Positions 1-51,110 of a stretch of DNA of 51,110 nt are shown one piece after another. The notes beneath the pieces were generated by a model. The model had not been told where the DNA came from. It was given only the letters and a program-made list of their open reading frames with translations, and did not search any database. This stretch comes from Christensenellaceae bacterium (GTDB taxonomy: Bacteria > Bacillota > Clostridia > Christensenellales > Borkfalkiaceae), in contig JAZUCI010000131.1 of NCBI GenBank assembly GCA_045639045.1, positions 1-51,110 on the forward strand, read 5' to 3'. How positions within the stretch are numbered: position 1 is the stretch's first letter; each line of letters begins with the position of its first letter. Both the position numbers and the translations under genes were made by a program.

Positions 1-720
1 GTTCATACGGGTAATTTGCGCGTTAGCCGCTTGAAGCCACTGTTCGTTTTCCTTTACGGTAGAATTGGGTTCTGCCGAAAGTAAACTTAAATTTGCGGAA
101 AGTACGGTGAGGGGCGTTTTTAATTCGTGCGAAGCGTTGGCAATTAGCTCGCGTTGTTTATTTAAGGCTTCCCTAGTGGGCTTGATTACGTAGTTGGAAT
201 ACATCCACGCGGCAAGCAACACCATGAGAACGCCCGCAAAAAAGCCAATCCACAGCGTTTTGCGGAAGGTGGAAAGCCATTTGCCGTCCGACGTGGCGTC
301 GTACACGGCGACGATGCGCCTTCCGTTTACAAGCTCCGCTTTGTAGCAATAGGTGTGCCCGTCCAAACGAAAGGATCCCGAGGCGTCGCTAATTTCCATT
401 AACATTTGGGGCATCATTTGCGCTTGATATTGCGAACAGTTTTCCGCAACCGTACCCTTGGGCGTTTCGGAAATAACCAAGCATTCCCCCCCGGCAAGCA
501 TTTGCGATTCCCCCCGCTTTGCGGCGGTGATGGCGTTCGTAAGTTCCGCGCCGACGCGGGCGTTTACCAAGCGGTTCATTACCGTAAAGGTTATCGTAAA
601 CAAAAGCCCCAACAAAAGTAAGGCGATCAATCCGCAAAAGGCGGTAAAACGGAAACGCGCCAAAAAGAACGCGTCCCTTTTAGAAGGATGATAAATATTG
701 ACTATCTGCGCCTTTTTCAT
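1..720 (-). CDS. Sensor histidine kinase, N-terminal ~240 codons (3' end runs off the left window edge)
   Basis: Absent from the ORF track because no stop lies inside the window. My translation of the minus strand from ATG 720-718 gives MKKAQIVNIYHPSKRDAFFLARFRFTAFCGLIALLLLGLLFTITF... It has a second hydrophobic segment TLWIGFFAGVLMVLLAAWMY and an H-box ANASHELKTPLTVL (about nt 105-150). There is an ATGA stop/start overlap with the response regulator at 717-720. Track ORFs at 389-691 are wrong frames of this gene. Confidence 0.8.
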   Translation of the reverse strand, partial: MKKAQIVNIYHPSKRDAFFLARFRFTAFCGLIALLLLGLLFTITFTVMNRLVNARVGAELTNAITAAKRGESQMLAGGECLVISETPKGTVAENCSQYQAQMMPQMLMEISDASGSFRLDGHTYCYKAELVNGRRIVAVYDATSDGKWLSTFRKTLWIGFFAGVLMVLLAAWMYSNYVIKPTREALNKQRELIANASHELKTPLTVLSANLSLLSAEPNSTVKENEQWLQAANAQITRMN

Positions 721-1394
721 CCGTTTTTCTCCATAAGTTGATAACCCACGCCGCGCACCGCGGTTACGGTTACGTTGGATTCTAAAAAGGCAAGTTTTTT
801 TCTTAAGAAAGACATATACGCTTCCAAATTATTACTTTCAAAATCGTTATCCCAACCCCAAACCTTACTAATGATTTCTTCTTTTTCCGCAACGAAGCTG
901 GGGCGTTCGAGCAAATAGCGCATAATTTCGTATTCTTTACCCGAAAGCTTTACCGTTTTTCCCCCGCATTCCAACCGATAACCCGAAAGGCGCAAGGTGA
1001 TATCCCCATAAGTAAGGGTATCTTCACGGTATTCCCCACCGCGGCGGCAAAGCGCGCGGATTCGCGCCAAAAGTTCTTCGGCGTCAAAGGGTTTGGCAAG
1101 GTAATCGTCCGCGCCGATATCCAGCCCCTTGACTTTATCCGCAGGTTGCGAAAGGGCGGTAAGCATAAGTACGGGGGTGGTAATTTTTTTAGCGCGCAGT
1201 TCCTTTAACATGGAAAAACCGTTCATTTTGGGCATCATTACGTCCAACAAAATAACGTCGTATATCCCCGAAGTGGCATACAGTAACCCTTCTTCCCCAT
1301 CGTAGGCCGCGTCCGTATCGTACTTGTGCTTGCGAAGGATGGAACAAAGCGCTTCGGATAAACTCTTTTCGTCTTCCACAACTAAAACACGCAT
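717..1394 (-). CDS. OmpR/PhoB-family response regulator
   Basis: 225 aa. Receiver motifs: MRVLVVEDE, ILLDVMMPKMNG, LMLTAL, KPF. The C-terminal winged-helix output ends in TVTAVRGVGYQL. Translationally coupled to the downstream kinase. Confidence 0.92.
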   Translation of the reverse strand: MRVLVVEDEKSLSEALCSILRKHKYDTDAAYDGEEGLLYATSGIYDVILLDVMMPKMNGFSMLKELRAKKITTPVLMLTALSQPADKVKGLDIGADDYLAKPFDAEELLARIRALCRRGGEYREDTLTYGDITLRLSGYRLECGGKTVKLSGKEYEIMRYLLERPSFVAEKEEIISKVWGWDNDFESNNLEAYMSFLRKKLAFLESNVTVTAVRGVGYQLMEKNG

Positions 1395-1582
1395 ATTTTA
1401 CCCCCTTTTTTAAGCAGTATACGGCATTTCGCTTAAATAAAACTTAAAAGAAAGGGACGTTTTTTGCCGTTTTTCCTTCGGTTTTATACGGTTATTATAC
1501 CATAAACACGCATAAAAAACAATAAAAATGGAACTTTTTATCAGGAATATCCCCCATTTTTACATTTTTTTTCAAAACCCTA

Positions 1583-1611
1583 TTGAAATTTTTCCGCCGT
1601 CATATTATAAT
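1583..1611 (+). promoter_or_regulatory. Sigma-A-type promoter for the EF-G-like gene (TTGAAA-17-TATAAT)
   Basis: ttgaaa at 1583-1588, a 17-nt spacer, tataat at 1606-1611. It lies about 45 nt upstream of the AAAGGAG RBS and the ATG at 1657. Confidence 0.5.
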
Positions 1612-1656
1612 ATCGGTATACAATGATAGCCGAACCCCATTCGGAAAGGAGCGCTT

Positions 1657-3669
1657 ATGAAACAGTATTTAGCAAAAGACATTAAAAACGTTGCAATCAT
1701 CGGACATAGCGGCGAAGGAAAAACCTCCCTTTTAGAAGCCCTTTTGTTTAACGCAAAAATGATTGACCGTATGGGAAAGACTACCGAAGGAAATACCGTT
1801 TCGGATTTTGATAAAGAAGAAATCGCAAGGGAAATTTCGGTATCCCTTTCCGCTTGTCACCTATACGCGGGCGAATGCAAAATTAACCTTTTAGACGTAC
1901 CCGGCTTTTTTGATTTTGAAGGGGAAAAGGTTGCCGCGCTTGCCGCTTGCGGTAGCGTAATTATCGTATGCGACGCAAACAAAAATCTTTCGGTTGGTAC
2001 CGAACGGGCGCTGCATTACGTACGCGAACATAAAATTCCCGCTATCGTATTTATTAACGGCATGGATAAGGACAACGCCGATTACTTTGGCACGGTAGAA
2101 GCCTTACACGAAATGCTTCCCGGCGCGATTGCCCCCGTGCAAATTCCCATTATGGAAAACGGAAAAATGCAAGGTTACGTTAGCTTGATGAGCGGAAACA
2201 GTTATTTGTTTAGCCCGGACGGCAGAACGAAAATTGATATGCCCGATTCCCTAAAGGACGAATATGAAAAACTGTTTAACGAAATGACCGAAGTTGCCGC
2301 TTCTTCGGACGACGCGCTAATGGAAAAATTCTTTGAAGAAGGCGCGCTTAGCAAGGAAGAAGTAGTTGCGGGTGTAAAATACGGTTTGAAAACGGGTAGC
2401 GCAATCCCCGTTCTTTCGGGTAGCGCCCTGATGAACCGCGGGGTTATTAACCTTTTGGATAACCTTGTTAGACTTGCCCCCTCGGCTGCAGACCGTTCCA
2501 TTTTTGCGGATGAAACCGCGCCCTTCAGCGCGCAAGTATTCCAAACGGTGGCAGACCCGTTTATCGGCAGACTTTCCTTAATGAAAATTAAAAGCGGTAC
2601 CATGAAGAGCGGGATGTCCGTTTACAACCTAACCACGGGGGAAACCGAAAAAATTAACGCGCTTTCCCTGCCCCAAGGCAAAAAGCAACTTGCCGTAAGC
2701 GAAGCGTTTGCGGGGGATATCGTTGCCGTATCCAAACTGACGGGGGTAAAAACGGGCGACACCCTTTCGGAAGACGCTTCCGCCCTTCCCTATCCCCACT
2801 TTGAATATCCCGCATCCAACTACAAGGTGGCGGTAACCGCCGAACGCGGTGAAGAAGATAAAACCTTCCAAGGACTTTCCCGTTTGGCAGAAGAAAACCC
2901 CACGCTGAAAGTAGAAAAAGACCCCTTAACGGGGGAAACCGTTCTTTCCGCGCCCGGGGACGTTGCCGTAGAAGTTACCTTTGGTAAACTAAAAAACAAA
3001 TTCGGCGTAACCGCTAAATACGCGTTGCCCGTAATCCCCTACCGTGAAAGTATTAGAAAATCCGCCGAAGCGCGTGGTAAACACAAAAAGCAAACGGGTG
3101 GGCACGGTCAGTTTGGGGATGCAGCTATCCGCTTTGAACCTTGCGAAAGCGAATTTGAATTCGTGGATAAAATCGTGGGGGGCGTAGTTCCCAAAAACTA
3201 TATCCCTGCGGTAGAAAAGGGACTTGTAGATTGCATGAAGAAGGGCACCCTGGCGGGCTTCCCCGTAAGCGGCGTACGCGCTACCCTTTACGATGGCAGT
3301 TATCACGACGTAGACAGTTCGGACTTGGCCTTCCAACTTGCGGCGGCGCTTGCTTATAAGGAAGCAATGCCTAAAGCAAACCCCGTACTTTTGGAACCCG
3401 TTTACTCCTTTAAAATCCGCGTACCTAACGCGTATCTTGGGGATATCCTTGGGGATATGAACCGCCGCCGCGGCCGTATTTTAGGTATGGAAATGCACGG
3501 GGGCGAACAGGAAGTGCTTGCCGAAGCGCCCATTTCCGAAATGCAACGCTATGCGGTAGAACTGAGAAGTATGACGCAAGGCAGAGCAAGTTATACCATG
3601 GAATTTGCCCGCTACGAGGACGTACCTTTTACCGAAGCGCAAAAGATTATCGCAGCAAATAATCAATAA
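1657..3669 (+). CDS. Elongation factor G paralog (EF-G-like translational GTPase family, degenerate G motifs)
   Basis: 670 aa. G1 is GHSGEGKTS, the switch I region is GNTVSDFDKEEIAREISV, G3 is DVPGFFDF and G4 is NGMD. EF-G domain III-V-like C-terminus (GGHGQFGD, YHDVDSS). Good RBS. Confidence 0.85.
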   Translation: MKQYLAKDIKNVAIIGHSGEGKTSLLEALLFNAKMIDRMGKTTEGNTVSDFDKEEIAREISVSLSACHLYAGECKINLLDVPGFFDFEGEKVAALAACGSVIIVCDANKNLSVGTERALHYVREHKIPAIVFINGMDKDNADYFGTVEALHEMLPGAIAPVQIPIMENGKMQGYVSLMSGNSYLFSPDGRTKIDMPDSLKDEYEKLFNEMTEVAASSDDALMEKFFEEGALSKEEVVAGVKYGLKTGSAIPVLSGSALMNRGVINLLDNLVRLAPSAADRSIFADETAPFSAQVFQTVADPFIGRLSLMKIKSGTMKSGMSVYNLTTGETEKINALSLPQGKKQLAVSEAFAGDIVAVSKLTGVKTGDTLSEDASALPYPHFEYPASNYKVAVTAERGEEDKTFQGLSRLAEENPTLKVEKDPLTGETVLSAPGDVAVEVTFGKLKNKFGVTAKYALPVIPYRESIRKSAEARGKHKKQTGGHGQFGDAAIRFEPCESEFEFVDKIVGGVVPKNYIPAVEKGLVDCMKKGTLAGFPVSGVRATLYDGSYHDVDSSDLAFQLAAALAYKEAMPKANPVLLEPVYSFKIRVPNAYLGDILGDMNRRRGRILGMEMHGGEQEVLAEAPISEMQRYAVELRSMTQGRASYTMEFARYEDVPFTEAQKIIAANNQ

Positions 3670-3682
3670 TTAAAAAGCAAAA

Positions 3683-3716
3683 AAAGCCCCCGCAACTGCT
3701 CGTTGCGGGGGCTTTT
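3683..3716. terminator. Bidirectional intrinsic terminator between convergent EF-G-like gene and argS
   Basis: Stem agcccccgcaac / gttgcgggggct with a 5-nt loop. An A-run lies upstream and a T-run downstream, so a U-tract follows the hairpin on both strands. Confidence 0.75.
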
Positions 3717-3719
3717 ATT

Positions 3720-5408
3720 TTACATTCTTTGGGGCGTTTCAATGCCAAGAAGGGAAAGGGCGGTTTTAATTACCGTGTGCGTTGCTTTGGTAAGGGCCAA
3801 GCGCATTGCCTTAATTTCGGGTTCCGCATCCAAAATTTTGCATTCGAAATAGAACTTATTGTACGCTTGCGCTAAATCCACCGCAAAGCGGGTAACGAAG
3901 GAAGGTTCGCGCTTTTCGGCTGCGTTTTTCACCGTTTCGGGGAAGGAAGCAAGTAAGGAAGCCACTTCAAATTCCGCATCCGTTACGGGGCAAACGCCGT
4001 TAGGATTAAAGGTGAAATCCCCTGCCTTTTCCAATACGCTGGCGCATCTTGCGGCGGTGTACTGTACGTAGGGGCCCGTTTCCCCGTCAAAGTTCGTTAC
4101 TTTATTGATATCAAACACTACGTCCTTAATTTTGGAACTGAGTAACGCGCCGAAAATAACGGCTGCGGTACCCACCATACGGGATACTTCTTCTTTATTT
4201 TCCAATTCGCGGTTGCGTTCTTCCATAAGCTCGCGACTTTTTTGGATGCAGGTTTCAATTACGTCTTCCAAGAACACGACGTTGCCCTTACGGGTACTCA
4301 TTGCGCCCGTAGCAAGCGATACCATACCGAAGGCTACGTGTTCCATATCCCCTGCAAAATCTTCGCCAAGAAGATCCAAAACCTTAAAAATTTGCTTGAA
4401 GTGCAGGTTTTGTTGGTAGGCTACCACGTATAAGCACTTATAAAAATCGTACGTTTGCTTTCTGTAATACGCGGCGGCTAAATCGCGCGTTGCGTACAAG
4501 GTTGCGCCGTCCGCCTTCAAAATTAAGCAAGGGGGCATACCGTGTTCTTCCAAATCCACTACCTTTGCGCCTTCGCTTTCCTTTAACAGCCCTTTTTCCT
4601 GTAAACGGTCGATTACGGGTTGCATTTTATCGTTATAGAAACTTTCGCCCGCGTAGCTATCAAACTTAATGTTCAGTAAATCGTAAATCTTTTGTACGTC
4701 TAAAAGGGTTAAATCGCGGAACCAATGGAACAGGCGCAAGCATTCTTCGTCCCCTTCCTCAATCTTTTTGAAGTATCCGCGCGCCTCTTCTTCTAACGCG
4801 GGGTCCTTTTCCGCTTCTTCGTGGAAACGAACGTAAATTTTCATCAGTTCGCGAACGCGACCTTGTTGGATTTTTTCTTCATCCCCCCAGCGCTTGTAGG
4901 CGGAAATCAGTTTACCGAACTGCGTACCCCAATCACCAAGGTGATTGATGCCCACCGCTTTATAACCCAAAAAGTTAAAAATACGGTACAACGCGCCGCC
5001 GATAACCGTGGTGAGCAAATGCCCGATATGGAAGGGTTTTGCGATGTTAATAGAAGAATAGTCGATACAAATAACCTTGCCTTCCCCTTGGGTGGAAGAG
5101 CCGTATGCTTCCCCTTTTTCGGATACTTCGGAAAGCACCGCCGAAGTAAGACCAAAGCGGGAAATACGGAAGTTTAAGTAACCCGAAAGGGCGGTAACGC
5201 TTTCAATTACCTGATCGGGCGCGATGGTTTTAGCAAGTTCTTCCGCAATCATAGCGGGGCTTTTTCTTAAAACCTTGGCAAAAGGGAAACACGGCAGGGC
5301 GTAATCCCCCATTTCACGCGTGGGAGGAACGGCAATCATACCGCGAATTTGGGATGCATCCACCCCGTCTACTTTAATTTTTTCCGCAATATAGGCTTTG
5401 TAATCCAT
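3720..5408 (-). CDS. argS: Arginine--tRNA ligase
   Basis: 562 aa. HIGH motif is PFHIGHL and the KMSKS-like motif is AMSTRKG. C-terminal anticodon-binding domain ends in ...GIETPQRM, as is typical for ArgS. Confidence 0.95.
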   Translation of the reverse strand: MDYKAYIAEKIKVDGVDASQIRGMIAVPPTREMGDYALPCFPFAKVLRKSPAMIAEELAKTIAPDQVIESVTALSGYLNFRISRFGLTSAVLSEVSEKGEAYGSSTQGEGKVICIDYSSINIAKPFHIGHLLTTVIGGALYRIFNFLGYKAVGINHLGDWGTQFGKLISAYKRWGDEEKIQQGRVRELMKIYVRFHEEAEKDPALEEEARGYFKKIEEGDEECLRLFHWFRDLTLLDVQKIYDLLNIKFDSYAGESFYNDKMQPVIDRLQEKGLLKESEGAKVVDLEEHGMPPCLILKADGATLYATRDLAAAYYRKQTYDFYKCLYVVAYQQNLHFKQIFKVLDLLGEDFAGDMEHVAFGMVSLATGAMSTRKGNVVFLEDVIETCIQKSRELMEERNRELENKEEVSRMVGTAAVIFGALLSSKIKDVVFDINKVTNFDGETGPYVQYTAARCASVLEKAGDFTFNPNGVCPVTDAEFEVASLLASFPETVKNAAEKREPSFVTRFAVDLAQAYNKFYFECKILDAEPEIKAMRLALTKATHTVIKTALSLLGIETPQRM

Positions 5409-5441
5409 AAGAATTTCCTTTCTTTTCGTTTTTTCCCTTGT

Positions 5442-5470
5442 ATTTTAGCATATTTCACGCGCGAAAGCAA
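5442..5470 (-). promoter_or_regulatory. Putative sigma-A promoter for argS (TTGCTT-17-TAAAAT, TG-extended)
   Basis: Minus strand reads ttgctt tcgcgcgtgaaatatgc taaaat. About 30 nt upstream of the argS RBS. Confidence 0.4.
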
Positions 5471-5508
5471 ACAAATTAGCGAAAAAGAAGAAAAACCCTT
5501 TGAAATGT

Positions 5509-5537
5509 TTGGAACTTTTTTGAAAATGTGCTAAAAT
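5509..5537 (+). promoter_or_regulatory. Putative sigma-A promoter for ychF (TTGGAA-17-TAAAAT, TG-extended)
   Basis: ttggaa at 5509-5514, a 17-nt spacer ending in tgc, taaaat at 5532-5537. Confidence 0.5.
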
Positions 5538-5571
5538 AGAAAAAGCGTAAAACGCGAAGGAGAAAGTGAAT

Positions 5572-6669
5572 ATGAAATTAGGCGTTGTAGGACTTCCCAA
5601 CGTGGGAAAATCCACCTTGTTTAACGCAATTACCAAGGCGGGGGCGGAAGCCGCAAACTACCCCTTTTGCACCATAGAGCCCAACGTGGGCATCGTTGCC
5701 GTTCCGGACGAACGTTTGGATAAACTTGCCGCGTTATATAATAGCAAAAAAGTTACCCCGGCGGTGGTTGAATTCGTGGATATTGCAGGTCTTGTAAAAG
5801 GCGCAAGCAAGGGCGAAGGTTTGGGGAACAAATTCCTTTCGCACATCCGTGAAGTAGACGCAATCGTTCACGTAGTGCGCTGCTTTGAAGATGGAAACGT
5901 TATTCACGTAGAAAATTCGGTAGACCCCGTTCGCGATATTAAAACCATTAATTTAGAACTGATTTTATCCGATTTGGAAACGGTGCAAAAGCGTTTTGAC
6001 CGCGTACAATCCCTGGTAAAAACGGGGGATAAAAAATATAAGGAAGAAGCGGCGGTGCTTGAAAAGGTATTAAAGCACTTGGAAAACGAACAACCCGCGC
6101 GCACCCTTCCCCTTACCGAAGAAGAACAAACCATCCTTTACGGAATGTTCTTGCTTACCGCAAAACCCGTAATTTACGCGGCGAACGTTAGCGAAGGCGA
6201 CGCGGGCAAAAACGAGGACGAAATCCCCTTCGTTTGCAAGGTAAAGGAATTTGCCAAAGGGGAAAACGCGGAAGTTTTGATGATTTCCGCCAAAGCCGAA
6301 GAAGAAATTTCCGCTTTAGACGCGGAAGAACAAGAACTGTTCCTTGCAGATATGGGACTTGCCGAAAGCGGGCTTAGCCGTTTGATTAAAAAATCCTACG
6401 CCCTGCTTGGCTTAATCAGTTACTTAACGGCGGGCGAAAAGGAAACGCGCGCTTGGACCATAGTAAACGGCACCAAAGCCCCCCAAGCTGCGGGAAAAAT
6501 CCATACGGACTTTGAAAAAGGGTTTATCCGCGCGGAAGTAGTGGATTACGAAACTTTACTTACCCTTGGCAGTTATAACGCCGCAAAGGAAGCGGGGAAA
6601 GTTCGTAGCGAAGGAAAAGAATACGTGTTCCGCGATGGGGACGTAGTTTTATTCCGCTTTAACGTATAA
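5572..6669 (+). CDS. ychF: Ribosome-binding ATPase YchF
   Basis: MKLGVVGLPNVGKSTLFNA P-loop, central coiled-coil insert and a TGS-like C-terminus. I prefer ATG 5572 (AAGGAG is 9 nt upstream) over the track GTG at 5566. Confidence 0.93.
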   Translation: MKLGVVGLPNVGKSTLFNAITKAGAEAANYPFCTIEPNVGIVAVPDERLDKLAALYNSKKVTPAVVEFVDIAGLVKGASKGEGLGNKFLSHIREVDAIVHVVRCFEDGNVIHVENSVDPVRDIKTINLELILSDLETVQKRFDRVQSLVKTGDKKYKEEAAVLEKVLKHLENEQPARTLPLTEEEQTILYGMFLLTAKPVIYAANVSEGDAGKNEDEIPFVCKVKEFAKGENAEVLMISAKAEEEISALDAEEQELFLADMGLAESGLSRLIKKSYALLGLISYLTAGEKETRAWTIVNGTKAPQAAGKIHTDFEKGFIRAEVVDYETLLTLGSYNAAKEAGKVRSEGKEYVFRDGDVVLFRFNV

Positions 6670-6682
6670 CGAAAAACACGTA

Positions 6683-6716
6683 CCGCCCAAGCGAAACGCG
6701 CTTGGGCGGTTTTTTA
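6683..6716 (+). terminator. Intrinsic terminator after ychF
   Basis: ccgcccaagcg / cgcttgggcgg stem followed by tttttt. Confidence 0.75.
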
Positions 6717-6760
6717 ACGAAATAACGGAAGAGTGCGAAAAGAGAATATTGGCGTATAAA

Positions 6761-6790
6761 ACAAAAGGTCGGGATTTACCCGACCTTTAC
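6761..6790 (-). terminator. Intrinsic terminator after the lipoprotein gene
   Basis: ggtcggg attta cccgacc hairpin. On the minus strand it is followed by cuuuugu. Confidence 0.5.
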
Positions 6791-6802
6791 TTTTCTATTA
6801 AA

Positions 6803-7393
6803 TTATACGGTTACTTTTTCCAAAACGCGGAGTAAGTATGCACCGCCGCCCTTATGGTTGCAAGTAATCAAACGATAGCCGGTGGGCACGTAGAACAGTT
6901 TGGGAATCAAACTATCTTTGCAGTCAACCGAATCCTTTGCATACAATTGAACGAATTGCTTGTTGCCAATGTAGATGAAATAACCGGTAGTTTCATCCGC
7001 GCGGGTGCCGTAGTTTAACAAAATGATTCTACCCGTAGGAACTCTACCTTGTCTGGTTGCGAACAAGTCGGTAACCAACGCTTGCACGTATTGTTCTTGC
7101 ATGCTTTCGTAATCGCCCGTACCTTGATAAGAACCAAATTCCGCAGTATTGAAACCATCTTGCGTAACCGTGATTACTTTAGAAGTATCTTTTACCGAGA
7201 AGGGAATGGTCAATTCGGAGTTTTTCTTGTTTTTTTCGATAAAGGAATCGATTAATTCTTGCGCTTTTGCTACTGCCGCTTCGTTATATTCACCGCCGAT
7301 TTTCGCATCAACGCTACCGCAACCTACCGCAAAGCAGGCAACGAAGGTCATCACTAAAACGGCCAAAAGTGTTAAAATTTTACGCGTTCTCAT
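6803..7393 (-). CDS. Hypothetical lipoprotein (orphan)
   Basis: 196 aa. Signal peptide MRTRKILTLLAVLVMTFVACFAVGC with lipobox AVG|C. GGAGGG RBS. No recognisable catalytic motif. Confidence 0.7.
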   Translation of the reverse strand: MRTRKILTLLAVLVMTFVACFAVGCGSVDAKIGGEYNEAAVAKAQELIDSFIEKNKKNSELTIPFSVKDTSKVITVTQDGFNTAEFGSYQGTGDYESMQEQYVQALVTDLFATRQGRVPTGRIILLNYGTRADETTGYFIYIGNKQFVQLYAKDSVDCKDSLIPKLFYVPTGYRLITCNHKGGGAYLLRVLEKVTV

Positions 7394-7426
7394 AAAAGAA
7401 CCCTCCGTGTTATTTTATCTTCATAT

Positions 7427-7455
7427 ATTCTATCAAGTATTTTAGCGTTTGTCAA
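7427..7455 (-). promoter_or_regulatory. Sigma-A promoter for the lipoprotein gene (TTGACA-17-TAGAAT)
   Basis: Minus strand reads ttgaca aacgctaaaatacttga tagaat. Confidence 0.55.
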
Positions 7456-7525
7456 GTAGTTCTGAAATGTTTTAGAGTTTTTTTAGTAAAATTTCTACCG
7501 ACAACCGTACTTTTATTGCAAACGA

Positions 7526-7553
7526 ATAAAAAAGCCACCCCAAAGGGGTGGCC
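7526..7553 (-). terminator. Intrinsic terminator after the 165-aa membrane protein gene
   Basis: gccacccc aaa ggggtggc hairpin, followed on the minus strand by uuuuuua. Confidence 0.75.
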
Positions 7554-7565
7554 ATATACTTTTCT

Positions 7566-8063
7566 TTACACGTTGGGAACGGAAGCAAGCACCCTGCCAA
7601 ACGCAGTTTTTACGTCTCTTACCGCAGAAGCGCTATCCACGGAGATAACGTTCAACGAAAATTCTGCGTCCGCATGGCCGCCGAACACTTGCGCTTGGAA
7701 ATCCTTACCGTAGGTAACGAGTTGCGCGAACAAGTTGCCGTTCTTTAATAAAAGGCGCAAAACACGGAATTTGCCAAGGCGGAATTCTTCGTCCGCTGCG
7801 GTGGCTTTTACCGTAATATCTTTGGTTTCGTTTACGCGTTCAAGGATTGCTTCATAATACTTTTTCTGATCGGCGGTAAGCGCTTCCACAAATGCAGTTT
7901 CGGAAACTTCTTCCGCTTCGCCATTTAGTTTTCTTGCCATTGCCTTGCGGGTTGCATCCACAATTACGGCAATCAAAAACGCTTCTACTAAAACGGATGC
8001 GGCGATAATTGCAGCAATCATCACGGGCTTCGTAATGAAAGACCAAGCTAAAAATTGTAACAT
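7566..8063 (-). CDS. Hypothetical N-terminally membrane-anchored protein (orphan)
   Basis: Track ORF is 7566-8075. The GGAGGG inside its first codons sits 5 nt before the second ATG (8063), so I take MLQFLAWSFITKPVMIAAIIAASVLVEAFLIAVIV... as the start. One TM helix, then a soluble domain of about 125 aa. Confidence 0.6.
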   Translation of the reverse strand: MLQFLAWSFITKPVMIAAIIAASVLVEAFLIAVIVDATRKAMARKLNGEAEEVSETAFVEALTADQKKYYEAILERVNETKDITVKATAADEEFRLGKFRVLRLLLKNGNLFAQLVTYGKDFQAQVFGGHADAEFSLNVISVDSASAVRDVKTAFGRVLASVPNV

Positions 8064-8135
8064 TTTACCCTCCATTTCCGTACTTTTCTAATAACGAACA
8101 AGAAAAAGTAACGATGACGCTATAATAATGTATTC

Positions 8136-8164
8136 ATTATAACACTACTTTTTGCGAAATGCAA
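8136..8164 (-). promoter_or_regulatory. Sigma-A promoter (TTGCAT-17-TATAAT) for the 7566-8063 gene
   Basis: Minus strand reads ttgcat ttcgcaaaaagtagtgt tataat. Confidence 0.55.
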
Positions 8165-8211
8165 GTGTTTCCTAAAATTTTTTTGATTTTATTCGTGAAT
8201 AAGCAACGGGG

Positions 8212-9018
8212 TTACTTTTTTTCATTGAAATACACTTCCCCGTTATACGAGCCCAAAACACAAATGCCACACGCTTTTTGGAAAATCAATTTTTCGCATC
8301 CCATAACCAAAAGAAAGGAATTTTTAGAAAAGGTTACGCTTACGCTTCCATCGGTATTATACGCTATATCTTTACATAAAAATTGCGCATCCCTACCGAT
8401 AGGGTGTAGGTAAAACTTTTGTTTTTGTACATACACGCATCCTTCCATACCGCAAGCAACCATACAACCCTTATCTATTTGTTGAAGGATATTTAGCGTT
8501 TTCGTTTTTGCCGAATAGGAAAAATATACGCCTAATACGCTTTTTGAGGTATTACTCCTTCCCCCACCTGACAAACAGCCCACCGTTCGCGAGTACAAAT
8601 TGAAAAAACCGTATGCAATTTGGTTTTCCCTATCGTATTCTATGGCGTAGATACTATATGCCTGTATGGAATTTTTTACATAGCGTTCGGTAAAAAGAGC
8701 AATCACCCCTTCGTACCCTTCCGCCTCGTAGTCATAGCCTCTTCTTGCGAAATTAGAATCGCAAACCGCTACGCACTCTTTTTGATAGTAATAGCCGTCG
8801 GGAGGTATTCCTTCCCCTTTTTCCACAATGTCGTTTGCAACGGTTAGCTTAGTATTTTCCCCGCAATAAAACACTTCGCTTTGGTCTTCTTGAGGATGAA
8901 CGTAACGAACGTGAGTAAAGCAGTCGCTACCACTAAAAGCGGCAAAAAAGCTGGGTAGAAACCAAACCAAAAGGCAAATAAACAGTAAAAATCCCACAAG
9001 ACCTACCGCCATCCACAT
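8212..9018 (-). CDS. Hypothetical Cys-rich membrane-anchored/secreted protein (orphan)
   Basis: 268 aa. N-terminal TM/signal anchor MWMAVGLVGFLLFICLLVWFLPSFFAAF, then a Tyr/Cys-rich extracytoplasmic domain. AT-rich relative to neighbours. No obvious SD. Confidence 0.55.
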   Translation of the reverse strand: MWMAVGLVGFLLFICLLVWFLPSFFAAFSGSDCFTHVRYVHPQEDQSEVFYCGENTKLTVANDIVEKGEGIPPDGYYYQKECVAVCDSNFARRGYDYEAEGYEGVIALFTERYVKNSIQAYSIYAIEYDRENQIAYGFFNLYSRTVGCLSGGGRSNTSKSVLGVYFSYSAKTKTLNILQQIDKGCMVACGMEGCVYVQKQKFYLHPIGRDAQFLCKDIAYNTDGSVSVTFSKNSFLLVMGCEKLIFQKACGICVLGSYNGEVYFNEKK

Positions 9019-9056
9019 GCAAAATTTTAAAATGCTTTTGCCTAATCCTTATTCCT

Positions 9057-10382
9057 TCATACGCTTTCGGTGTTTTTCATTACGAATTTATAAAAATCTA
9101 CGGCGGGGGCAAGGCTATCCAGATTTACGTTTTCATCCACCCCGTGCACGCTGCCAAGCTGCGCGTTATCAATTACGAAGGGGGAAAAGCGCAAACAGTT
9201 ATCCGATATCGCGCTGAAAAAGCGGGAATCGCTTGCGGCTGTCATAAGATAGGGCGCGATTGCGGTTTGAGGAAAGACCTTTTTAATCCCTTCGCTAATT
9301 AAAGCGAAAGCGGACGAGGTGTAGTCGGTAAGGGAGGAGGAAACGCCGGGGAATAACACTTCGGTTTCCACGCCGTACTTTTCCGCCACTTTTTTTACCG
9401 CGGCAACGCTATCTTCCAGCCCTTGGTGGTGGGAATAGCGCATATCCGCAATTACGTACGCTTCTTCGGGCAACACGTTTGCCCCGTTTGATCCGCTTGC
9501 CATAGTAAACGCGAGCGTTGTGCGAAGCATTGCCGCCCCTTGGGGGGAAACCGCAGGCAACACCCGTTTTAATACGGGGCGAAATGCGCGGTTATGTTTT
9601 AATAAAAACCGCACGGCGCCCCCTTTCATCCCCTTCCCTATTACGCGGAAGGTTTCGCTTACCGTGGGGGAAAGATAGGTTTGGAACGGACACTTTTTTT
9701 CTACCGCCGCCATAAATTTAGCAAGGCGCACCAAAGGGGTATTTTTACCGGGGGCGGATGCGTGCCCGCCCTTGCCTTTGGCGGTAAATTTTAGGTTGGC
9801 GTATCCCTTTTCCCCTACGCCCACCATGGCGTAATTGCCTAACGCGCCTTTCATAGGCTGCGAAACAATCATACCACCTTCATCTAACACGAAGGAAAAG
9901 CGGATATCCCTTTTCAAAAGTTCCGAAACGATGGTTTGGGCGTGCGCGCCGCCTACCTCTTCGGTACGCGTGGAAACAAAATAAATATCGCGGGCGGGGG
10001 TAAAGCCTGCCGCTATCAACTCCTCTACCGCTTGCAACATGGCAAAAAGACCGCCTTTGGTATCCAGCGTTCCACGCCCCCAAAGCCTTCCTTCCGCCAC
10101 CGTACCCGAAAAGGGCGGATATTTCCAATCCCCCGTGGCTTCCACCACGTCCATGTGGTTCATAAAGCAAACGGGATTTTTACTTTCCTTCCCTTGCCAA
10201 CGAAGAAGCAAGCTGCCCGAAAAATCTTCCACCTTGCAAGTAGAAAACAAGCGGGGGAATTCGGCTTTTAATAGCGTGTGAAAGGCGTAAAACTTGGATA
10301 TATCCGTTTGGTTAGGGGTGGAAACCGTTTCCTTGCGAATCATTGCGGAAAGCCGGGTTGCATATTCGTTTGTTCGTTCCAT
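9057..10382 (-). CDS. M20/M25/M40-family metallopeptidase (ArgE/DapE/carboxypeptidase-like)
   Basis: 441 aa. Motifs NHMDVVEA and GRGTLDTKGG, with acidic metal-ligand region LDEGG. Confidence 0.85.
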   Translation of the reverse strand: MERTNEYATRLSAMIRKETVSTPNQTDISKFYAFHTLLKAEFPRLFSTCKVEDFSGSLLLRWQGKESKNPVCFMNHMDVVEATGDWKYPPFSGTVAEGRLWGRGTLDTKGGLFAMLQAVEELIAAGFTPARDIYFVSTRTEEVGGAHAQTIVSELLKRDIRFSFVLDEGGMIVSQPMKGALGNYAMVGVGEKGYANLKFTAKGKGGHASAPGKNTPLVRLAKFMAAVEKKCPFQTYLSPTVSETFRVIGKGMKGGAVRFLLKHNRAFRPVLKRVLPAVSPQGAAMLRTTLAFTMASGSNGANVLPEEAYVIADMRYSHHQGLEDSVAAVKKVAEKYGVETEVLFPGVSSSLTDYTSSAFALISEGIKKVFPQTAIAPYLMTAASDSRFFSAISDNCLRFSPFVIDNAQLGSVHGVDENVNLDSLAPAVDFYKFVMKNTESV

Positions 10383-10444
10383 AACTTACTCCATTCATTT
10401 CCTTAATCACAAGGAAAATTGTTGTTATTGATTCTTTATTTCCG

Positions 10445-11404
10445 TTAGGGAATTACGCGGATTTCAATATCCCCCGTTCGGCAGGTTACGTTACAAGCGC
10501 CTGCGCCCGCTACGCTTTGGGGTACGCGCTTACGCCCCGTTTTAGTGGTAACGGTGTAAGTTTTGGGGGTTAATAAGGACATTTCCACGTCCCCCGCGCT
10601 GGTTTTTACGTTGTATTCGCCCGCATCACAGCGGGAAATATCTACGTCCCCCGTGGTGGCGGTTATTTTCGTTTCGCCCACGGTTAGAACGTTATTTAGT
10701 TCTACGTCCCCCGTGTTTAAAGCAACCAACAGGCTTTGCGCGGTAACGTTTTCTATTTCTACGTCCCCCGTGGTGGCGTTAACGGTAATCCCGCCCGTAA
10801 CGGTGGCGCGACGGATGGAATAATCCCCCGTTCTGCCTTTTAAGGATAACGATTCTGCATTTCCCGTGAAGGAAATATCCCCCGTGGTTACTTGTAAAGA
10901 AACGTTCTTTGCCGCAGCCGAGTATCGGATATCCCCCGTACTCATTTTTACGCTTACGTTATGAAAGGTAAAATCGCTTGGCACGGTTACGTCCCCCGTA
11001 GTGCCCGTAACGGTTAGGTTTTGGTATTCCCCTTCGGGAAGGTATACGTTTACGTACTGTTTGGCAAAGCGGATGCCGACGTAATCGTACCATTTGCGGT
11101 TATCTTTACGGCTAACGGTTAAAACGCCGTTGACCACTTCTACGCTATACTGAATTTTCTTATCCACGTGACTAACTACGCTTGCGCCCGCGCCCGAAGT
11201 TGCGGAAACCAAACGGACGTCCGTTGCCCCCGCTTCTACCGAAACGGAAGTGAACTGCTGGCTTACTTGAAAGGTTTGTTCCTCAATCTTCGTCATATCG
11301 AATTTTTTAAAATTAAAACCGTTCCCCGCAAGCCCAACGACTGTTAAAAAGATACCCAAAAGGATAAGCGCTAAAGAGATATATATAATTTCTATTTTTT
11401 TCAT
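10445..11404 (-). CDS. DUF4097-family beta-helical repeat protein (putative adhesin-like), N-terminal TM anchor
   Basis: 319 aa with nine (T/A)GD(V/I/Y) repeat units (TTGDVTV, STGDIRY, TTGDISF, RTGDYSI, TTGDVEI, NTGDVEL, TTGDVDI, SAGDVEM, RTGDIEI). Third gene of a PadR operon. Confidence 0.8.
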   Translation of the reverse strand: MKKIEIIYISLALILLGIFLTVVGLAGNGFNFKKFDMTKIEEQTFQVSQQFTSVSVEAGATDVRLVSATSGAGASVVSHVDKKIQYSVEVVNGVLTVSRKDNRKWYDYVGIRFAKQYVNVYLPEGEYQNLTVTGTTGDVTVPSDFTFHNVSVKMSTGDIRYSAAAKNVSLQVTTGDISFTGNAESLSLKGRTGDYSIRRATVTGGITVNATTGDVEIENVTAQSLLVALNTGDVELNNVLTVGETKITATTGDVDISRCDAGEYNVKTSAGDVEMSLLTPKTYTVTTKTGRKRVPQSVAGAGACNVTCRTGDIEIRVIP

Positions 11405-11408
11405 CTTC

Positions 11409-12005
11409 TTATACCCCCTTTTTTACGAAGGCCTTTTTGATACAACGCCAAAACGCTACGCCTACTTTTATCAAACCTTTTGCAATAAACTTGCACGCGT
11501 AATAGGAAGGCAAAGTAAGCCCGATCAGAATCAGCGCCGCGCCCGCAAAGGCAACCCCACTACCCCAAGTAGTGCTTACGCCTAAAATTACGGAATACAC
11601 CAATCCGCCTACGCCCCCGATCCCAAATAGTACGGGTACGGCAAACATAGCCGCAACCCCCGCCCATAAGCTTACGTATAGGGCAAACACAAGCGCAAGG
11701 CCGACAATTAGCAAAATAGCCCATAAGGGAGAGCCGCAAATCAGTAACGCCTTTTCCCCCGCGGTAAGTTTGCGTTTCATCGTAAATTTTTGTTTTAATA
11801 ATTGCAGCAAGGGTGTTTCCGCGGTGATTTGCGCCGCAATTTCTTCCACCGTGCCAACGGCGGCAACCGCTTCCTCCTCGCTCATTCCATCTTCTATTCT
11901 TTCGTCAATCATCTCGCCGTAATATTCCAAAGATTTTTTTACGTCCTCTTCAGGGAATCCCTTCAGCCTAACGGCAAGCGCAATTGTAAATTCATTCTTT
12001 TTCAT
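11409..12005 (-). CDS. DUF1700-family membrane protein (PadR-operon partner)
   Basis: 198 aa. N-terminal helical domain is ...LKGFPEEDVKKSLEYYGEMIDE..., followed by hydrophobic Gly-rich TM helices. Overlaps the padR stop by 14 nt. Confidence 0.75.
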   Translation of the reverse strand: MKKNEFTIALAVRLKGFPEEDVKKSLEYYGEMIDERIEDGMSEEEAVAAVGTVEEIAAQITAETPLLQLLKQKFTMKRKLTAGEKALLICGSPLWAILLIVGLALVFALYVSLWAGVAAMFAVPVLFGIGGVGGLVYSVILGVSTTWGSGVAFAGAALILIGLTLPSYYACKFIAKGLIKVGVAFWRCIKKAFVKKGV

Positions 12006-12315
12006 CTTCTTCCCCCTTCATTACGAATTGGTAAATGGAAATCATTTCCTTCCATTCTTCGCTAAATTCCTTTAATCTGTTTTTTCCTGCTTGCGTAATC
12101 GTGTAATATCTTCTAAGCCTACCGTTATACTCCGCGCTGCGCACGGTTAAGCAGTTGCTTGATTCTAACCGCCTTAAAATGGGATACAAGGTAGATTCGG
12201 AAATATCTACGTACGGCTTCATCTCCTTAATGATTTGATATCCGTAACTTTCCTCTTTTTTAATTGCCGCAAGCACGCAGATATCCAAAATTCCGCGTTT
12301 CATTTGAATATCCAT
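11992..12315 (-). CDS. padR: PadR-family transcriptional regulator
   Basis: 107 aa. Winged helix is ILDICVLAAIKKEESYGYQIIKEM...STLYPILRRLE...YYTIT. Confidence 0.9.
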   Translation of the reverse strand: MDIQMKRGILDICVLAAIKKEESYGYQIIKEMKPYVDISESTLYPILRRLESSNCLTVRSAEYNGRLRRYYTITQAGKNRLKEFSEEWKEMISIYQFVMKGEEDEKE

Positions 12316-12362
12316 TTGCTTCCTCCTTTTACTTGAGCGGCTAATACCACCCCTCGCATAAT

Positions 12363-12391
12363 ACTATACAACACACAGTATTAATTGTCAA
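12363..12391 (-). promoter_or_regulatory. Sigma-A promoter of the padR operon (TTGACA-17-TATAGT)
   Basis: Minus strand reads ttgaca attaatactgtgtgttg tatagt. It contains an ATACT-N11-AGTAT inverted repeat that could be the PadR operator. Confidence 0.6.
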
Positions 12392-12470
12392 GCGTTTTTT
12401 TAAAAAACTGAAAATTTTTTTGCGAAATGCTTTTTATAAGTAAAGGTTTTCCCCCAAATTTTTAAAAAAA

Positions 12471-12511
12471 GAAGGGCAGGCTATAATTTTAGCCTTGCCC
12501 TGACGTGGTGG
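12471..12511 (-). repeat. Second, compact copy of the tmRNA 3'-flank: CCACCA + terminator hairpin
   Basis: agccttgccctgacgtggtgg (12491-12511) is identical to 12651-12671. gaagggcaggct(t)ata (12471-12485) matches 12603-12618. On the minus strand this copy reads CCACCACGUCAGGGCAAGGCU-loop-AGCCUGCCCUUCUUUUUUU. Confidence 0.8.
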
Positions 12512-12602
12512 TCTTGTGCGTGTAAAATACGCATTAAGACACCGCGTATTATATAGGGCTCCCAAAAAGATTTTGTTAAGACAAAAGATTTTTGGGAAAA
12601 AG

Positions 12603-12665
12603 GAAGGGCAGGCTTATAGGTCAAGCCGTTGCAACAACGGCGGACGAAATAGCCTTGCCCTGACG
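12603..12665 (-). terminator. Compound terminator hairpin immediately 3' of ssrA
   Basis: Outer stem is GGGCAAGGCU / AGCCUGCCC. It encloses an inner perfect hairpin gccgttg caa caacggc and is followed by CUUCCUUUUUCCC on the minus strand. Confidence 0.6.
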
Positions 12666-13012
12666 TGGTGGAGCAGTGGGGACTTGCACCCCAGTCTTAC
12701 ACGGATAACCACTGCTTTCTACATACTTATTTTACCTTTTATCCCTTACGGAGGACTTCGGTAAACGGAATTCCCCCGCCGTGAAAAGCGTAAGTGCCGC
12801 TAGCCTTCCGCTTTTAAAAAGGCTTCGCCGTTCCCCGCCGTTTTTCTGATGCCCGACATCCTACCTGCGGGTAGCAGGAGCGGACAACGCAGTTAAGCTG
12901 CGTATGCTAATTCGTTAGAATTTGCGTTTAAATTTAATACCCTTTTTAACGAAGCAGGGCGCTTCGGTATGCTTACAGGGGCGCACCGTGCAATCGAATC
13001 TGCAACTGCCCC
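12666..13012 (-). ncRNA. ssrA: tmRNA (transfer-messenger RNA, SsrA)
   Basis: Minus strand begins GGGGCAGUUGCAGAUUCGAUUGCACGG and ends GACUGGGGUGCAAGUCCCCACUGCUCCACCA. The 7-bp acceptor stem has the G3:U70 alanine identity pair. There is an internal tag ORF ending GCAGCUUAA. The length of 347 nt and the position downstream of rnr-smpB match B. subtilis synteny. Confidence 0.88.
12893..12925 (-). other. tmRNA tag reading frame, predicted tag ANSNELAYAA*
   Basis: GCA AAU UCU AAC GAA UUA GCA UAC GCA GCU UAA. Same length and same ...YA-AA end style as the E. coli ANDENYALAA tag. The resume codon assignment is my inference. Confidence 0.6.
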
Positions 13013-13035
13013 GTAAAATTCCGCTTGCGCGGAAT
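13013..13035 (-). terminator. Terminator-like hairpin between yfhO stop and the mature tmRNA 5' end
   Basis: Minus strand reads AUUCCGC GCAA GCGGAAU UUUAC, directly followed by GGGGCAG (tmRNA +1). It begins 4 nt after the yfhO TAA. Confidence 0.45.
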
Positions 13036-13039
13036 ATTT

Positions 13040-15772
13040 TTACGATATTATGCGAAGCAAGGGCGGAAATACGAATAGAGCCGCCGCCGTTACCGCGCCC
13101 AAAATAATCAACGCGATATACGAAAGGTTTGCCACGCGTTTGGTATTATACTTGATTTTAAGGAAAAAGGCAAGTAAAATACCGAGCATTGTGAAAATAG
13201 AAACCAAAGCCCCCAGCTTCAAACCGGGCGGAACGTACTTGATGCTGATGCGGTTCTCCCCTTGGATTAAGGGAATTGCCATGAAACCGTCCAGCGCCGC
13301 CGCAACTTTTACGCTTTTGCCGTTTACCTTTGCGGTATACCCCTTTTGATAAGGCACCGCAACGAACAGATAATCCCCGGCGTTTGCCGAAACTTTACCC
13401 GTGTAGGTATTCCCCTTTAAGGCTAAATCCGCGCTTGCCATATTTTGGCACATTTCCTTCATGGCGGAATCCGAAATACCGAACACCGAATAATTTCTAA
13501 GATACGCGTTTTTATTTAAGCGCAGTTCCACCCGAACCGAACAGTTTTCGTATTCGCCCAAGGTTAAAAATCCGTTGTGCAAATTATAGGGGAACCCCCT
13601 GCCGTCCGCAACCAACGCGCCGTTTACGTATACGTCCGCTAAATTATTTGGCCATACGTCCGTACTTGTAAAAATGCCTTGGTCGTACACTTCTAAATAC
13701 AGCGTTTGCTTTTCGGTTACGTTGAAAAAGAAGTTGACGGTAGGATTCGCGCCGCCCGTAGAGCCGATAATATATCCTTCCCCGTTGGGATTAGGTACGA
13801 TAACTGCGTTTTCCCCCTTCCAATCCTTCCATTCGGTAATTAACGGACGGCCTTGGGGGCAAAGCGCGGAATAAATTTTCCTTAAATAGTCTACGCGGTC
13901 GTGCGCAAAAACGTTCGCGCTTTCGCTTAAATTTGCGCTTGTTACCACGCCCAACGGCAAGCAGTAGGGGGTATCTTCTAAATAGTAGTAACTTTCCTTT
14001 TTATCCCAATCGTAGCCGTATACCGTTTGATAGCGCATGGCAAAAAGCGCGTCCGTAAACACCGTTCCCGTATGCGAGCCCACTTCCATCCAGCAAGATT
14101 CGTAGCCGAGTTGCTTGAGTAGGCGCATGGTATCCTTATCCGTCATAGACGTATAGTGCGAAAGGGAATGATACCCCGCCGCACCCGTGTAGTTTACCAA
14201 ATAATTATATCGGCTTTCCTTTACGCGGTAAAAGGATTGCCCCGCGTTTTGATCCGCTTGCGCTTTATCCTTTTCCAAGGCAAGGACGATTTCGTTCGCG
14301 TTTTTAGAGCCCGCGTTTTCCGCCATATAGATACGGGTGGAAAAGGCGCATTCGGAAATAGCAAGGGATAAAACCACCGCGATTAGCGCCGCCTTTTTTA
14401 AAAGCTTAAAGCGATATAGAGCCGCCACGCAAAGACCAAACAGCAGTATCCAGCCGTAATAGGATAAAAAGGCTTCGTACGAAGAAGTATTCCCCATTAA
14501 CGTGCTGGGAAAAGCGGTGAAAAGTTTCACGTTTTTCGTGGACTGCGTTATGGAATACGAAATCACGCCGCCAAGCGCGGTCAGTACGCAAACCGCGGTT
14601 AAAATATGCACCGCAAGTTTGGTTTTTGCGGAAAGAAGGAGTTCTTCCCTCCCCACCCCCTTTTCATCGATAGAAACGAAGCCGAGCGGTTTGGGCGTTA
14701 AACGCGCGCCCGCAATGGCAAGGGGTAAAAAGCAAGGAATAAACGCGTATCTTGCAGGGAACATCATATACGCGCCCAAATGCCATAGGCGATTCGTGGG
14801 TTCGTATATCACCGAAAACAAGGTAAGCGCAAAACATACGTAAAGGGGAACGTCCTTCCTGTTCGCCTTTCCAAAGAAAAAGAAGGGTACCACCGCAAGG
14901 GTGGATAAAAACAAGGGGAAAGAGGTGTTGATATCCGAAGTAATTCCCGCTGATTTGATAGAGGTTAAAAAATCGGTTAATTGCCGCGCGGAGGAGCCGT
15001 ACGCTAACAGTAAGGGAAGGCTTCCCGCTAAAGAAAGCAGTATCCCCAGCGCCGAACTAACCAAAAAACGCGCGGAAATTTCCTTTTTGTTTTGCTTTGT
15101 TGTGGTTACCGCCCATACCCCCGCGTAAAGCAGAATAAACAGCGCAACCATAAAGGTTAAATAAAAGCAAATATACGCAAACGCCACCAAAGCGCATACG
15201 TAAAGGTAGGGTTTTCCGCCGCCAAGGAGTTTGGTAAGCCCCAATAAAAGCAAGGGGAACAAATACACCGCGTCCATCCACAAAAGAATTTGATAATACG
15301 CCATTGCGTAACCGCAACATCCGTAAAAAAGCGAAAGCGCAAGCGCAAATCCCCTAGAAAGGGTAGGATGCGCGTGGCGGAAATAAACGAAGGCGGTAAA
15401 CGCGCCCGCGCACAGTTTTAGTAGCACCAAAATATTGGCAAAATTAGGAATTGCCGTTTTGGGAACGAACGCCACCAAAAGGTGAAAGGGACTGGAAACG
15501 TAATAATAGAATACCCCTAAAAAATTCATACCGCCCGCGTTTTGCGCGCTGTATAATAGGCTGGTTTTCCCCGAAAGTACGTCCTTTAGGTTGCAAAGCA
15601 TGGGAACGACTTGCGAATCCATATCGCACCACGAAATGCTCTTATCCCCAAACGGATACACGCCCTTGCCGTGAAACACCCATAAAATTACGGTGGCTAT
15701 GATAACGGGGGGCAAAAGATAACAAAGCGCGCTTAAAATTTGCTTGGTTTTTTCTTTTGAAACGCGTATCAT
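13040..15772 (-). CDS. yfhO: YfhO-family polytopic membrane protein (GT-C-like glycosyltransferase family)
   Basis: 910 aa. The N-terminal pattern ...GDKSISWCDMDSQVVPMLCNLKDVL...LLYSAQNAGGMNFLGVFYYYVSSPFHLLVAFVP is typical of YfhO. Many TM helices, a large extracytoplasmic C-terminal domain and a final TM helix. ATGA overlap with the smpB stop. Confidence 0.8.
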   Translation of the reverse strand: MIRVSKEKTKQILSALCYLLPPVIIATVILWVFHGKGVYPFGDKSISWCDMDSQVVPMLCNLKDVLSGKTSLLYSAQNAGGMNFLGVFYYYVSSPFHLLVAFVPKTAIPNFANILVLLKLCAGAFTAFVYFRHAHPTLSRGFALALSLFYGCCGYAMAYYQILLWMDAVYLFPLLLLGLTKLLGGGKPYLYVCALVAFAYICFYLTFMVALFILLYAGVWAVTTTKQNKKEISARFLVSSALGILLSLAGSLPLLLAYGSSARQLTDFLTSIKSAGITSDINTSFPLFLSTLAVVPFFFFGKANRKDVPLYVCFALTLFSVIYEPTNRLWHLGAYMMFPARYAFIPCFLPLAIAGARLTPKPLGFVSIDEKGVGREELLLSAKTKLAVHILTAVCVLTALGGVISYSITQSTKNVKLFTAFPSTLMGNTSSYEAFLSYYGWILLFGLCVAALYRFKLLKKAALIAVVLSLAISECAFSTRIYMAENAGSKNANEIVLALEKDKAQADQNAGQSFYRVKESRYNYLVNYTGAAGYHSLSHYTSMTDKDTMRLLKQLGYESCWMEVGSHTGTVFTDALFAMRYQTVYGYDWDKKESYYYLEDTPYCLPLGVVTSANLSESANVFAHDRVDYLRKIYSALCPQGRPLITEWKDWKGENAVIVPNPNGEGYIIGSTGGANPTVNFFFNVTEKQTLYLEVYDQGIFTSTDVWPNNLADVYVNGALVADGRGFPYNLHNGFLTLGEYENCSVRVELRLNKNAYLRNYSVFGISDSAMKEMCQNMASADLALKGNTYTGKVSANAGDYLFVAVPYQKGYTAKVNGKSVKVAAALDGFMAIPLIQGENRISIKYVPPGLKLGALVSIFTMLGILLAFFLKIKYNTKRVANLSYIALIILGAVTAAALFVFPPLLRIIS

Positions 15773-16224
15773 CTGCCGTATTCCTTGATTTGACGGCGAG
15801 TATCCCGATCCAAATCCCGTTCTTTAATGCTTTTTTTCTTATCTACCACGTTTTTACCGCGGCAAAGGGCAACTTCCACTTTTACCAAGGCATCCTTAAA
15901 ATATAGGCGTAAAGGGACCAAAGTAAAGCCCTTTTCCCCAATTTTGCCCACGATTTTATGGATTTCCCGCTTGTGCAAAAGCAGTTTTCTATCCCGTTTG
16001 GCGTCTTTAGAATTATACGCGCCCGACTTATCGTAAACGGCGATATGCGCGTTTTTTAAGGTTACTTCCCCGTTTCTAACGAAGCAAAAGGAATCCTTAA
16101 TATTCGCGTTGCCCATACGAAGGGATTTTACTTCCGCGCCTTCTAACACGATGCCTGCTTCAAAGGTATCTTCCACAAAATATTCAAAGCGAGCTTGCTT
16201 GTTGTAAGAAATTTCCTTTTCCAT
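15769..16224 (-). CDS. smpB: SsrA-binding protein SmpB
   Basis: 151 aa: NKQARFEYFVEDTFEAGIVLEGAEVKS...KLLLHKREI, with a basic C-terminal tail. Confidence 0.95.
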   Translation of the reverse strand: MEKEISYNKQARFEYFVEDTFEAGIVLEGAEVKSLRMGNANIKDSFCFVRNGEVTLKNAHIAVYDKSGAYNSKDAKRDRKLLLHKREIHKIVGKIGEKGFTLVPLRLYFKDALVKVEVALCRGKNVVDKKKSIKERDLDRDTRRQIKEYGR

Positions 16225-16230
16225 ATATCC

Positions 16231-18474
16231 TTACCGTTTTGATTTATGCTTTTTCTTTTTATAGCGCGTGGGTTTTGCAAGCGAAAGGCGGTTTCCCTTC
16301 GGCTTCGCGCGTTTTTCTTCCTTTTTTTCTTTGAATGCGGGGGCAAATTCCTTATGAATTTTACCACCCGTTTCTTCTTCGGTAACTAAAGCGAAATCCA
16401 CCTTTCTTGCGGTTAAATCCGCGCGAAGAACGCGAATTACGATTTCGTCCCCCAAATGAAATTCGTGTTTTTTACCAAGTAACGCGAAGGTGTTTTCTTG
16501 ATAATCGTAGATATCCTTGGGGAGTTCTTCGGGGCGAATCAACCCTTCGCAAGAATCCGCCGTTTCGGCAAAGATTCCAAAGGAGGTTACCCCCGAAATG
16601 ACCGCGGGCATTTCCTTGCCAATAAAGCCGGACATATAATAAGTTTTATATAAATCGTCTACGTCCCGCTCGGTTTCATCTGCAATCCGTTCGCGCACGT
16701 TAGACTGCGCGGATGCGGATAAGCACGCTTCCTTTAGGGTACGCGCCTTTGCAATACCGCCGCGTAAAGCGGTTTTTAATACGCGATGCACCGTTAAATC
16801 GGGATAGCGACGGATGGGCGAGGTAAAGTGGCAGTACGTTTCGCTGGCAAGCCCAAAATGCCCTACGTTTTCGGGTTGGTATCTTGCCTTTTGCATACTG
16901 CGAAGCATTACGTCGTTTAACACGCGGAAATACGGTTGCCCTACCGCTAAATCCAAAAGATCCCTGAATTCCGCGGGGGAAACCTCTGCGCCAAAAGAAG
17001 CGCGAAGCCCTAACGCGGAAGCAAACGTGGAAAAAGTAAACAGTTTTTCGGGCGCGGGAGATTCGTGAACGCGGTAAACGAAAGGAATTTCCGCTTTTTC
17101 GGCGAACCTTGCCACCCCTTCGTTTGCGGCAATCATAAATTCTTCAATCAGTTTTTCCCCGTCCGCGCGCTTCCTTTCGCACACCGTAACTACGCCGTTA
17201 TCGTAGTAGATGCCCGATTCCTTTACTTCCAAATTCACCGCGCCGCGTTCGTATCTGCTATTTGATAACGCCTTTGCTAACGCGTTCATTTTAGTAAGCG
17301 TTTCGTCCGTTTTTTTATCGCCCGTGGACTTACCTTCCATTAGCCATTCGTTTACAGCGCCGTACGTTAAACGGCGGTCCGAACGAATTACGCTTTCCAT
17401 CAGTTCGCTTTTTACGGGATTTCCTTGCGCGGTAAACAAAATTTTGCAAGTTAAGGCAAGGCGGTATTCCCCTTCGTTTAGCGAACACGCGCCGTTCGAA
17501 AGGGCGGGGGGAAGCATGGGCAGTACCCGATCGGGGAAATACACGCTGGTTCCCCTTGCAAAGGCTTCCCTATCTAAAGCGCTACCCTGTTTTACGTAAT
17601 GGGTTACGTCTGCAATATGCACGTAAAGGGCTAAATACTCCCCTTCGGTTTCTAACGAAACCGCGTCGTCTATATCCCTAGTATCCGCGCCGTCGATGGT
17701 AAAGGTATATAAATCCGTAAAATTCGCGCGCGTTTCTAAATAGGGGGTAATATCTTCCTTCGCGTTTTTATCCGCTTCCTTTAATACCCCTTCGGGGAAG
17801 GATAAAGGCAAATCCGCTTCGCGTAAAATGCTTTCTTCTTCTAATAAAAGCGCGTTATCCGCGGTGAAAATTTCGGTAATTTCCCCTTCCGCGCCTTGTC
17901 CGCGAATGGGATATTCGGTGATATGCACAACCACGGTATCCCCCGTTTTTGCGCCGTAGGTTTTACCGAAAGGAATATATACGTCCCCGAAAAAGGGGTG
18001 CGCGTGGGGGGTTACAAAGCCCGTTTTACCGTTGTTTACCCCTTCAAACACGCCCGTAAGGGTTTTTAATTTGCGGTCTAATAAGGTTAAAACTTCCCCT
18101 TCGTCATTAGAGGCGGAAGCCTTTACGCTTTTGCGCGCCAAAACGGTGTCCCCATCCATTGCGCCGTGAAGGGCTTTACCGGGAACGAATAAATGCGGAA
18201 GGGAGGCGTCTTCGGGAATAAAAAAGGCAAAGCCCTTATCCCCACCTTGAATTCTGCCACGCATTGCGCCTGCGCGCGCGGAAGAAAGGTATTTTTTGTT
18301 TGCATCTAGCACGATTTCACCCTGCTTAACAAGTTCCCGCAAGGCGAAATGCAATTCTTCCTTTTCATATTCTTTATACATCCCCGCAAGCTTGCACAGT
18401 TCCTTTTCGCTGCGGAACTGATATTCCTTTTCCTTAAAGCAAGCGCGGAGTTTTTCAAGTAAGCGTTCGTTCAT
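16231..18474 (-). CDS. rnr: Ribonuclease R
   Basis: 747 aa. Cold-shock-like N-terminal domains, RNB catalytic motif TIDGADTRDIDDAVS, an S1 domain and a Lys-rich tail. Confidence 0.95.
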   Translation of the reverse strand: MNERLLEKLRACFKEKEYQFRSEKELCKLAGMYKEYEKEELHFALRELVKQGEIVLDANKKYLSSARAGAMRGRIQGGDKGFAFFIPEDASLPHLFVPGKALHGAMDGDTVLARKSVKASASNDEGEVLTLLDRKLKTLTGVFEGVNNGKTGFVTPHAHPFFGDVYIPFGKTYGAKTGDTVVVHITEYPIRGQGAEGEITEIFTADNALLLEEESILREADLPLSFPEGVLKEADKNAKEDITPYLETRANFTDLYTFTIDGADTRDIDDAVSLETEGEYLALYVHIADVTHYVKQGSALDREAFARGTSVYFPDRVLPMLPPALSNGACSLNEGEYRLALTCKILFTAQGNPVKSELMESVIRSDRRLTYGAVNEWLMEGKSTGDKKTDETLTKMNALAKALSNSRYERGAVNLEVKESGIYYDNGVVTVCERKRADGEKLIEEFMIAANEGVARFAEKAEIPFVYRVHESPAPEKLFTFSTFASALGLRASFGAEVSPAEFRDLLDLAVGQPYFRVLNDVMLRSMQKARYQPENVGHFGLASETYCHFTSPIRRYPDLTVHRVLKTALRGGIAKARTLKEACLSASAQSNVRERIADETERDVDDLYKTYYMSGFIGKEMPAVISGVTSFGIFAETADSCEGLIRPEELPKDIYDYQENTFALLGKKHEFHLGDEIVIRVLRADLTARKVDFALVTEEETGGKIHKEFAPAFKEKKEEKRAKPKGNRLSLAKPTRYKKKKHKSKR

Positions 18475-18499
18475 ACATCGTCCTTAAAACACGCGTAAA

Positions 18500-18532
18500 G
18501 AAAGAAAAGAGGCGGTTTACAAAACCGCCTCC
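18500..18532 (-). terminator. Intrinsic terminator after secG
   Basis: gaggcggtt / aaccgcctc hairpin, followed on the minus strand by uuuucuuucuuu. Confidence 0.65.
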
Positions 18533-18548
18533 CACTTCGTCTTTCGGA

Positions 18549-18845
18549 TTACGCAAGCAATTCTAATAAATAGAACCCGATGCAACATACGCCGATGCCG
18601 ATAAGGCAAACGACGGTGATGATTTTTAATACGGATTCTTTAGAGCGACCCTTGTTTTTGCTGTAAAAGGTTTCGCTGCTGCCACTAATAGCGTCAATCC
18701 CGTTGCTATTACCGTTTTGCATAATAACGCAAGCAATTGCAACCAAGGAAAGAAGCACGATAATCCCAACCAATACGGTACGGCTGATTCTCCACAAATC
18801 ATAGTATTTGAGAGGCGCTAACATCGCCTGAATAATTTCAAACAT
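18549..18845 (-). CDS. secG: Preprotein translocase subunit SecG
   Basis: Two TM helices flank MQNGNSNGIDAISGSSETFYSKNKGRSKESVLKIIT, which fits the SecG pattern Q-x-G...G...tF...R..E..L.k.T. Position upstream of rnr-smpB-ssrA matches B. subtilis. Start taken at the MFEII ATG (AAAGGATGG is 8 nt upstream); the track ORF extends to 18857. Confidence 0.7.
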   Translation of the reverse strand: MFEIIQAMLAPLKYYDLWRISRTVLVGIIVLLSLVAIACVIMQNGNSNGIDAISGSSETFYSKNKGRSKESVLKIITVVCLIGIGVCCIGFYLLELLA

Positions 18846-18980
18846 TTCTATAACCATCCTTTTCGTTACTTAAATTCGCAACACTTACCAAGTATACCAC
18901 ATCTTTCGCGGAAAAACAAGCGTTTTATTCCACATTTTTACCGGAAAAAGCGTTTTTTTTGCGAATTCTACCCAATTTTT

Positions 18981-20510
18981 TTAAGAAAGCAGGTTTTTAC
19001 CCGTCATTTCTTCGGGAGGATTGATGCCCATGGAAATCAAAAGCGTGGGAGCAATATCCGCCAAAATGCCGTTTGCCAAAGCCTTACCCTTAAAGCCTTC
19101 CCCTACCGCAATAAAGGGAACGGGGTTAGTGGTGTGGGCGGTGAAAGGCGATCCGTCTTCCGCAAGCATGGTATCCGCGTTGCCGTGGTCTGCCGTAATA
19201 AACAAATGGCCGCCGCGCGCCAAAATTGCATCTACAACCTTTTGCACGCAAGTATCTACCGCGTAAACCGCGCTTTCCGCTGCGCCCATAACGCCCGTAT
19301 GCCCTACCATATCGCAGTTGGCGAAGTTAAGGATGATTACGTCGTACACGTCCTTTTCAATTTCGCCAAGAACGGCGTCCGTAACTTCGTACGCGCTCAT
19401 TTCGGGTTTCAAATCGTAAGTTGCAACCTTGGGGGAAGGGATTAATACGCGTTCTTCGTTTGCGTTGGGGGCTTCTACCCCGCCGTTAAAGAAGAAGGTT
19501 ACGTGCGCGTATTTTTCGGTTTCCGCAATTCTAAGTTGCTTTTTGCCTTGCGAAGCAAGGAATTCACCCAACGTATTTTTTAAGCTTTGGGGACGGAACG
19601 CCACGGTTACGTTTTTGAACGTAGCGTCGTACTGCGTCATACATACCCAAGTTAAGTTTAATTTTTCACGGGCAAAACCCGTAAAATCGTCTTCTGCAAA
19701 CGCGCGAGAAATTTGACGCGCGCGGTCGGGACGGAAGTTAAAGAAAATTACGGAGTCCCCATCGTTTACCGTGGCAACGGGCTTGCCGTTTTCGGTAATC
19801 ACGGTGGGAAGAACGAATTCGTCCGTAACGCCCGCCGCGTAGCTTGCGCGAACGGCTTCGCTTGCGCTAACCGCGGTTGCGCCTACCCCTTCGGTAAGCA
19901 TACGGTACGCCTTTTCAACGCGATCCCAGTTGGTATCGCGGTCCATCGCGTAATATCTACCGCAAACCGAAGCGATTTTACCCGTGCCGATAGACGCCAT
20001 TTCCTTTTCCATTGCATCCAAAAAGTCTGCGCCGGAGGTGGGGGAAACGTCTCTGCCATCCATAAAGGCGTGCAAATATACGTTATCCAAACCTTGACGT
20101 TTTGCAAATTCTACAAGGGCGGTGATGTGCGTAAAGTGACTGTGAACGCCGCCATCCGAAACAAGCCCCATAAGGTGCAATTTACCGCCGTTTGCTTTGG
20201 CAAACGATACTGCTTTTAAGAAGGCTTCGTTCGCAAAAAAGTCCCCATCCTGAATGGATTTGGTGATACGGGTAAGTTCTTGATAAACGATTCTGCCCGC
20301 GCCGATGTTTAAGTGCCCTACTTCGGAGTTCCCCATTTGCCCATCGGGAAGACCAACGGACATACCGCTGGCGCCCAAAAGGGAGGTGGGATATTCGCGC
20401 ATCAACGCGTTTACGTTTTTACTGCCGGAGGTGGCGATAGCGTTCCCCTTATCGGGGTTTGCAATGCCATAGCCATCCATAATTACCAGCGCTACCGGTT
20501 TTTTAGCCAT
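18981..20510 (-). CDS. gpmI: 2,3-bisphosphoglycerate-independent phosphoglycerate mutase
   Basis: 509 aa. Motifs VALVIMDGYG, GNSEVGHLNIGAGR and ITADHGNAD. Confidence 0.96.
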   Translation of the reverse strand: MAKKPVALVIMDGYGIANPDKGNAIATSGSKNVNALMREYPTSLLGASGMSVGLPDGQMGNSEVGHLNIGAGRIVYQELTRITKSIQDGDFFANEAFLKAVSFAKANGGKLHLMGLVSDGGVHSHFTHITALVEFAKRQGLDNVYLHAFMDGRDVSPTSGADFLDAMEKEMASIGTGKIASVCGRYYAMDRDTNWDRVEKAYRMLTEGVGATAVSASEAVRASYAAGVTDEFVLPTVITENGKPVATVNDGDSVIFFNFRPDRARQISRAFAEDDFTGFAREKLNLTWVCMTQYDATFKNVTVAFRPQSLKNTLGEFLASQGKKQLRIAETEKYAHVTFFFNGGVEAPNANEERVLIPSPKVATYDLKPEMSAYEVTDAVLGEIEKDVYDVIILNFANCDMVGHTGVMGAAESAVYAVDTCVQKVVDAILARGGHLFITADHGNADTMLAEDGSPFTAHTTNPVPFIAVGEGFKGKALANGILADIAPTLLISMGINPPEEMTGKNLLS

Positions 20511-20520
20511 GATTTTCCCC

Positions 20521-21270
20521 TTAGTAGTTTACAACCTTGCTGAAATCTTCTGCCTTTAAGGAAGCGCCGCCGATTAAGCCGCCGTCGATTTCAGGCATGG
20601 ACATAAGTTCGCTTGCGTTTTTCGCATTCATGCTGCCGCCGTATTGAATACGGATTTCCGCGCCGCATTTAGCGCAAACTTTTTCAACCAAAGTTTTGCG
20701 GATAAACGCGATGGTTTCGTTTGCTTGTTCTTTGGTTGCGGTTCTGCCCGTACCGATTGCCCAAACGGGTTCGTAAGCAACAACGATATTTGCAGGCATA
20801 TCAAACGCGGTTAAGTTTTGGAAAGCGCCCAAAATTTGACGTTCCAACACTTCTTCGGTTTTGCCCGTTTCGCGTTCTTCTAAAGTTTCGCCAACGCAGA
20901 TAATGGGTTTTAAGCCGTTTTTAAGCGCTTGTTCTGCGCGTTTGTTTACGGTTTCATCCGTTTCTGCAAAGTATTGTCTTCTTTCGCTGTGGCCGATGAT
21001 TACGTATTCAACGCCGATTTCTTTGAGCATTTCTGCGGAAATTTCCCCCGTGAAAGCGCCTTTATCAGCAAAGTGTACGTTTTCTGCGCCAAGTTTAATG
21101 TTGGTACCTTTTACAAGTTCTGCCGCTGCGGGAAGAAGGGTGAAGGGTACGCAAATTGCTACTTCGCATTGCGCGTCCTTAACAAGGGGAATCAATTCCT
21201 TAATTAAAGCGCTGCCCGATGCGATGGTGTTGTTCATTTTCCAGTTACCAGCAATAATAGGTTTTCTCAT
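20521..21270 (-). CDS. tpiA: Triosephosphate isomerase
   Basis: 249 aa. Motifs IAGNWKMN, IIGHSERR and AYEPVWAIGTG. Confidence 0.96.
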   Translation of the reverse strand: MRKPIIAGNWKMNNTIASGSALIKELIPLVKDAQCEVAICVPFTLLPAAAELVKGTNIKLGAENVHFADKGAFTGEISAEMLKEIGVEYVIIGHSERRQYFAETDETVNKRAEQALKNGLKPIICVGETLEERETGKTEEVLERQILGAFQNLTAFDMPANIVVAYEPVWAIGTGRTATKEQANETIAFIRKTLVEKVCAKCGAEIRIQYGGSMNAKNASELMSMPEIDGGLIGGASLKAEDFSKVVNY

Positions 21271-21347
21271 TTTCGTTCTCCTAAAATTTTTTATTCAAAG
21301 CAGGGGAAAAGCGAGAACCACGTTCCCGCCTACCCTTATTTTATTTT

Positions 21348-22661
21348 TTAGTTTTTATCGTTTAAGCATTCGATACCGGGAAGTTTTTTGCCTTCGAAGA
21401 GTTCCAAGGATGCGCCGCCGCCCGTGGAGATGTGGCTCATCTTATCCGCAAAGCCAAGGTTTGCAACTGCCGCTGCGCTATCCCCACCGCCGATGATGGT
21501 GGTTGCGCCTTCCGCGTTTGCAAGCGCTTGCGCTACCGCGATGGTACCGTTAGCAAAGCTGGGGTTTTCGAATACGCCCATGGGGCCGTTCCAAATAACC
21601 GTTTTAGCCGAAGCAACTGCGTCTGCGTACAGTTTGCAGGTCTTAGGACCGATATCCATACTTTCCTTATCTTCGGGAATCGCGGTTAAATCTACAACCG
21701 TTGCTTCTACGGGTTTATCGATAGGATCGGGGAAATTGCCAACAACCGCGTCGATGGGAAGAAGTAATTTTTTACCCAAGGTTTCCGCTTTTTTCATCAT
21801 ATCCAAGCAGTATTCGATTTTGCTTTCGTCTACCAAGGATTGACCAACCGAATAGCCTTGCGCCTTTAAGAAGGTGTAAGCCATACCGCCGCCGATGATT
21901 AAAGTATCGCATTTTTCAAGCAAGTTGTTGATAACGTTTAATTTATCCGCAATTTTTGCGCCGCCAAGGATAGCAACGAAGGGAGATACGGGGTTTTCCA
22001 AAGCGTTTGCCATAACCGAAAGTTCTTTTTCGATTAAGAAGCCGCAAACTGCCGTTTTAACGAAGCCGTATTCTACGATTGCAGCGGTGGAAGCGTGCGA
22101 ACGGTGCGCGGTACCGAACGCGTCGTTTACGTATACTTCCGCAAAGGATGCAAGTTCCTTACAGAATTCTTCCTTTCTGCCTTCTTCGCCTGCGTCGAAA
22201 CGAAGGTTTTCCAAAAGAACGCATTCGCCGTCCTTTAACGCGGCAACCTTTGCTTTTGCATCTTCCCCAACGATATCCGTTGCGAAAGCAACTTTACCGT
22301 CCAAAAGTTCGTTTAAGCGATCTGCAACGGGCTTTAAGGAATACTTTTCACGGTCCTTTAACGCCTTTTTCAAGTATTCTGCCTTTGCTGCTTCGCGTTC
22401 GCCTTCGGGAAGTTTTTCAACGGCTTTCTTTTCCTTTTTGCTTAAGCCGAAGCCTTCGGTAAACACGTTGTGGGGTTTACCCATGTGCGAGCAAAGAATT
22501 ACCTTTGCGCCGTGTTCCATCAAGTATTGGATGGTGGGAAGAGCACCGTTGATACGGTTTTCATCCGTAATTTTCCCATCCTTCATGGGAACGTTGAAGT
22601 CTACGCGTACCAGACATTTTTTGCCCTTTACGTCTACGTCTTTAATGGACATCTTGTTCAT
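21348..22661 (-). CDS. pgk: Phosphoglycerate kinase (with ~35-40 aa insertion in the N-domain)
   Basis: 437 aa. Motifs [25 protein letters not shown] and STGGGASLE. Confidence 0.95.
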
Positions 22662-22714
22662 TGCTGTTTCTCCTTATATAAGTTTTATTATTAACAAAAT
22701 TTTTGTTTTTTAAG

Positions 22715-24406
22715 TTAGGCGTTGTTTCTTGCAACGCTGTTAGCCACGTTTACCATATGGTCCGCAATACGTTCCATATTGTTGGCGGTGGAAAGGTACA
22801 TCGCGCCCGTAACGGGGGTACACAAACCTTGGTTTAAGCGATCGATATGGGCGTTGCCCATGCGGTCCTTTGCGCCGTCCACCCGTTCTTCAATTTCGAT
22901 AATCGCGGGCATACGGTCAAGGCTTCTGGTATCGAAGGTATACATTACGTCCAAATAAAGGGCGCGCGAATCTTCAAACACTTGCATGATTTCCTTTTTC
23001 GCGTCGTCCGAGAATTGTAAGTTTTCTTCGCGCATACGGTCGCCGTATTCCATTAAGTTTTCGGCGTAGTCCCCAATACGTTCGATATCGCTAATTACGC
23101 GGTAGTAGGTAGAAAGGGTTTTCTTATCCTGCGTGTTGATATCCGACGCGATAATTTTTACGAGGTAGGAAGAAATTTCGCGGTTTAGGAAGTTGATGTC
23201 GTCTTCCGTTTTGTTGAATTCTTCAACCACGTCCTCCTCTGCTTCCACCAAGGAGTTTACCGCGCGTTCGTAGTTCTTAAACGCTAGGCTACCCATGTGT
23301 ATAATTTCGCTTTTTACCAAGCCAACCGCAACCATGGGGGTTTCCAAAATCAGGGGATCTAAGTATTGCAAACGGTTTTCCCCCGCTACCTTCACGCCCT
23401 TCTTATCCTTAACAATTTTGGTTGCAAGGAATACCAAGCCTTTGGTGAAGGGTAACAGGCAAAGGGTTACCACCACGTTGAAAATGGTGTGGAAGTTTGC
23501 AATTTGACGTTGAATATTCGTTCCGCTTAACGAAACCATTGCCTTTGCAATTTCGTTTTGCCAAATCAGTAAGGGAACTAAAACGATACAGCAACCGATC
23601 ACGTTGAAAAGCAGGTGAATTACCGCAGTTCTTCTTGCGTTTACGTCCGTACCCATAGCGGAAAGGATTGCCGTGATACAAGTTCCGATGTTAGAACCAA
23701 GCGTAATATACATTGCTTGTACCAAACCAAGTACGGGAATGCCCGCGCCCGAAGTAGTACCCGCCAAAACGATGACGATACTGGTTACGGTGGAAGAGCT
23801 TTGAATTAACGCAGTAAACACGATACCGATAATCAATAACAGTACGGGGTTTTTAACCGCAGAGAACACCTTGGTAATGGAAGGAACTTCATCAATCAGC
23901 ACTTTTACCGAAGAGCTCATAAATTCCAAGCCCAAGAAAATCATACCAAGGCCCATAAAAATGCGCCCCACTACGCGAACCATTTTCTTTTTTGCAACTA
24001 GCGAGCAAATGAAGCCCACCCCTGCAAGAAGAGAAAAAATTGCGGTTACGTCAAATAAATTTACGCTTTCTAAGGCTACGATTTGCGCGGTAATGGTGGT
24101 ACCGATGTTCGCCCCCATAATTACCGTTGCCGCTTGCGCCATAGTAAGCATGCCGATGTTTACGAAACCAACCAGCATTACGGTGGTTGCCGCGCTGCTT
24201 TGAATTAGCGCCGTAACCCCCATACCGATACCAACGCCCGCAATTCGGTTGTTGGTTACCTTGTTTAGCCATTTTTTAATTTTGCCGCCCGCGGCCTTTT
24301 GTAAGTTTGCGCCCATGAAGTTCATACCGAACATCAAAAGCATTAAGCCGCCGCACATTAAGAAAACTTGCTCCAAAATAGTCTGTACCATTTCGTTTTC
24401 TCCCAT
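22715..24406 (-). CDS. Na+/phosphate cotransporter family protein with C-terminal PhoU-like domain
   Basis: 563 aa. Duplicated ALIQSSAATT / ALIQSSSTVTS signature repeats in a polytopic N-terminal half. Helical PhoU-like C-terminal half (IERIGDYAENL, MERIADHMVNV). The real start may be the second ATG at 24391. Confidence 0.85.
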   Translation of the reverse strand: MGENEMVQTILEQVFLMCGGLMLLMFGMNFMGANLQKAAGGKIKKWLNKVTNNRIAGVGIGMGVTALIQSSAATTVMLVGFVNIGMLTMAQAATVIMGANIGTTITAQIVALESVNLFDVTAIFSLLAGVGFICSLVAKKKMVRVVGRIFMGLGMIFLGLEFMSSSVKVLIDEVPSITKVFSAVKNPVLLLIIGIVFTALIQSSSTVTSIVIVLAGTTSGAGIPVLGLVQAMYITLGSNIGTCITAILSAMGTDVNARRTAVIHLLFNVIGCCIVLVPLLIWQNEIAKAMVSLSGTNIQRQIANFHTIFNVVVTLCLLPFTKGLVFLATKIVKDKKGVKVAGENRLQYLDPLILETPMVAVGLVKSEIIHMGSLAFKNYERAVNSLVEAEEDVVEEFNKTEDDINFLNREISSYLVKIIASDINTQDKKTLSTYYRVISDIERIGDYAENLMEYGDRMREENLQFSDDAKKEIMQVFEDSRALYLDVMYTFDTRSLDRMPAIIEIEERVDGAKDRMGNAHIDRLNQGLCTPVTGAMYLSTANNMERIADHMVNVANSVARNNA

Positions 24407-24431
24407 CCTAAAGTTAAACTCAATCTATTAG

Positions 24432-24461
24432 ATTGTACCTTATTTCCTTTTCCTTTGTCAA
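24432..24461 (-). promoter_or_regulatory. Sigma-A promoter for the Na/Pi cotransporter gene (TTGACA-18-TACAAT)
   Basis: Minus strand reads ttgaca aaggaaaaggaaataagg tacaat. Overlapped by the palindrome at 24421-24435. Confidence 0.5.
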
Positions 24462-24492
24462 ACGTTTTAAGGCGAAATGTGCTTTTTTGACA

Positions 24493-24530
24493 ATAAAAAT
24501 ACGCGCACGCGTGGAAAACGCGTGCGCGTA
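24493..24530 (-). terminator. Intrinsic terminator after the LUD-domain gene
   Basis: 12-bp GC-rich stem tacgcgcacgcg / cgcgtgcgcgta, followed on the minus strand by auuuuuauu. Confidence 0.65.
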
Positions 24531-24548
24531 GAAGGTTTTTGCCTTGGA

Positions 24549-25220
24549 TTAAAAGCCTAACGGCTCGGCAACCAAAATTACTTTGATTCTACCGGGATGC
24601 CGTTGATATGCGGAAATTAAGTATTGACAGCAAATGCGGCTTTCGGATAAGCACCCGTCGCAAGGGTAAGCGGTGCGGGATAAGGAAACGCATTCCCCCT
24701 TTTCCTTACAGTAGGTTTGCATTTGCAAGCGTTTGGTGTTAGCGGGGGCGGCAAGTTCCTTAACGCGTTTTACCGCGGCGGGAATATCCCTTACGATTTT
24801 ATTTACCCCTGCAACCACGATAACGCTTTTAGGGCCGAACGCTATGGCGGCCACGCGGTTGCCGTTGCCATCCACGTTATACAGTTCCCCGTTTTCGGTA
24901 ATGGCGTTCGTTCCCGTTAAAAATACGTCTGCGGAAAGCGCTTCCACCTGCTTTTGCAAGGCTTGTTCACGGGTTAACGTGGGATCGTAACGATCGATTA
25001 AGCGGTATTCTTCCCCTTTGATTAAGGGGAACACGTTACATTCGTTTAAGGTTTCGCTTCCCCCCAAACCGATGCTTGCGCCCACGGGAATCAGTCCCTT
25101 TACGATTTCGGCTACTTCCTCCCTACTATCCGCAAAGTATACTTCCATACGGTTTTTTCTAAGGGCGGCAGAAACCCTTTCTATTTGATTTTTCCAAACG
25201 GATTTTACGTGTTCGTTCAT
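24549..25220 (-). CDS. LUD-domain (LutC/YkgG-like lactate-utilization family) protein with C-terminal Cys cluster
   Basis: 223 aa. ...SIGLGGSETL..., FLTGTNAITENGELYNVDGNGNRV, then C-x5-C...C-x2-C...CC. Family call made from pattern memory. Confidence 0.7.
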   Translation of the reverse strand: MNEHVKSVWKNQIERVSAALRKNRMEVYFADSREEVAEIVKGLIPVGASIGLGGSETLNECNVFPLIKGEEYRLIDRYDPTLTREQALQKQVEALSADVFLTGTNAITENGELYNVDGNGNRVAAIAFGPKSVIVVAGVNKIVRDIPAAVKRVKELAAPANTKRLQMQTYCKEKGECVSLSRTAYPCDGCLSESRICCQYLISAYQRHPGRIKVILVAEPLGF

Positions 25221-25235
25221 TGTTTTATCCCCCTA

Positions 25236-25880
25236 TTAGTTATCGTCGCAACGTTCTACCGAAAGGATAAAGGGGCAAGTTCTTAGCGCCATTGCAAGGT
25301 GCGCCGAATCAAATTCCCTATCCGTATTTAAGGTGGCGTGAATTAAAATTTTATCCCCTTCGGTTTTCATAAACAAACGGGTGAAACGATCGATTTCAAA
25401 CATTTCCTTTACCTTTTCACGCTCGTCCAAAGTTTCTTCAAACACGATTTTCAGCATAAAGCCTTTCTTCATCTTAAACGCTTTGATGGGCAAATGCAAA
25501 ATCACTTGTACCAAGATTAAGATAAGGGAAGCGCCAACCGCCAAGATATATAAGCCGCCGCCGCAAGCCATACCTACGCCCGCGCTTGCCCATATACCCG
25601 CCGCGGTGGTTAACCCGTGTACGGCGTGTTTGCGGTAAACGATAATGCCCGCGCCAAGGAAACCGATGCCCGTTACGATTTGCGCCGCAACGCGCGCCGC
25701 GTCCGCTTCCCCACCAAAGGCGTATTTGGAAACCGCCATCATAAGGGCGGAGCCTACGCTTACGATTGCGTGCGTACGAATCCCTGCTTCCTTAGAACGC
25801 AACTTTCTTTCAAACCCGATGATAAAACCGAGCGCCGCGGAAAGCAAGATATTCAAAAGTGAAATCCATTGTTCTTTCAT
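25236..25880 (-). CDS. mgtC: MgtC/SapB-family membrane protein
   Basis: 214 aa. GFERKLRSKEAGIRTHAIVSVGSAL...QIVTGIGFLGAGII plus a soluble ACT-like C-terminus. Confidence 0.85.
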   Translation of the reverse strand: MKEQWISLLNILLSAALGFIIGFERKLRSKEAGIRTHAIVSVGSALMMAVSKYAFGGEADAARVAAQIVTGIGFLGAGIIVYRKHAVHGLTTAAGIWASAGVGMACGGGLYILAVGASLILILVQVILHLPIKAFKMKKGFMLKIVFEETLDEREKVKEMFEIDRFTRLFMKTEGDKILIHATLNTDREFDSAHLAMALRTCPFILSVERCDDN

Positions 25881-25894
25881 TGTTTGTTCCCCCT

Positions 25895-26170
25895 TTACAG
25901 TTGTATTACGCCGTTATGAATAAAGAATAACAACGCAATTTGCCACGCGATACCAAGGAAGTTTACCGCGTAAAAATACCAATGTTTTGTCTTATGGCGC
26001 ACCGTTTGCATAGCGATAAGCGCACCCGTTGCCCCACCGAAAAAGCCCAAGGAAAGCAGTACCTTTTCGGGAATTCGCCACGCGCCGCGTTTTGCCTTTG
26101 CTTTATCCGCCGCGTAAACGAAAAATGTGATCAGCGAAATGGTTGCAAGGAAAAGTAGATAAATTTTCAT
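25895..26170 (-). CDS. DUF1294-family small membrane protein
   Basis: 91 aa. YAADKAKAKRGAWRIPEKVLLSLGFFGGATGALIAMQTVRHKTKH. Confidence 0.75.
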   Translation of the reverse strand: MKIYLLFLATISLITFFVYAADKAKAKRGAWRIPEKVLLSLGFFGGATGALIAMQTVRHKTKHWYFYAVNFLGIAWQIALLFFIHNGVIQL

Positions 26171-26172
26171 CC

Positions 26173-26670
26173 TTAATCCCCCCTACCCGTCAGCTCGCCT
26201 TCGGTTTTTAGGTGGTCGGTACCGCGTTGGCGCAAACATTCGTACACCGCGATTGCCACCGAATTGGAAAGGTTTAAGGAACGCGCTTCCGCACGCATGG
26301 GGATACGCACCGTTCTATCGTACCTTTCGGCAAGCAAGGATTCGGGAAGCCCGCGCGTTTCGGGGCCGAACATTAAAAACACGTCCTCTTCCTTGGTATA
26401 GTCTACGTCCGAATACACGTGTTTTGCCTTGGTGGAAAAACAGTAGGGCGCAGCGGTTGGGTAGGCGGCAAGAAAATCGTTAAAACTTTCGTGCACGTGG
26501 ATTTCAAGTAAATGCCAATAGTCTAACCCCGCGCGCTTTACTTGCTTGTCCGAAATATCAAAGCCAAGGGGTTTGATTAAATGCAAAACCGCGCCCGTTG
26601 CGGCGCACGTTCTGGAAATGTTGCCCGTGTTTTGCGGAATTTCGGGCTGATATAAAACGATATGTAACAA
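26173..26670 (-). CDS. trmL: tRNA (cytidine/uridine-2'-O-)-methyltransferase TrmL (SpoU/TrmH class)
   Basis: 165 aa. (TTG)-LHIVLYQPEIPQNTGNISRTCAATG closely parallels the E. coli TrmL N-terminus. SPOUT knot motif SLNLSNSVAI. AAGGAG is 5 nt before the TTG. Confidence 0.87.
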   Translation of the reverse strand: MLHIVLYQPEIPQNTGNISRTCAATGAVLHLIKPLGFDISDKQVKRAGLDYWHLLEIHVHESFNDFLAAYPTAAPYCFSTKAKHVYSDVDYTKEEDVFLMFGPETRGLPESLLAERYDRTVRIPMRAEARSLNLSNSVAIAVYECLRQRGTDHLKTEGELTGRGD

Positions 26671-26702
26671 AATATCTCCTTATGCCGAATTTTTGTTTTC
26701 GG

Positions 26703-27299
26703 CTAAAAAATTTCTTCCTTTTTTGGGGTAAAAGTAAGCGTTGCTCCGTTTACGGGGGAAGCGTAAATCAGTTCTCCGTTTTCCGCGTAAAGCGCGGCAA
26801 CACCCGCCGAAACGGATAAAACGGGGACTTGGTTCCAATACGCAAGCGCGCCGCCCACAAGATCCGCTTGGGGTTTGCGAAAAGCGGCAAGATGCACGAT
26901 AAACGTTGCACCGCACGCGGAGAGAATACGCGCTGGTTCGTACGCGTAAAAATCCGCGCCCGACAACACGCCGATTTCCCCCGACGAAGTGTGATACACC
27001 CTTAAGTTTTTGGTGAGACGGAAGGCGGATTGATGGACGGTTAGTTCGTCCGTTATTCCTAACAGTTTTCCCCCTTCCGCAACCAAAACCGAACGCTTGG
27101 GCGCGCCACCCGCGGTGGTATCCGCAAGGGCGAAAATAAGCCCGTTTTTGCTTGCCGAACACACGCGGTACAGCGCGGAAGCGGGATTTTTTTCATCCTC
27201 CCCATACCGCACCTTGCCAAGGTGCTTGCCAAACACCGTAATCTCTGCTTTTTTTGCGCGGGAAGTTGGTTCGCCCGCGGGATAAACTGCAATTTCCAT
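26703..27299 (-). CDS. Hypothetical protein, possibly a short degenerate carbon-nitrogen-hydrolase-like fold
   Basis: 198 aa. The segment SGEIGVLSGADFYAYEPARILSACGATFIV resembles the nitrilase-superfamily G-x-x-I-C-y-D..fPE...Ga motif, but with Ser-Gly where the catalytic Cys sits. Weak call. Confidence 0.45.
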   Translation of the reverse strand: MEIAVYPAGEPTSRAKKAEITVFGKHLGKVRYGEDEKNPASALYRVCSASKNGLIFALADTTAGGAPKRSVLVAEGGKLLGITDELTVHQSAFRLTKNLRVYHTSSGEIGVLSGADFYAYEPARILSACGATFIVHLAAFRKPQADLVGGALAYWNQVPVLSVSAGVAALYAENGELIYASPVNGATLTFTPKKEEIF

Positions 27300-27367
27300 T
27301 TTTTCGCCCTTTATCAGTATATGAAGGGAAAAAACGGGTTGCCAAAAGAAGTTTTTGGTCGTTTTCG

Positions 27368-28357
27368 TTAAAAATCCAAGGCGGTTTGCGTGGAAGCCGT
27401 TTTATCGTCGAAATCCACTTCCGCCGCCAAACGGAGCAGTTCCCCTTTGGTTACCGCGCGGAAAAGCCGTTCGCGGATGCGCTTTGCGCCCCTTACGCCG
27501 TGCAAATACGCGCTGAACTGTTTACGGAAATACGCCGCGGCAAACCCTTCGGGATACACCGCGAATAAATCTTCTATTTGCTTGGTAATTAAGGGTAAAA
27601 AGGGTGGGCGGGAAACACCTGCAAAATCGCAAAACAAACGGGGGTCCATCATACCGCCGCGCGCAATCATAATCCCTGCCGCGCCCGTTTCGTTTAGCAT
27701 CTTTTGCCCTTGCTCCACCGTAAAAATACCGCCGTTTGCGATAACGGGAATTTTTACCGCGGATACTGCGGATGCAATTTCCTTATAGTTGGGTTCGCCC
27801 GAATAGTACGCTTCCCTAACCCTACCGTGCACGGTAATCATTTTTGCGCCCGCGCCTTCCATACGCTTGGCAAATTCACGGGTAACGTACGCGTTTTCGG
27901 TAACGCCGATACGCATTTTTACAGTAATTGGTTTACCGCTTTTTACTAAAGTTTGTACGATTTTTTCGGCAAGCAGGGGCTGATTTAACAGCGCGCTGCC
28001 TTCCCCGTTTTTATAAAGTTTAGGAACGGGGCAACCCATATTTACGTCGATAATATCAAATTTTTGAAGGGAGGGGGTTTGCACCGCGCGTAGCATAATT
28101 TCGGGGTCGTTACCGAAAATTTGCGCGCACGAAGGGGTTTCCCCCGAAGTAACGGATAACAGTTCTTCGGTTTTTTCACTACCGTAGCAAAGCCCTTTGC
28201 AAGATACCATTTCGGTTACGGTAAGCCCTGCGCCAAGCCCTGTTACCATGGCGCGGAAGGGCGCGTCCGTATACCCTGCCAAGGGTGCCATAAACACGTT
28301 ATTCCTAGTGCTTACCCCACCGATATCAATCTTTTTTTGAAAGATTCCAGTATCCAT
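27368..28357 (-). CDS. dusB: tRNA-dihydrouridine synthase (DusB-like)
   Basis: 329 aa. Motifs MAPLAGYTDAPFR, DVNMGCP, TVKMRIG and TVHGR. Confidence 0.9.
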   Translation of the reverse strand: MDTGIFQKKIDIGGVSTRNNVFMAPLAGYTDAPFRAMVTGLGAGLTVTEMVSCKGLCYGSEKTEELLSVTSGETPSCAQIFGNDPEIMLRAVQTPSLQKFDIIDVNMGCPVPKLYKNGEGSALLNQPLLAEKIVQTLVKSGKPITVKMRIGVTENAYVTREFAKRMEGAGAKMITVHGRVREAYYSGEPNYKEIASAVSAVKIPVIANGGIFTVEQGQKMLNETGAAGIMIARGGMMDPRLFCDFAGVSRPPFLPLITKQIEDLFAVYPEGFAAAYFRKQFSAYLHGVRGAKRIRERLFRAVTKGELLRLAAEVDFDDKTASTQTALDF

Positions 28358-29729
28358 CGTATTCCTCTACCGAAAGTTCGTTTAAGGCTTTTCCATCCTT
28401 TTCGGCAAGCGCCGCCACCTTACGGAAGCGGTTTTGGAATTTATCTACCCCTTCCTTTAAGGCAAGTTCGGGATTGATGCCGTAATGCGCCACCGCGCAA
28501 GCCGCGGCAAGCAAAAAGTCCCCGCATTCTTCACGGAGCCGTTCCCCTTGGGGGTTTTCGCCAAGTTCGGCGATTTCCCTAACTTCTTCTAACACTTTAT
28601 CCCAAACTTCCTTTTGGGTGGTCCAATCAAAGCCTACTTTACGGCAACGCTTTTTGGTTTTTTCCGCGCGGGTGAGTTGAGGAAGCCCTGCGGCAAAGCG
28701 GAACATTTCGTCCACCGCCTTTTCCCCGTGTTCTATTTTTTTGTTTTTGTTCCAAACGGCAAGCGCTTCTTCTTTAGACGCCGCCTTATCTTCCCCAAAC
28801 ACGTGCGAGTGGCGGAAAATTAACTTTTTGCAAAGACGGGTGGTTACGTCGTCCACCGTAAATTCCCCTTCTTCCGCGCCGATTTGCGCGTGGAAGGCGG
28901 CTTGCAGTAGAACGTCCCCCGTTTCTTCTTCCATATTGTCTACGTCCTGATTATCAATCGCGTCAATCAGTTCGTAGCATTCTTCAATCAAATCTCCGCG
29001 AATGCTTTCGTGCGTTTGCACGCGGTCCCACGGGCAACCGTTTTCCCCGCGAAGCAGGGTTAATATGTACGTTAAATCGTAAAAATCGTAGCGGTCTTTT
29101 TGGAAAAAATCCACCTTGTTTACGAACACTACCGCGCCCGTTGGGGGGATTTTTTGCCGATCCAATTCGTATAGCGGAATTTGTTTTTTCTTTCCGTTTG
29201 CGTAGTAGGTAACCGAAAGTTCTTCCCCAAAGCGGGAAGCAAGCAGCAGTTTTACTTCGCTTGCCAAGAACGCGTCGTCAACATCGTAAACCGCAAGGGG
29301 GGCTACGTAGCGTTCGCTTTCGCTTAAATCGTAAGCGGAAACCGTTTGATAGGTTAAAGTTTCATCGGGGGTAAACACCGCGCACGCCTTGCTTACTCCG
29401 TATTCCGCCTTTACGGATTTATGTTTTTTTAGAATATACTGCGCGGCGCGATCCTCCCTTAAACATCCATCCACCAAATAACATACGGACTGTGTTTTTG
29501 CGGCGGTAAGAACGGCGCTTGCGATATTCTTATACAGCGTATCGAAATTGCGGCTTTTTAAGTACACCGCGGTAAGCGTTTCGTACGCAATTCCCTGTTC
29601 CTGTAAAAAACGAACGATATGAGGCGTTTCTGCGCGAACGAACACCTTCTTTGCGGCGCGAATTGCCGAAAAGGCGGAAAGGGAGCAATCCCCTTCCTTA
29701 TTCCCCATACCGATTAACGTTAAATTCAT
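28326..29729 (-). CDS. yabN: YabN-type fusion: tetrapyrrole-methylase-like N-domain + tandem MazG NTP pyrophosphohydrolase domains
   Basis: 467 aa. MazG EExGD motifs are EETGDVLLQ and EECGDFLLAA. Same position after the yabM-like gene as in B. subtilis. Confidence 0.85.
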   Translation of the reverse strand: MNLTLIGMGNKEGDCSLSAFSAIRAAKKVFVRAETPHIVRFLQEQGIAYETLTAVYLKSRNFDTLYKNIASAVLTAAKTQSVCYLVDGCLREDRAAQYILKKHKSVKAEYGVSKACAVFTPDETLTYQTVSAYDLSESERYVAPLAVYDVDDAFLASEVKLLLASRFGEELSVTYYANGKKKQIPLYELDRQKIPPTGAVVFVNKVDFFQKDRYDFYDLTYILTLLRGENGCPWDRVQTHESIRGDLIEECYELIDAIDNQDVDNMEEETGDVLLQAAFHAQIGAEEGEFTVDDVTTRLCKKLIFRHSHVFGEDKAASKEEALAVWNKNKKIEHGEKAVDEMFRFAAGLPQLTRAEKTKKRCRKVGFDWTTQKEVWDKVLEEVREIAELGENPQGERLREECGDFLLAAACAVAHYGINPELALKEGVDKFQNRFRKVAALAEKDGKALNELSVEEYDGYWNLSKKD

Positions 29730-31243
29730 AGTTTTGTTCTCCTTTTTCGGATGCGAACGAAGGTTAGCGCGGCGATAAGCCCCGCAAGGTACACGGCAAG
29801 CATTACTCCGCCCCCGCTAAAGATGCGAAGAAGGGGGCCGCCCATCCCTACCCTTTGCCCAATTATTCCAGCAAAGAAAGTAAGGATACACAACGGAAAA
29901 ATTATAAATTTTTCTTTTATTTGCGCGTTCGCTTTTTTAGTATACAACAAATTTAGGAAAGTTGCAATAGAATCCCCCAAAATTCCTGAAATTGCTAAAG
30001 AAATTATTCCGTAACCGCGATAAAGCAAGAAAAACGAGCAAATTAAATTAACCGCGCACCCCACGGCGTAGTTTTTTGCCGAGCGCGCCGCCCTTCCGCT
30101 GCCAATTAAAACCGCGCTTGCCGTTTGCCCCACCGAAAGAAGCAAAATGGATAGCGAAGAAACCCCAAGGAGCCGTGCGCCAAGTACCCGTTCGGACGTG
30201 GTGAGCGCGGGGAATAACACCGCGATAATTTCCTTACGAAAAAGGTAAGTGGCAACGCTTGCGGGCAGGGCAAGAAGCAAGGTGTAAAGGTATGCGGTAG
30301 ATTCCGCCCTTTTCCCTATGGGAAAAGAATTGCCCCTTTCTTCGCTTTTAATTCGCTTGCTAATTAGGGGGATTAGCGCAACCGCAACGCCGTAACAAAG
30401 GGCAACGGGCATGGCGGTAACCGCCGTAACTCCCCCAAAAAACAACCCGTATTGGCGGGTGGCAAAGGGGGTGGTTTTGGATAACAGCGGAATGGTAAAA
30501 AACCCAATCATAACCCCCGTTAAAGGGGGTAAAATACCAATCATCGTCATGGGGAAAACGTGTTTTACGATTCGCCGAAAAAGGGCGCGCTTTTCCCCCA
30601 CCGCAAAGGCAACGGTTTTACGCCCCCGTTCCTTACCATACTTCGCGCGTAAATATAGATAGGCAAGCGCTTCGCTAACCGTAACCCCCAAACACGCGCC
30701 GCCCGCCGCCAAGGGAAGATTGGGAAGGAACGCGTTTGCAAACAGTAACCCAAACCCCAGTTTTGCGGTTTGTTCTACGATTTGGGAAATCACGGTGGGA
30801 AGCATATTTCCCTTGCCTTGAAAGTATCCGCGGTACACCGAAAACGCGGTTACGAAGAACACCGAAGGGGCTAAAAACAGATACGCGTACCTTGCGCCCG
30901 CGTTCCCTTGCAAACGGGCAAGGGGATACGAAAAAACACCCACGGCAAGCGAAAAAACCGCCCCGAACACGCGTAAACTTTGCGCGGAGCGCACTAATTT
31001 TTCCCCGTCTTCTTCCCCGCTTTCAGCAATCAGTTTAGATAGCGCGGAAGGAACGCTTGCCCCCGAAAGGGTAAGAAGCATTGCGTAAACGGGAAACACC
31101 ATTTGGTAAAGCCCCAACCCGTAACCGCCAAGCAGATTACCCAAAGGGATGCGGTAAACTGCCCCAAGTAATTTGGCAAGAAAGCCCCCAACGGCAACCA
31201 CCAAAGCGTTTTTTACGAGCAAGGCGTTTTCTTTCCTTTGCAA
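29726..31243 (-). CDS. MOP-superfamily flippase (YabM/SpoVB/MurJ-like polysaccharide biosynthesis protein)
   Basis: 505 aa, polytopic. N-terminus is ...GGFLAKLLGAVYRIPLGNLLGGYGLGLYQMVFPVY. The TTG start in the track is uncertain because there is no SD. Confidence 0.8.
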   Translation of the reverse strand: MQRKENALLVKNALVVAVGGFLAKLLGAVYRIPLGNLLGGYGLGLYQMVFPVYAMLLTLSGASVPSALSKLIAESGEEDGEKLVRSAQSLRVFGAVFSLAVGVFSYPLARLQGNAGARYAYLFLAPSVFFVTAFSVYRGYFQGKGNMLPTVISQIVEQTAKLGFGLLFANAFLPNLPLAAGGACLGVTVSEALAYLYLRAKYGKERGRKTVAFAVGEKRALFRRIVKHVFPMTMIGILPPLTGVMIGFFTIPLLSKTTPFATRQYGLFFGGVTAVTAMPVALCYGVAVALIPLISKRIKSEERGNSFPIGKRAESTAYLYTLLLALPASVATYLFRKEIIAVLFPALTTSERVLGARLLGVSSLSILLLSVGQTASAVLIGSGRAARSAKNYAVGCAVNLICSFFLLYRGYGIISLAISGILGDSIATFLNLLYTKKANAQIKEKFIIFPLCILTFFAGIIGQRVGMGGPLLRIFSGGGVMLAVYLAGLIAALTFVRIRKRRTKL

Positions 31244-31789
31244 TTAGGAAAAGCGTTTTGCTAAATACGCCGCCGCGCATTTTACCGCGTACACTTCGCG
31301 TTCGCCAAAGGCATCCCCTTCCCTTGACGAAAGCAAGCAAACCGCGCCCAACAAATCCCCGTTTGCAATTACGGGAACGACAACTTGCGCTTCGGTTTTT
31401 ACCACCGCGTGGCGGAATAAGGGAATGATTACCTCCCCCGCCCGTCTTGCAGCGCGTTTCACCGTGCGCTGGCTTAAAAGGGTAAGGAGTTCTTCACTTG
31501 CGCATTCCCCCACGTATTCCTTTGCGCCCTTACCAGACGCCGCAATCACGCTTTCGCTATCAAACACCAAGGCAACGCTGCCGTTTACTTCCGCAAGCGC
31601 TTCGGTAAGCGCGGTGGATTCCGCAGGCATACCCCCCAAAGGGGAATATTTACGGAATAGCACTTCTTCCTTATCCGTATAAATTTCCAAAGGGTCCCCT
31701 TCCTTTATCCGCAAGGTTTTACGGATTTCCTTGGGGATCACCACCCTACCAAGCTCGTCAATTCTTCTTACGATTCCCGTCGCTTTCAT
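31244..31789 (-). CDS. spoVT: Stage V sporulation protein T (AbrB-type N-domain + GAF-like C-domain)
   Basis: 181 aa. MKATGIVRRIDELGRVVIPKEIRKTLRIKEGDPLEI. Followed by yabM/yabN homologs as in B. subtilis. Confidence 0.87.
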   Translation of the reverse strand: MKATGIVRRIDELGRVVIPKEIRKTLRIKEGDPLEIYTDKEEVLFRKYSPLGGMPAESTALTEALAEVNGSVALVFDSESVIAASGKGAKEYVGECASEELLTLLSQRTVKRAARRAGEVIIPLFRHAVVKTEAQVVVPVIANGDLLGAVCLLSSREGDAFGEREVYAVKCAAAYLAKRFS

Positions 31790-31826
31790 TCTTTTCTCCT
31801 TTCTTGGCTACCTATCAGCCTTTTAC

Positions 31827-31855
31827 TATTTTGGTAGAAACGGGGCGGTTTATAC
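31827..31855 (-). promoter_or_regulatory. Possible forespore (sigma-G/F-type) promoter for spoVT: GTATA-17-CAAAATA
   Basis: Minus strand reads gtata aaccgccccgtttctac caaaata, about 30 nt before the spoVT RBS. Matches my recollection of the consensus GnATA / CAnAnTA. B. subtilis spoVT is sigma-G dependent. This is inference only. Confidence 0.3.
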
Positions 31856-31860
31856 TTTCC

Positions 31861-31894
31861 AAAAAAGAAAACGCCCCCAAATTTTGGAAGCGTT
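31861..31894 (-). terminator. Intrinsic terminator of the orphan 707-aa gene
   Basis: Minus-strand RNA reads CGCUUCCAAAAUUUUGGGGGCG (stem closed with G-U pairs), followed by UUUUCUUUUUU. Confidence 0.6.
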
Positions 31895-31922
31895 TTTTCA
31901 CGGTTTTCAAACGAAGCCGCGC

Positions 31923-34046
31923 TTATTTATCCTTTTTGTTTTTTATAAACTTATCAAAGATAAAAGTAATTAAGGGCACTAGGGCAAGGGTAAATAGCGA
32001 AGGCCACGAATCTTTAATTTTCACCAAAAGTTTTTGCCAAACGGAAACTTCGCTATCGTTTAACAAAATTGCCATATATACGCTAAAGTATACCAAAACG
32101 GCAATAACGGTAAGCATGGCGAAACACGCAATTTTGAACTTTTTCATTTCCTTGTTCTTTTTGCGCAGTTCCTTATTTTCATTTTCGATGGTATCAATTT
32201 CCATACGCGTTTTTTGATACACGCTAATTTGGTTTTCAAACGCGTGATATTCGTGGGGGAAATTGCCCGTTTTGAAGATAATTTCGGTTAAATCGTCTAT
32301 GGGGAAGGAAACCACCGTTTCGAATTTATACAGCGTGCATACCGTATGCAAGGATTCTTCTATGGGCATTTGGGCAACGTTGGTTTTTCTTAAATACAAA
32401 ACCAAGTCGAACAACTGCGCGCGAATGCGCTCCTTCGCCCGATCGTTAGACACCATTCCGTACATATCGATAAGGTACGAAGATACGATAGAAGTTACGT
32501 AGGAATTGAACAGTTCCCCGTTTTCGCTTACGTTATCTTCCACGTAATGGAACAAGCCCATTAGCATATTTTCATCGCCAATGGCAATCGCCACTTGCAT
32601 TAGTTTTATAAAATCGTATTCGGTGATATATTCAAAACGCGAATAAATCACGTTATTGATAATTTCCGCGCAGGTTTCACGCAAGTATTTTTGCGGATCG
32701 GATTCCATCATGGATAAAACGGTGTACCGTTCTAACTGCTCCCTTACGGTATCTACGTTCTTGTTCTTTTTAATATAGGCGTAGGCGGCTTTCGTGGTGG
32801 CGTCGTTTTTGCCAAGGAAGGTGGCAAACACCCAAAACGCCTTACACGTTGCGCCAAAGGTTTTATCGTACGAACCGTCCTGTTCCATGTGCGAGGACAT
32901 TTTTTCCAACACGTGCGCGATACTTTCCTTATCGTACAAACCGCGCGTCATACCAACGGACTCGAATTCCTTTAGTTTTGCTAAAACTTCTACCGTTTTC
33001 ATAAAACTGCCCGATACGAAACCGCTGGCTAAATCTTCTTGCACCCGAAGTTCTAATTTGGAGAAGGTTAAAGCCAAACTTTTATCCACCGAGTGTACGG
33101 TAAAGGAATCGGATTTTTCCAGCTCCTTATCGTTTAGTTCTATCAGTTTTACCCCGTACTTATCCACCGTTTCCTTCACTTTTGCGGGGAGAGAGGAAAG
33201 TAAATCGTGATTGATTAAAATTGCGCTATGCACGCCAAGGCGCGCGTTTGCAACCAAATCGTCCAAACTTTGTTCGTCGTTCGCGTATTTTTTATAGTAA
33301 AGTTTTTTGTTTTCCAAAGAATTCAAAAAGTAGCTAAACCCCAACGTTTCGGTGGCTTCGTTTTGCAAAATAGCTAGCGAGCGATTGTTGGAAAGCAAAT
33401 TTACCAAAACGTTGTGCAGTAAGCCGACGTGCTTTTGATAATCCAGTAGTAAGGAAGAAAAAACCACCTTATGCACGTTATGTTTGGCAATTACCGCGTT
33501 GCCCAAATTATCTAATAGTACGGGCGACCATTGGTTGCCGTTTGAGCGCATTAAAAGCCAATATTTCCCCGAAACAGCGGTGTTTGCGTAGCAATTATTT
33601 TCAATATCCGCCATTTCCACCTTGTTGGGGAAATTAAAGTACGCGTCCGCCGCGCCACCCGGTTTACTTAAGGTAACGAAGTCCTTCGCGTAATTATTTT
33701 CTAATTTTAACACCGAATTCCCCAAAAACGGGAAGGGGTTTTCCTGTTCCTTTAAGGAGTTTTGGTGCATAATCAAACAAGCGCCGCCCTGATTCAAGTA
33801 TTCCTGAAAGGCGTTTACGAAGGATTCTTGGGTAACGAAGGAATAAATACTTTTATCGTTAAACACGTTAGAAGCAAACAATACGCAATCGGTATACTTT
33901 ACGTCTAACGCGGCAGGAAGCATATCGATATTTTCCCTTGTAAAATGTTGCGTTTCCACGGATAAGCCGCGTAAATCCTTTCTTAAATCCGCGTACGAGT
34001 AGTTGCGCATTTCGGAAATATTTTGAACCAATGCCACTTTGAACAT
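31923..34046 (-). CDS. Orphan ~707-aa multidomain protein with coiled coil and two C-terminal TM helices (function unknown)
   Basis: Long uninterrupted ORF. The track start at 34091 is a TTG inside a palindrome. I prefer ATG 34046 (MFKVALVQN...), preceded by AAAGGACGG. AT-rich relative to flanks. Own promoter and terminator. C-terminal TM helices are FKIACFAMLTVIAVLVYFSVYMAILL and WPSLFTLALVPLITFIFDKFI. Confidence 0.75.
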   Translation of the reverse strand: MFKVALVQNISEMRNYSYADLRKDLRGLSVETQHFTRENIDMLPAALDVKYTDCVLFASNVFNDKSIYSFVTQESFVNAFQEYLNQGGACLIMHQNSLKEQENPFPFLGNSVLKLENNYAKDFVTLSKPGGAADAYFNFPNKVEMADIENNCYANTAVSGKYWLLMRSNGNQWSPVLLDNLGNAVIAKHNVHKVVFSSLLLDYQKHVGLLHNVLVNLLSNNRSLAILQNEATETLGFSYFLNSLENKKLYYKKYANDEQSLDDLVANARLGVHSAILINHDLLSSLPAKVKETVDKYGVKLIELNDKELEKSDSFTVHSVDKSLALTFSKLELRVQEDLASGFVSGSFMKTVEVLAKLKEFESVGMTRGLYDKESIAHVLEKMSSHMEQDGSYDKTFGATCKAFWVFATFLGKNDATTKAAYAYIKKNKNVDTVREQLERYTVLSMMESDPQKYLRETCAEIINNVIYSRFEYITEYDFIKLMQVAIAIGDENMLMGLFHYVEDNVSENGELFNSYVTSIVSSYLIDMYGMVSNDRAKERIRAQLFDLVLYLRKTNVAQMPIEESLHTVCTLYKFETVVSFPIDDLTEIIFKTGNFPHEYHAFENQISVYQKTRMEIDTIENENKELRKKNKEMKKFKIACFAMLTVIAVLVYFSVYMAILLNDSEVSVWQKLLVKIKDSWPSLFTLALVPLITFIFDKFIKNKKDK

Positions 34047-34075
34047 ACGAAAAATCCGTCCTTTTTTTCGATAAG

Positions 34076-34091
34076 TTGCGCATATGCGCAA
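34076..34091. promoter_or_regulatory. Perfect 16-bp palindrome TTGCGCATATGCGCAA in the 5' leader of the orphan gene
   Basis: Lies between the -10 (34113-34118) and the ATG (34046). Either an operator for a dimeric regulator or a leader RNA hairpin. Confidence 0.4.
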
Positions 34092-34112
34092 GCGTGTGAA
34101 AATGATAAAATA

Positions 34113-34141
34113 AGTATACCATCCTTATCCCGTTTTGTCAA
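34113..34141 (-). promoter_or_regulatory. Near-consensus sigma-A promoter of the orphan gene (TTGACA-17-TATACT)
   Basis: Minus strand reads ttgaca aaacgggataaggatgg tatact. Confidence 0.6.
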
Positions 34142-34266
34142 TATCGCGCGGAATAAAAGCGCAAGTTATTTACGCAAAAGAAAAAACCTTGCGCGTTTCC
34201 CTTCTTTTCCCGATGTTACGCATTGGAAACGTAACCCCATATAAAAAACCCCGCGGTTTAACCCCA

Positions 34267-34311
34267 AAACAAACAAAAGGGCGAACACAAAAACGTGTTC
34301 GCCCTTTTTTG
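34267..34311. terminator. Intrinsic terminator after efp (bidirectional shape)
   Basis: agggcgaacac aaaaac gtgttcgccct, flanked by an A-rich run upstream and tttttt downstream. Confidence 0.7.
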
Positions 34312-34329
34312 GCTTTAATAAAGTGAAAC

Positions 34330-34887
34330 TTATTTTACGCGTTCCATATATTCGCCCGTACGGGTATCGATACGGATGGTTTCGCCTTCGTTTACGAAGA
34401 TGGGAACTTGTACGGTTGCGCCCGTTTCCAAAACTGCCGCTTTGGTTACGTTGGTTGCGGTATCGCCGCGAACGCCGGGTTCAGCCGAAACGATCTTCAA
34501 TTCTACGAAGTTTTCGCATTCAACCGAGAACGCGTTGCCCTTGTAGAAACGAACGGTAACGGGATCGTTTTCCTTGATGTACATAAGCGCATCTTCTACT
34601 TGGTCGTGGTTTAAGGGGGTAAGGTTGAATTCTTCGTCCATGAAGTAGTACAATTCGCCATCGTTGTAAGAATAGGTCATTCTCTTGGTTTCGATGTGCG
34701 CGTTTTCTACCTTTTCGTTGGGGTTGAAGGTTCTTTCCAAAGCGGAGCCCGTGATGATGTTTTTCAGTCTGGTACGTACGAACGCCGAGCCTTTGCCGGG
34801 TTTAACGTGCTGAAATTCCACGATTACGTAGATGTTGCCTTCGTATTCAATGGTGGTGCCTTTTCTAAATTCGCCTGCAGAAATCAT
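34330..34887 (-). CDS. efp: Elongation factor P
   Basis: 185 aa. [43 protein letters not shown]. Confidence 0.97.
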
Positions 34888-34917
34888 AATTTTCTCCTTA
34901 AAATTTTTCTTTTCCTA

Positions 34918-35982
34918 TTATTTATCCGCTTGCGGAGTGATGACCGTAAGCGTTAGATCCGTTTTCATAAAGGTGCGATACGCGCCCTTTTCCAAATACG
35001 CGGTGTTTTCAATGCGAATACCGAATTCATCCGCGAAATACACGCCCGGCTCGTTGGAAAAAACCATGCCGTCCGAAAGCGTTTCTGTGGATGATGGGGT
35101 AAGACGGGGATATTCGTGAATATTTACGCCGATGCCGTGGCCAAGGGAGTGGGTAAACGCTTCCCCGTAGCCTTGTGACTGTAAAAAATTACGCGCGATT
35201 GCATCCGCTTCTTTGCCACCCATACCGCTTGTTAAGGTTTTGGCAACCAAGTTATGCGCGCCGAGTACCGCGCCGTATGCGGAAAGAAACTTTGCGGTGG
35301 GCGTTCCGTAGAACACCGTACGCGTAATATCCGAAGCGTAGCCTTGGTACAACGCGCCAAAGTCCATTAACACGGGCTCGTTTTCTTTTAACTTTCTATC
35401 CCCTGGTACGTGATGGGGAACGGCGGAATTTTCCCCGAAAGCAACGATGGTGGAAAAGGAAGATCCTTCCGCGCCCAGCATTTGCATTTCGTAATCCAAC
35501 CGCGCCGCGAGTTGCCGTTCGGTAATCCCCGTAACGATGTTAGGAAGGATTTTTTGATACGCGCCTTCCGCAATTTCGCACGCTTTTTTGATATAGGAAA
35601 GTTCTTTTGCGTTTTTTACCATAGAAAGGGCGTACACACCGCTATCTACCGCAACGAACTCCTTTTTTAAACTTTGTAAATCCTGATAATCCTGAACGGT
35701 GGTCCGTTCAGCTTGAAAGCCCACGCGCTTTGCGTTTACAAGCAACCGTTCAAGGGTGGGATATAGGGTTTGCCCGTTTACCGTAACTACGGTAACTTCC
35801 CCTTCCGTTTGCTTTTTTGCGCCTTCCGCGTACCTAGCGTCCGTCAATAAAAAGGTTTCGCTTGGGGTAAGCAAAGCGTAGCCGAACGAACTTTTAAAAC
35901 GCGTGAAATACCACATCGTGTTTTCATCCGCGGTTAAAAACGCGTCTATCTTTTGCTTTGCCAAAAAATCCGTATAGCGCAT
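34918..35982 (-). CDS. pepP: Xaa-Pro aminopeptidase/dipeptidase (M24B; YqhT-like)
   Basis: 354 aa. Metal-ligand motifs DFGALYQGYASDITRT, HSLGHGIGVNIHE and NEPG...IENT. Upstream of efp, as B. subtilis yqhT is. Confidence 0.88.
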   Translation of the reverse strand: MRYTDFLAKQKIDAFLTADENTMWYFTRFKSSFGYALLTPSETFLLTDARYAEGAKKQTEGEVTVVTVNGQTLYPTLERLLVNAKRVGFQAERTTVQDYQDLQSLKKEFVAVDSGVYALSMVKNAKELSYIKKACEIAEGAYQKILPNIVTGITERQLAARLDYEMQMLGAEGSSFSTIVAFGENSAVPHHVPGDRKLKENEPVLMDFGALYQGYASDITRTVFYGTPTAKFLSAYGAVLGAHNLVAKTLTSGMGGKEADAIARNFLQSQGYGEAFTHSLGHGIGVNIHEYPRLTPSSTETLSDGMVFSNEPGVYFADEFGIRIENTAYLEKGAYRTFMKTDLTLTVITPQADK

Positions 35983-36039
35983 AGTTACCCTTATATTTTC
36001 GGTTTCTTTCCCTATTTTACCACATTTTGTATACGGTTG

Positions 36040-36885
36040 TCAATTACCCGCATAGATATCTTGCATAATTTTTGCTTCTTCCGCCTGTTTTCCATCCGAT
36101 TCGGAAATAATTACGGGGGTTAAGCCGTGCATTTTTAACGCTTTTGCAAGGGGGTGGAATTCGGGGCCGTAGATTTCGTCCTCAAATGTAAGGTGTTTAA
36201 TTTCCCCCTTCACGCCGTACATAATTTTACTGAAATGCACGTGGAAGTTTTGCACGCGTTCCTTTCCAAGCCCGTCAATTAAAGCTTGCAACACGTGGGA
36301 AAAATCTTCGGTGGTTTTTAGCGAGCCTTGTTCGCGCGCGTTGACGTGCCCAAAATCCACGCAAGGCACGAATAAGTTACTGATTTGGCAAAATTCAATA
36401 ATTTCATCCACCGTACCGATTTGCCCTTGCTTTCCCATAGTTTCGGGGCAAAAAATTAGGTCGTCCACACCCATTTCGTTAGCGATGGCGGGGAATTTAC
36501 TTAGGTTTTCCTTGGTGCGGGCAACCGCTTCTTCACGGGTGGCTTTGCCTTGGGTTGCGGGGTGAAAAATTACGCGGTTTGCCCCCATCGCTTTTGCCGC
36601 CTTGGCGGACGCGATTAAATACCCGAAGGATTTTTGCACCATTTCGGGATCGGGATTGGCAAAGTTGATGTAGTAGGGCGCGTGCACGCTAAACGCGATA
36701 TCGTAGGGCGCGAACGCTTCCTTTAAGGACTGCGCCTTTTCGGGGGTAATTCTTACCCCTTTGCCAAAGGAATATTCGTAAGCGGTAAGCCCCATATCCG
36801 CAATATACTTTGCCGCTTGCTCGGTTTTTTTATTACCGCGTTCGTAAAACGCAAGTTCGTTGCCACTTGGGCCGAAACGGATCAT
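36040..36885 (-). CDS. Endonuclease IV-like (AP endonuclease family 2 / xylose-isomerase-like TIM barrel) protein
   Basis: 281 aa. Motif series HAPYYINFA, FHPA, PETMG, VDFGH, HVHFS and ISES parallels E. coli Nfo HDSYLINLG, FHPG, ENTAG, IDTCH, HLND and ILET. Confidence 0.72.
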   Translation of the reverse strand: MIRFGPSGNELAFYERGNKKTEQAAKYIADMGLTAYEYSFGKGVRITPEKAQSLKEAFAPYDIAFSVHAPYYINFANPDPEMVQKSFGYLIASAKAAKAMGANRVIFHPATQGKATREEAVARTKENLSKFPAIANEMGVDDLIFCPETMGKQGQIGTVDEIIEFCQISNLFVPCVDFGHVNAREQGSLKTTEDFSHVLQALIDGLGKERVQNFHVHFSKIMYGVKGEIKHLTFEDEIYGPEFHPLAKALKMHGLTPVIISESDGKQAEEAKIMQDIYAGN

Positions 36886-37802
36886 CGTTCTATCTCCATC
36901 ACACGGGCCTTTTCCCCTGCGGTAACAAGGGTTTGCGCCGTGATTTTATCCTGATTGATTTGCTTGATTAGTTGCTCTGCCGAAGGGAACGGACGGATTT
37001 CGCGCAAATAGTCCATAAAATACACGCGCAAATTTTTGCCGTATAAATCCCCCGAAAAACCGTGGATATACGTTTCGATGAGCATTTTATTGCACCCAAA
37101 GGTGGGGGCGGCGCCCACGTTGGTTACCGCGGTGTACGGCGCGCCGTTAATAATACAAGCCGTGGCGTAAACCCCGGGTTTTAAAAAGGTTTGTTCGGTT
37201 ACCGAAAGGTTTGCGGTGGGAAATCCCATAGTTCTACCCACGCGCCTGCCTTCCAGCACCTTACCCATTACCGAATAAGGGCGGCCAAGCAACGCGTTTG
37301 CCGTTTGAATATCCCCTTTTAGCAAGGCGGTTTTAATTCTACTCGTTGCAATCTTTTCCCCATCGTAAAGTACGTCGGGCAAAATATCCACCGCAATACT
37401 GTGTTCCTTGGCAAAGGCAGTTAGGTGGGTTACGTTCCACGCCGCGTTTTTGCCGTAACGGTAGTCCTCCCCCGCGATAAATGCGCGGGCGGAGTGGTTT
37501 TTTACAAGGATATTTAGAAATTCTTCCCCCGTAAGGGATTGCAATTCCGCGTTAAAAGGCGCGGTAATGCAAGCGGAAACCCCCGTTTTTTGCATAAAAC
37601 GGAAGCGTTCTTCTTCCGCGTAAACGTTATCCCCCTTTACGCTACCCGTAAGGGTAAAGCAAGCGGGGGTAATACCCATACGGCTTGCCAAAGAAAGGGT
37701 ATGCGAAAAGACGGCCAAATGCCCTTGGTGCATGCTATCAAACAGCCCAAGGCAAATCGCCTTTTCCCCTTCACTTTTTTCGTTTAGCCGTAAAATTTCC
37801 AT
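36882..37802 (-). CDS. ribF: Bifunctional riboflavin kinase / FMN adenylyltransferase
   Basis: 306 aa. LGLFDSMHQGH nucleotidyltransferase motif and GFPTANL riboflavin-kinase motif. Confidence 0.92.
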   Translation of the reverse strand: MEILRLNEKSEGEKAICLGLFDSMHQGHLAVFSHTLSLASRMGITPACFTLTGSVKGDNVYAEEERFRFMQKTGVSACITAPFNAELQSLTGEEFLNILVKNHSARAFIAGEDYRYGKNAAWNVTHLTAFAKEHSIAVDILPDVLYDGEKIATSRIKTALLKGDIQTANALLGRPYSVMGKVLEGRRVGRTMGFPTANLSVTEQTFLKPGVYATACIINGAPYTAVTNVGAAPTFGCNKMLIETYIHGFSGDLYGKNLRVYFMDYLREIRPFPSAEQLIKQINQDKITAQTLVTAGEKARVMEIER

Positions 37803-37842
37803 ATTGTATTCGTCCGTTTTCTTCTCTATGAGAAGAAAGATT

Positions 37843-38697
37843 TTATATATCTTCCCTTAAATAGGCTTTAATTTTTAATTTGGTTTGGGTAATTTCCCCC
37901 ACACCTAAAATGCGGTCTTCCCCAAAAACCGTGTAAATTCCGTCCCCGTAGGGCAAGTTTACGGGAAGCCCGTCAATCACCCTTTTGGTGAATTTCGCGT
38001 TTAGCGTAATGGTGGGAAAAGATAGCGCTTTTTCGGGCGGAATGATTGCCGCCGCGATATTTTCGGCGGTTAAATCTTCCATTTTTACGCCGTTTTCCAA
38101 GGTAAAAACACCGCTTTGGGTACGGCAAAGGGCGGTCATCGTGGCAAGCGAACCTGCCGCGTAGCCGATATCCCGAATAAGCGAACGGATATAAGTTCCG
38201 CCCCCGCAAGCAATGCGGATGCGGTGTTTATTTTCTTCCGTTTGCCCTAAATATTCTATATTTTCAATATGTACGGTTTTTGCCGCCAAGGTGAATTCCA
38301 CACCCTTTCTTGCAAGCGCGTAGCCGCGTTTTCCGTTTACAAAACACGCCGAATACGCGGGGGGGACTTGGGAAATATCCCCAAGGAAATTCGGAATAAC
38401 CGAAAGCAGCGTTTCCTTATCGGGAATTACATCCGTGGTTTTTACTATCTGCCCCGTGGCGTCTAACGTATCCCGTTCTTCCCCAAAGATAAATTCCGCT
38501 TCGTACGTTTTTTTCTTTTCGGTTAAAAAGGGAAATAGGCGGGTTGCTTTACCCACCGCAATGGGTAAAACGCCCGAAGCCATGGGATCTAACGTACCCA
38601 TATGCCCCGTAGCAAGCCCCGTGATACGGCGCACCGCCGATACCGCGCGGGTGGAATTGCAATTTTCGGGTTTAATTACCGAAAGAATGCCTTGCAT
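37843..38697 (-). CDS. truB: tRNA pseudouridine(55) synthase
   Basis: 284 aa. Catalytic HMGTLDPMASGVLPI plus GGGTYIRSL. Confidence 0.93.
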   Translation of the reverse strand: MQGILSVIKPENCNSTRAVSAVRRITGLATGHMGTLDPMASGVLPIAVGKATRLFPFLTEKKKTYEAEFIFGEERDTLDATGQIVKTTDVIPDKETLLSVIPNFLGDISQVPPAYSACFVNGKRGYALARKGVEFTLAAKTVHIENIEYLGQTEENKHRIRIACGGGTYIRSLIRDIGYAAGSLATMTALCRTQSGVFTLENGVKMEDLTAENIAAAIIPPEKALSFPTITLNAKFTKRVIDGLPVNLPYGDGIYTVFGEDRILGVGEITQTKLKIKAYLREDI

Positions 38698-38699
38698 AC

Positions 38700-39653
38700 T
38701 TAGTCCTCCAAATAATTCCCTGCTTGGAATACGAGTTTATCCCATACGTCTTCTTGATAGCCGTTCAGCATACAGCCCGAAGCCATAACGTGCCCGCCGC
38801 CGCCGAATACGCCCGCCAAACGGTTTACGTCCGACTTGCCCTTACTGCGGAAACTGACTTTAAAGGATTTTGCCCCCACTTGCATGGTGGAAATGGCAAT
38901 TTCTACCCCATCTACCGAAAGGGGGAAATCAATAAAGCCTTCGGTAATATCTTGCTTTGCGTTATAGTAGTTCAGTTGTTCGGTAGAAACGGAAATCAAC
39001 GCCACTTTTCCACCGTGGAAAAAGCGCATTTGCCCCATTACTTCCGCAAACAGTTTTGCGCGCGTAGGCGATTGGCTTTTGAACATCTTCCGCGCAATGC
39101 GGTGTACTTCCCCACCTACTTCTACAAGTTCGCCCGCAATTTTTAAGGTGCGGTCGGTTACGTTGTTGTGCGCGAAATGCCCCGTATCCGTGGAAATGCC
39201 CATAAGCAGGGCGTTTGCCATATCCTTGGTAATTTTTACGCCCAACGCTTGCGCTAACAAAAAGATCAGTTCGCAAGTGGCGGCGCAATCTTCCACGTAA
39301 GAAAGCTTTGCAAAACGGGTGTTAGAAACGTGGTGATCAATCACCACCGTATCGTTTTTACCGCTAAATAAATAGGATAGCGCGCCCAAACGGTTTTCGT
39401 CCGCGCAGTCTACCGCAAGGTAGATATCGTAGGGGGTTTTGCATTCGGTGGAAAAGGCGGAAATATCCCCAAATTCCCCAAATTTCGCGGGGATTTCCCC
39501 ATCGCAAAACAAGGAAACCTTTTTCCCCAGCGCTTCCAATATCAGTTTTACCCCAAGGGCGCTACCCACGGTATCCCCATCCGGGCGAATATGACTGAAA
39601 ACGGCAATAGATTTGCCGTTTTCCAGTTTTTTTGCGATTTGTTCAATATTCAC
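38700..39653 (-). CDS. nrnA: DHH/DHHA1 phosphoesterase (NrnA-like oligoribonuclease / pAp phosphatase)
   Basis: Motifs HIRPDGDTVGS, VDCAD, IDHH and GGGGHVMASG. I start it at GTG 39653 (VNIEQIAKKL...). The track ORF extends 59 codons further into rbfA in an Arg-rich, non-protein-like stretch. Confidence 0.85.
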   Translation of the reverse strand: MNIEQIAKKLENGKSIAVFSHIRPDGDTVGSALGVKLILEALGKKVSLFCDGEIPAKFGEFGDISAFSTECKTPYDIYLAVDCADENRLGALSYLFSGKNDTVVIDHHVSNTRFAKLSYVEDCAATCELIFLLAQALGVKITKDMANALLMGISTDTGHFAHNNVTDRTLKIAGELVEVGGEVHRIARKMFKSQSPTRAKLFAEVMGQMRFFHGGKVALISVSTEQLNYYNAKQDITEGFIDFPLSVDGVEIAISTMQVGAKSFKVSFRSKGKSDVNRLAGVFGGGGHVMASGCMLNGYQEDVWDKLVFQAGNYLED

Positions 39654-40018
39654 TAATCTTCTTCCCTTTCGCCCGTGGGCGTAATGGTTTGTAAAATGCG
39701 ATTGATTTTTTCGCTGTACGACATAGAGTCGTCTTCTAAAAAGGTCAGTTCGGGAACGGTACGCTGCGTCATACGGCGGGAAAGTTCGCGCCGTACGGTT
39801 TTTGCGTTGTTCACGATGGTGGTAAAGCAAAGTTTCCGCTTTTCTTCATCCTGTTGGAACACGCTAACGTAAACGCGCGCGTGCTTTAAATCGGGGGATA
39901 CGTCCACCGACATAATGCTAACCAAACCCGAAATCCCATCCGTTTTTAAGTTGGAAATGATATCCGCAATTTCCTTGCGGTATTCTTGTTGCAGCTGGTC
40001 TATACGCTTACTTGCCAT
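39653..40018 (-). CDS. rbfA: Ribosome-binding factor A
   Basis: 121 aa. ...IMSVDVSPDLKHARVYVS... Confidence 0.92.
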   Translation of the reverse strand: MASKRIDQLQQEYRKEIADIISNLKTDGISGLVSIMSVDVSPDLKHARVYVSVFQQDEEKRKLCFTTIVNNAKTVRRELSRRMTQRTVPELTFLEDDSMSYSEKINRILQTITPTGEREED

Positions 40019-40027
40019 ACAGCCACC

Positions 40028-42712
40028 TTATTCCTTTTCCTTTACGATATAGCATTCGATGATATCGTCGTTTTTAATATCGTTGAAGTTTTCAATGGAG
40101 ATACCGCATTCGTAACCCGTTGCAACTTCCTTAACGTCGTCCTTAAAGCGTTTTAACTGACGAACGGCGCCTTCGCAAATCATTACGTCGTTACGGTAAA
40201 TACGAAGTTTCCCTTCGCGTACCATTTTCCCTTCGATAACGTAGCAACCAGCAACCGTACCAACGCCCGTAATACGGAAGGTATCGCGTACTTCCGCTTT
40301 CCCCGTAAGTACGTCCTCCATCTTGGGCGCAAGCATACCTTTAAGTGCTTTTTCTACGTCCTCGATCGCTTCGTAGATAACGCGGTACAGTTTTACGTCT
40401 ACACCGCTTCTTTCCGCCATAACCTTCGCCTTGCTATCCGGGCGCACGTTAAAGCCGATGATAACCGCTTTAGAAGATTGCGCAAGCATTACGTCCGATT
40501 CGGTGATTGCGCCTGCTGCGGCGTGGATTACCGAAATCTTCACTTCGTCGTTGCTCAATTTTACCAAGGATTGCTTAACCGCTTCTACCGAACCTTGAAC
40601 GTCCGCTTTTACGATTAAGTTCAAGCTCTTGATATCTTGCTTGAATACGTCTTCCAACGTTACCTTGGAAGCGTTGTGAATCATTGCTTCACGTTCCTTA
40701 TTACGGCGTTCTTCTGCAACTAACTTGGTCAGTTTTTCTTCTTCAACCGCAATTAAGCTATCCCCCGTATTGGGTACGTCTTCAAGCCCAAGAACGGATA
40801 CGGCTGCGGAAGGGCCTGCTTCCTTCACCGTTCTGCCCTTATCGTCAATCATCGCGCGAACGCGGCCAACCACGGTGCCCGCAACGATGTTATCCCCCGT
40901 GCGGAGGGTACCGTTTTGTACAAGTACGGTGGCAACGGGACCTTTACCCTTATCCAACTTTGCTTCGATGATAACACCGCGCGCTTTTCTATCGGGATTG
41001 CACTTTAATTCTTTTACTTCTGCAAGTAAAATCAAGTTTTCTAACAGAACGTCTACGTTTTCGCCCGTTTTCGCGGATACGGGAACCATCATTACGTCCC
41101 CACCCCATTCTTCAATTAAAATACCGTGTTCGGTAAGTTCTTGCTTCACGCGGTCGATATTCGCGGTGGGCTTATCAATTTTGTTGCAAGCGATTACGAT
41201 GGAAACGCCTGCCGCCTTTGCGTGGTTGATGGCTTCTACCGTTTGGGGCATGATGCCGTCGTCCGCTGCAATTACGATAACCGCGATATCCGTGGCTTGC
41301 GCACCGCGCATACGCATTGCGGTGAACGCTTCGTGCCCGGGGGTATCCAAGAAGGTTACGGTTTCACCCTTTACCGAAACGCTATACGCGCCGATGTGTT
41401 GGGTAATACCGCCCGCTTCCCCTTCGGTTACGTTGGTGTGGCGAATACGGTCAAGTAGCGAGGTTTTACCGTGGTCAACGTGCCCCATAACCGCAATAAC
41501 GGGGGGACGTTTTACCGCTGCAATTTCATCCGTTTCGGTATCGCGACTTGCTTCGTTTAAGATATCTTCGGCGGTTTTATCCAATTGCAATTCCAGTTCG
41601 ATACCCAAATCCGCCGCAATAAAGCCTGCGGTATCGTAATCTACGGTATCGTTAATGGTCTTCATGATGCCTTCCTTAAACAGGCGCTTGGTGATTTCCG
41701 CCGCCGTGATGCCAAGTTTTTCCGAAAGGACTTTAATTGCGATAATTTCGGTGTTGATAATCGCTTTTTCAATTTTGATTTGGGGCGTTTGCTGTTTAGT
41801 TTTCGCTTTCTTTACGCGAAGTTTTCTGTAACCGCTTTCCTTATCGTCAAAATCTTCAATTTTCAGTTCACGCGAAATTAAAGCGCGCTTGCTAACGGTT
41901 GCCTTTTTATCGTCGTAACTTTTGCCGTCCGCCTTCTTCTTTGCGGGGCCGAAAGATTTCGTTGCTTCCTTGGGGAAGGCGGGCATTTCCATTTTAGGTG
42001 CGCCACCCATGGGTCTGGGCATTCTGGGCGCACCCGTACCGCCTTGGGGTTTATCGCCAAAGGGACGGCGTTCGCCTTGGGGACGGTCGCCAAAGGGTTT
42101 TCTTTCCCCTTGGGGACGGTCACCGTAAGGACGGCGTTCGCCTTGGGGGCGATCACCAAAAGGTCTTCTTTCCCCTTGGGGACGGTCGCCGTAAGGACGG
42201 CGTTCGCCTTGACCGGGGGTAAACTCTCTACGGGGTTGACCTTGCGCGGGGCGGAATTCTTGGCGTTGCGCTGCGGCTGCTTGCGCCGCCTTTTTCGCTT
42301 CCATTTCCGCTTTCAAGCGTTCGCGTTCTTCCGCCCTTGCCTTGGCTTCGGCTTCTTCTTGCGCCTTAGCGCGGGCAATTTCTTCCGCTTTTGCGCGTTC
42401 TTCCGCTTCTTTTTTAGCGATTTCCGCTTGCTTTTTCGCATTTTCCGCAGCAATGCGTTCGGCTTCTAATCTTGCCGCTTCGTTTGCCTTGGCTTGTTCT
42501 TTTTCTTCGGCAAGGCGCTTTTCTTCCGCTTCTTCACGTTCCTTTTTCATGCGAAGGTAGTCCTTGCCCTTTTCGTCTAATCTTTTCAGTACGTCCCCAA
42601 TGTTACGCTTCAAATCCGAAAAGCCTTTCTTCAGACCTTCGATTTCGTTGGTCTTAAAGTCCTTGATTTTATCTAACGTTAGGGTTTCTTTTTGAATTTC
42701 TTTATCTGCCAT
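40028..42712 (-). CDS. infB: Translation initiation factor IF-2
   Basis: 894 aa. G domain GHVDHGKTSLLD, DTPGHEAF, NKID. The long charged N-terminal region contains tandem repeats. Confidence 0.97.
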   Translation of the reverse strand: MADKEIQKETLTLDKIKDFKTNEIEGLKKGFSDLKRNIGDVLKRLDEKGKDYLRMKKEREEAEEKRLAEEKEQAKANEAARLEAERIAAENAKKQAEIAKKEAEERAKAEEIARAKAQEEAEAKARAEERERLKAEMEAKKAAQAAAAQRQEFRPAQGQPRREFTPGQGERRPYGDRPQGERRPFGDRPQGERRPYGDRPQGERKPFGDRPQGERRPFGDKPQGGTGAPRMPRPMGGAPKMEMPAFPKEATKSFGPAKKKADGKSYDDKKATVSKRALISRELKIEDFDDKESGYRKLRVKKAKTKQQTPQIKIEKAIINTEIIAIKVLSEKLGITAAEITKRLFKEGIMKTINDTVDYDTAGFIAADLGIELELQLDKTAEDILNEASRDTETDEIAAVKRPPVIAVMGHVDHGKTSLLDRIRHTNVTEGEAGGITQHIGAYSVSVKGETVTFLDTPGHEAFTAMRMRGAQATDIAVIVIAADDGIMPQTVEAINHAKAAGVSIVIACNKIDKPTANIDRVKQELTEHGILIEEWGGDVMMVPVSAKTGENVDVLLENLILLAEVKELKCNPDRKARGVIIEAKLDKGKGPVATVLVQNGTLRTGDNIVAGTVVGRVRAMIDDKGRTVKEAGPSAAVSVLGLEDVPNTGDSLIAVEEEKLTKLVAEERRNKEREAMIHNASKVTLEDVFKQDIKSLNLIVKADVQGSVEAVKQSLVKLSNDEVKISVIHAAAGAITESDVMLAQSSKAVIIGFNVRPDSKAKVMAERSGVDVKLYRVIYEAIEDVEKALKGMLAPKMEDVLTGKAEVRDTFRITGVGTVAGCYVIEGKMVREGKLRIYRNDVMICEGAVRQLKRFKDDVKEVATGYECGISIENFNDIKNDDIIECYIVKEKE
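42036..42210 (-). repeat. In-frame 33-nt tandem repeat (~5.3 units; 66-nt higher-order periodicity) inside infB
   Basis: The units ggggacggtc(g/a)cc(a/g)(a/t)aagg...cctt encode (G)ERRP(Y/F)GDRPQ five times. Alternate units are more alike than adjacent ones. Confidence 0.85.
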
Positions 42713-42713
42713 T

Positions 42714-43028
42714 TCAGTTCTCCGTTTCTTCTAAAATGCTAAACGTTTCGCCCACGTTTTCCAGTATGGCGCGCGCCAAATTCGTATCCGTTACCGCTAT
42801 TAACTTGCAGTTTTCTTTGTGAACCAAATTTTCAACGGGTTCTTTACTTACAAGTAGCGGCGCGTGAAATTTTTTAGAAAGCGATTTTGCATCCTTAACC
42901 GTGTTTTCCTTTGCCGTACTGCACAGAATAAGGAGGCACGCTTTTTTTTGGTAAGATACGGCGTTTACGCCCTTTACCACCGCGCGTTTTCTTTGCGCGA
43001 ATCCCAAAAAGGTAATTGCTTTATCCAA
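42714..43028 (-). CDS. ylxQ: L7Ae/L30e-family RNA-binding protein YlxQ
   Basis: 104 aa, TTG start 6 nt after GGAGG. Lies between ylxR and infB as in B. subtilis. Confidence 0.8.
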   Translation of the reverse strand: MDKAITFLGFAQRKRAVVKGVNAVSYQKKACLLILCSTAKENTVKDAKSLSKKFHAPLLVSKEPVENLVHKENCKLIAVTDTNLARAILENVGETFSILEETEN

Positions 43029-43281
43029 GGAGCGCCTCCTTTAGATAAGCGTACACTTCTTCGGGAATTTCTACACCGAAAATTTTATTTAAGAACTTTG
43101 CTTTTAGCATACGGTTTGCGCAAGAAGGTTCCTTGCATACATACGCGCCCCTGCCGTTCATTTTTCCCGTTTCGTCCACCTTCACTTCCCCTTCGGGGGT
43201 ACGGACGATGCGGATTAACTGTTGCTTGGGGTAGGAATTTCTGCAACAAACGCACGTTCTTAAGGGAATCTTTTTTTCCAT
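43021..43281 (-). CDS. ylxR: YlxR/RnpM (DUF448) RNA-binding protein
   Basis: 86 aa. IPLRTCVCCR...GRGAYVC. Confidence 0.88.
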   Translation of the reverse strand: MEKKIPLRTCVCCRNSYPKQQLIRIVRTPEGEVKVDETGKMNGRGAYVCKEPSCANRMLKAKFLNKIFGVEIPEEVYAYLKEALLG

Positions 43282-43304
43282 ACTGAAAAATCCTTTCTCC
43301 GTTT

Positions 43305-44444
43305 TTAGATCTCCAAGTTACCTTCTGCTTCTTCCACGGGAACTTCAATATCCACGCCGTACTTTTCCAAATCCTTTTCGGCAAGTTCGGCTTCGTGTTC
43401 TAACATATAGCTTTCGCTTTTTACGTCAATCTTCCAACCCGTAAGGCGAGCGGCAAGACGCGCGTTTTGGCCGTTTCTGCCAATGGCAAGCGAAAGCACG
43501 TCGTCCGCTACTACTACGCGCGCCGCTTTTTGTTGTTCGGAAAGCATAATTACGCGTTGTACTTTTGCGGGGGAAAGGGCTTTTGCAATGAATTCCAAGG
43601 GATTTTCGTTCCAAAGGATGATATCGATTTTTTCACGGCCGAGTTCGGCAACTACCGCGTTTACACGCGCGCCCTTATTACCAACGCACGCGCCCACGGG
43701 ATCGATACGGGAATCTTCCGCGTAAATGGCGATTTTGGTTCTTTCGCCCGCTTCACGCGCAACGGCCTTTACTTCTACGTAGCCTTGGCGGATTTCGGGT
43801 ACTTCGTTTTCAAACAAACGCTTTACTAAACCTGCGCAAGAACGGGAAACCAAAACTTGCGCGTTTCTACCCATACTCTTTACGCGTTTTACGTATACCT
43901 TTAACTTATCGTTAACGCGATATTCTTCTCCGCGGGTTTGGTCTTGGGGAAGCATAACGCCTTCCATTTCGCCTTGCCCTAAATCCACGTAAACGTTGCC
44001 GTTTTCTACGCGGCGAACCAAGCAGGTCATCAGTTCGTCCTCTTTATCCGAGAAAGCGGAAAGGGTATTATCGCGTTCTGCTTCACGCAGTTTTTGCATA
44101 ATTACTTGCTTTGCGGTTTGCGCGGCGATACGGCCTACGTCCTTGGGAATAAATTCTTTGGTGATTACGTCCCCGATTTTGGCGTTGGGATTTTCTTCCT
44201 GCGCGTCCAAAATCCAGATTTCGTTTTCTTCATCCTCTACGTCTTCCACAACCGTTTTTACGCTGAAAAAGCGGATGCTGCCCTTTTCGGGATCCGTTTC
44301 CATTACGATTTTAGAAGCGATACCCGTTTGGCGCTTATAAGCGAAGCCTACTGCGTTTCTCAACGTTTCCAAAAACACTTCGCTGCTAATGCCTTTTTCG
44401 CGTTCTAAATCTTCCAGAGCGGCAAAAAATTCCTTGTTAATCAT
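43305..44444 (-). CDS. nusA: Transcription termination/antitermination factor NusA
   Basis: 379 aa with N-terminal, S1 and two KH domains (VGACVGNKGARV, AIGRNGQNARLAARL). Confidence 0.96.
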   Translation of the reverse strand: MINKEFFAALEDLEREKGISSEVFLETLRNAVGFAYKRQTGIASKIVMETDPEKGSIRFFSVKTVVEDVEDEENEIWILDAQEENPNAKIGDVITKEFIPKDVGRIAAQTAKQVIMQKLREAERDNTLSAFSDKEDELMTCLVRRVENGNVYVDLGQGEMEGVMLPQDQTRGEEYRVNDKLKVYVKRVKSMGRNAQVLVSRSCAGLVKRLFENEVPEIRQGYVEVKAVAREAGERTKIAIYAEDSRIDPVGACVGNKGARVNAVVAELGREKIDIILWNENPLEFIAKALSPAKVQRVIMLSEQQKAARVVVADDVLSLAIGRNGQNARLAARLTGWKIDVKSESYMLEHEAELAEKDLEKYGVDIEVPVEEAEGNLEI

Positions 44445-44470
44445 TTCCTTTCTCCTTTCCCTTTTTGGGA

Positions 44471-44932
44471 TTAATCAAAGACGACGCCTTGATTGATTTT
44501 CGCTATTTTCGTTTTTTGTAAGCGGTAGGTTTTGCCGTTTTCTTCCACGGTAACCGTACCTTGATCGAAGGCGACCATAACGCCTTCAAAGTATTTCTTA
44601 CCCTGTTCGGGCGAATACAGTTTTACTTCAACCAACTTTCCCAAATTCCTTTCGTAGTCCCGTTCGGTTTTAAAGGGACGGTCTACCCCGGCGCTGGATA
44701 CGTTTAAGGTATAGGGCGCGCCGAAGGTGGGATCCAATTCGTCCAATGCGGGATCGACTGCGTTGTGGTACGCTTCGCAATCGTTTAAATCGATGCCCCC
44801 TTCCTTATCCAAAAAGATGGTTAAGGCGGGCTCCCTACCGTTTTTGAAAAGAACTTCCACCACTTCGAACCCAAAGGGTTCCGCAACGGTTTTTGCAAGC
44901 GTTTCTATTTCCGAAACGTCCTTCACTTTCAT
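44471..44932 (-). CDS. rimP: Ribosome maturation factor RimP
   Basis: 153 aa. ...YTLNVSSAGVDRPF... First gene of the nusA-infB operon. Confidence 0.9.
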   Translation of the reverse strand: MKVKDVSEIETLAKTVAEPFGFEVVEVLFKNGREPALTIFLDKEGGIDLNDCEAYHNAVDPALDELDPTFGAPYTLNVSSAGVDRPFKTERDYERNLGKLVEVKLYSPEQGKKYFEGVMVAFDQGTVTVEENGKTYRLQKTKIAKINQGVVFD

Positions 44933-44956
44933 ACATTTTCCCCCTTATAAAAGGAT

Positions 44957-44980
44957 TTGAGAGTGGCGAGCCACTCTCAA
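44957..44980 (-). promoter_or_regulatory. 10-bp leader hairpin upstream of rimP (possible attenuator / weak terminator)
   Basis: ttgagagtgg cgag ccactctcaa. On the minus strand it is followed by AUCCUUUUAUAA, a poor U-tract. Confidence 0.45.
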
Positions 44981-45009
44981 ATAAAAGTCAATCTTATTCA
45001 AGTATATTC

Positions 45010-45038
45010 ATTATACACTATTTTTTTTCGTTTGGCAA
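45010..45038 (-). promoter_or_regulatory. Sigma-A promoter for the rimP-nusA-infB operon (TTGCCA-17-TATAAT, TG-extended)
   Basis: Minus strand reads ttgcca aacgaaaaaaaatagtg tataat. The -35 lies in the last codons of the upstream gene. Confidence 0.55.
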
Positions 45039-46562
45039 GCGTTTTTGCAACTTTATTAGCTCCAAAAACATTTCTGCGGTGGCTAATGCGTCGTAACAGG
45101 CGCGGTGATGCTGAAATTCAATGCCAAAATGCGCGCAAACGGTGTTTAATTTATGATTGGCAAGGTGCGGGAGTACCTCACGCGAAAAATCCAGGGTATC
45201 CATTACCGCGTTATCAAACACGTATTCGCAGTTTCTGCCGTGGAAGCGCATAAAACTCATATCAAAGGGCGCGTTGTGCGCAACCATAATCGCCCCTTCC
45301 ACGTACTTGTAAAAATCCCCTACCACTTCGCTAAATTTGGGCGCATCCGCAACCATTTCGTCCGTAATGCCCGTAAGTTCCACGATTTTTGCGGGAATGG
45401 GGCGTTCGGGATTGACGAAGGTGGAAAATAGATCGGTAATTTTGCCGTTTACGATACGCACCGCGCCGATTTCGGTAATCATGTCCGCCGTGGGGGTGGT
45501 ACCCGTGGTTTCCAAGTCGAACACCACGAAGGTTTTACCCGTTAAGCACTCGGGCAGTTTTTCTTCCACGTCGAACAGCGCCTTTTGGCGGGTGGAATGA
45601 AAACCCGTGGGGCGCACCAAACGGTATTCGGGCGCAGGCTGACGTTTTTCCTTTGCCATGGGCTTAAAATCGGGCGGGAAGGTACAGCGGTTTAATTTTT
45701 GGATGGTATAGCGAAGGCCTCCGCCACCGTTTTCGTACTTGCCCGAAGTGATGATGGCGTCCCCTTCCTTAATTTGGCGCACCTTTTCCACCGTTCCTTT
45801 TTTAGAAAAATAGAACGCGCGTAAGGGTTTTGCCACCGTGCGATCGGTATATTCAAACACGAAATAGGGCTTACCGTTTTTGGTTTCCTTTTCGCTAACC
45901 GAAAGCACCACGCCCGCGTGGATTACACCCTCCATTTCCATGAGCGCGTCCTCCATATAAAGGGCGGTTTGCACCATATTTTTATCGTCCACGGGAAACA
46001 CTTCGTTTACGTAAAAGGAACGCACGCGTACGGGCGCAACGCGGAAGTTTACCGTGTTGTTTTCGGCCAAGGGAACGAAGTTTTCTTCGGGCTTTTCCGC
46101 AACCGCGCTACCTTGAAAGGTGCCGCAAAAGGTACGGTTTAACAGCGCGTCCGCATTGGCGATTGCGTTGCTTTTATCCAGCAGTTTTTTTGCCGAAGGG
46201 GAAACCGAAACCACGTAACGTTTTACGGGGGTGGAGGTATCCGCCGTGATATCCTGCTTGCCAAGTTCAAAAGATACCGCGTTTTGGGTGGTTTTTAGAT
46301 AGTTATATACGGTATGTACCACCAAATCGTTATCCGCAACCCGTTTTTCCACGCCTACGGTAACGCCCAAAAACCCGTCGGGCACTACTTCGTTTACCGT
46401 GTGAAGGATGCGCTCTTGCAAATCTTCGCTTACGGTTTTTTCACAGAGAAAGGAAAAATGGACGCTTCTGCGCCTTTGGTCTATCACTACGTCCGCAAGT
46501 TTTAGCGTTTCTAACGCTTCGTCGCTTGCGCGTAAGGATTCTATCATTTGTTTGATATCCAT
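45018..46562 (-). CDS. PolC-derived protein: PolC N-terminal domain + OB fold + DEDDh 3'-5' exonuclease, no PHP or polymerase domains
   Basis: 514 aa. The exonuclease module [10 protein letters not shown]...[10 protein letters not shown]...[12 protein letters not shown]...[28 protein letters not shown] is near-colinear with my recollection of the B. subtilis PolC exonuclease ([60 protein letters not shown]). An OB-like segment [26 protein letters not shown] precedes it. Sits between ispG and rimP. Confidence 0.8.
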   Translation of the reverse strand: [514 protein letters not shown]

Positions 46563-46598
46563 ATTTTCCCCCTTTGCCCGTTTGGGCGGTTTCGTTTC

Positions 46599-47654
46599 CT
46601 ATTTGCCTTGTTTTTCACGTAAAACTTGGGCTAAAATTTCCATAAATTCGCTTTCCGCGCGTTCTAAAGGAACAGTTTTTAACACCTTTCCTTTTTGGAA
46701 AATCGCCGCGCCGCCTTTCGCGCCCGCGATGCCCAAATCCGCATCCCGCGATTCCCCAATGCCGTTCACCACGCAACCCATTACCGCAATTTTTACGGGA
46801 ACGGTGATATCTTGCGTAAGTTTTTCCACCTTTTCGGCTACCTCTACGGCGTTCCATAAACATCTACCGCAAGTGGGGCAAGCGATAACTTCCGCCATAT
46901 TGGGGTATAAACCTGCGGCGTTCAAAATCTTTTTCGCCGCGTACACTTCCCTAACGGGGTCTGCCGCAAGCGAAACGCGGATGGTATCCCCAATACCGCT
47001 TAATAACAGCGCGCCAATCCCCATACTGCTTTTTACCATACCCGTATCGTAGGTACCTGCTTCGGTTACACCCACGTGTAAGGGGTAGGAGGTGCGCTCC
47101 GCAACGTAGCGGTACGCTTGCACGGTTAAGGGAACGCTGGAAGCCTTTACCGAAATTACGATATTTTCCACCCCGTGTTTTTCAAGGAGAGAAACTTGCG
47201 CCAAAGCGCTTTCCCCCAAAGCTTTGGCGGTAGCGCCGTATTTTTCAAAATATTCCTTTTGAATACTGCCAAGGTTACTGCCCACGCGTACGGGGATTTG
47301 CCGTTCTTTCAGTAAGGCGGCCACTTCGCGAAGATTGCCTTCCCCACCGATATTGCCGGGGTTTAGGCGCACCTTATCAATGCCGTTTTCAATGGAAAGA
47401 AGGGCAAGTTTATGGTCGAACTGAATATCCGCAACCAAAGCGGCGTTCGTTTGCTTTTTGATTTCGGGAATAGCGAAAGCATCCGCTTCATCCGAAACGG
47501 CAAAGCGCGCGATAGTAGCGCCCGCGCGTTCCATAGCGCGGATTTGGTTTACCGTGGCGGTAACGTTTTCCGCTTTTACGCTGGTCATGGACTGAATCGC
47601 GATAGGCTCCCCCCCACCAATGGCAATCTTGCCGATTCGTACGCGTTTTTGCAT
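46599..47654 (-). CDS. ispG: 4-hydroxy-3-methylbut-2-en-1-yl diphosphate synthase
   Basis: 351 aa. ...VRLNPGNIG..., ACPTCGRC and VMGCVVNGIGE. Confidence 0.95.
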   Translation of the reverse strand: MQKRVRIGKIAIGGGEPIAIQSMTSVKAENVTATVNQIRAMERAGATIARFAVSDEADAFAIPEIKKQTNAALVADIQFDHKLALLSIENGIDKVRLNPGNIGGEGNLREVAALLKERQIPVRVGSNLGSIQKEYFEKYGATAKALGESALAQVSLLEKHGVENIVISVKASSVPLTVQAYRYVAERTSYPLHVGVTEAGTYDTGMVKSSMGIGALLLSGIGDTIRVSLAADPVREVYAAKKILNAAGLYPNMAEVIACPTCGRCLWNAVEVAEKVEKLTQDITVPVKIAVMGCVVNGIGESRDADLGIAGAKGGAAIFQKGKVLKTVPLERAESEFMEILAQVLREKQGK

Positions 47655-47674
47655 ACCTTTCCCCCTTTATTTTA

Positions 47675-47699
47675 ACGAAAAAGCCGGGGTGCCCGGCTT
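47675..47699 (-). terminator. Intrinsic terminator after nrdR
   Basis: aagccggg gtg cccggctt, followed on the minus strand by uuuucguu. Confidence 0.55.
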
Positions 47700-47703
47700 A
47701 CGA

Positions 47704-48159
47704 TTAGTTTTTGGAAAGTAACGTTTCGATTTCCTTCATAAACGTGGAAATATCTTTGAACTGACGGTAAACGGAAGCGAAGCGGATATACGCAACTTCG
47801 TCCACTTCTTTTAGCCGCTCCATTACCATTTCGCCAATTTGCTTGCTGGTAATTTCCTGTTCCAAACTGTTGTAAATTTGCTTTTGGATATCTTCCACGA
47901 TTTGGTCGATTTTCACCATGGAAACGGGGCGTTTTTCGCAAGCGCGGATAATCCCGTTTTTCAGTTTTGCGGGATTGAAAGTTTGGCGGTTGCCACCGTT
48001 TTTTACCACCAAAATTTGCGTGGTTTCAATGGTTTCGTAGGTGGTGAATCTTCTACCGCAGCCGTTGCATTCCCTGCGACGGCGAATACTACTGCCTTCG
48101 TCTGCCGAGCGGGAGTCGATAACCTTGCTATCCGTGCAGCCACAATACATACATTTCAT
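47704..48159 (-). CDS. nrdR: Transcriptional repressor NrdR
   Basis: 151 aa. Zinc ribbon MKCMYCG...[12 protein letters not shown] plus an ATP-cone. Confidence 0.95.
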
Positions 48160-48317
48160 CTTTTTATCCCCTAACGTTTCTTTTTGCGGTGAGCAATCAC
48201 CCTTTCTATTTTAACATAAAACGGGATTTTTTGCACCTGTTTTTGCAAAAAAAATTCGTAAATTTCTATTTTTTCCGCTTCTTTACGCATACTTTACGTA
48301 AGTAAGGGGGAAAAATA

Positions 48318-48623
48318 GTGGTTTTTATTTACGTTTTGTTTGCTATTTACCTGTTGGCGGTAAATTTTTACGGCATTTTACTGATGTCCGCGCAAAAAAA
48401 GGCGCGTACCGAAGGGGCGGAAAAAAGCGTTTCGGACGCGCGTGTGTTCGTTGCGGCGTTCCTTGGGGGAACGCTGGGGGTATACCTTTATATGCTAATT
48501 AAAAAATGGCGGCTGACCAGTTTGCATTTGGTGGTATTTTTGCCCCTTGTTTTCGCGCTGAACGTATACCTTATATATATGGCGATTTCCTACCGATTCG
48601 GCTTTGCTATGCCCATGGTTTAA
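48318..48623 (+). CDS. Small 3-TM membrane protein, diverged DUF1294-like
   Basis: 101 aa, GTG start after AAGGGGG. The layout YGILLMSAQKKARTEGAEKSVSDARVFVAAFLGGTLGVY..KKWR parallels the DUF1294 protein at 25895-26170, but the RIPE/HKT motifs are not conserved. Confidence 0.55.
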   Translation: MVFIYVLFAIYLLAVNFYGILLMSAQKKARTEGAEKSVSDARVFVAAFLGGTLGVYLYMLIKKWRLTSLHLVVFLPLVFALNVYLIYMAISYRFGFAMPMV

Positions 48624-49279
48624 ATGCGGGAAAGGATTTCTTTGGAAAGATCCTCGGCGGTATGAAACAGTTTGGTTGCGCCCGCGTTGATCAGTTCTTC
48701 GGGATCGCGAAAACCCCAAGTTACCGCGAACAATGCAAGATTGGCGTTTTTTGCGGTGAGCACGTCCACCTCGCTATCCCCAACGTAGGCGGCTTCGTCC
48801 GCGCTTGCGCCAAGCATTTTAAGGATTTCGTGCACCGCGGCGGGATGGGGCTTTTTAGGCACCCCTTCCCTTTGCCCGAACACAACCGAAAAAACGCGCG
48901 GGAAAAAGCGGTTTACGATATCTACGGTGGGGGCGTGCGCCTTGTTGGAAAGAACGGCAAGGGCTACGCCATTTTCTTCTAGAAAATGCAACAGTTCCAA
49001 AACGCCCGCGTAAGGCTTGGTGGCATCCAAAGAATGGTCTTTATAATATTCCGTAAAACAGGCGAAAACCCGCGCGAAATCTTCTTCCTTCGTTCCTTCG
49101 GGAAGGGCGCGGAGAACAAGGTTTTTCACCCCGTTTCCCACCATTTTTCTAACCTCCGCCAAAGTGCGAAGGGGCATTTTATTTTCGGCAAGCGCGTAAT
49201 TTACCGCATTCGTTAAATCCTGCAAAGTATCCGTAAGCGTTCCGTCCAAATCAAACAGAACGGCCTTTAATTTCTTCAT
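48620..49279 (-). CDS. HAD-superfamily hydrolase (phosphoglycolate phosphatase-like)
   Basis: MKKLKAVLFDLDGTLTDT (motif I), VLSNK (motif II), VGDSEVDVLTAKNA (motif III/IV). ATG 49279 is preferred, because the track TTG at 49291 falls in the upstream terminator. Confidence 0.85.
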   Translation of the reverse strand: MKKLKAVLFDLDGTLTDTLQDLTNAVNYALAENKMPLRTLAEVRKMVGNGVKNLVLRALPEGTKEEDFARVFACFTEYYKDHSLDATKPYAGVLELLHFLEENGVALAVLSNKAHAPTVDIVNRFFPRVFSVVFGQREGVPKKPHPAAVHEILKMLGASADEAAYVGDSEVDVLTAKNANLALFAVTWGFRDPEELINAGATKLFHTAEDLSKEILSRI

Positions 49280-49285
49280 GTTTTC

Positions 49286-49318
49286 ACCCAAAAAACAACC
49301 ACCGCACGGTGGTTGTTT
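49286..49318 (-). terminator. Intrinsic terminator after the rluD-like gene
   Basis: aacaaccacc gcac ggtggttgtt, followed on the minus strand by uuuuugggu. Confidence 0.65.
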
Positions 49319-49320
49319 CC

Positions 49321-50274
49321 TTATTTTAATTTATCGAGTACTTGCTGAAAATACTCGGGCAAAGGCGCGGAAAAACACATTTCTTTGCCCGTTACGGGGT
49401 GTTGAAAGGTGATTTCATACGCGTGCAACAATTGCCCTTCCAAATGGAATTTTTGCTTTGCAAAGCCGTATTCGGGATCACCCACCACGGGATGCCCCAA
49501 ATGTTTGGCGTGTACGCGAATTTGGTGCGTACGCCCCGTTTGCAAGGAGAATTCGCAAAGGGTGTAGTTTTCGTACGTTTTTACCACGCGGTAATCGGTA
49601 ATCGCTTGCTTCCCCGTGGAAAAGGATACGGCGTATTTGGTGCGATTTTTGTTATCCCGCGTAAGGTAGGTTTCTATTCTACCCGAAGGGGTTTTTACTT
49701 TCCCTTCCAAAAGCGCAAGGTATTTACGCTTGCACGTTTTCTTTTCAATTTGTTTGGATAGATGCACGTGCGCGCTATCGTTTTTCGCAACGAGAAGCAC
49801 GCCCGAAGTATTTTTATCAATGCGATGCACGATGCCCGGGCGCAGTTTTCCCCCTACCCCGCTTAACTTATCCAAGTGAAATAAAAGGGCGTTGACAAGC
49901 GTTTCATTCCCCGTTCCGTTGCCTGCGTGCACGGTTAAACCTTGCGGCTTGTTGATTACCGCAAGATCGTCGTCCTGATAAATCACCGAAAGGGGGATGT
50001 TTAAGGGGGTGGCTTCTACGGGCGTAGGATCGGGCAAGGTAAAGGATACGGAATCCCCCGCTTTTAGGGTATATCCCGCCTTAACCACCGCGCCGTTTAC
50101 CCTGACGTTGCCGTTATCCGTTTCCTTTTTTAAGCGGGAACGGGTAAGCGTGGGCACGCTATTCGCCAGAAACACGTCCAGCCGAAGACCATAATCCTTC
50201 GGCTGGACGGTAAAAGTTTGCGCTTCCATAAAAGGAAAAGTTAACCCGTTATTCTTGTTCTGCAGGCGCTTCAC
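49321..50274 (-). CDS. rluD: RluA/RluD-family 23S rRNA pseudouridine synthase
   Basis: S4-like N-terminus (GLRLDVFLA) and catalytic HRIDKNTSGVLLVAK. The track start is a GTG overlapping lspA. An alternative ATG at 50229 (MEAQTFTV) gives a more typical N-terminus. Confidence 0.88.
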   Translation of the reverse strand: MKRLQNKNNGLTFPFMEAQTFTVQPKDYGLRLDVFLANSVPTLTRSRLKKETDNGNVRVNGAVVKAGYTLKAGDSVSFTLPDPTPVEATPLNIPLSVIYQDDDLAVINKPQGLTVHAGNGTGNETLVNALLFHLDKLSGVGGKLRPGIVHRIDKNTSGVLLVAKNDSAHVHLSKQIEKKTCKRKYLALLEGKVKTPSGRIETYLTRDNKNRTKYAVSFSTGKQAITDYRVVKTYENYTLCEFSLQTGRTHQIRVHAKHLGHPVVGDPEYGFAKQKFHLEGQLLHAYEITFQHPVTGKEMCFSAPLPEYFQQVLDKLK

Positions 50275-50821
50275 TTTCAGCGGGCGCTTCTACGGCAGTT
50301 TCTTCCGCCTTCTTCTTTTTGAAGTTGAAAACGGGATCTTTGCCAAGGAACAATAAATATAGGCAGATGATAATTACGCCTGCGGTAATTGCGATATCCG
50401 CAACGTTGATGTTAGCGAAGAATTGAATGTTCATGAAGTCGCGAACGCCACCGGCAAACCCGTCTAAACCGTAGAACTTATCACCCAACATTTGGTACAT
50501 AAGGGTGCAAAGGCGATCGATTAAGTTACCCGCAGTACCGCCGGCAAGAACCATTAAACCGCTGGAAAGCAATTTGGATTTGGTTTTGGTAAGAGCAACG
50601 AAGCAAACCACGATAGCGATGATGGAAATCAACGAGAAGAGCGCGATGCCCCAAGATTGACTGCCGAACAAACCGAAAGCAGCGCCGCTGTTTTGGGTAT
50701 ATTCTAACGAAAGCAATCCGTCGATGATAACGAATTGCACGTCTGCCGCAGCAACGATGATTTTCGTGATTTGGTCTACTGCAACGATTGCAAAGAACAA
50801 AATGATGGGTAAAATAGCCAT
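50249..50821 (-). CDS. lspA: Lipoprotein signal peptidase (signal peptidase II) with acidic Ala/Pro/Glu-rich C-terminal tail
   Basis: 190 aa. DQITK, NSGAAFG and NLIDR motifs. GGAGAT RBS. Confidence 0.9.
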   Translation of the reverse strand: MAILPIILFFAIVAVDQITKIIVAAADVQFVIIDGLLSLEYTQNSGAAFGLFGSQSWGIALFSLISIIAIVVCFVALTKTKSKLLSSGLMVLAGGTAGNLIDRLCTLMYQMLGDKFYGLDGFAGGVRDFMNIQFFANINVADIAITAGVIIICLYLLFLGKDPVFNFKKKKAEETAVEAPAESEAPAEQE

Positions 50822-50889
50822 AATAGTATCTCCTTCCTATTTTTGTTAAATTTATTTCTCAACGGGTTTTCCCGTTAACGACGTTTTGA

Positions 50890-51110
50890 TTACGCGTCTT
50901 CGCCCCGATGCTTCATAAGCAAATCGCGTTTTAAGTTATACAGTTTTTCGGATAAGTCCACTTTATACACGTGGGGTTGATCCAAACGCTTGTATTCTTC
51001 CCAGAAGGTAGCAAGTTCCTTTTGGGCAAACGCGCGGATTTCCATTACCGAGGGGGAAGCGTATACTTGTTTCCCTTCCTCAAACACCGTGATATGCAAG
51101 GGCTTTACCG
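50890..51110 (-). CDS. pncB: Nicotinate phosphoribosyltransferase, C-terminal fragment (5' part beyond right edge)
   Basis: The frame stays open to the window edge (...VKPLHITVFEEGKQVYASPSVMEIRAFAQKELATFWEEYKRLDQPHVYKVDLSEKLYNLKRDLL). This matches my memory of NAPRTase C-termini. The track M is a TTG inside the gene. Confidence 0.6.
   Translation of the reverse strand, partial: VKPLHITVFEEGKQVYASPSVMEIRAFAQKELATFWEEYKRLDQPHVYKVDLSEKLYNLKRDLLMKHRGEDA

Follow-up and report, generated by a model that had tools for sequence, protein, structure and literature searches.

Gene and signals at the efp-spoVT junction

The window, i.e. the whole 51,110-nt stretch of DNA that was analysed, carries on its minus strand a single gene for a 707-residue tail-anchored protein. 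It is flanked by pepP-efp on one side and by spoVT, a Polysacc_synt flippase, MazG and Dus on the other. The identities of the flanking genes rest on Pfam calls for syntenic contigs and confirm the position between pepP-efp and the spoVT block that had been read by eye in a preliminary description of this DNA. The SpoVT of the window has no identical entry on record in an exact-sequence look-up. The open reading frame spans 31923-34091 (minus strand) and would code for 722 residues if a TTG start were used. Initiation at the ATG at 34046 gives 707 residues and an N-terminus (MFK/MYK...ALVQN) that agrees with all homologs; every peptide motif quoted in the preliminary description is found in this translation. 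The features of the locus are the following.

31824-31855, minus strand: conserved spoVT upstream motif, GTATAAA-N17/18-AAATAnTA
31858-31896, minus strand: intrinsic terminator of the 707-aa gene
31923-34046, minus strand: coding sequence of the 707-aa tail-anchored protein, stop codon included
31941-32003, minus strand: transmembrane helix 2, aa 682-702 (hydropathy, C-terminal sequence)
32058-32132, minus strand: transmembrane helix 1, aa 639-663 (hydropathy)
32133-32261, minus strand: charged helical stalk running into transmembrane helix 1, aa 596-638 (model)
32262-33083, minus strand: predicted alpha/alpha toroid domain, aa 322-595 (domain model, weak fold matches)
33096-33380, minus strand: small second alpha/beta domain, aa 223-317 (secondary structure of the model, conservation)
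33387-34046, minus strand: class-I GATase-like (ThuA-like) alpha/beta domain devoid of the Cys-His-Glu triad, aa 1-220 (model, Foldseek, conservation)
34076-34091, minus strand: perfect 16-nt palindrome TTGCGCATATGCGCAA in the 5' leader, read in the sequence
34113-34141, minus strand: sigma-70-type promoter of the 707-aa gene, TTGACA, 17 nt, TG-n-TATACT
34246-34260, minus strand: weak upstream copy TAAACCGCGGGGTTT of the spoVT-promoter-proximal motif
34275-34308, minus strand: intrinsic terminator of efp

In comparisons with the related contigs L004 and L076, the 707-aa gene has a dN/dS of 0.08 (dS 0.53), and its neighbours range from 0.02 to 0.20. These substitution patterns, together with 40 full-length homologs, show at the sequence level that the reading frame is a functional gene under purifying selection.

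The gene was described at the outset as a self-contained unit, and this holds since its own promoter and its own terminator are both present. The near-consensus promoter matches at 11 of 12 positions and has the TG of an extended -10. Its -35 box, spacing and extended -10 are kept in L076, L004, L009 (a 78% relative) and L005 (a 72% relative), among which the spacer sequence differs. The 14-nt core of the palindrome occurs exactly once in the window and is found exactly only in L004 and L076; TTGCGCATATGCGCAA may act as an operator or form a hairpin in the leader. Near the gene, Rfam detected neither a riboswitch nor a leader RNA. The terminator consists of a 13-pair stem (31896-31868) and a T-tract, and the efp terminator lies as previously noted on the other side of the gene, with a 14-15-pair stem (34308-34275) followed by a T-tract. 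The spoVT upstream motif is kept across occupied, empty and distant (L005, L015) alleles of the junction, and it resembles what we take to be a forespore sigma-factor promoter.

Presence, absence and composition of the 707-aa gene unit

The window copy is a solo cassette of about 2.5 kb made of the promoter, the 5' leader with its palindrome, the coding sequence and the terminator, and it occupies the space from the efp stop codon to the spoVT promoter. Comparison of the junction in relatives, which the preliminary description had proposed, revealed a presence/absence polymorphism exactly there. The junction is occupied in the window and in the related contigs L076 and L004 (one sister species). 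In L073, L075, L077, L078 and L079 it is empty, efp being joined directly to spoVT, and in L074 a different small cargo is found instead of the 707-aa gene. Occupied and empty alleles coexist among contigs encoding identical EF-P, with flanks that are 75-92% identical, and the occupied genomes group as a clade. BLAST searches and alignments against empty-site relatives place the break points at 34330 (the efp stop codon) and 31871. At the latter, which is the 3' end of the terminator stem just before the T-tract, homology resumes. The efp terminator sits just within the efp-side (upstream) boundary of the variable segment; the spoVT upstream motif lies some 15 nt from the 31871 break point, just within the part that every allele keeps. 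A 29-nt direct repeat, identical at 26 of 29 positions, brackets the L076 cassette. In the window, TAAACCGCGGGGTTT forms a 15-nt direct repeat with 31838-31852 (12/15 identical); taken alone this is within chance, and TAAACCGCGGGGTTT may represent a decayed form of the repeat so evident around the L076 cassette.

The comparison of these alleles supports the view that the 707-aa gene unit behaves as an insertion, or accessory cassette. It would have been inserted at the efp-spoVT site, the spoVT-promoter-proximal sequence serving as a possible recombination anchor. Such an anchor would explain both the duplicated 29 nt of L076 and the arrangement of L005, where the 707-aa-family gene and an EamA gene lie directly upstream of spoVT. 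Protein identities may point in the same direction: the family protein is 67% identical where EF-P is 56% (L007) and 72% identical where SpoVT is 38% (L005), which suggests gene-tree discordance, each comparison using one marker with uncalibrated rates.

The unit had been called horizontally acquired in part on account of its low G+C content. The gene is indeed AT-rich, with a GC of 0.414 against 0.480 +/- 0.027 for the 40 other genes of the window (z = -2.7); only 1.2% of 2124-nt segments are equally low, and the earlier hand counts per 60-nt line (21/60, 25/60 and 35/60) are exact. Its GC3 is native (0.517 against 0.523 +/- 0.035 for the window, z = -0.16), the deficit being located in GC1 (0.439) and GC2 (0.285), and homologs in ten other genomes, with GC3 from 0.35 to 0.66, follow the same native-GC3 pattern. 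The AT-richness therefore stems from amino-acid composition, and composition is uninformative on transfer. AT-richness was thus rejected as evidence of foreign DNA, and the island idea is kept by the presence/absence polymorphism and the L076 repeat. Low gene GC can be wholly amino-acid-driven, and GC3 should be checked before an island is called.

Vertical inheritance has an appreciable, if minority, probability. In that scenario, an ancestral promoter-707-aa gene-EamA-spoVT arrangement lost EamA in the window clade, the sister species lost the 707-aa gene as well, and nothing was acquired. The L005 locus, which carries the same upstream motif, fits vertical inheritance with losses equally well, and L015 has spoVT 4 kb downstream of the gene pair. 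The promoter shared with L009 and L005, the native GC3 and a dS comparable to that of the flanks are also compatible with this scenario. Precise deletion could be driven by the flanking repeats, and in related lineages synteny breaks off at the efp 3' end, beyond which lies GH77 or Rex-AdhE. The absence of mobility genes (integrase or transposase) on the cassette, the native GC3 and the weakness of the window repeat make the case for insertion less secure. On the other hand, one gain suffices for insertion, whereas vertical inheritance requires that the gene was lost cleanly and independently at least twice, in the L073 group and in L074, and that EamA was lost too. No remnant of the 707-aa gene or of EamA was found in the empty-site and L074 spacers, a bracketing duplication such as that of L076 is a typical insertion leftover, and no 79-91% homolog was found that could be the copy of a sister species. 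The higher identity of the family protein relative to EF-P and SpoVT also disfavours vertical descent, subject to the uncalibrated rates.

Protein family and domain architecture

Far from being an orphan, as first thought, the 707-aa protein has 40 close homologs, all full-length and 39-92% identical to it, and the overall family comprises about 243 clusters. A search with a 70-sequence profile recovered the same 40 proteins, and tightening the threshold from E <= 1e-3 to E <= 1e-30 reduces the family from 243 clusters to 101. Its members, nearly all of 700-790 residues with one or two predicted C-terminal transmembrane segments, have a patchy distribution over several bacterial phyla plus one archaeon: Nitrospira, Thermodesulfovibrionia, Streptosporangiaceae, Solirubrobacterales, Bacteroidales, Methanosarcina and Bacillota. 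Every annotated name found among them is 'hypothetical'. The 707-aa protein thus belongs to an unnamed protein family with a conserved architecture. As had been noted by eye, it contains no recognisable family motif: Pfam, NCBIfam and PADLOC gave no significant match, and at E <= 10 Pfam and NCBIfam returned only unrelated weak matches. No match was obtained with the family profile among PDB sequences, a Pfam scan of ten distant members gave no ThuA-like or DUF4159-type match, the Pfam, NCBIfam and PADLOC scans of distant relatives yielded no usable match of any kind, and nothing relevant was found in the literature on this combination of domains and operon partners.

The architecture guessed in the preliminary description is borne out by an AlphaFold model (pLDDT 82) compared with known folds by Foldseek, residue conservation being assessed across 70 diverse family members. 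The N-terminal 220 residues adopt in the model the three-layer alpha/beta fold of GATase1-like domains, with Foldseek matches to the GMP synthase GATase, the ThuA-like 4jqs and PabA (E 1e-4 to 1e-3, target TM 0.5-0.63). The fold proposed from the sequence, a non-catalytic class-I GATase/ThuA-like domain, was therefore the right one. Conserved polar residues lie at the strand ends (Q8, N9, E12, D20, N39, N60, D64, Q95, D179, D202, Q204 and N212). The protein shares this fold with class-I GATases and ThuA-like proteins (4jqs/4pxy, GMP synthase, PabA) but has no conserved Cys nucleophile or His/Glu triad, a varying residue following GG and preceding H94-Q95. The elbow, located by secondary structure rather than by superposition, reads GGA-x-L-x-x-HQ, and close homologs have C, S, T or V at x; over the 70 members no Cys, Ser or His is conserved in this region and Q95 alone is. 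A catalytic class-I glutamine amidotransferase (PF00117-type) was rejected on the grounds that no profile matches and that no Cys nucleophile or His-Glu pair is conserved. Contrary to the known GATase/ThuA-like proteins, the domain continues into a toroid, a stalk and a transmembrane hairpin, and this fusion was found in no solved relative.

In the small second alpha/beta domain (aa 223-317), Y254 and H273 are almost invariant across the 70 members. The helical region of about 270 residues that follows had been likened to alpha/alpha-toroid repeats, and the domain model upholds this for aa 322-595, with about 13 helices and a pLDDT of 89.5. It has repeat-like motifs, e.g. DGSFW..T and GSYD..FGATC..LW, and its conserved residues include S347, T351, GSYD 391-394, T400 and C401. 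Its weak fold matches are the alpha-2-macroglobulin/C3d thioester domain, the transcobalamin alpha-domain, GH76 and GH105 (TM 0.45-0.55, E >= 7.6e-3), and the likeness is at the level of the fold only. No glycosidase catalytic pair as in GH76 or GH105 could be assigned in the toroid. A thioester protein was also rejected: the CGEQ motif is absent from the translation and the model contains no MG domains.

Residues 596-663 form a single long helix in the model, composed of the stalk and transmembrane helix 1. The charged coiled coil of the earlier reading corresponds to this coiled-coil stalk; weak matches to DivIC and FlaC over it were dismissed as coiled-coil noise. Hydropathy agrees with the two C-terminal transmembrane helices previously read (about 639-663 and 682-702). 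Lys-rich stretches precede the first and follow the second, so both ends of the protein are predicted to be cytoplasmic. No signal peptide was found in the protein; with the Lys-rich stretches that flank the hairpin, this places the body, i.e. the N-terminal 640 residues or so, presumably in the cytoplasm.

Genomic partners and candidate roles

The neighbours of the family gene differ between its branches. In Clostridial loci, where the contexts consist of housekeeping genes, the next gene downstream is an EamA gene in 19 of the 20 cases with downstream sequence (the exception is L004); its start overlaps the stop codon of the family gene by 4 nt in L001 and in L007/L008, and the identities of the two proteins co-vary across loci. 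In most distant loci with flanking sequence, according to scans based on an 18-sequence alignment, a NagA-like gene is present at most two genes away (26 genes). It is adjacent, or separated only by an acetyltransferase gene, in about two thirds of these cases. A hexapeptide acetyltransferase, a sugar O-acetyltransferase resembling the WcaF/WbbJ/Maa type, lies between or beside NagA and the family gene in 13. For TIGR00221, whose cutoff is 225.65, the NagA partner reaches 336-358 bits. Most distant members are adjoined, as in NagA (GlcNAc-6-phosphate deacetylase) clusters, by a NagA above this cutoff, but in contrast with classical nag clusters NagB, NagK/ROK and PTS do not recur among the neighbours. 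Next to some distant relatives lie different genes, i.e. Cu-oxidase_4, HAD/PGK or Fpg. No nagA gene lies beside the window copy or in the Clostridial branch, and no EamA homolog was found within the 51 kb of the window.

From these neighbours and the fold, it is proposed with low confidence that the 707-aa protein acts at the inner membrane face, where it would bind or process a metabolite related to amino sugars. The predicted crevice of the N-terminal domain, lined by Asn, Gln, Asp and Glu, together with the toroid, would bind or process an (N-acetyl)amino-sugar-type metabolite or an envelope precursor. The family protein would act with NagA and the sugar O-acetyltransferase in most lineages, whereas in Clostridia its partner would be the EamA/DMT permease. 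Neither an enzyme motif nor a ligand was identified for the 707-aa protein. Against an amino-sugar role, one clade has EamA as partner and the other NagA, both are missing from the 51 kb around the window copy, and some distant relatives have neighbours of other kinds. Moreover, the stalk of about 40 residues would keep the body off the membrane, which fits poorly with a membrane-surface enzyme.

The Clostridial loci lend themselves to a different reading, in which the protein is no enzyme but the regulatory or adaptor subunit of a transporter (the EamA/DMT permease), i.e. a metabolite sensor gating export or import. The nearly universal adjacency with EamA, the stop/start overlaps and the co-varying identities agree with it, as do the membrane tether and an N-terminal domain that resembles a ligand pocket and has no catalytic triad. 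It is nevertheless improbable: purifying selection on the gene is strong in the window clade, where the 51 kb contain no EamA, and the distant branch has NagA and no adjacent permease.

A sensor body joined to a transmembrane module is a layout common among anti-phage and abortive-infection effectors. On this analogy, the preliminary description had likened the protein to a single-gene effector, whose cytoplasmic sensor body would trigger membrane damage via the C-terminal hairpin. The shared points with such membrane-anchored effectors are the large cytoplasmic body, the small transmembrane module and the accessory status, with presence or absence among congeners, to which the patchy spread of the family over phyla can be added. 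Contrary to them, the family has no defence-model match, no phage or plasmid copies and conserved metabolic or transport partners. The PADLOC model scan assigned 0 families to the 707-aa protein and, with PADLOC-DB 2.0, none to six distant relatives and one NagA partner, apart from one borderline match to the transmembrane region of a distant relative (E 0.001). No homolog was found in phage, viral-contig or plasmid collections, and Foldseek against viral structures gave no meaningful match. A few distant loci do adjoin defence genes: among the neighbours of distant relatives (n = 103), the defence matches are PDC-S28 (twice), LmuB-like (twice), RT UG24 and a type II restriction enzyme. L021 carries a type II restriction-modification pair and a PDC-S28 helicase, L043 PDC-S28, L029 RT UG24, and L052-L055 an LmuB-like ATPase with an HD protein. 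This concerns about 4-5 of some 30 distinct loci, which by a rough estimate is not above chance. Against defence, the partners that are conserved belong to metabolism or transport (NagA, a sugar acetyltransferase or a DMT permease), Clostridial contexts are housekeeping, synteny is stable within Solirubrobacterales and within Streptosporangiaceae, and purifying selection on the 707-aa gene resembles that on its housekeeping neighbours. With no consistent defence partner, the analogy is unsupported and a defence effector is very unlikely.

Least probable of all is a membrane scaffold for sporulation or cell division, for which we see hardly any room. It is evoked by the proximity of spoVT (window, L004 and L005) or SpoIIE (L001, L007 and L010) and by the DivIC match over the coiled coil and transmembrane region (E 0.0024, under the cutoff). 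That match is sub-threshold and restricted to the coiled coil, the promoter is sigma-70-like, and congeners with an intact spoVT block do without the 707-aa gene. The family is also present in Nitrospira, Bacteroidales, Methanosarcina and Actinomycetota, lineages not known to form endospores, and a sporulation-specific role was rejected because of this taxonomic spread.

Overall, an inserted solo cassette encoding a membrane-tethered protein of an unnamed family, for which an amino-sugar-related role is proposed, is the reading retained here, with confidence and doubt in about equal measure. More speculatively, and with rather little confidence, the family may be a previously unrecognised membrane-tethered component of amino-sugar metabolism, of which the Clostridial solo cassette would be the mobile, self-sufficient version. 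It could then stand in, as a non-orthologous substitute, for a step that is missing ahead of NagA, e.g. by releasing or capturing material that contains GlcNAc at the membrane, or be a sensor coupling the status of envelope precursors to NagA or permease activity. The family, of about 240 clusters, has no Pfam or NCBIfam model, solved relative or annotation, yet it has conserved operon partners. The link to nagA and a sugar acetyltransferase provides a concrete, testable hypothesis on what the protein does, and the solo cassette, present or absent among congeners, offers a natural comparison for its function and its need for partners.

The X gene, its signals and its composition

The region between efp and spoVT holds a single long open reading frame (31923-34091, minus strand), which would encode 722 aa from a TTG start and 707 aa from the ATG at 34046. 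The N-termini of the homologs all correspond to MFK/MYK-(I/V)-ALVQN at the position of this ATG, and the 707-aa start was therefore chosen for the gene product, referred to here as X. The following signals were read from the sequence:

34141-34113 (-): X promoter, TTGACA-17-TATACT with an upstream TG
31896-31858 (-): X terminator, hairpin and T-tract
34308-34275 (-): efp terminator

Together with the reading frame, they confirm the self-contained gene with its own promoter and terminator that had been recognized in the preliminary description, whose three 60-nt GC counts were exact on recount. The 5' leader of X includes a perfect 16-nt palindrome, TTGCGCATATGCGCAA (34076-34091, minus strand). 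Its 14-nt core is exact in two loci of the same clade (L004 and L076) and is absent upstream of X in the lineages where an EamA permease gene follows X. This palindrome is a candidate operator or leader hairpin specific to the clade.

The AT-richness of the gene had been taken as a sign of foreign DNA. The GC content of X is indeed low (0.414 versus a mean of 0.480 +/- 0.027 for 40 other genes of the window, z = -2.7) and only 1.2% of equal-length windows are this poor in GC. Its GC3 is nevertheless native (0.517 versus a window mean of 0.523 +/- 0.035) and the deficit sits in GC1 (0.439) and GC2 (0.285), because the protein is rich in Leu, Lys, Asn, Phe, Ile and Tyr. The homologs in ten other genomes likewise have GC1 and GC2 below those of their neighbours, and their GC3 follows that of the host from 0.35 to 0.66. 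The low GC is thus a matter of amino-acid composition and the foreign reading of it is not borne out. In contrast to X, a 268-aa ORF (8212-9018, minus strand) located in the 2.1-kb stretch with the lowest GC of the window (7001-9100) looks compositionally foreign, with a GC of 0.408 and a GC3 of 0.401, about 3.4 sd under the window mean. The window also encodes a full-length tmRNA (12666-13012, minus strand; Rfam RF00023, 116 bits).

Occupied and empty sites at the efp-spoVT junction

The junction was compared among contigs encoding exactly the EF-P of the window. In L076, efp is followed by a 707-aa X gene. In L073, L075, L077, L078 and L079, efp and spoVT are separated by 148 nt containing a single terminator. 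The spacer of L074 is 403 nt long and contains no remnant of X or EamA. X is replaced there by a 76-aa ORF on the opposite strand (6626-6856, minus strand) with a lipoprotein-like signal peptide (…ALTAC), so the cargo of the junction differs between species. Homology of the empty sites to the window ends at the efp stop codon (34330) and restarts at 31871. This point lies where the stem of the X terminator ends on its 3' side, immediately ahead of the T-tract, and is about 15 nt short of the conserved spoVT upstream motif. Flank identity to the window is 91-92% in L076 and L004, 85-89% in the empty group and 75-83% in L074, which falls outside, and this ranking makes the occupied genomes a clade. 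The solo X gene is under purifying selection, with a dN/dS of 0.08 against L004 and L076 (0.02-0.20 for neighbouring genes). With a dS of 0.53, X has diverged at synonymous sites to an extent similar to its flanks, which indicates that it has been resident since the lineages of the window, L004 and L076 split. Overall, the X unit is most probably a polymorphic inserted cassette; the island proposed earlier stands on its presence or absence at this junction and not on its composition.

Related lineages (L081-L091, efp downstream) retain the truB-ribF-AP endonuclease-pepP-efp block. The gene 3' of efp varies, being spoVT or, in more distant relatives, GH77 or Rex-AdhE. The 3' end of efp thus marks a recurrent and general synteny break point.

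Insertion of the cassette at the junction would account for its distribution by one event, versus two or three losses. The cassette of L076 is flanked on both sides by a 29-nt direct repeat (26/29 identical) made up of the T-tract and the spoVT -35 region; in the window, a 12/15 match may be a remnant of the upstream copy. Gain is also favored by the empty sites being free of X remnants, by the failure to find any homolog at 79-91% identity that could serve as the copy of a sister species, and by X being more similar to its counterparts in distant carriers than are EF-P (67% versus 56%) or SpoVT (72% versus 38%). The alternative is an old X-EamA-spoVT linkage later deleted in sister lineages. 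It is favored by L005, a relative with 72% identity in X, where X and EamA stand directly upstream of spoVT with the same upstream motif, and by the X promoter being shared with L005 and the 78% relative L009. A donor fragment extending from the X promoter to the spoVT promoter could have been inserted with the help of homology, anchored on the spoVT upstream region. Such a homology-assisted insertion would fit the facts cited for gain and those cited for loss alike.

A widespread family with an undescribed architecture

The protein had been called an orphan, which the searches contradict. A word-indexed search recovered 40 full-length homologs (39-92% identity, all unnamed) and an exhaustive profile search 243 clusters at E <= 1e-3, 101 of them at E <= 1e-30. 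Nearly all members are 700-790 aa long and have one or two C-terminal hydrophobic segments. Genome scans placed them in Clostridia MAGs, Nitrospira, Thermodesulfovibrionia, Planobispora, Planotetraspora, Solirubrobacterales, Bacteroidales, another Bacillota lineage and Methanosarcina, the source name being 'hypothetical protein' in every case. X is almost certainly a functional member of this wide unnamed family. No significant match to X was found in Pfam, NCBIfam or PADLOC, nor any match of the family profile to PDB sequences.

An AlphaFold model based on 34 homologs (mean pLDDT 82) divides the protein as follows.

Domains and helices of X in the AlphaFold model
aa 1-220: alpha/beta domain
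aa 223-317: smaller alpha/beta domain
aa 322-595: all-helical domain
aa 596-663: single continuous helix
aa 681-704: last helix

Foldseek placed residues 1-220 among class-I glutamine-amidotransferase-like folds (E ~1e-4, target TM 0.5-0.6), with matches to the GMP synthase GATase, ThuA-like 4jqs and PabA. Modelled separately, residues 322-595 (pLDDT 89.5) gave weak alpha/alpha toroid matches (best E 7.6e-3) to the macroglobulin/C3d thioester domain, transcobalamin, GH76 and GH105. By hydropathy, the TM helices fall at about 639-663 (the first) and 682-702 (the second). Taken together, the model, the fold matches and hydropathy bear out the architecture guessed in the preliminary description. 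Since X has no signal peptide and Lys-rich stretches lie ahead of the first TM helix and behind the second, its body is predicted to be cytoplasmic, with the TM hairpin acting as a tail anchor.

A catalytic glutamine amidotransferase was considered and rejected because the triad is absent: close homologs differ in their elbow residue, and this position shows no conserved Cys, Ser or His in the family as a whole. Among 70 diverse members, conserved polar residues lie along the strands of the N-terminal domain (Q8, N9, E12, D20, N39, N60, D64, Q95, D179, D202, Q204, N212), and further conserved residues are found in the second domain (Y254, H273) and in the toroid (S347, T351, GSYD 391-394, T400, C401). 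The conserved polar residues may line a crevice on the triad-less GATase-like fold. The folds of X are known, but neither the family nor its architecture has been described so far.

Gene neighbours and possible function

In the Clostridial branch, an EamA/DMT permease gene lies directly 3' of X in 19 of the 20 loci with downstream sequence, L004 being the sole exception, and its start overlaps the X stop codon by 4 nt in L001 and L007/L008. No EamA homolog occurs across the 51 kb of the window. Loci of the deeper Clostridial branch encode, in addition, a four-TM protein upstream of X and a PHP-domain hydrolase downstream. The longer cluster common to L002, L016-L018 and L020 comprises the four-TM protein (318-340 aa), X, EamA and the hydrolase (CehA/McbA-like); in some cases a REP-associated tyrosine transposase comes next.

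In the distant branch, neighbour clustering over 51 further loci revealed 26 amidohydrolase genes no more than two genes away from X, which account for most distant loci having flanking sequence. These amidohydrolases score 336-358 bits against the NagA equivalog TIGR00221 (cutoff 225.65), and one representative carries the motif FIDLQVNGGGG, which is typical of E. coli-type NagA. A hexapeptide acetyltransferase gene lies between X and the amidohydrolase gene, or beside them, in 13 loci; it resembles WcaF/WbbJ/Maa sugar O-acetyltransferases but scores under their cutoffs. Other neighbours include Cu-oxidase_4 (two Streptosporangiaceae), Fpg (Solirubrobacterales) and HAD/PGK (one Bacillota).

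The analogy drawn earlier with anti-phage effectors found nothing positive in its favor, and a defence role of X is unsupported. PADLOC models matched neither X, nor six distant relatives, nor the one NagA partner scanned; no homolog was found in IMG/VR contigs, GenBank phages or PLSDB plasmids, and no structural match among viral structures. Defence models matched few of the 103 neighbours of distant relatives: a PDC-S28 helicase and LmuB-like proteins (two loci each), an RT UG24 and a type II restriction enzyme. Defence genes thus lie near about 4-5 of about 30 distinct loci, which on a rough estimate is probably not above chance. The PDC-S28 candidate-defence helicases (PADLOC E 1e-285; L021 2238-4745 and L043 12233-14824, metagenomic or genomic loci) adjoin the X-acetyltransferase-NagA operon on opposite sides, an arrangement that may be coincidental, inherited from a common ancestor or functionally meaningful.

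Toroid domains of the type found in X often bind sugars, isoprenoids or cofactors. The operon partners of the family are genes acting on N-acetyl-amino sugars, or a DMT permease. Tentatively, X might bind or process an amino-sugar-type metabolite or an envelope precursor on the inner face of the membrane, serving either as an enzyme or in a sensor or adaptor role.

Follow-up and report, generated by a model that had tools for sequence, protein, structure and literature searches.

PolC is regarded as the replicase that defines Firmicutes and that they cannot do without, and surveys report it as a constant companion of DnaE in these bacteria. The enzyme is about 1430 aa long, its exonuclease is inserted in the PHP domain, and its gene lies between ispG and rimP-nusA. 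In E. coli DNA polymerase III, proofreading is carried out by epsilon (DnaQ), a free-standing DEDDh exonuclease that works with DnaE1 as the only replicase, has a clamp-binding peptide adjoining the exonuclease, and binds alpha through a C-terminal segment. Other separations and rejoinings of the proofreading and polymerase modules of C-family replicases are known. Timinskas et al. 2013 (PMC3919608) described DnaE1 enzymes that carry an exonuclease fused at the N-terminus, as well as PolC variants in which the exonuclease insertion is missing, the latter in Clostridia and Negativicutes having both PolC and DnaE1.

The window, which is the whole 51,110-nucleotide stretch of Christensenellaceae DNA that was analysed, carries a gene for a 514-aa protein in the ispG-rimP-nusA slot. 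This slot is shared with PolC, as are a colinear, homologous N-terminal domain and OB fold and a DEDDh exonuclease nested among those of clostridial PolCs. Unlike PolC, the much shorter 514-aa protein has no PHP domain, palm, thumb, fingers, HhH region or C-terminal clamp motif, and cannot polymerise DNA; a conserved linker of 48 residues replaces the N-terminal half of PHP. With epsilon it shares the free-standing DEDDh exonuclease and a DnaE1 as the only replicase, and a peptide adjoining its exonuclease resembles a clamp-binding motif. It differs from epsilon in being derived from PolC and not an orthologue of proteobacterial dnaQ, in having ~340 extra N-terminal residues (the N-terminal domain and OB fold), in having no C-terminal alpha-binding segment, and in carrying its candidate clamp motif before the exonuclease instead of after it; its partnership with DnaE1, moreover, is one that we infer. 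In the variants of Timinskas et al. the polymerase is kept and the exonuclease is either missing or fused at another place; the 514-aa protein is the converse, a set of accessory modules without a polymerase. Because that survey demanded an intact polymerase active site, it could not have detected this family. The architecture was not mentioned in the polymerase surveys of 2013 (PMC3919608) and 2026 (PMC12926913), and no account of it, or of PolC-less Christensenellales-like Clostridia, was found in the literature.

Position and distribution of the gene

The program-made ORF list gave a single frame for the protein, with an ATG start and a TAG stop, beginning 36 bp after the end of ispG (Table 1). 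The rimP gene starts 85 bp downstream of the frame, and behind it come nusA, ylxR, an L7Ae-like gene, infB and rbfA. A scan by consensus predicted a promoter-like site, TTGCCA-17-TATAAT, at 45038-45010 (11 of 12 consensus matches) and a 12-bp hairpin at 44982-44955, within the 85-bp gap. The order nrdR-ispG-X-rimP-nusA-infB, in which X is a gene of about 510 codons, was conserved in at least 26 relatives, and in PolC-bearing genomes from this order the equivalent slot read ispG-polC-rimP-nusA. By both position and sequence, the 514-aa gene is a descendant of polC.

Full-length homologues of 504-529 aa were 37-95% identical to the protein, and identities over the full length ran from 27 to 95% within the family. 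This large family occurs in a single clade of Clostridia that have small genomes and come mostly from the gut, with named members among Christensenellaceae MAGs, Candidatus Coproplasma, Scatosoma and Onthoplasma; in the databases they were called "hypothetical protein" or, automatically, "3'-5' exoribonuclease". The source genome is itself a MAG (92.7% complete, 187 contigs), and a fragmented assembly of this kind could in principle have collapsed or deleted about 2.8 kb here, or the gene could be a decaying pseudogene. Such an explanation is hardly credible, since dozens of independent assemblies, made in different studies and from different hosts, have a gene of this length and architecture in the slot, on contigs as long as 600 kb. 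The frame was intact, with invariant catalytic residues and a confident structural model, and the family and PolC were mutually exclusive across genomes.

These results agree with the first-pass annotation, made from the window alone, which had described a cleanly ended 514-aa frame in the canonical polC slot, followed by an 85-bp gap with a promoter and a hairpin, and had concluded that the missing domains could not be concealed by a frameshift at the ispG-rimP locus. The four motif strings it quoted were all present in the translation, and the survey it suggested, for an architecture of about 500 aa at ispG-rimP, found that architecture in the relatives counted above.

Table 1. Coordinates of the gene, its parts and its neighbours in the window.
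Feature	Position	Strand	Basis
Complete gene for the 514-aa PolC descendant that lacks a polymerase: N-terminal domain, OB fold, linker, DEDDh exonuclease	45018..46562	-	ORF list, full-length homologues, AlphaFold2 model
N-terminal domain subdomain I, residues 1-75, helix-strand-strand-helix-strand	46338..46562	-	hhalign, model
N-terminal domain subdomain II, residues 76-157, helix-strand-strand-helix-helix-strand	46092..46337	-	model secondary structure, hhalign
Low-confidence, poorly conserved spacer, residues 158-180	46023..46091	-	model, identity statistics
OB fold, residues 181-294, homologous to PolC N-terminal OB domain	45681..46022	-	hhalign, PF01336
Conserved OB-to-exonuclease linker, residues 295-342, where PolC has the N-terminal half of PHP	45537..45680	-	column statistics, 75 sequences
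QKALF, residues 326-330, resembling clamp-binding motifs; [QV]xx[VL]F in the family	45573..45587	-	column statistics; resemblance
PolC-type DEDDh 3'-5' exonuclease domain, residues 343-506	45045..45536	-	RNase_T, PDB matches, tree
ispG, upstream neighbour marking the polC slot	46599..47654	-	ORF list, gene-order comparison with relatives
rimP, downstream neighbour, first gene of rimP-nusA-ylxR-L7Ae-infB-rbfA	44471..44932	-	ORF list, gene-order comparison
Promoter-like site that overlaps the gene's 3' end, and 12-bp hairpin ahead of rimP (predicted)	44955..45038	-	consensus scan

Domains retained and lost

The protein retains the PolC N-terminal domain, OB fold and DEDDh exonuclease, and has lost both PHP halves and the polymerase core. 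The PolC-like N-terminus was missed by Pfam and by phmmer on the single sequence, and profile-profile comparison was needed. Of the Pfam models for the PolC N-terminus, PF14480 matched 3 of 44 members at no better than E 0.12, and PF11490 matched none. When residues 1-342 were compared with PolC N-termini by hhalign, residues 6-294 were colinear with the N-terminal domain and OB fold (probability 99.2%, E 9e-20, 284 columns). Each part also matched separately: the N-terminal domain at 95.1% (E 3.4e-8, positions 7-157 against 7-160) and the OB fold at 98.5% (E 2.2e-15), in support of the PolC-like N-terminus and OB-like segment that had been claimed from the sequence. PF01336 matched the OB fold weakly in the window protein (residues 216-288). 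Across the family the match was significant in 43 of 44 members, with a best E of 2.6e-12. A profile search of PDB sequences recovered the PolC OB fold weakly (5 bits, colinear) and did not find the N-terminal domain. When genomes across the class were searched with the N-terminal profile, over 100 of them gave matches lying towards the N-terminus of PolC frames.

The AlphaFold2 model of the whole protein had a mean pLDDT of 89, and its top Foldseek match was PolC 9qpc (394 aligned columns). Residues 1-160, modelled separately, reached a pLDDT of 93. In the models, the topology of subdomain II was that of a type II KH domain. With the isolated N-terminal domain, Foldseek matched only generic tandem small alpha/beta modules, namely BON domains, repeats of SAM synthetase, and 2cxc, the pair of KH domains in archaeal NusA, and no PolC N-terminal domain was among the PDB hits; the modelled domain is compatible with a KH-like fold, which the Foldseek result leaves short of decisive. 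The spacer behind it had a pLDDT below 50 at residues 163-173 and a mean identity to the window protein of 16%.

The 48 residues between the OB fold and the exonuclease form a new, conserved linker. Two motifs stood out among the 75 sequences, [FP]Px[DN]F at 295-299 and PxxYxx[VI]xP at 310-318 (P296 in 67, F299 in 65, Y313 in 73, P318 in 74), and they were conserved to the same degree as the OB fold. Neither the PolC N-terminus nor full-length PolC resembled the linker (hhalign probability 0.1-0.2%). With no detectable resemblance to any part of PolC, it does not qualify as a remnant of PHP.

The third conserved element of the linker, QKALF, may bind the sliding clamp, judging by its resemblance to QL[SD]LF and to the DnaE-internal motifs GQMSLF and QMSFF. 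F330 was present in 74 of the 75 sequences, position 329 was V or L in 63, and position 326 was Q in 36 and V in 25. In the model the stretch had no secondary structure and lay in an exposed linker (pLDDT of the block ~71). A glutamine thus occupied the first position in about half of the members.

The exonuclease was the most conserved domain, with a mean identity to the window protein of 55%. Pfam RNase_T spanned residues 346-499 (E 3e-41), and the best PDB sequence matches were the PolC exonuclease 2p1j (E 6e-32) and PolC 9qpc; RNase T and Rv2179c-like exoribonucleases matched weakly. The domain was 48-55% identical to clostridial PolC exonucleases, among which the family formed one clade in the exonuclease tree (SH-aLRT 97). 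It passed TIGR00573, a dnaq subfamily-domain model, scoring 147.6 bits where 71.5 are required. The catalytic residues D349, E351, D434, H486 and D491 were invariant in 44 members, at identities down to 36%. In the slot orthologues of families f41 (L126-L129) and f24 (L131 and L132), all DEDDh residues were replaced, while the N-terminal domain, OB fold, exonuclease fold and linker motifs were kept. A dead exonuclease in some sister lineages had not been foreseen in the first-pass annotation.

Pfam found neither PHP nor DNA_pol3_alpha (PF07733; palm, thumb, fingers) in the protein, which ends 8 residues past the exonuclease (507-514). The PolC models NF001688 (194 bits against a cut-off of 873, nearly all from the exonuclease block) and TIGR01405 (171 bits against 1043) stayed below threshold, in line with the earlier description of a protein without either PHP half and without palm, fingers or thumb.

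PolC and DnaE1 across the order

No PolC was found in the source genome. Its single PF07733 match was a full-length DnaE1 complete with PHP, OB fold and C-terminal domain, which passed NF005298 as an equivalog (1413 bits against a cut-off of 1260, residues 2-1184), contained the internal clamp motif QMSFF, and was orthologous to the DnaE1 of PolC-bearing relatives in the DnaE alignment and tree. The genome thus has a single DnaE1-type polymerase with the C-terminal domain and internal clamp motif by which Timinskas et al. 2013 defined DnaE1-only systems. Since this genome is a fragmented, incomplete MAG, the absence of polC from it alone is no proof, and the claim is carried by the clade-wide pattern.

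Among 151 genomes of the order, 75 had PolC and DnaE (73 above the cut-off and 2 with fragmented PolC) and 76, from 18 GTDB families, were without PolC, many of them 97-100% complete. Each PolC-less genome had one PF07733 match, except G080, G129 and G130 with two and G057 with none. A homologue of the 514-aa protein was detectable in 75 of these 76 genomes, and full-length matches to the family were confined to the PolC-less set, mutually exclusive with PolC. Apart from the few exceptions in PF07733 count, PolC is absent from the clade and a DnaE1-type enzyme is its sole C-family polymerase. In the DnaE tree, the PolC-bearing and PolC-less sets were parted by one branch with a support of 100. 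The loss of PolC throughout a clade went beyond anything foreseen at first reading.

Two options proposed at that reading are excluded by these data. A split PolC, whose PHP and polymerase module would be encoded elsewhere and reassemble with the 514-aa protein, is suggested by the architecture itself and by the incompleteness of the MAG. It is nevertheless all but refuted, because the only PF07733 match is a complete, ordinary DnaE1 that groups with the DnaE1 of PolC-bearing relatives, and because nearly all 76 PolC-less genomes have exactly one such match. The other option, a relic left after relocation or duplication of polC, finds no PolC to refer to in the source genome or in 75 related genomes. 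An ordinary DnaQ sitting by chance in the slot was rejected as well: the N-terminal domain and OB fold are colinear with PolC, and the genome has no PolC.

A common gut clade without the PolC polymerase but with its accessory modules shows which parts of PolC function apart from polymerisation, and it opens the long-obscure role of the N-terminal domain and OB fold to direct tests. PolC-plus and PolC-minus families in one order also form a matched comparison, in which the link that has been proposed between PolC and gene-strand bias or purine asymmetry can be tested. These commensals are predicted to be without the target of PolC-directed antibiotics such as ibezapolstat, which bears on the question of which gut Firmicutes are spared.

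Proposed role at the replication fork

The 514-aa protein is likely to be a free-standing accessory subunit of the DnaE1 replisome that proofreads in trans while tethered. By analogy with epsilon, which serves E. coli alpha in this way, the protein would work in trans, its exonuclease trimming off misincorporated 3' ends. Three elements would keep it at the fork: the clamp-binding-like motif that directly precedes the exonuclease, the N-terminal domain, and the OB fold on single-stranded template. The N-terminal domain of PolC has been proposed to dock on the clamp loader. The trans-acting, clamp-associated exonuclease offered as a third option at first reading agrees with everything found, and stands as our interpretation of these data. 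If it is right, a DnaE1 replicase has acquired a stand-alone proofreading subunit by a second, independent route. Counted against such a role was the lack of a C-terminal tail able to bind the PHP domain, unlike in E. coli epsilon.

DEDDh enzymes act on substrates that include both DNA and RNA, and the protein could be a PolC remnant recruited to DNA repair or RNA 3'-end processing. The exoribonuclease names given to some members by NCBI, the weak matches to RNase T and Rv2179c-like enzymes, and the adjoining RNA and ribosome genes rimP-nusA-infB would fit a non-replicative nuclease of this kind. The names are automatic, however, and the neighbourhood is uninformative on role because it was inherited from polC. 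As the closest relatives of the exonuclease are PolC proofreading domains, and as a function at the fork would suit both the peptide resembling a clamp motif and the retention of PolC's N-terminal domain and OB fold, which are replisome-specific, we consider such a recruitment improbable.

DnaE1 itself raises a different alternative. The PHP signature HHDHEHCDH was complete in all 30 DnaEs examined, so DnaE1 may proofread for itself, and the DEDDh activity would then be redundant. The dead exonuclease of the f41 and f24 orthologues means that catalysis is dispensable in at least some lineages; together with the intact PHP signature, it suggests that the value of the 514-aa protein is probably in part structural, in tethering or organising, and not purely catalytic. 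Taken further, the protein would be mainly a non-catalytic scaffold that binds the clamp loader, clamp, single-stranded DNA and DnaE1, with the PHP domain of DnaE1 as the real proofreader and the exonuclease optional. The retention of every domain and of the linker motifs in orthologues without DEDDh residues argues for such a scaffold, as does linker conservation equal to that of the OB fold. We think it unlikely all the same: the exonuclease is the best-conserved domain, and the invariance of its five catalytic residues in the window's lineage and most of the family points to selection on catalysis.

With the tethered proofreading subunit as the preferred reading, the history that we favour by a modest degree is that one ancestor dropped the two-polymerase PolC + DnaE1 replisome, went back to DnaE1 on its own and converted polC to an accessory subunit, epsilon-like and tethered to the clamp. 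Its descendants would make up 18 GTDB families, roughly half of the order as sampled, some branches having later reduced the protein to a catalysis-free scaffold. If true, this single-ancestor reversion is a natural experiment in the making of replicase subunits. The exonuclease tree and the DnaE tree are each compatible with a single origin. Only four DnaE columns discriminated the PolC-bearing from the PolC-less set, along with a variable insertion in a region aligned to what we take to be the E. coli thumb; these differences are suggestive but do not amount to evidence of co-adaptation.

Domain content and PolC homology of the protein between ispG and rimP

The first-pass annotation had placed a 514-aa ORF in the polC slot between ispG and rimP, with a promoter and a hairpin in the 85-bp gap downstream; the ORF list and a consensus scan confirmed this arrangement, and all motif strings that it had quoted were present in the translation. 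The upstream ispG ends 36 bp from the ORF, and rimP is followed by nusA, ylxR, an L7Ae-like gene, infB and rbfA. The promoter-like site overlaps the final codons of the ORF and precedes the hairpin, which has a poor U tract and lies just before rimP; together they may act as a rimP-nusA leader or attenuator. In infB (window 41900-42250, minus strand), the IF-2 N-terminal region carries tandem GERRP(Y/F)GDRPQ-type repeats after a long E/K/A-rich stretch.

Features of the polymerase-less PolC-like gene, its product and the adjacent gap
Feature	Position	Strand	Pattern or remark
Polymerase-less PolC-like gene	45018..46562	-	514 aa, ATG start, TAG stop
Promoter-like TTGCCA-17-TATAAT and 12-bp hairpin	44955-45038, in 85-bp gap before rimP	-	near-consensus match
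Linker motif 1	residues 295-299		[FP]Px[DN]F, conserved
Linker motif 2	residues 310-318		PxxYxx[VI]xP, conserved
Linker motif 3, clamp-binding-like	residues 326-330		[QV]xx[VL]F, F330 in 74/75 sequences

A Pfam search of the product (the window protein) identified an RNase_T (DEDDh) domain at residues 346-499 (E 3e-41) and a weak OB match at residues 216-288. No PHP or polymerase domain was found by this search, upholding their reported absence. The PolC equivalog model NF001688 gave 194 bits versus a cut-off of 873, nearly all from the exonuclease block, and the best PDB sequence matches were the Thermotoga PolC exonuclease 2p1j (E 6e-32) and the full-length PolC 9qpc. With no polymerase, no PHP domain and a score far under the cut-off, the protein falls outside PolC membership. 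The generic dnaq domain model accepts it, yet the alpha-binding C-terminal tail of epsilon is missing, and the protein and proteobacterial dnaQ are not orthologous.

The annotation had made its reading depend, among other things, on a PolC-like N-terminus. Single-sequence methods did not detect this likeness in the N-terminal 340 residues, and profiles were needed. Profiles of 75 N-termini from the family of homologues and 38 PolC N-termini, translated from their loci, were aligned by hhalign and supported the claim (99.2%, E 9e-20), with 284 colinear columns joining residues 6-294 to PolC 7-320. The N-terminal domain alone (1-158) matched PolC at 95.1% (E 3.4e-8) and the OB fold alone at 98.5% (E 2.2e-15), while for the linker (295-342) hhalign found no counterpart in any part of PolC. 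An independent check used a profile built from the first 340 residues, searched against 349 genomes of the class. Outside the order it hit over 100 genomes (E 1e-9 to 1e-16), its matches falling in N-terminal portions of frames, most of them PolC-sized at ~1270-1610 aa. The full N-terminal architecture was confined to this order in the class-wide sample.

In the AlphaFold2 model (pLDDT 89; 93 for the N-terminal domain alone), two small alpha/beta subdomains are followed by a disordered spacer and then an OB barrel, from which an extended linker leads to the exonuclease; the elements of the second subdomain run helix-strand-strand-helix-helix-strand. Foldseek ranked PolC 9qpc first for the whole model (394 aligned columns), and returned only generic tandem modules, an archaeal NusA KH pair among them, for the N-terminal domain alone. 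The window protein is a descendant of PolC despite failing PolC membership.

Loss of PolC in part of the order and descent of the family

The window's genome (1.51 Mb in 187 contigs) is 92.7% complete, and a search of it for polC and dnaE, as the annotation had proposed, found no PolC and one Pol III alpha core, a 1189-aa protein on contig C86 (G000:C86:7339-10929). This protein passes the DnaE equivalog model NF005298 (1413 bits versus 1260), and its N-terminal PHP domain, internal QMSFF clamp motif, OB fold and C-terminal domain identify it, by sequence, as DnaE1.

Among 151 evenly sampled genomes of the order, PolC was present in 75 (73 above the cut-off and two fragmented) and absent in 76, a distribution that tracks GTDB families exactly (18 without, 23 with). 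The Pol III alpha core PF07733 was matched exactly once in 72 of the PolC-less genomes, twice in three and not at all in one; PolC-bearing genomes had matches to DnaE as well as PolC. Full-length family matches occurred in PolC-less genomes only, and in PolC-bearing genomes the family profile matched only the exonuclease block within the PolC frame. With divergent cases followed up, a homologue was detectable in 75 of the 76 PolC-less genomes, and every divergent homologue whose neighbours were checked lay between ispG and rimP. The polC relic, the clade-wide loss of PolC and the DnaE1-only state are well supported.

More than 1900 significant relatives were found among the candidates scored. 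The best 120 were all 504-529 aa long (query coverage 97-100%, identity 36-95%), and at 50% clustering most of the top 150 representatives were ~500-540 aa as well. Named sources were Christensenellaceae MAGs, 'uncultured Christensenella', Candidatus Coproplasma, Scatosoma and Onthoplasma. A survey for the ~500-aa architecture found the order nrdR-ispG-X-rimP-nusA-infB in at least 26 genome loci drawn from separate studies and hosts, and PolC-bearing genomes of the same order read ispG-polC-rimP-nusA, which bears out the position as the canonical polC slot. A local assembly collapse is untenable, because the same gene and slot recur in independent assemblies.

An exonuclease-domain tree of 34 proteins of the family and 47 PolCs, with an outgroup, placed the family in one clade (SH-aLRT 97) that lies among the exonucleases of clostridial PolCs; its nearest neighbours, with weak support, were a Christensenella PolC and a small clostridial PolC group including Ructibacterium. 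One branch with support 100 parted the PolC-minus and PolC-plus sets in a tree of 16 and 14 DnaEs, respectively. PolC goes back to the ancestor of Firmicutes (PMC3919608, PMC11040001), so parsimony favours one in situ reduction of polC with vertical descent thereafter; a family that was instead the precursor of PolC would be less parsimonious.

The 2013 survey of C-family polymerases, which required an intact polymerase site for inclusion, reported that PolC is always accompanied by DnaE; it also described the reverse anomaly in Clostridia, a PolC that lacks the exonuclease (PMC3919608). A 2026 survey of complete genomes mentions neither the architecture nor the name Christensenell- (PMC12926913), and full-text literature searches found no published description of the architecture.

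Within the PolC-bearing set, PolC frames of families f20 (G020, G111, G132) and f4 (G003, G043, G074, G101, G125, G145) were of normal length. At E 1e-20 the family profile either missed their exonuclease block or gave a poor match to it (E 1e-23 to 1e-29); the block may be degenerate in these families.

Conservation and a proposed role beside DnaE1

The DEDDh residues D349, E351, D434, H486 and D491 were invariant in 44 members, the most distant of which are only 36% identical to the window protein. By domain, mean identity to that protein was 55% in the exonuclease, 41% in the OB fold, 39% in the linker and 25-32% in the N-terminal subdomains. The third linker motif reads QKALF in the window protein and QTDMF, QMDLF, QSDLF or QADLF in other members, and lies in an extended segment just before the exonuclease. 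It resembles the clamp-binding pentapeptide QL[SD]LF and the internal GQMSLF of DnaEs; in E. coli epsilon, by contrast, the clamp motif comes just after the exonuclease domain.

For PolC, docking of the N-terminal domain on the clamp loader has been proposed (PMC3919608). Together with the conserved DEDDh residues and the clamp-like motif, this makes a tethered trans-proofreading subunit of the DnaE1 replisome the best-supported inference. The family protein would be a free-standing replisome subunit whose exonuclease proofreads for DnaE1 in trans, with the clamp-like motif, the N-terminal domain and the OB fold serving as its tether.

Inactivated exonucleases, DnaE and other nucleases

The nine-residue PHP signature HHDHEHCDH, a criterion for an 'active' PHP proofreader (PMC12926913), was complete in 30 of 30 DnaEs from both sets (L095-L123 and G000:C86), so DnaE1 is itself a candidate proofreader. 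Every DEDDh residue was replaced in slot orthologues of families f41 (L126-L129, four genomes, 546-552 aa) and f24 (L131 and L132, 505-515 aa; cf. window 45045-45536), which still have the N-terminal domain, OB fold, linker motifs and an exonuclease-like fold; L130 (family f37, 466 aa) kept its catalytic residues. That some branches retain a non-catalytic slot protein suggests that the protein has a structural as well as a catalytic role.

Short stand-alone PolC-like DEDDh proteins of ~200 aa (frames of ~190-260 aa) were found in several PolC-less genomes (L125, L133, L134 and L135 in G134, G024, G073 and G144; also G071, G095, G129 and G080). The genomes with a dead-exonuclease slot protein are among them, and these short proteins may be substitute proofreaders. 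Apart from the window protein, the window's genome encodes a single RNase_T-type exonuclease (G000:C166:5384-6352), whose DEDDh domain is diverged and precedes a K/R/A-rich tail; its frame reaches the contig end.

PolC-minus DnaEs (L095-L109 and the DnaE of the window's genome) carry a variable, K/E/D-rich insertion of ~8-45 residues, at residues ~461-500 in the DnaE of the window's genome, and DnaEs of PolC-bearing relatives (L110-L123) are without it. The region aligns to Taq alpha 529-545, just past E. coli alpha residue 465, and is tentatively assigned to the thumb; in the E. coli complex 5FKV, epsilon is reported to contact the thumb region, which we treat as a lead only. The insertion may be a co-adapted surface.
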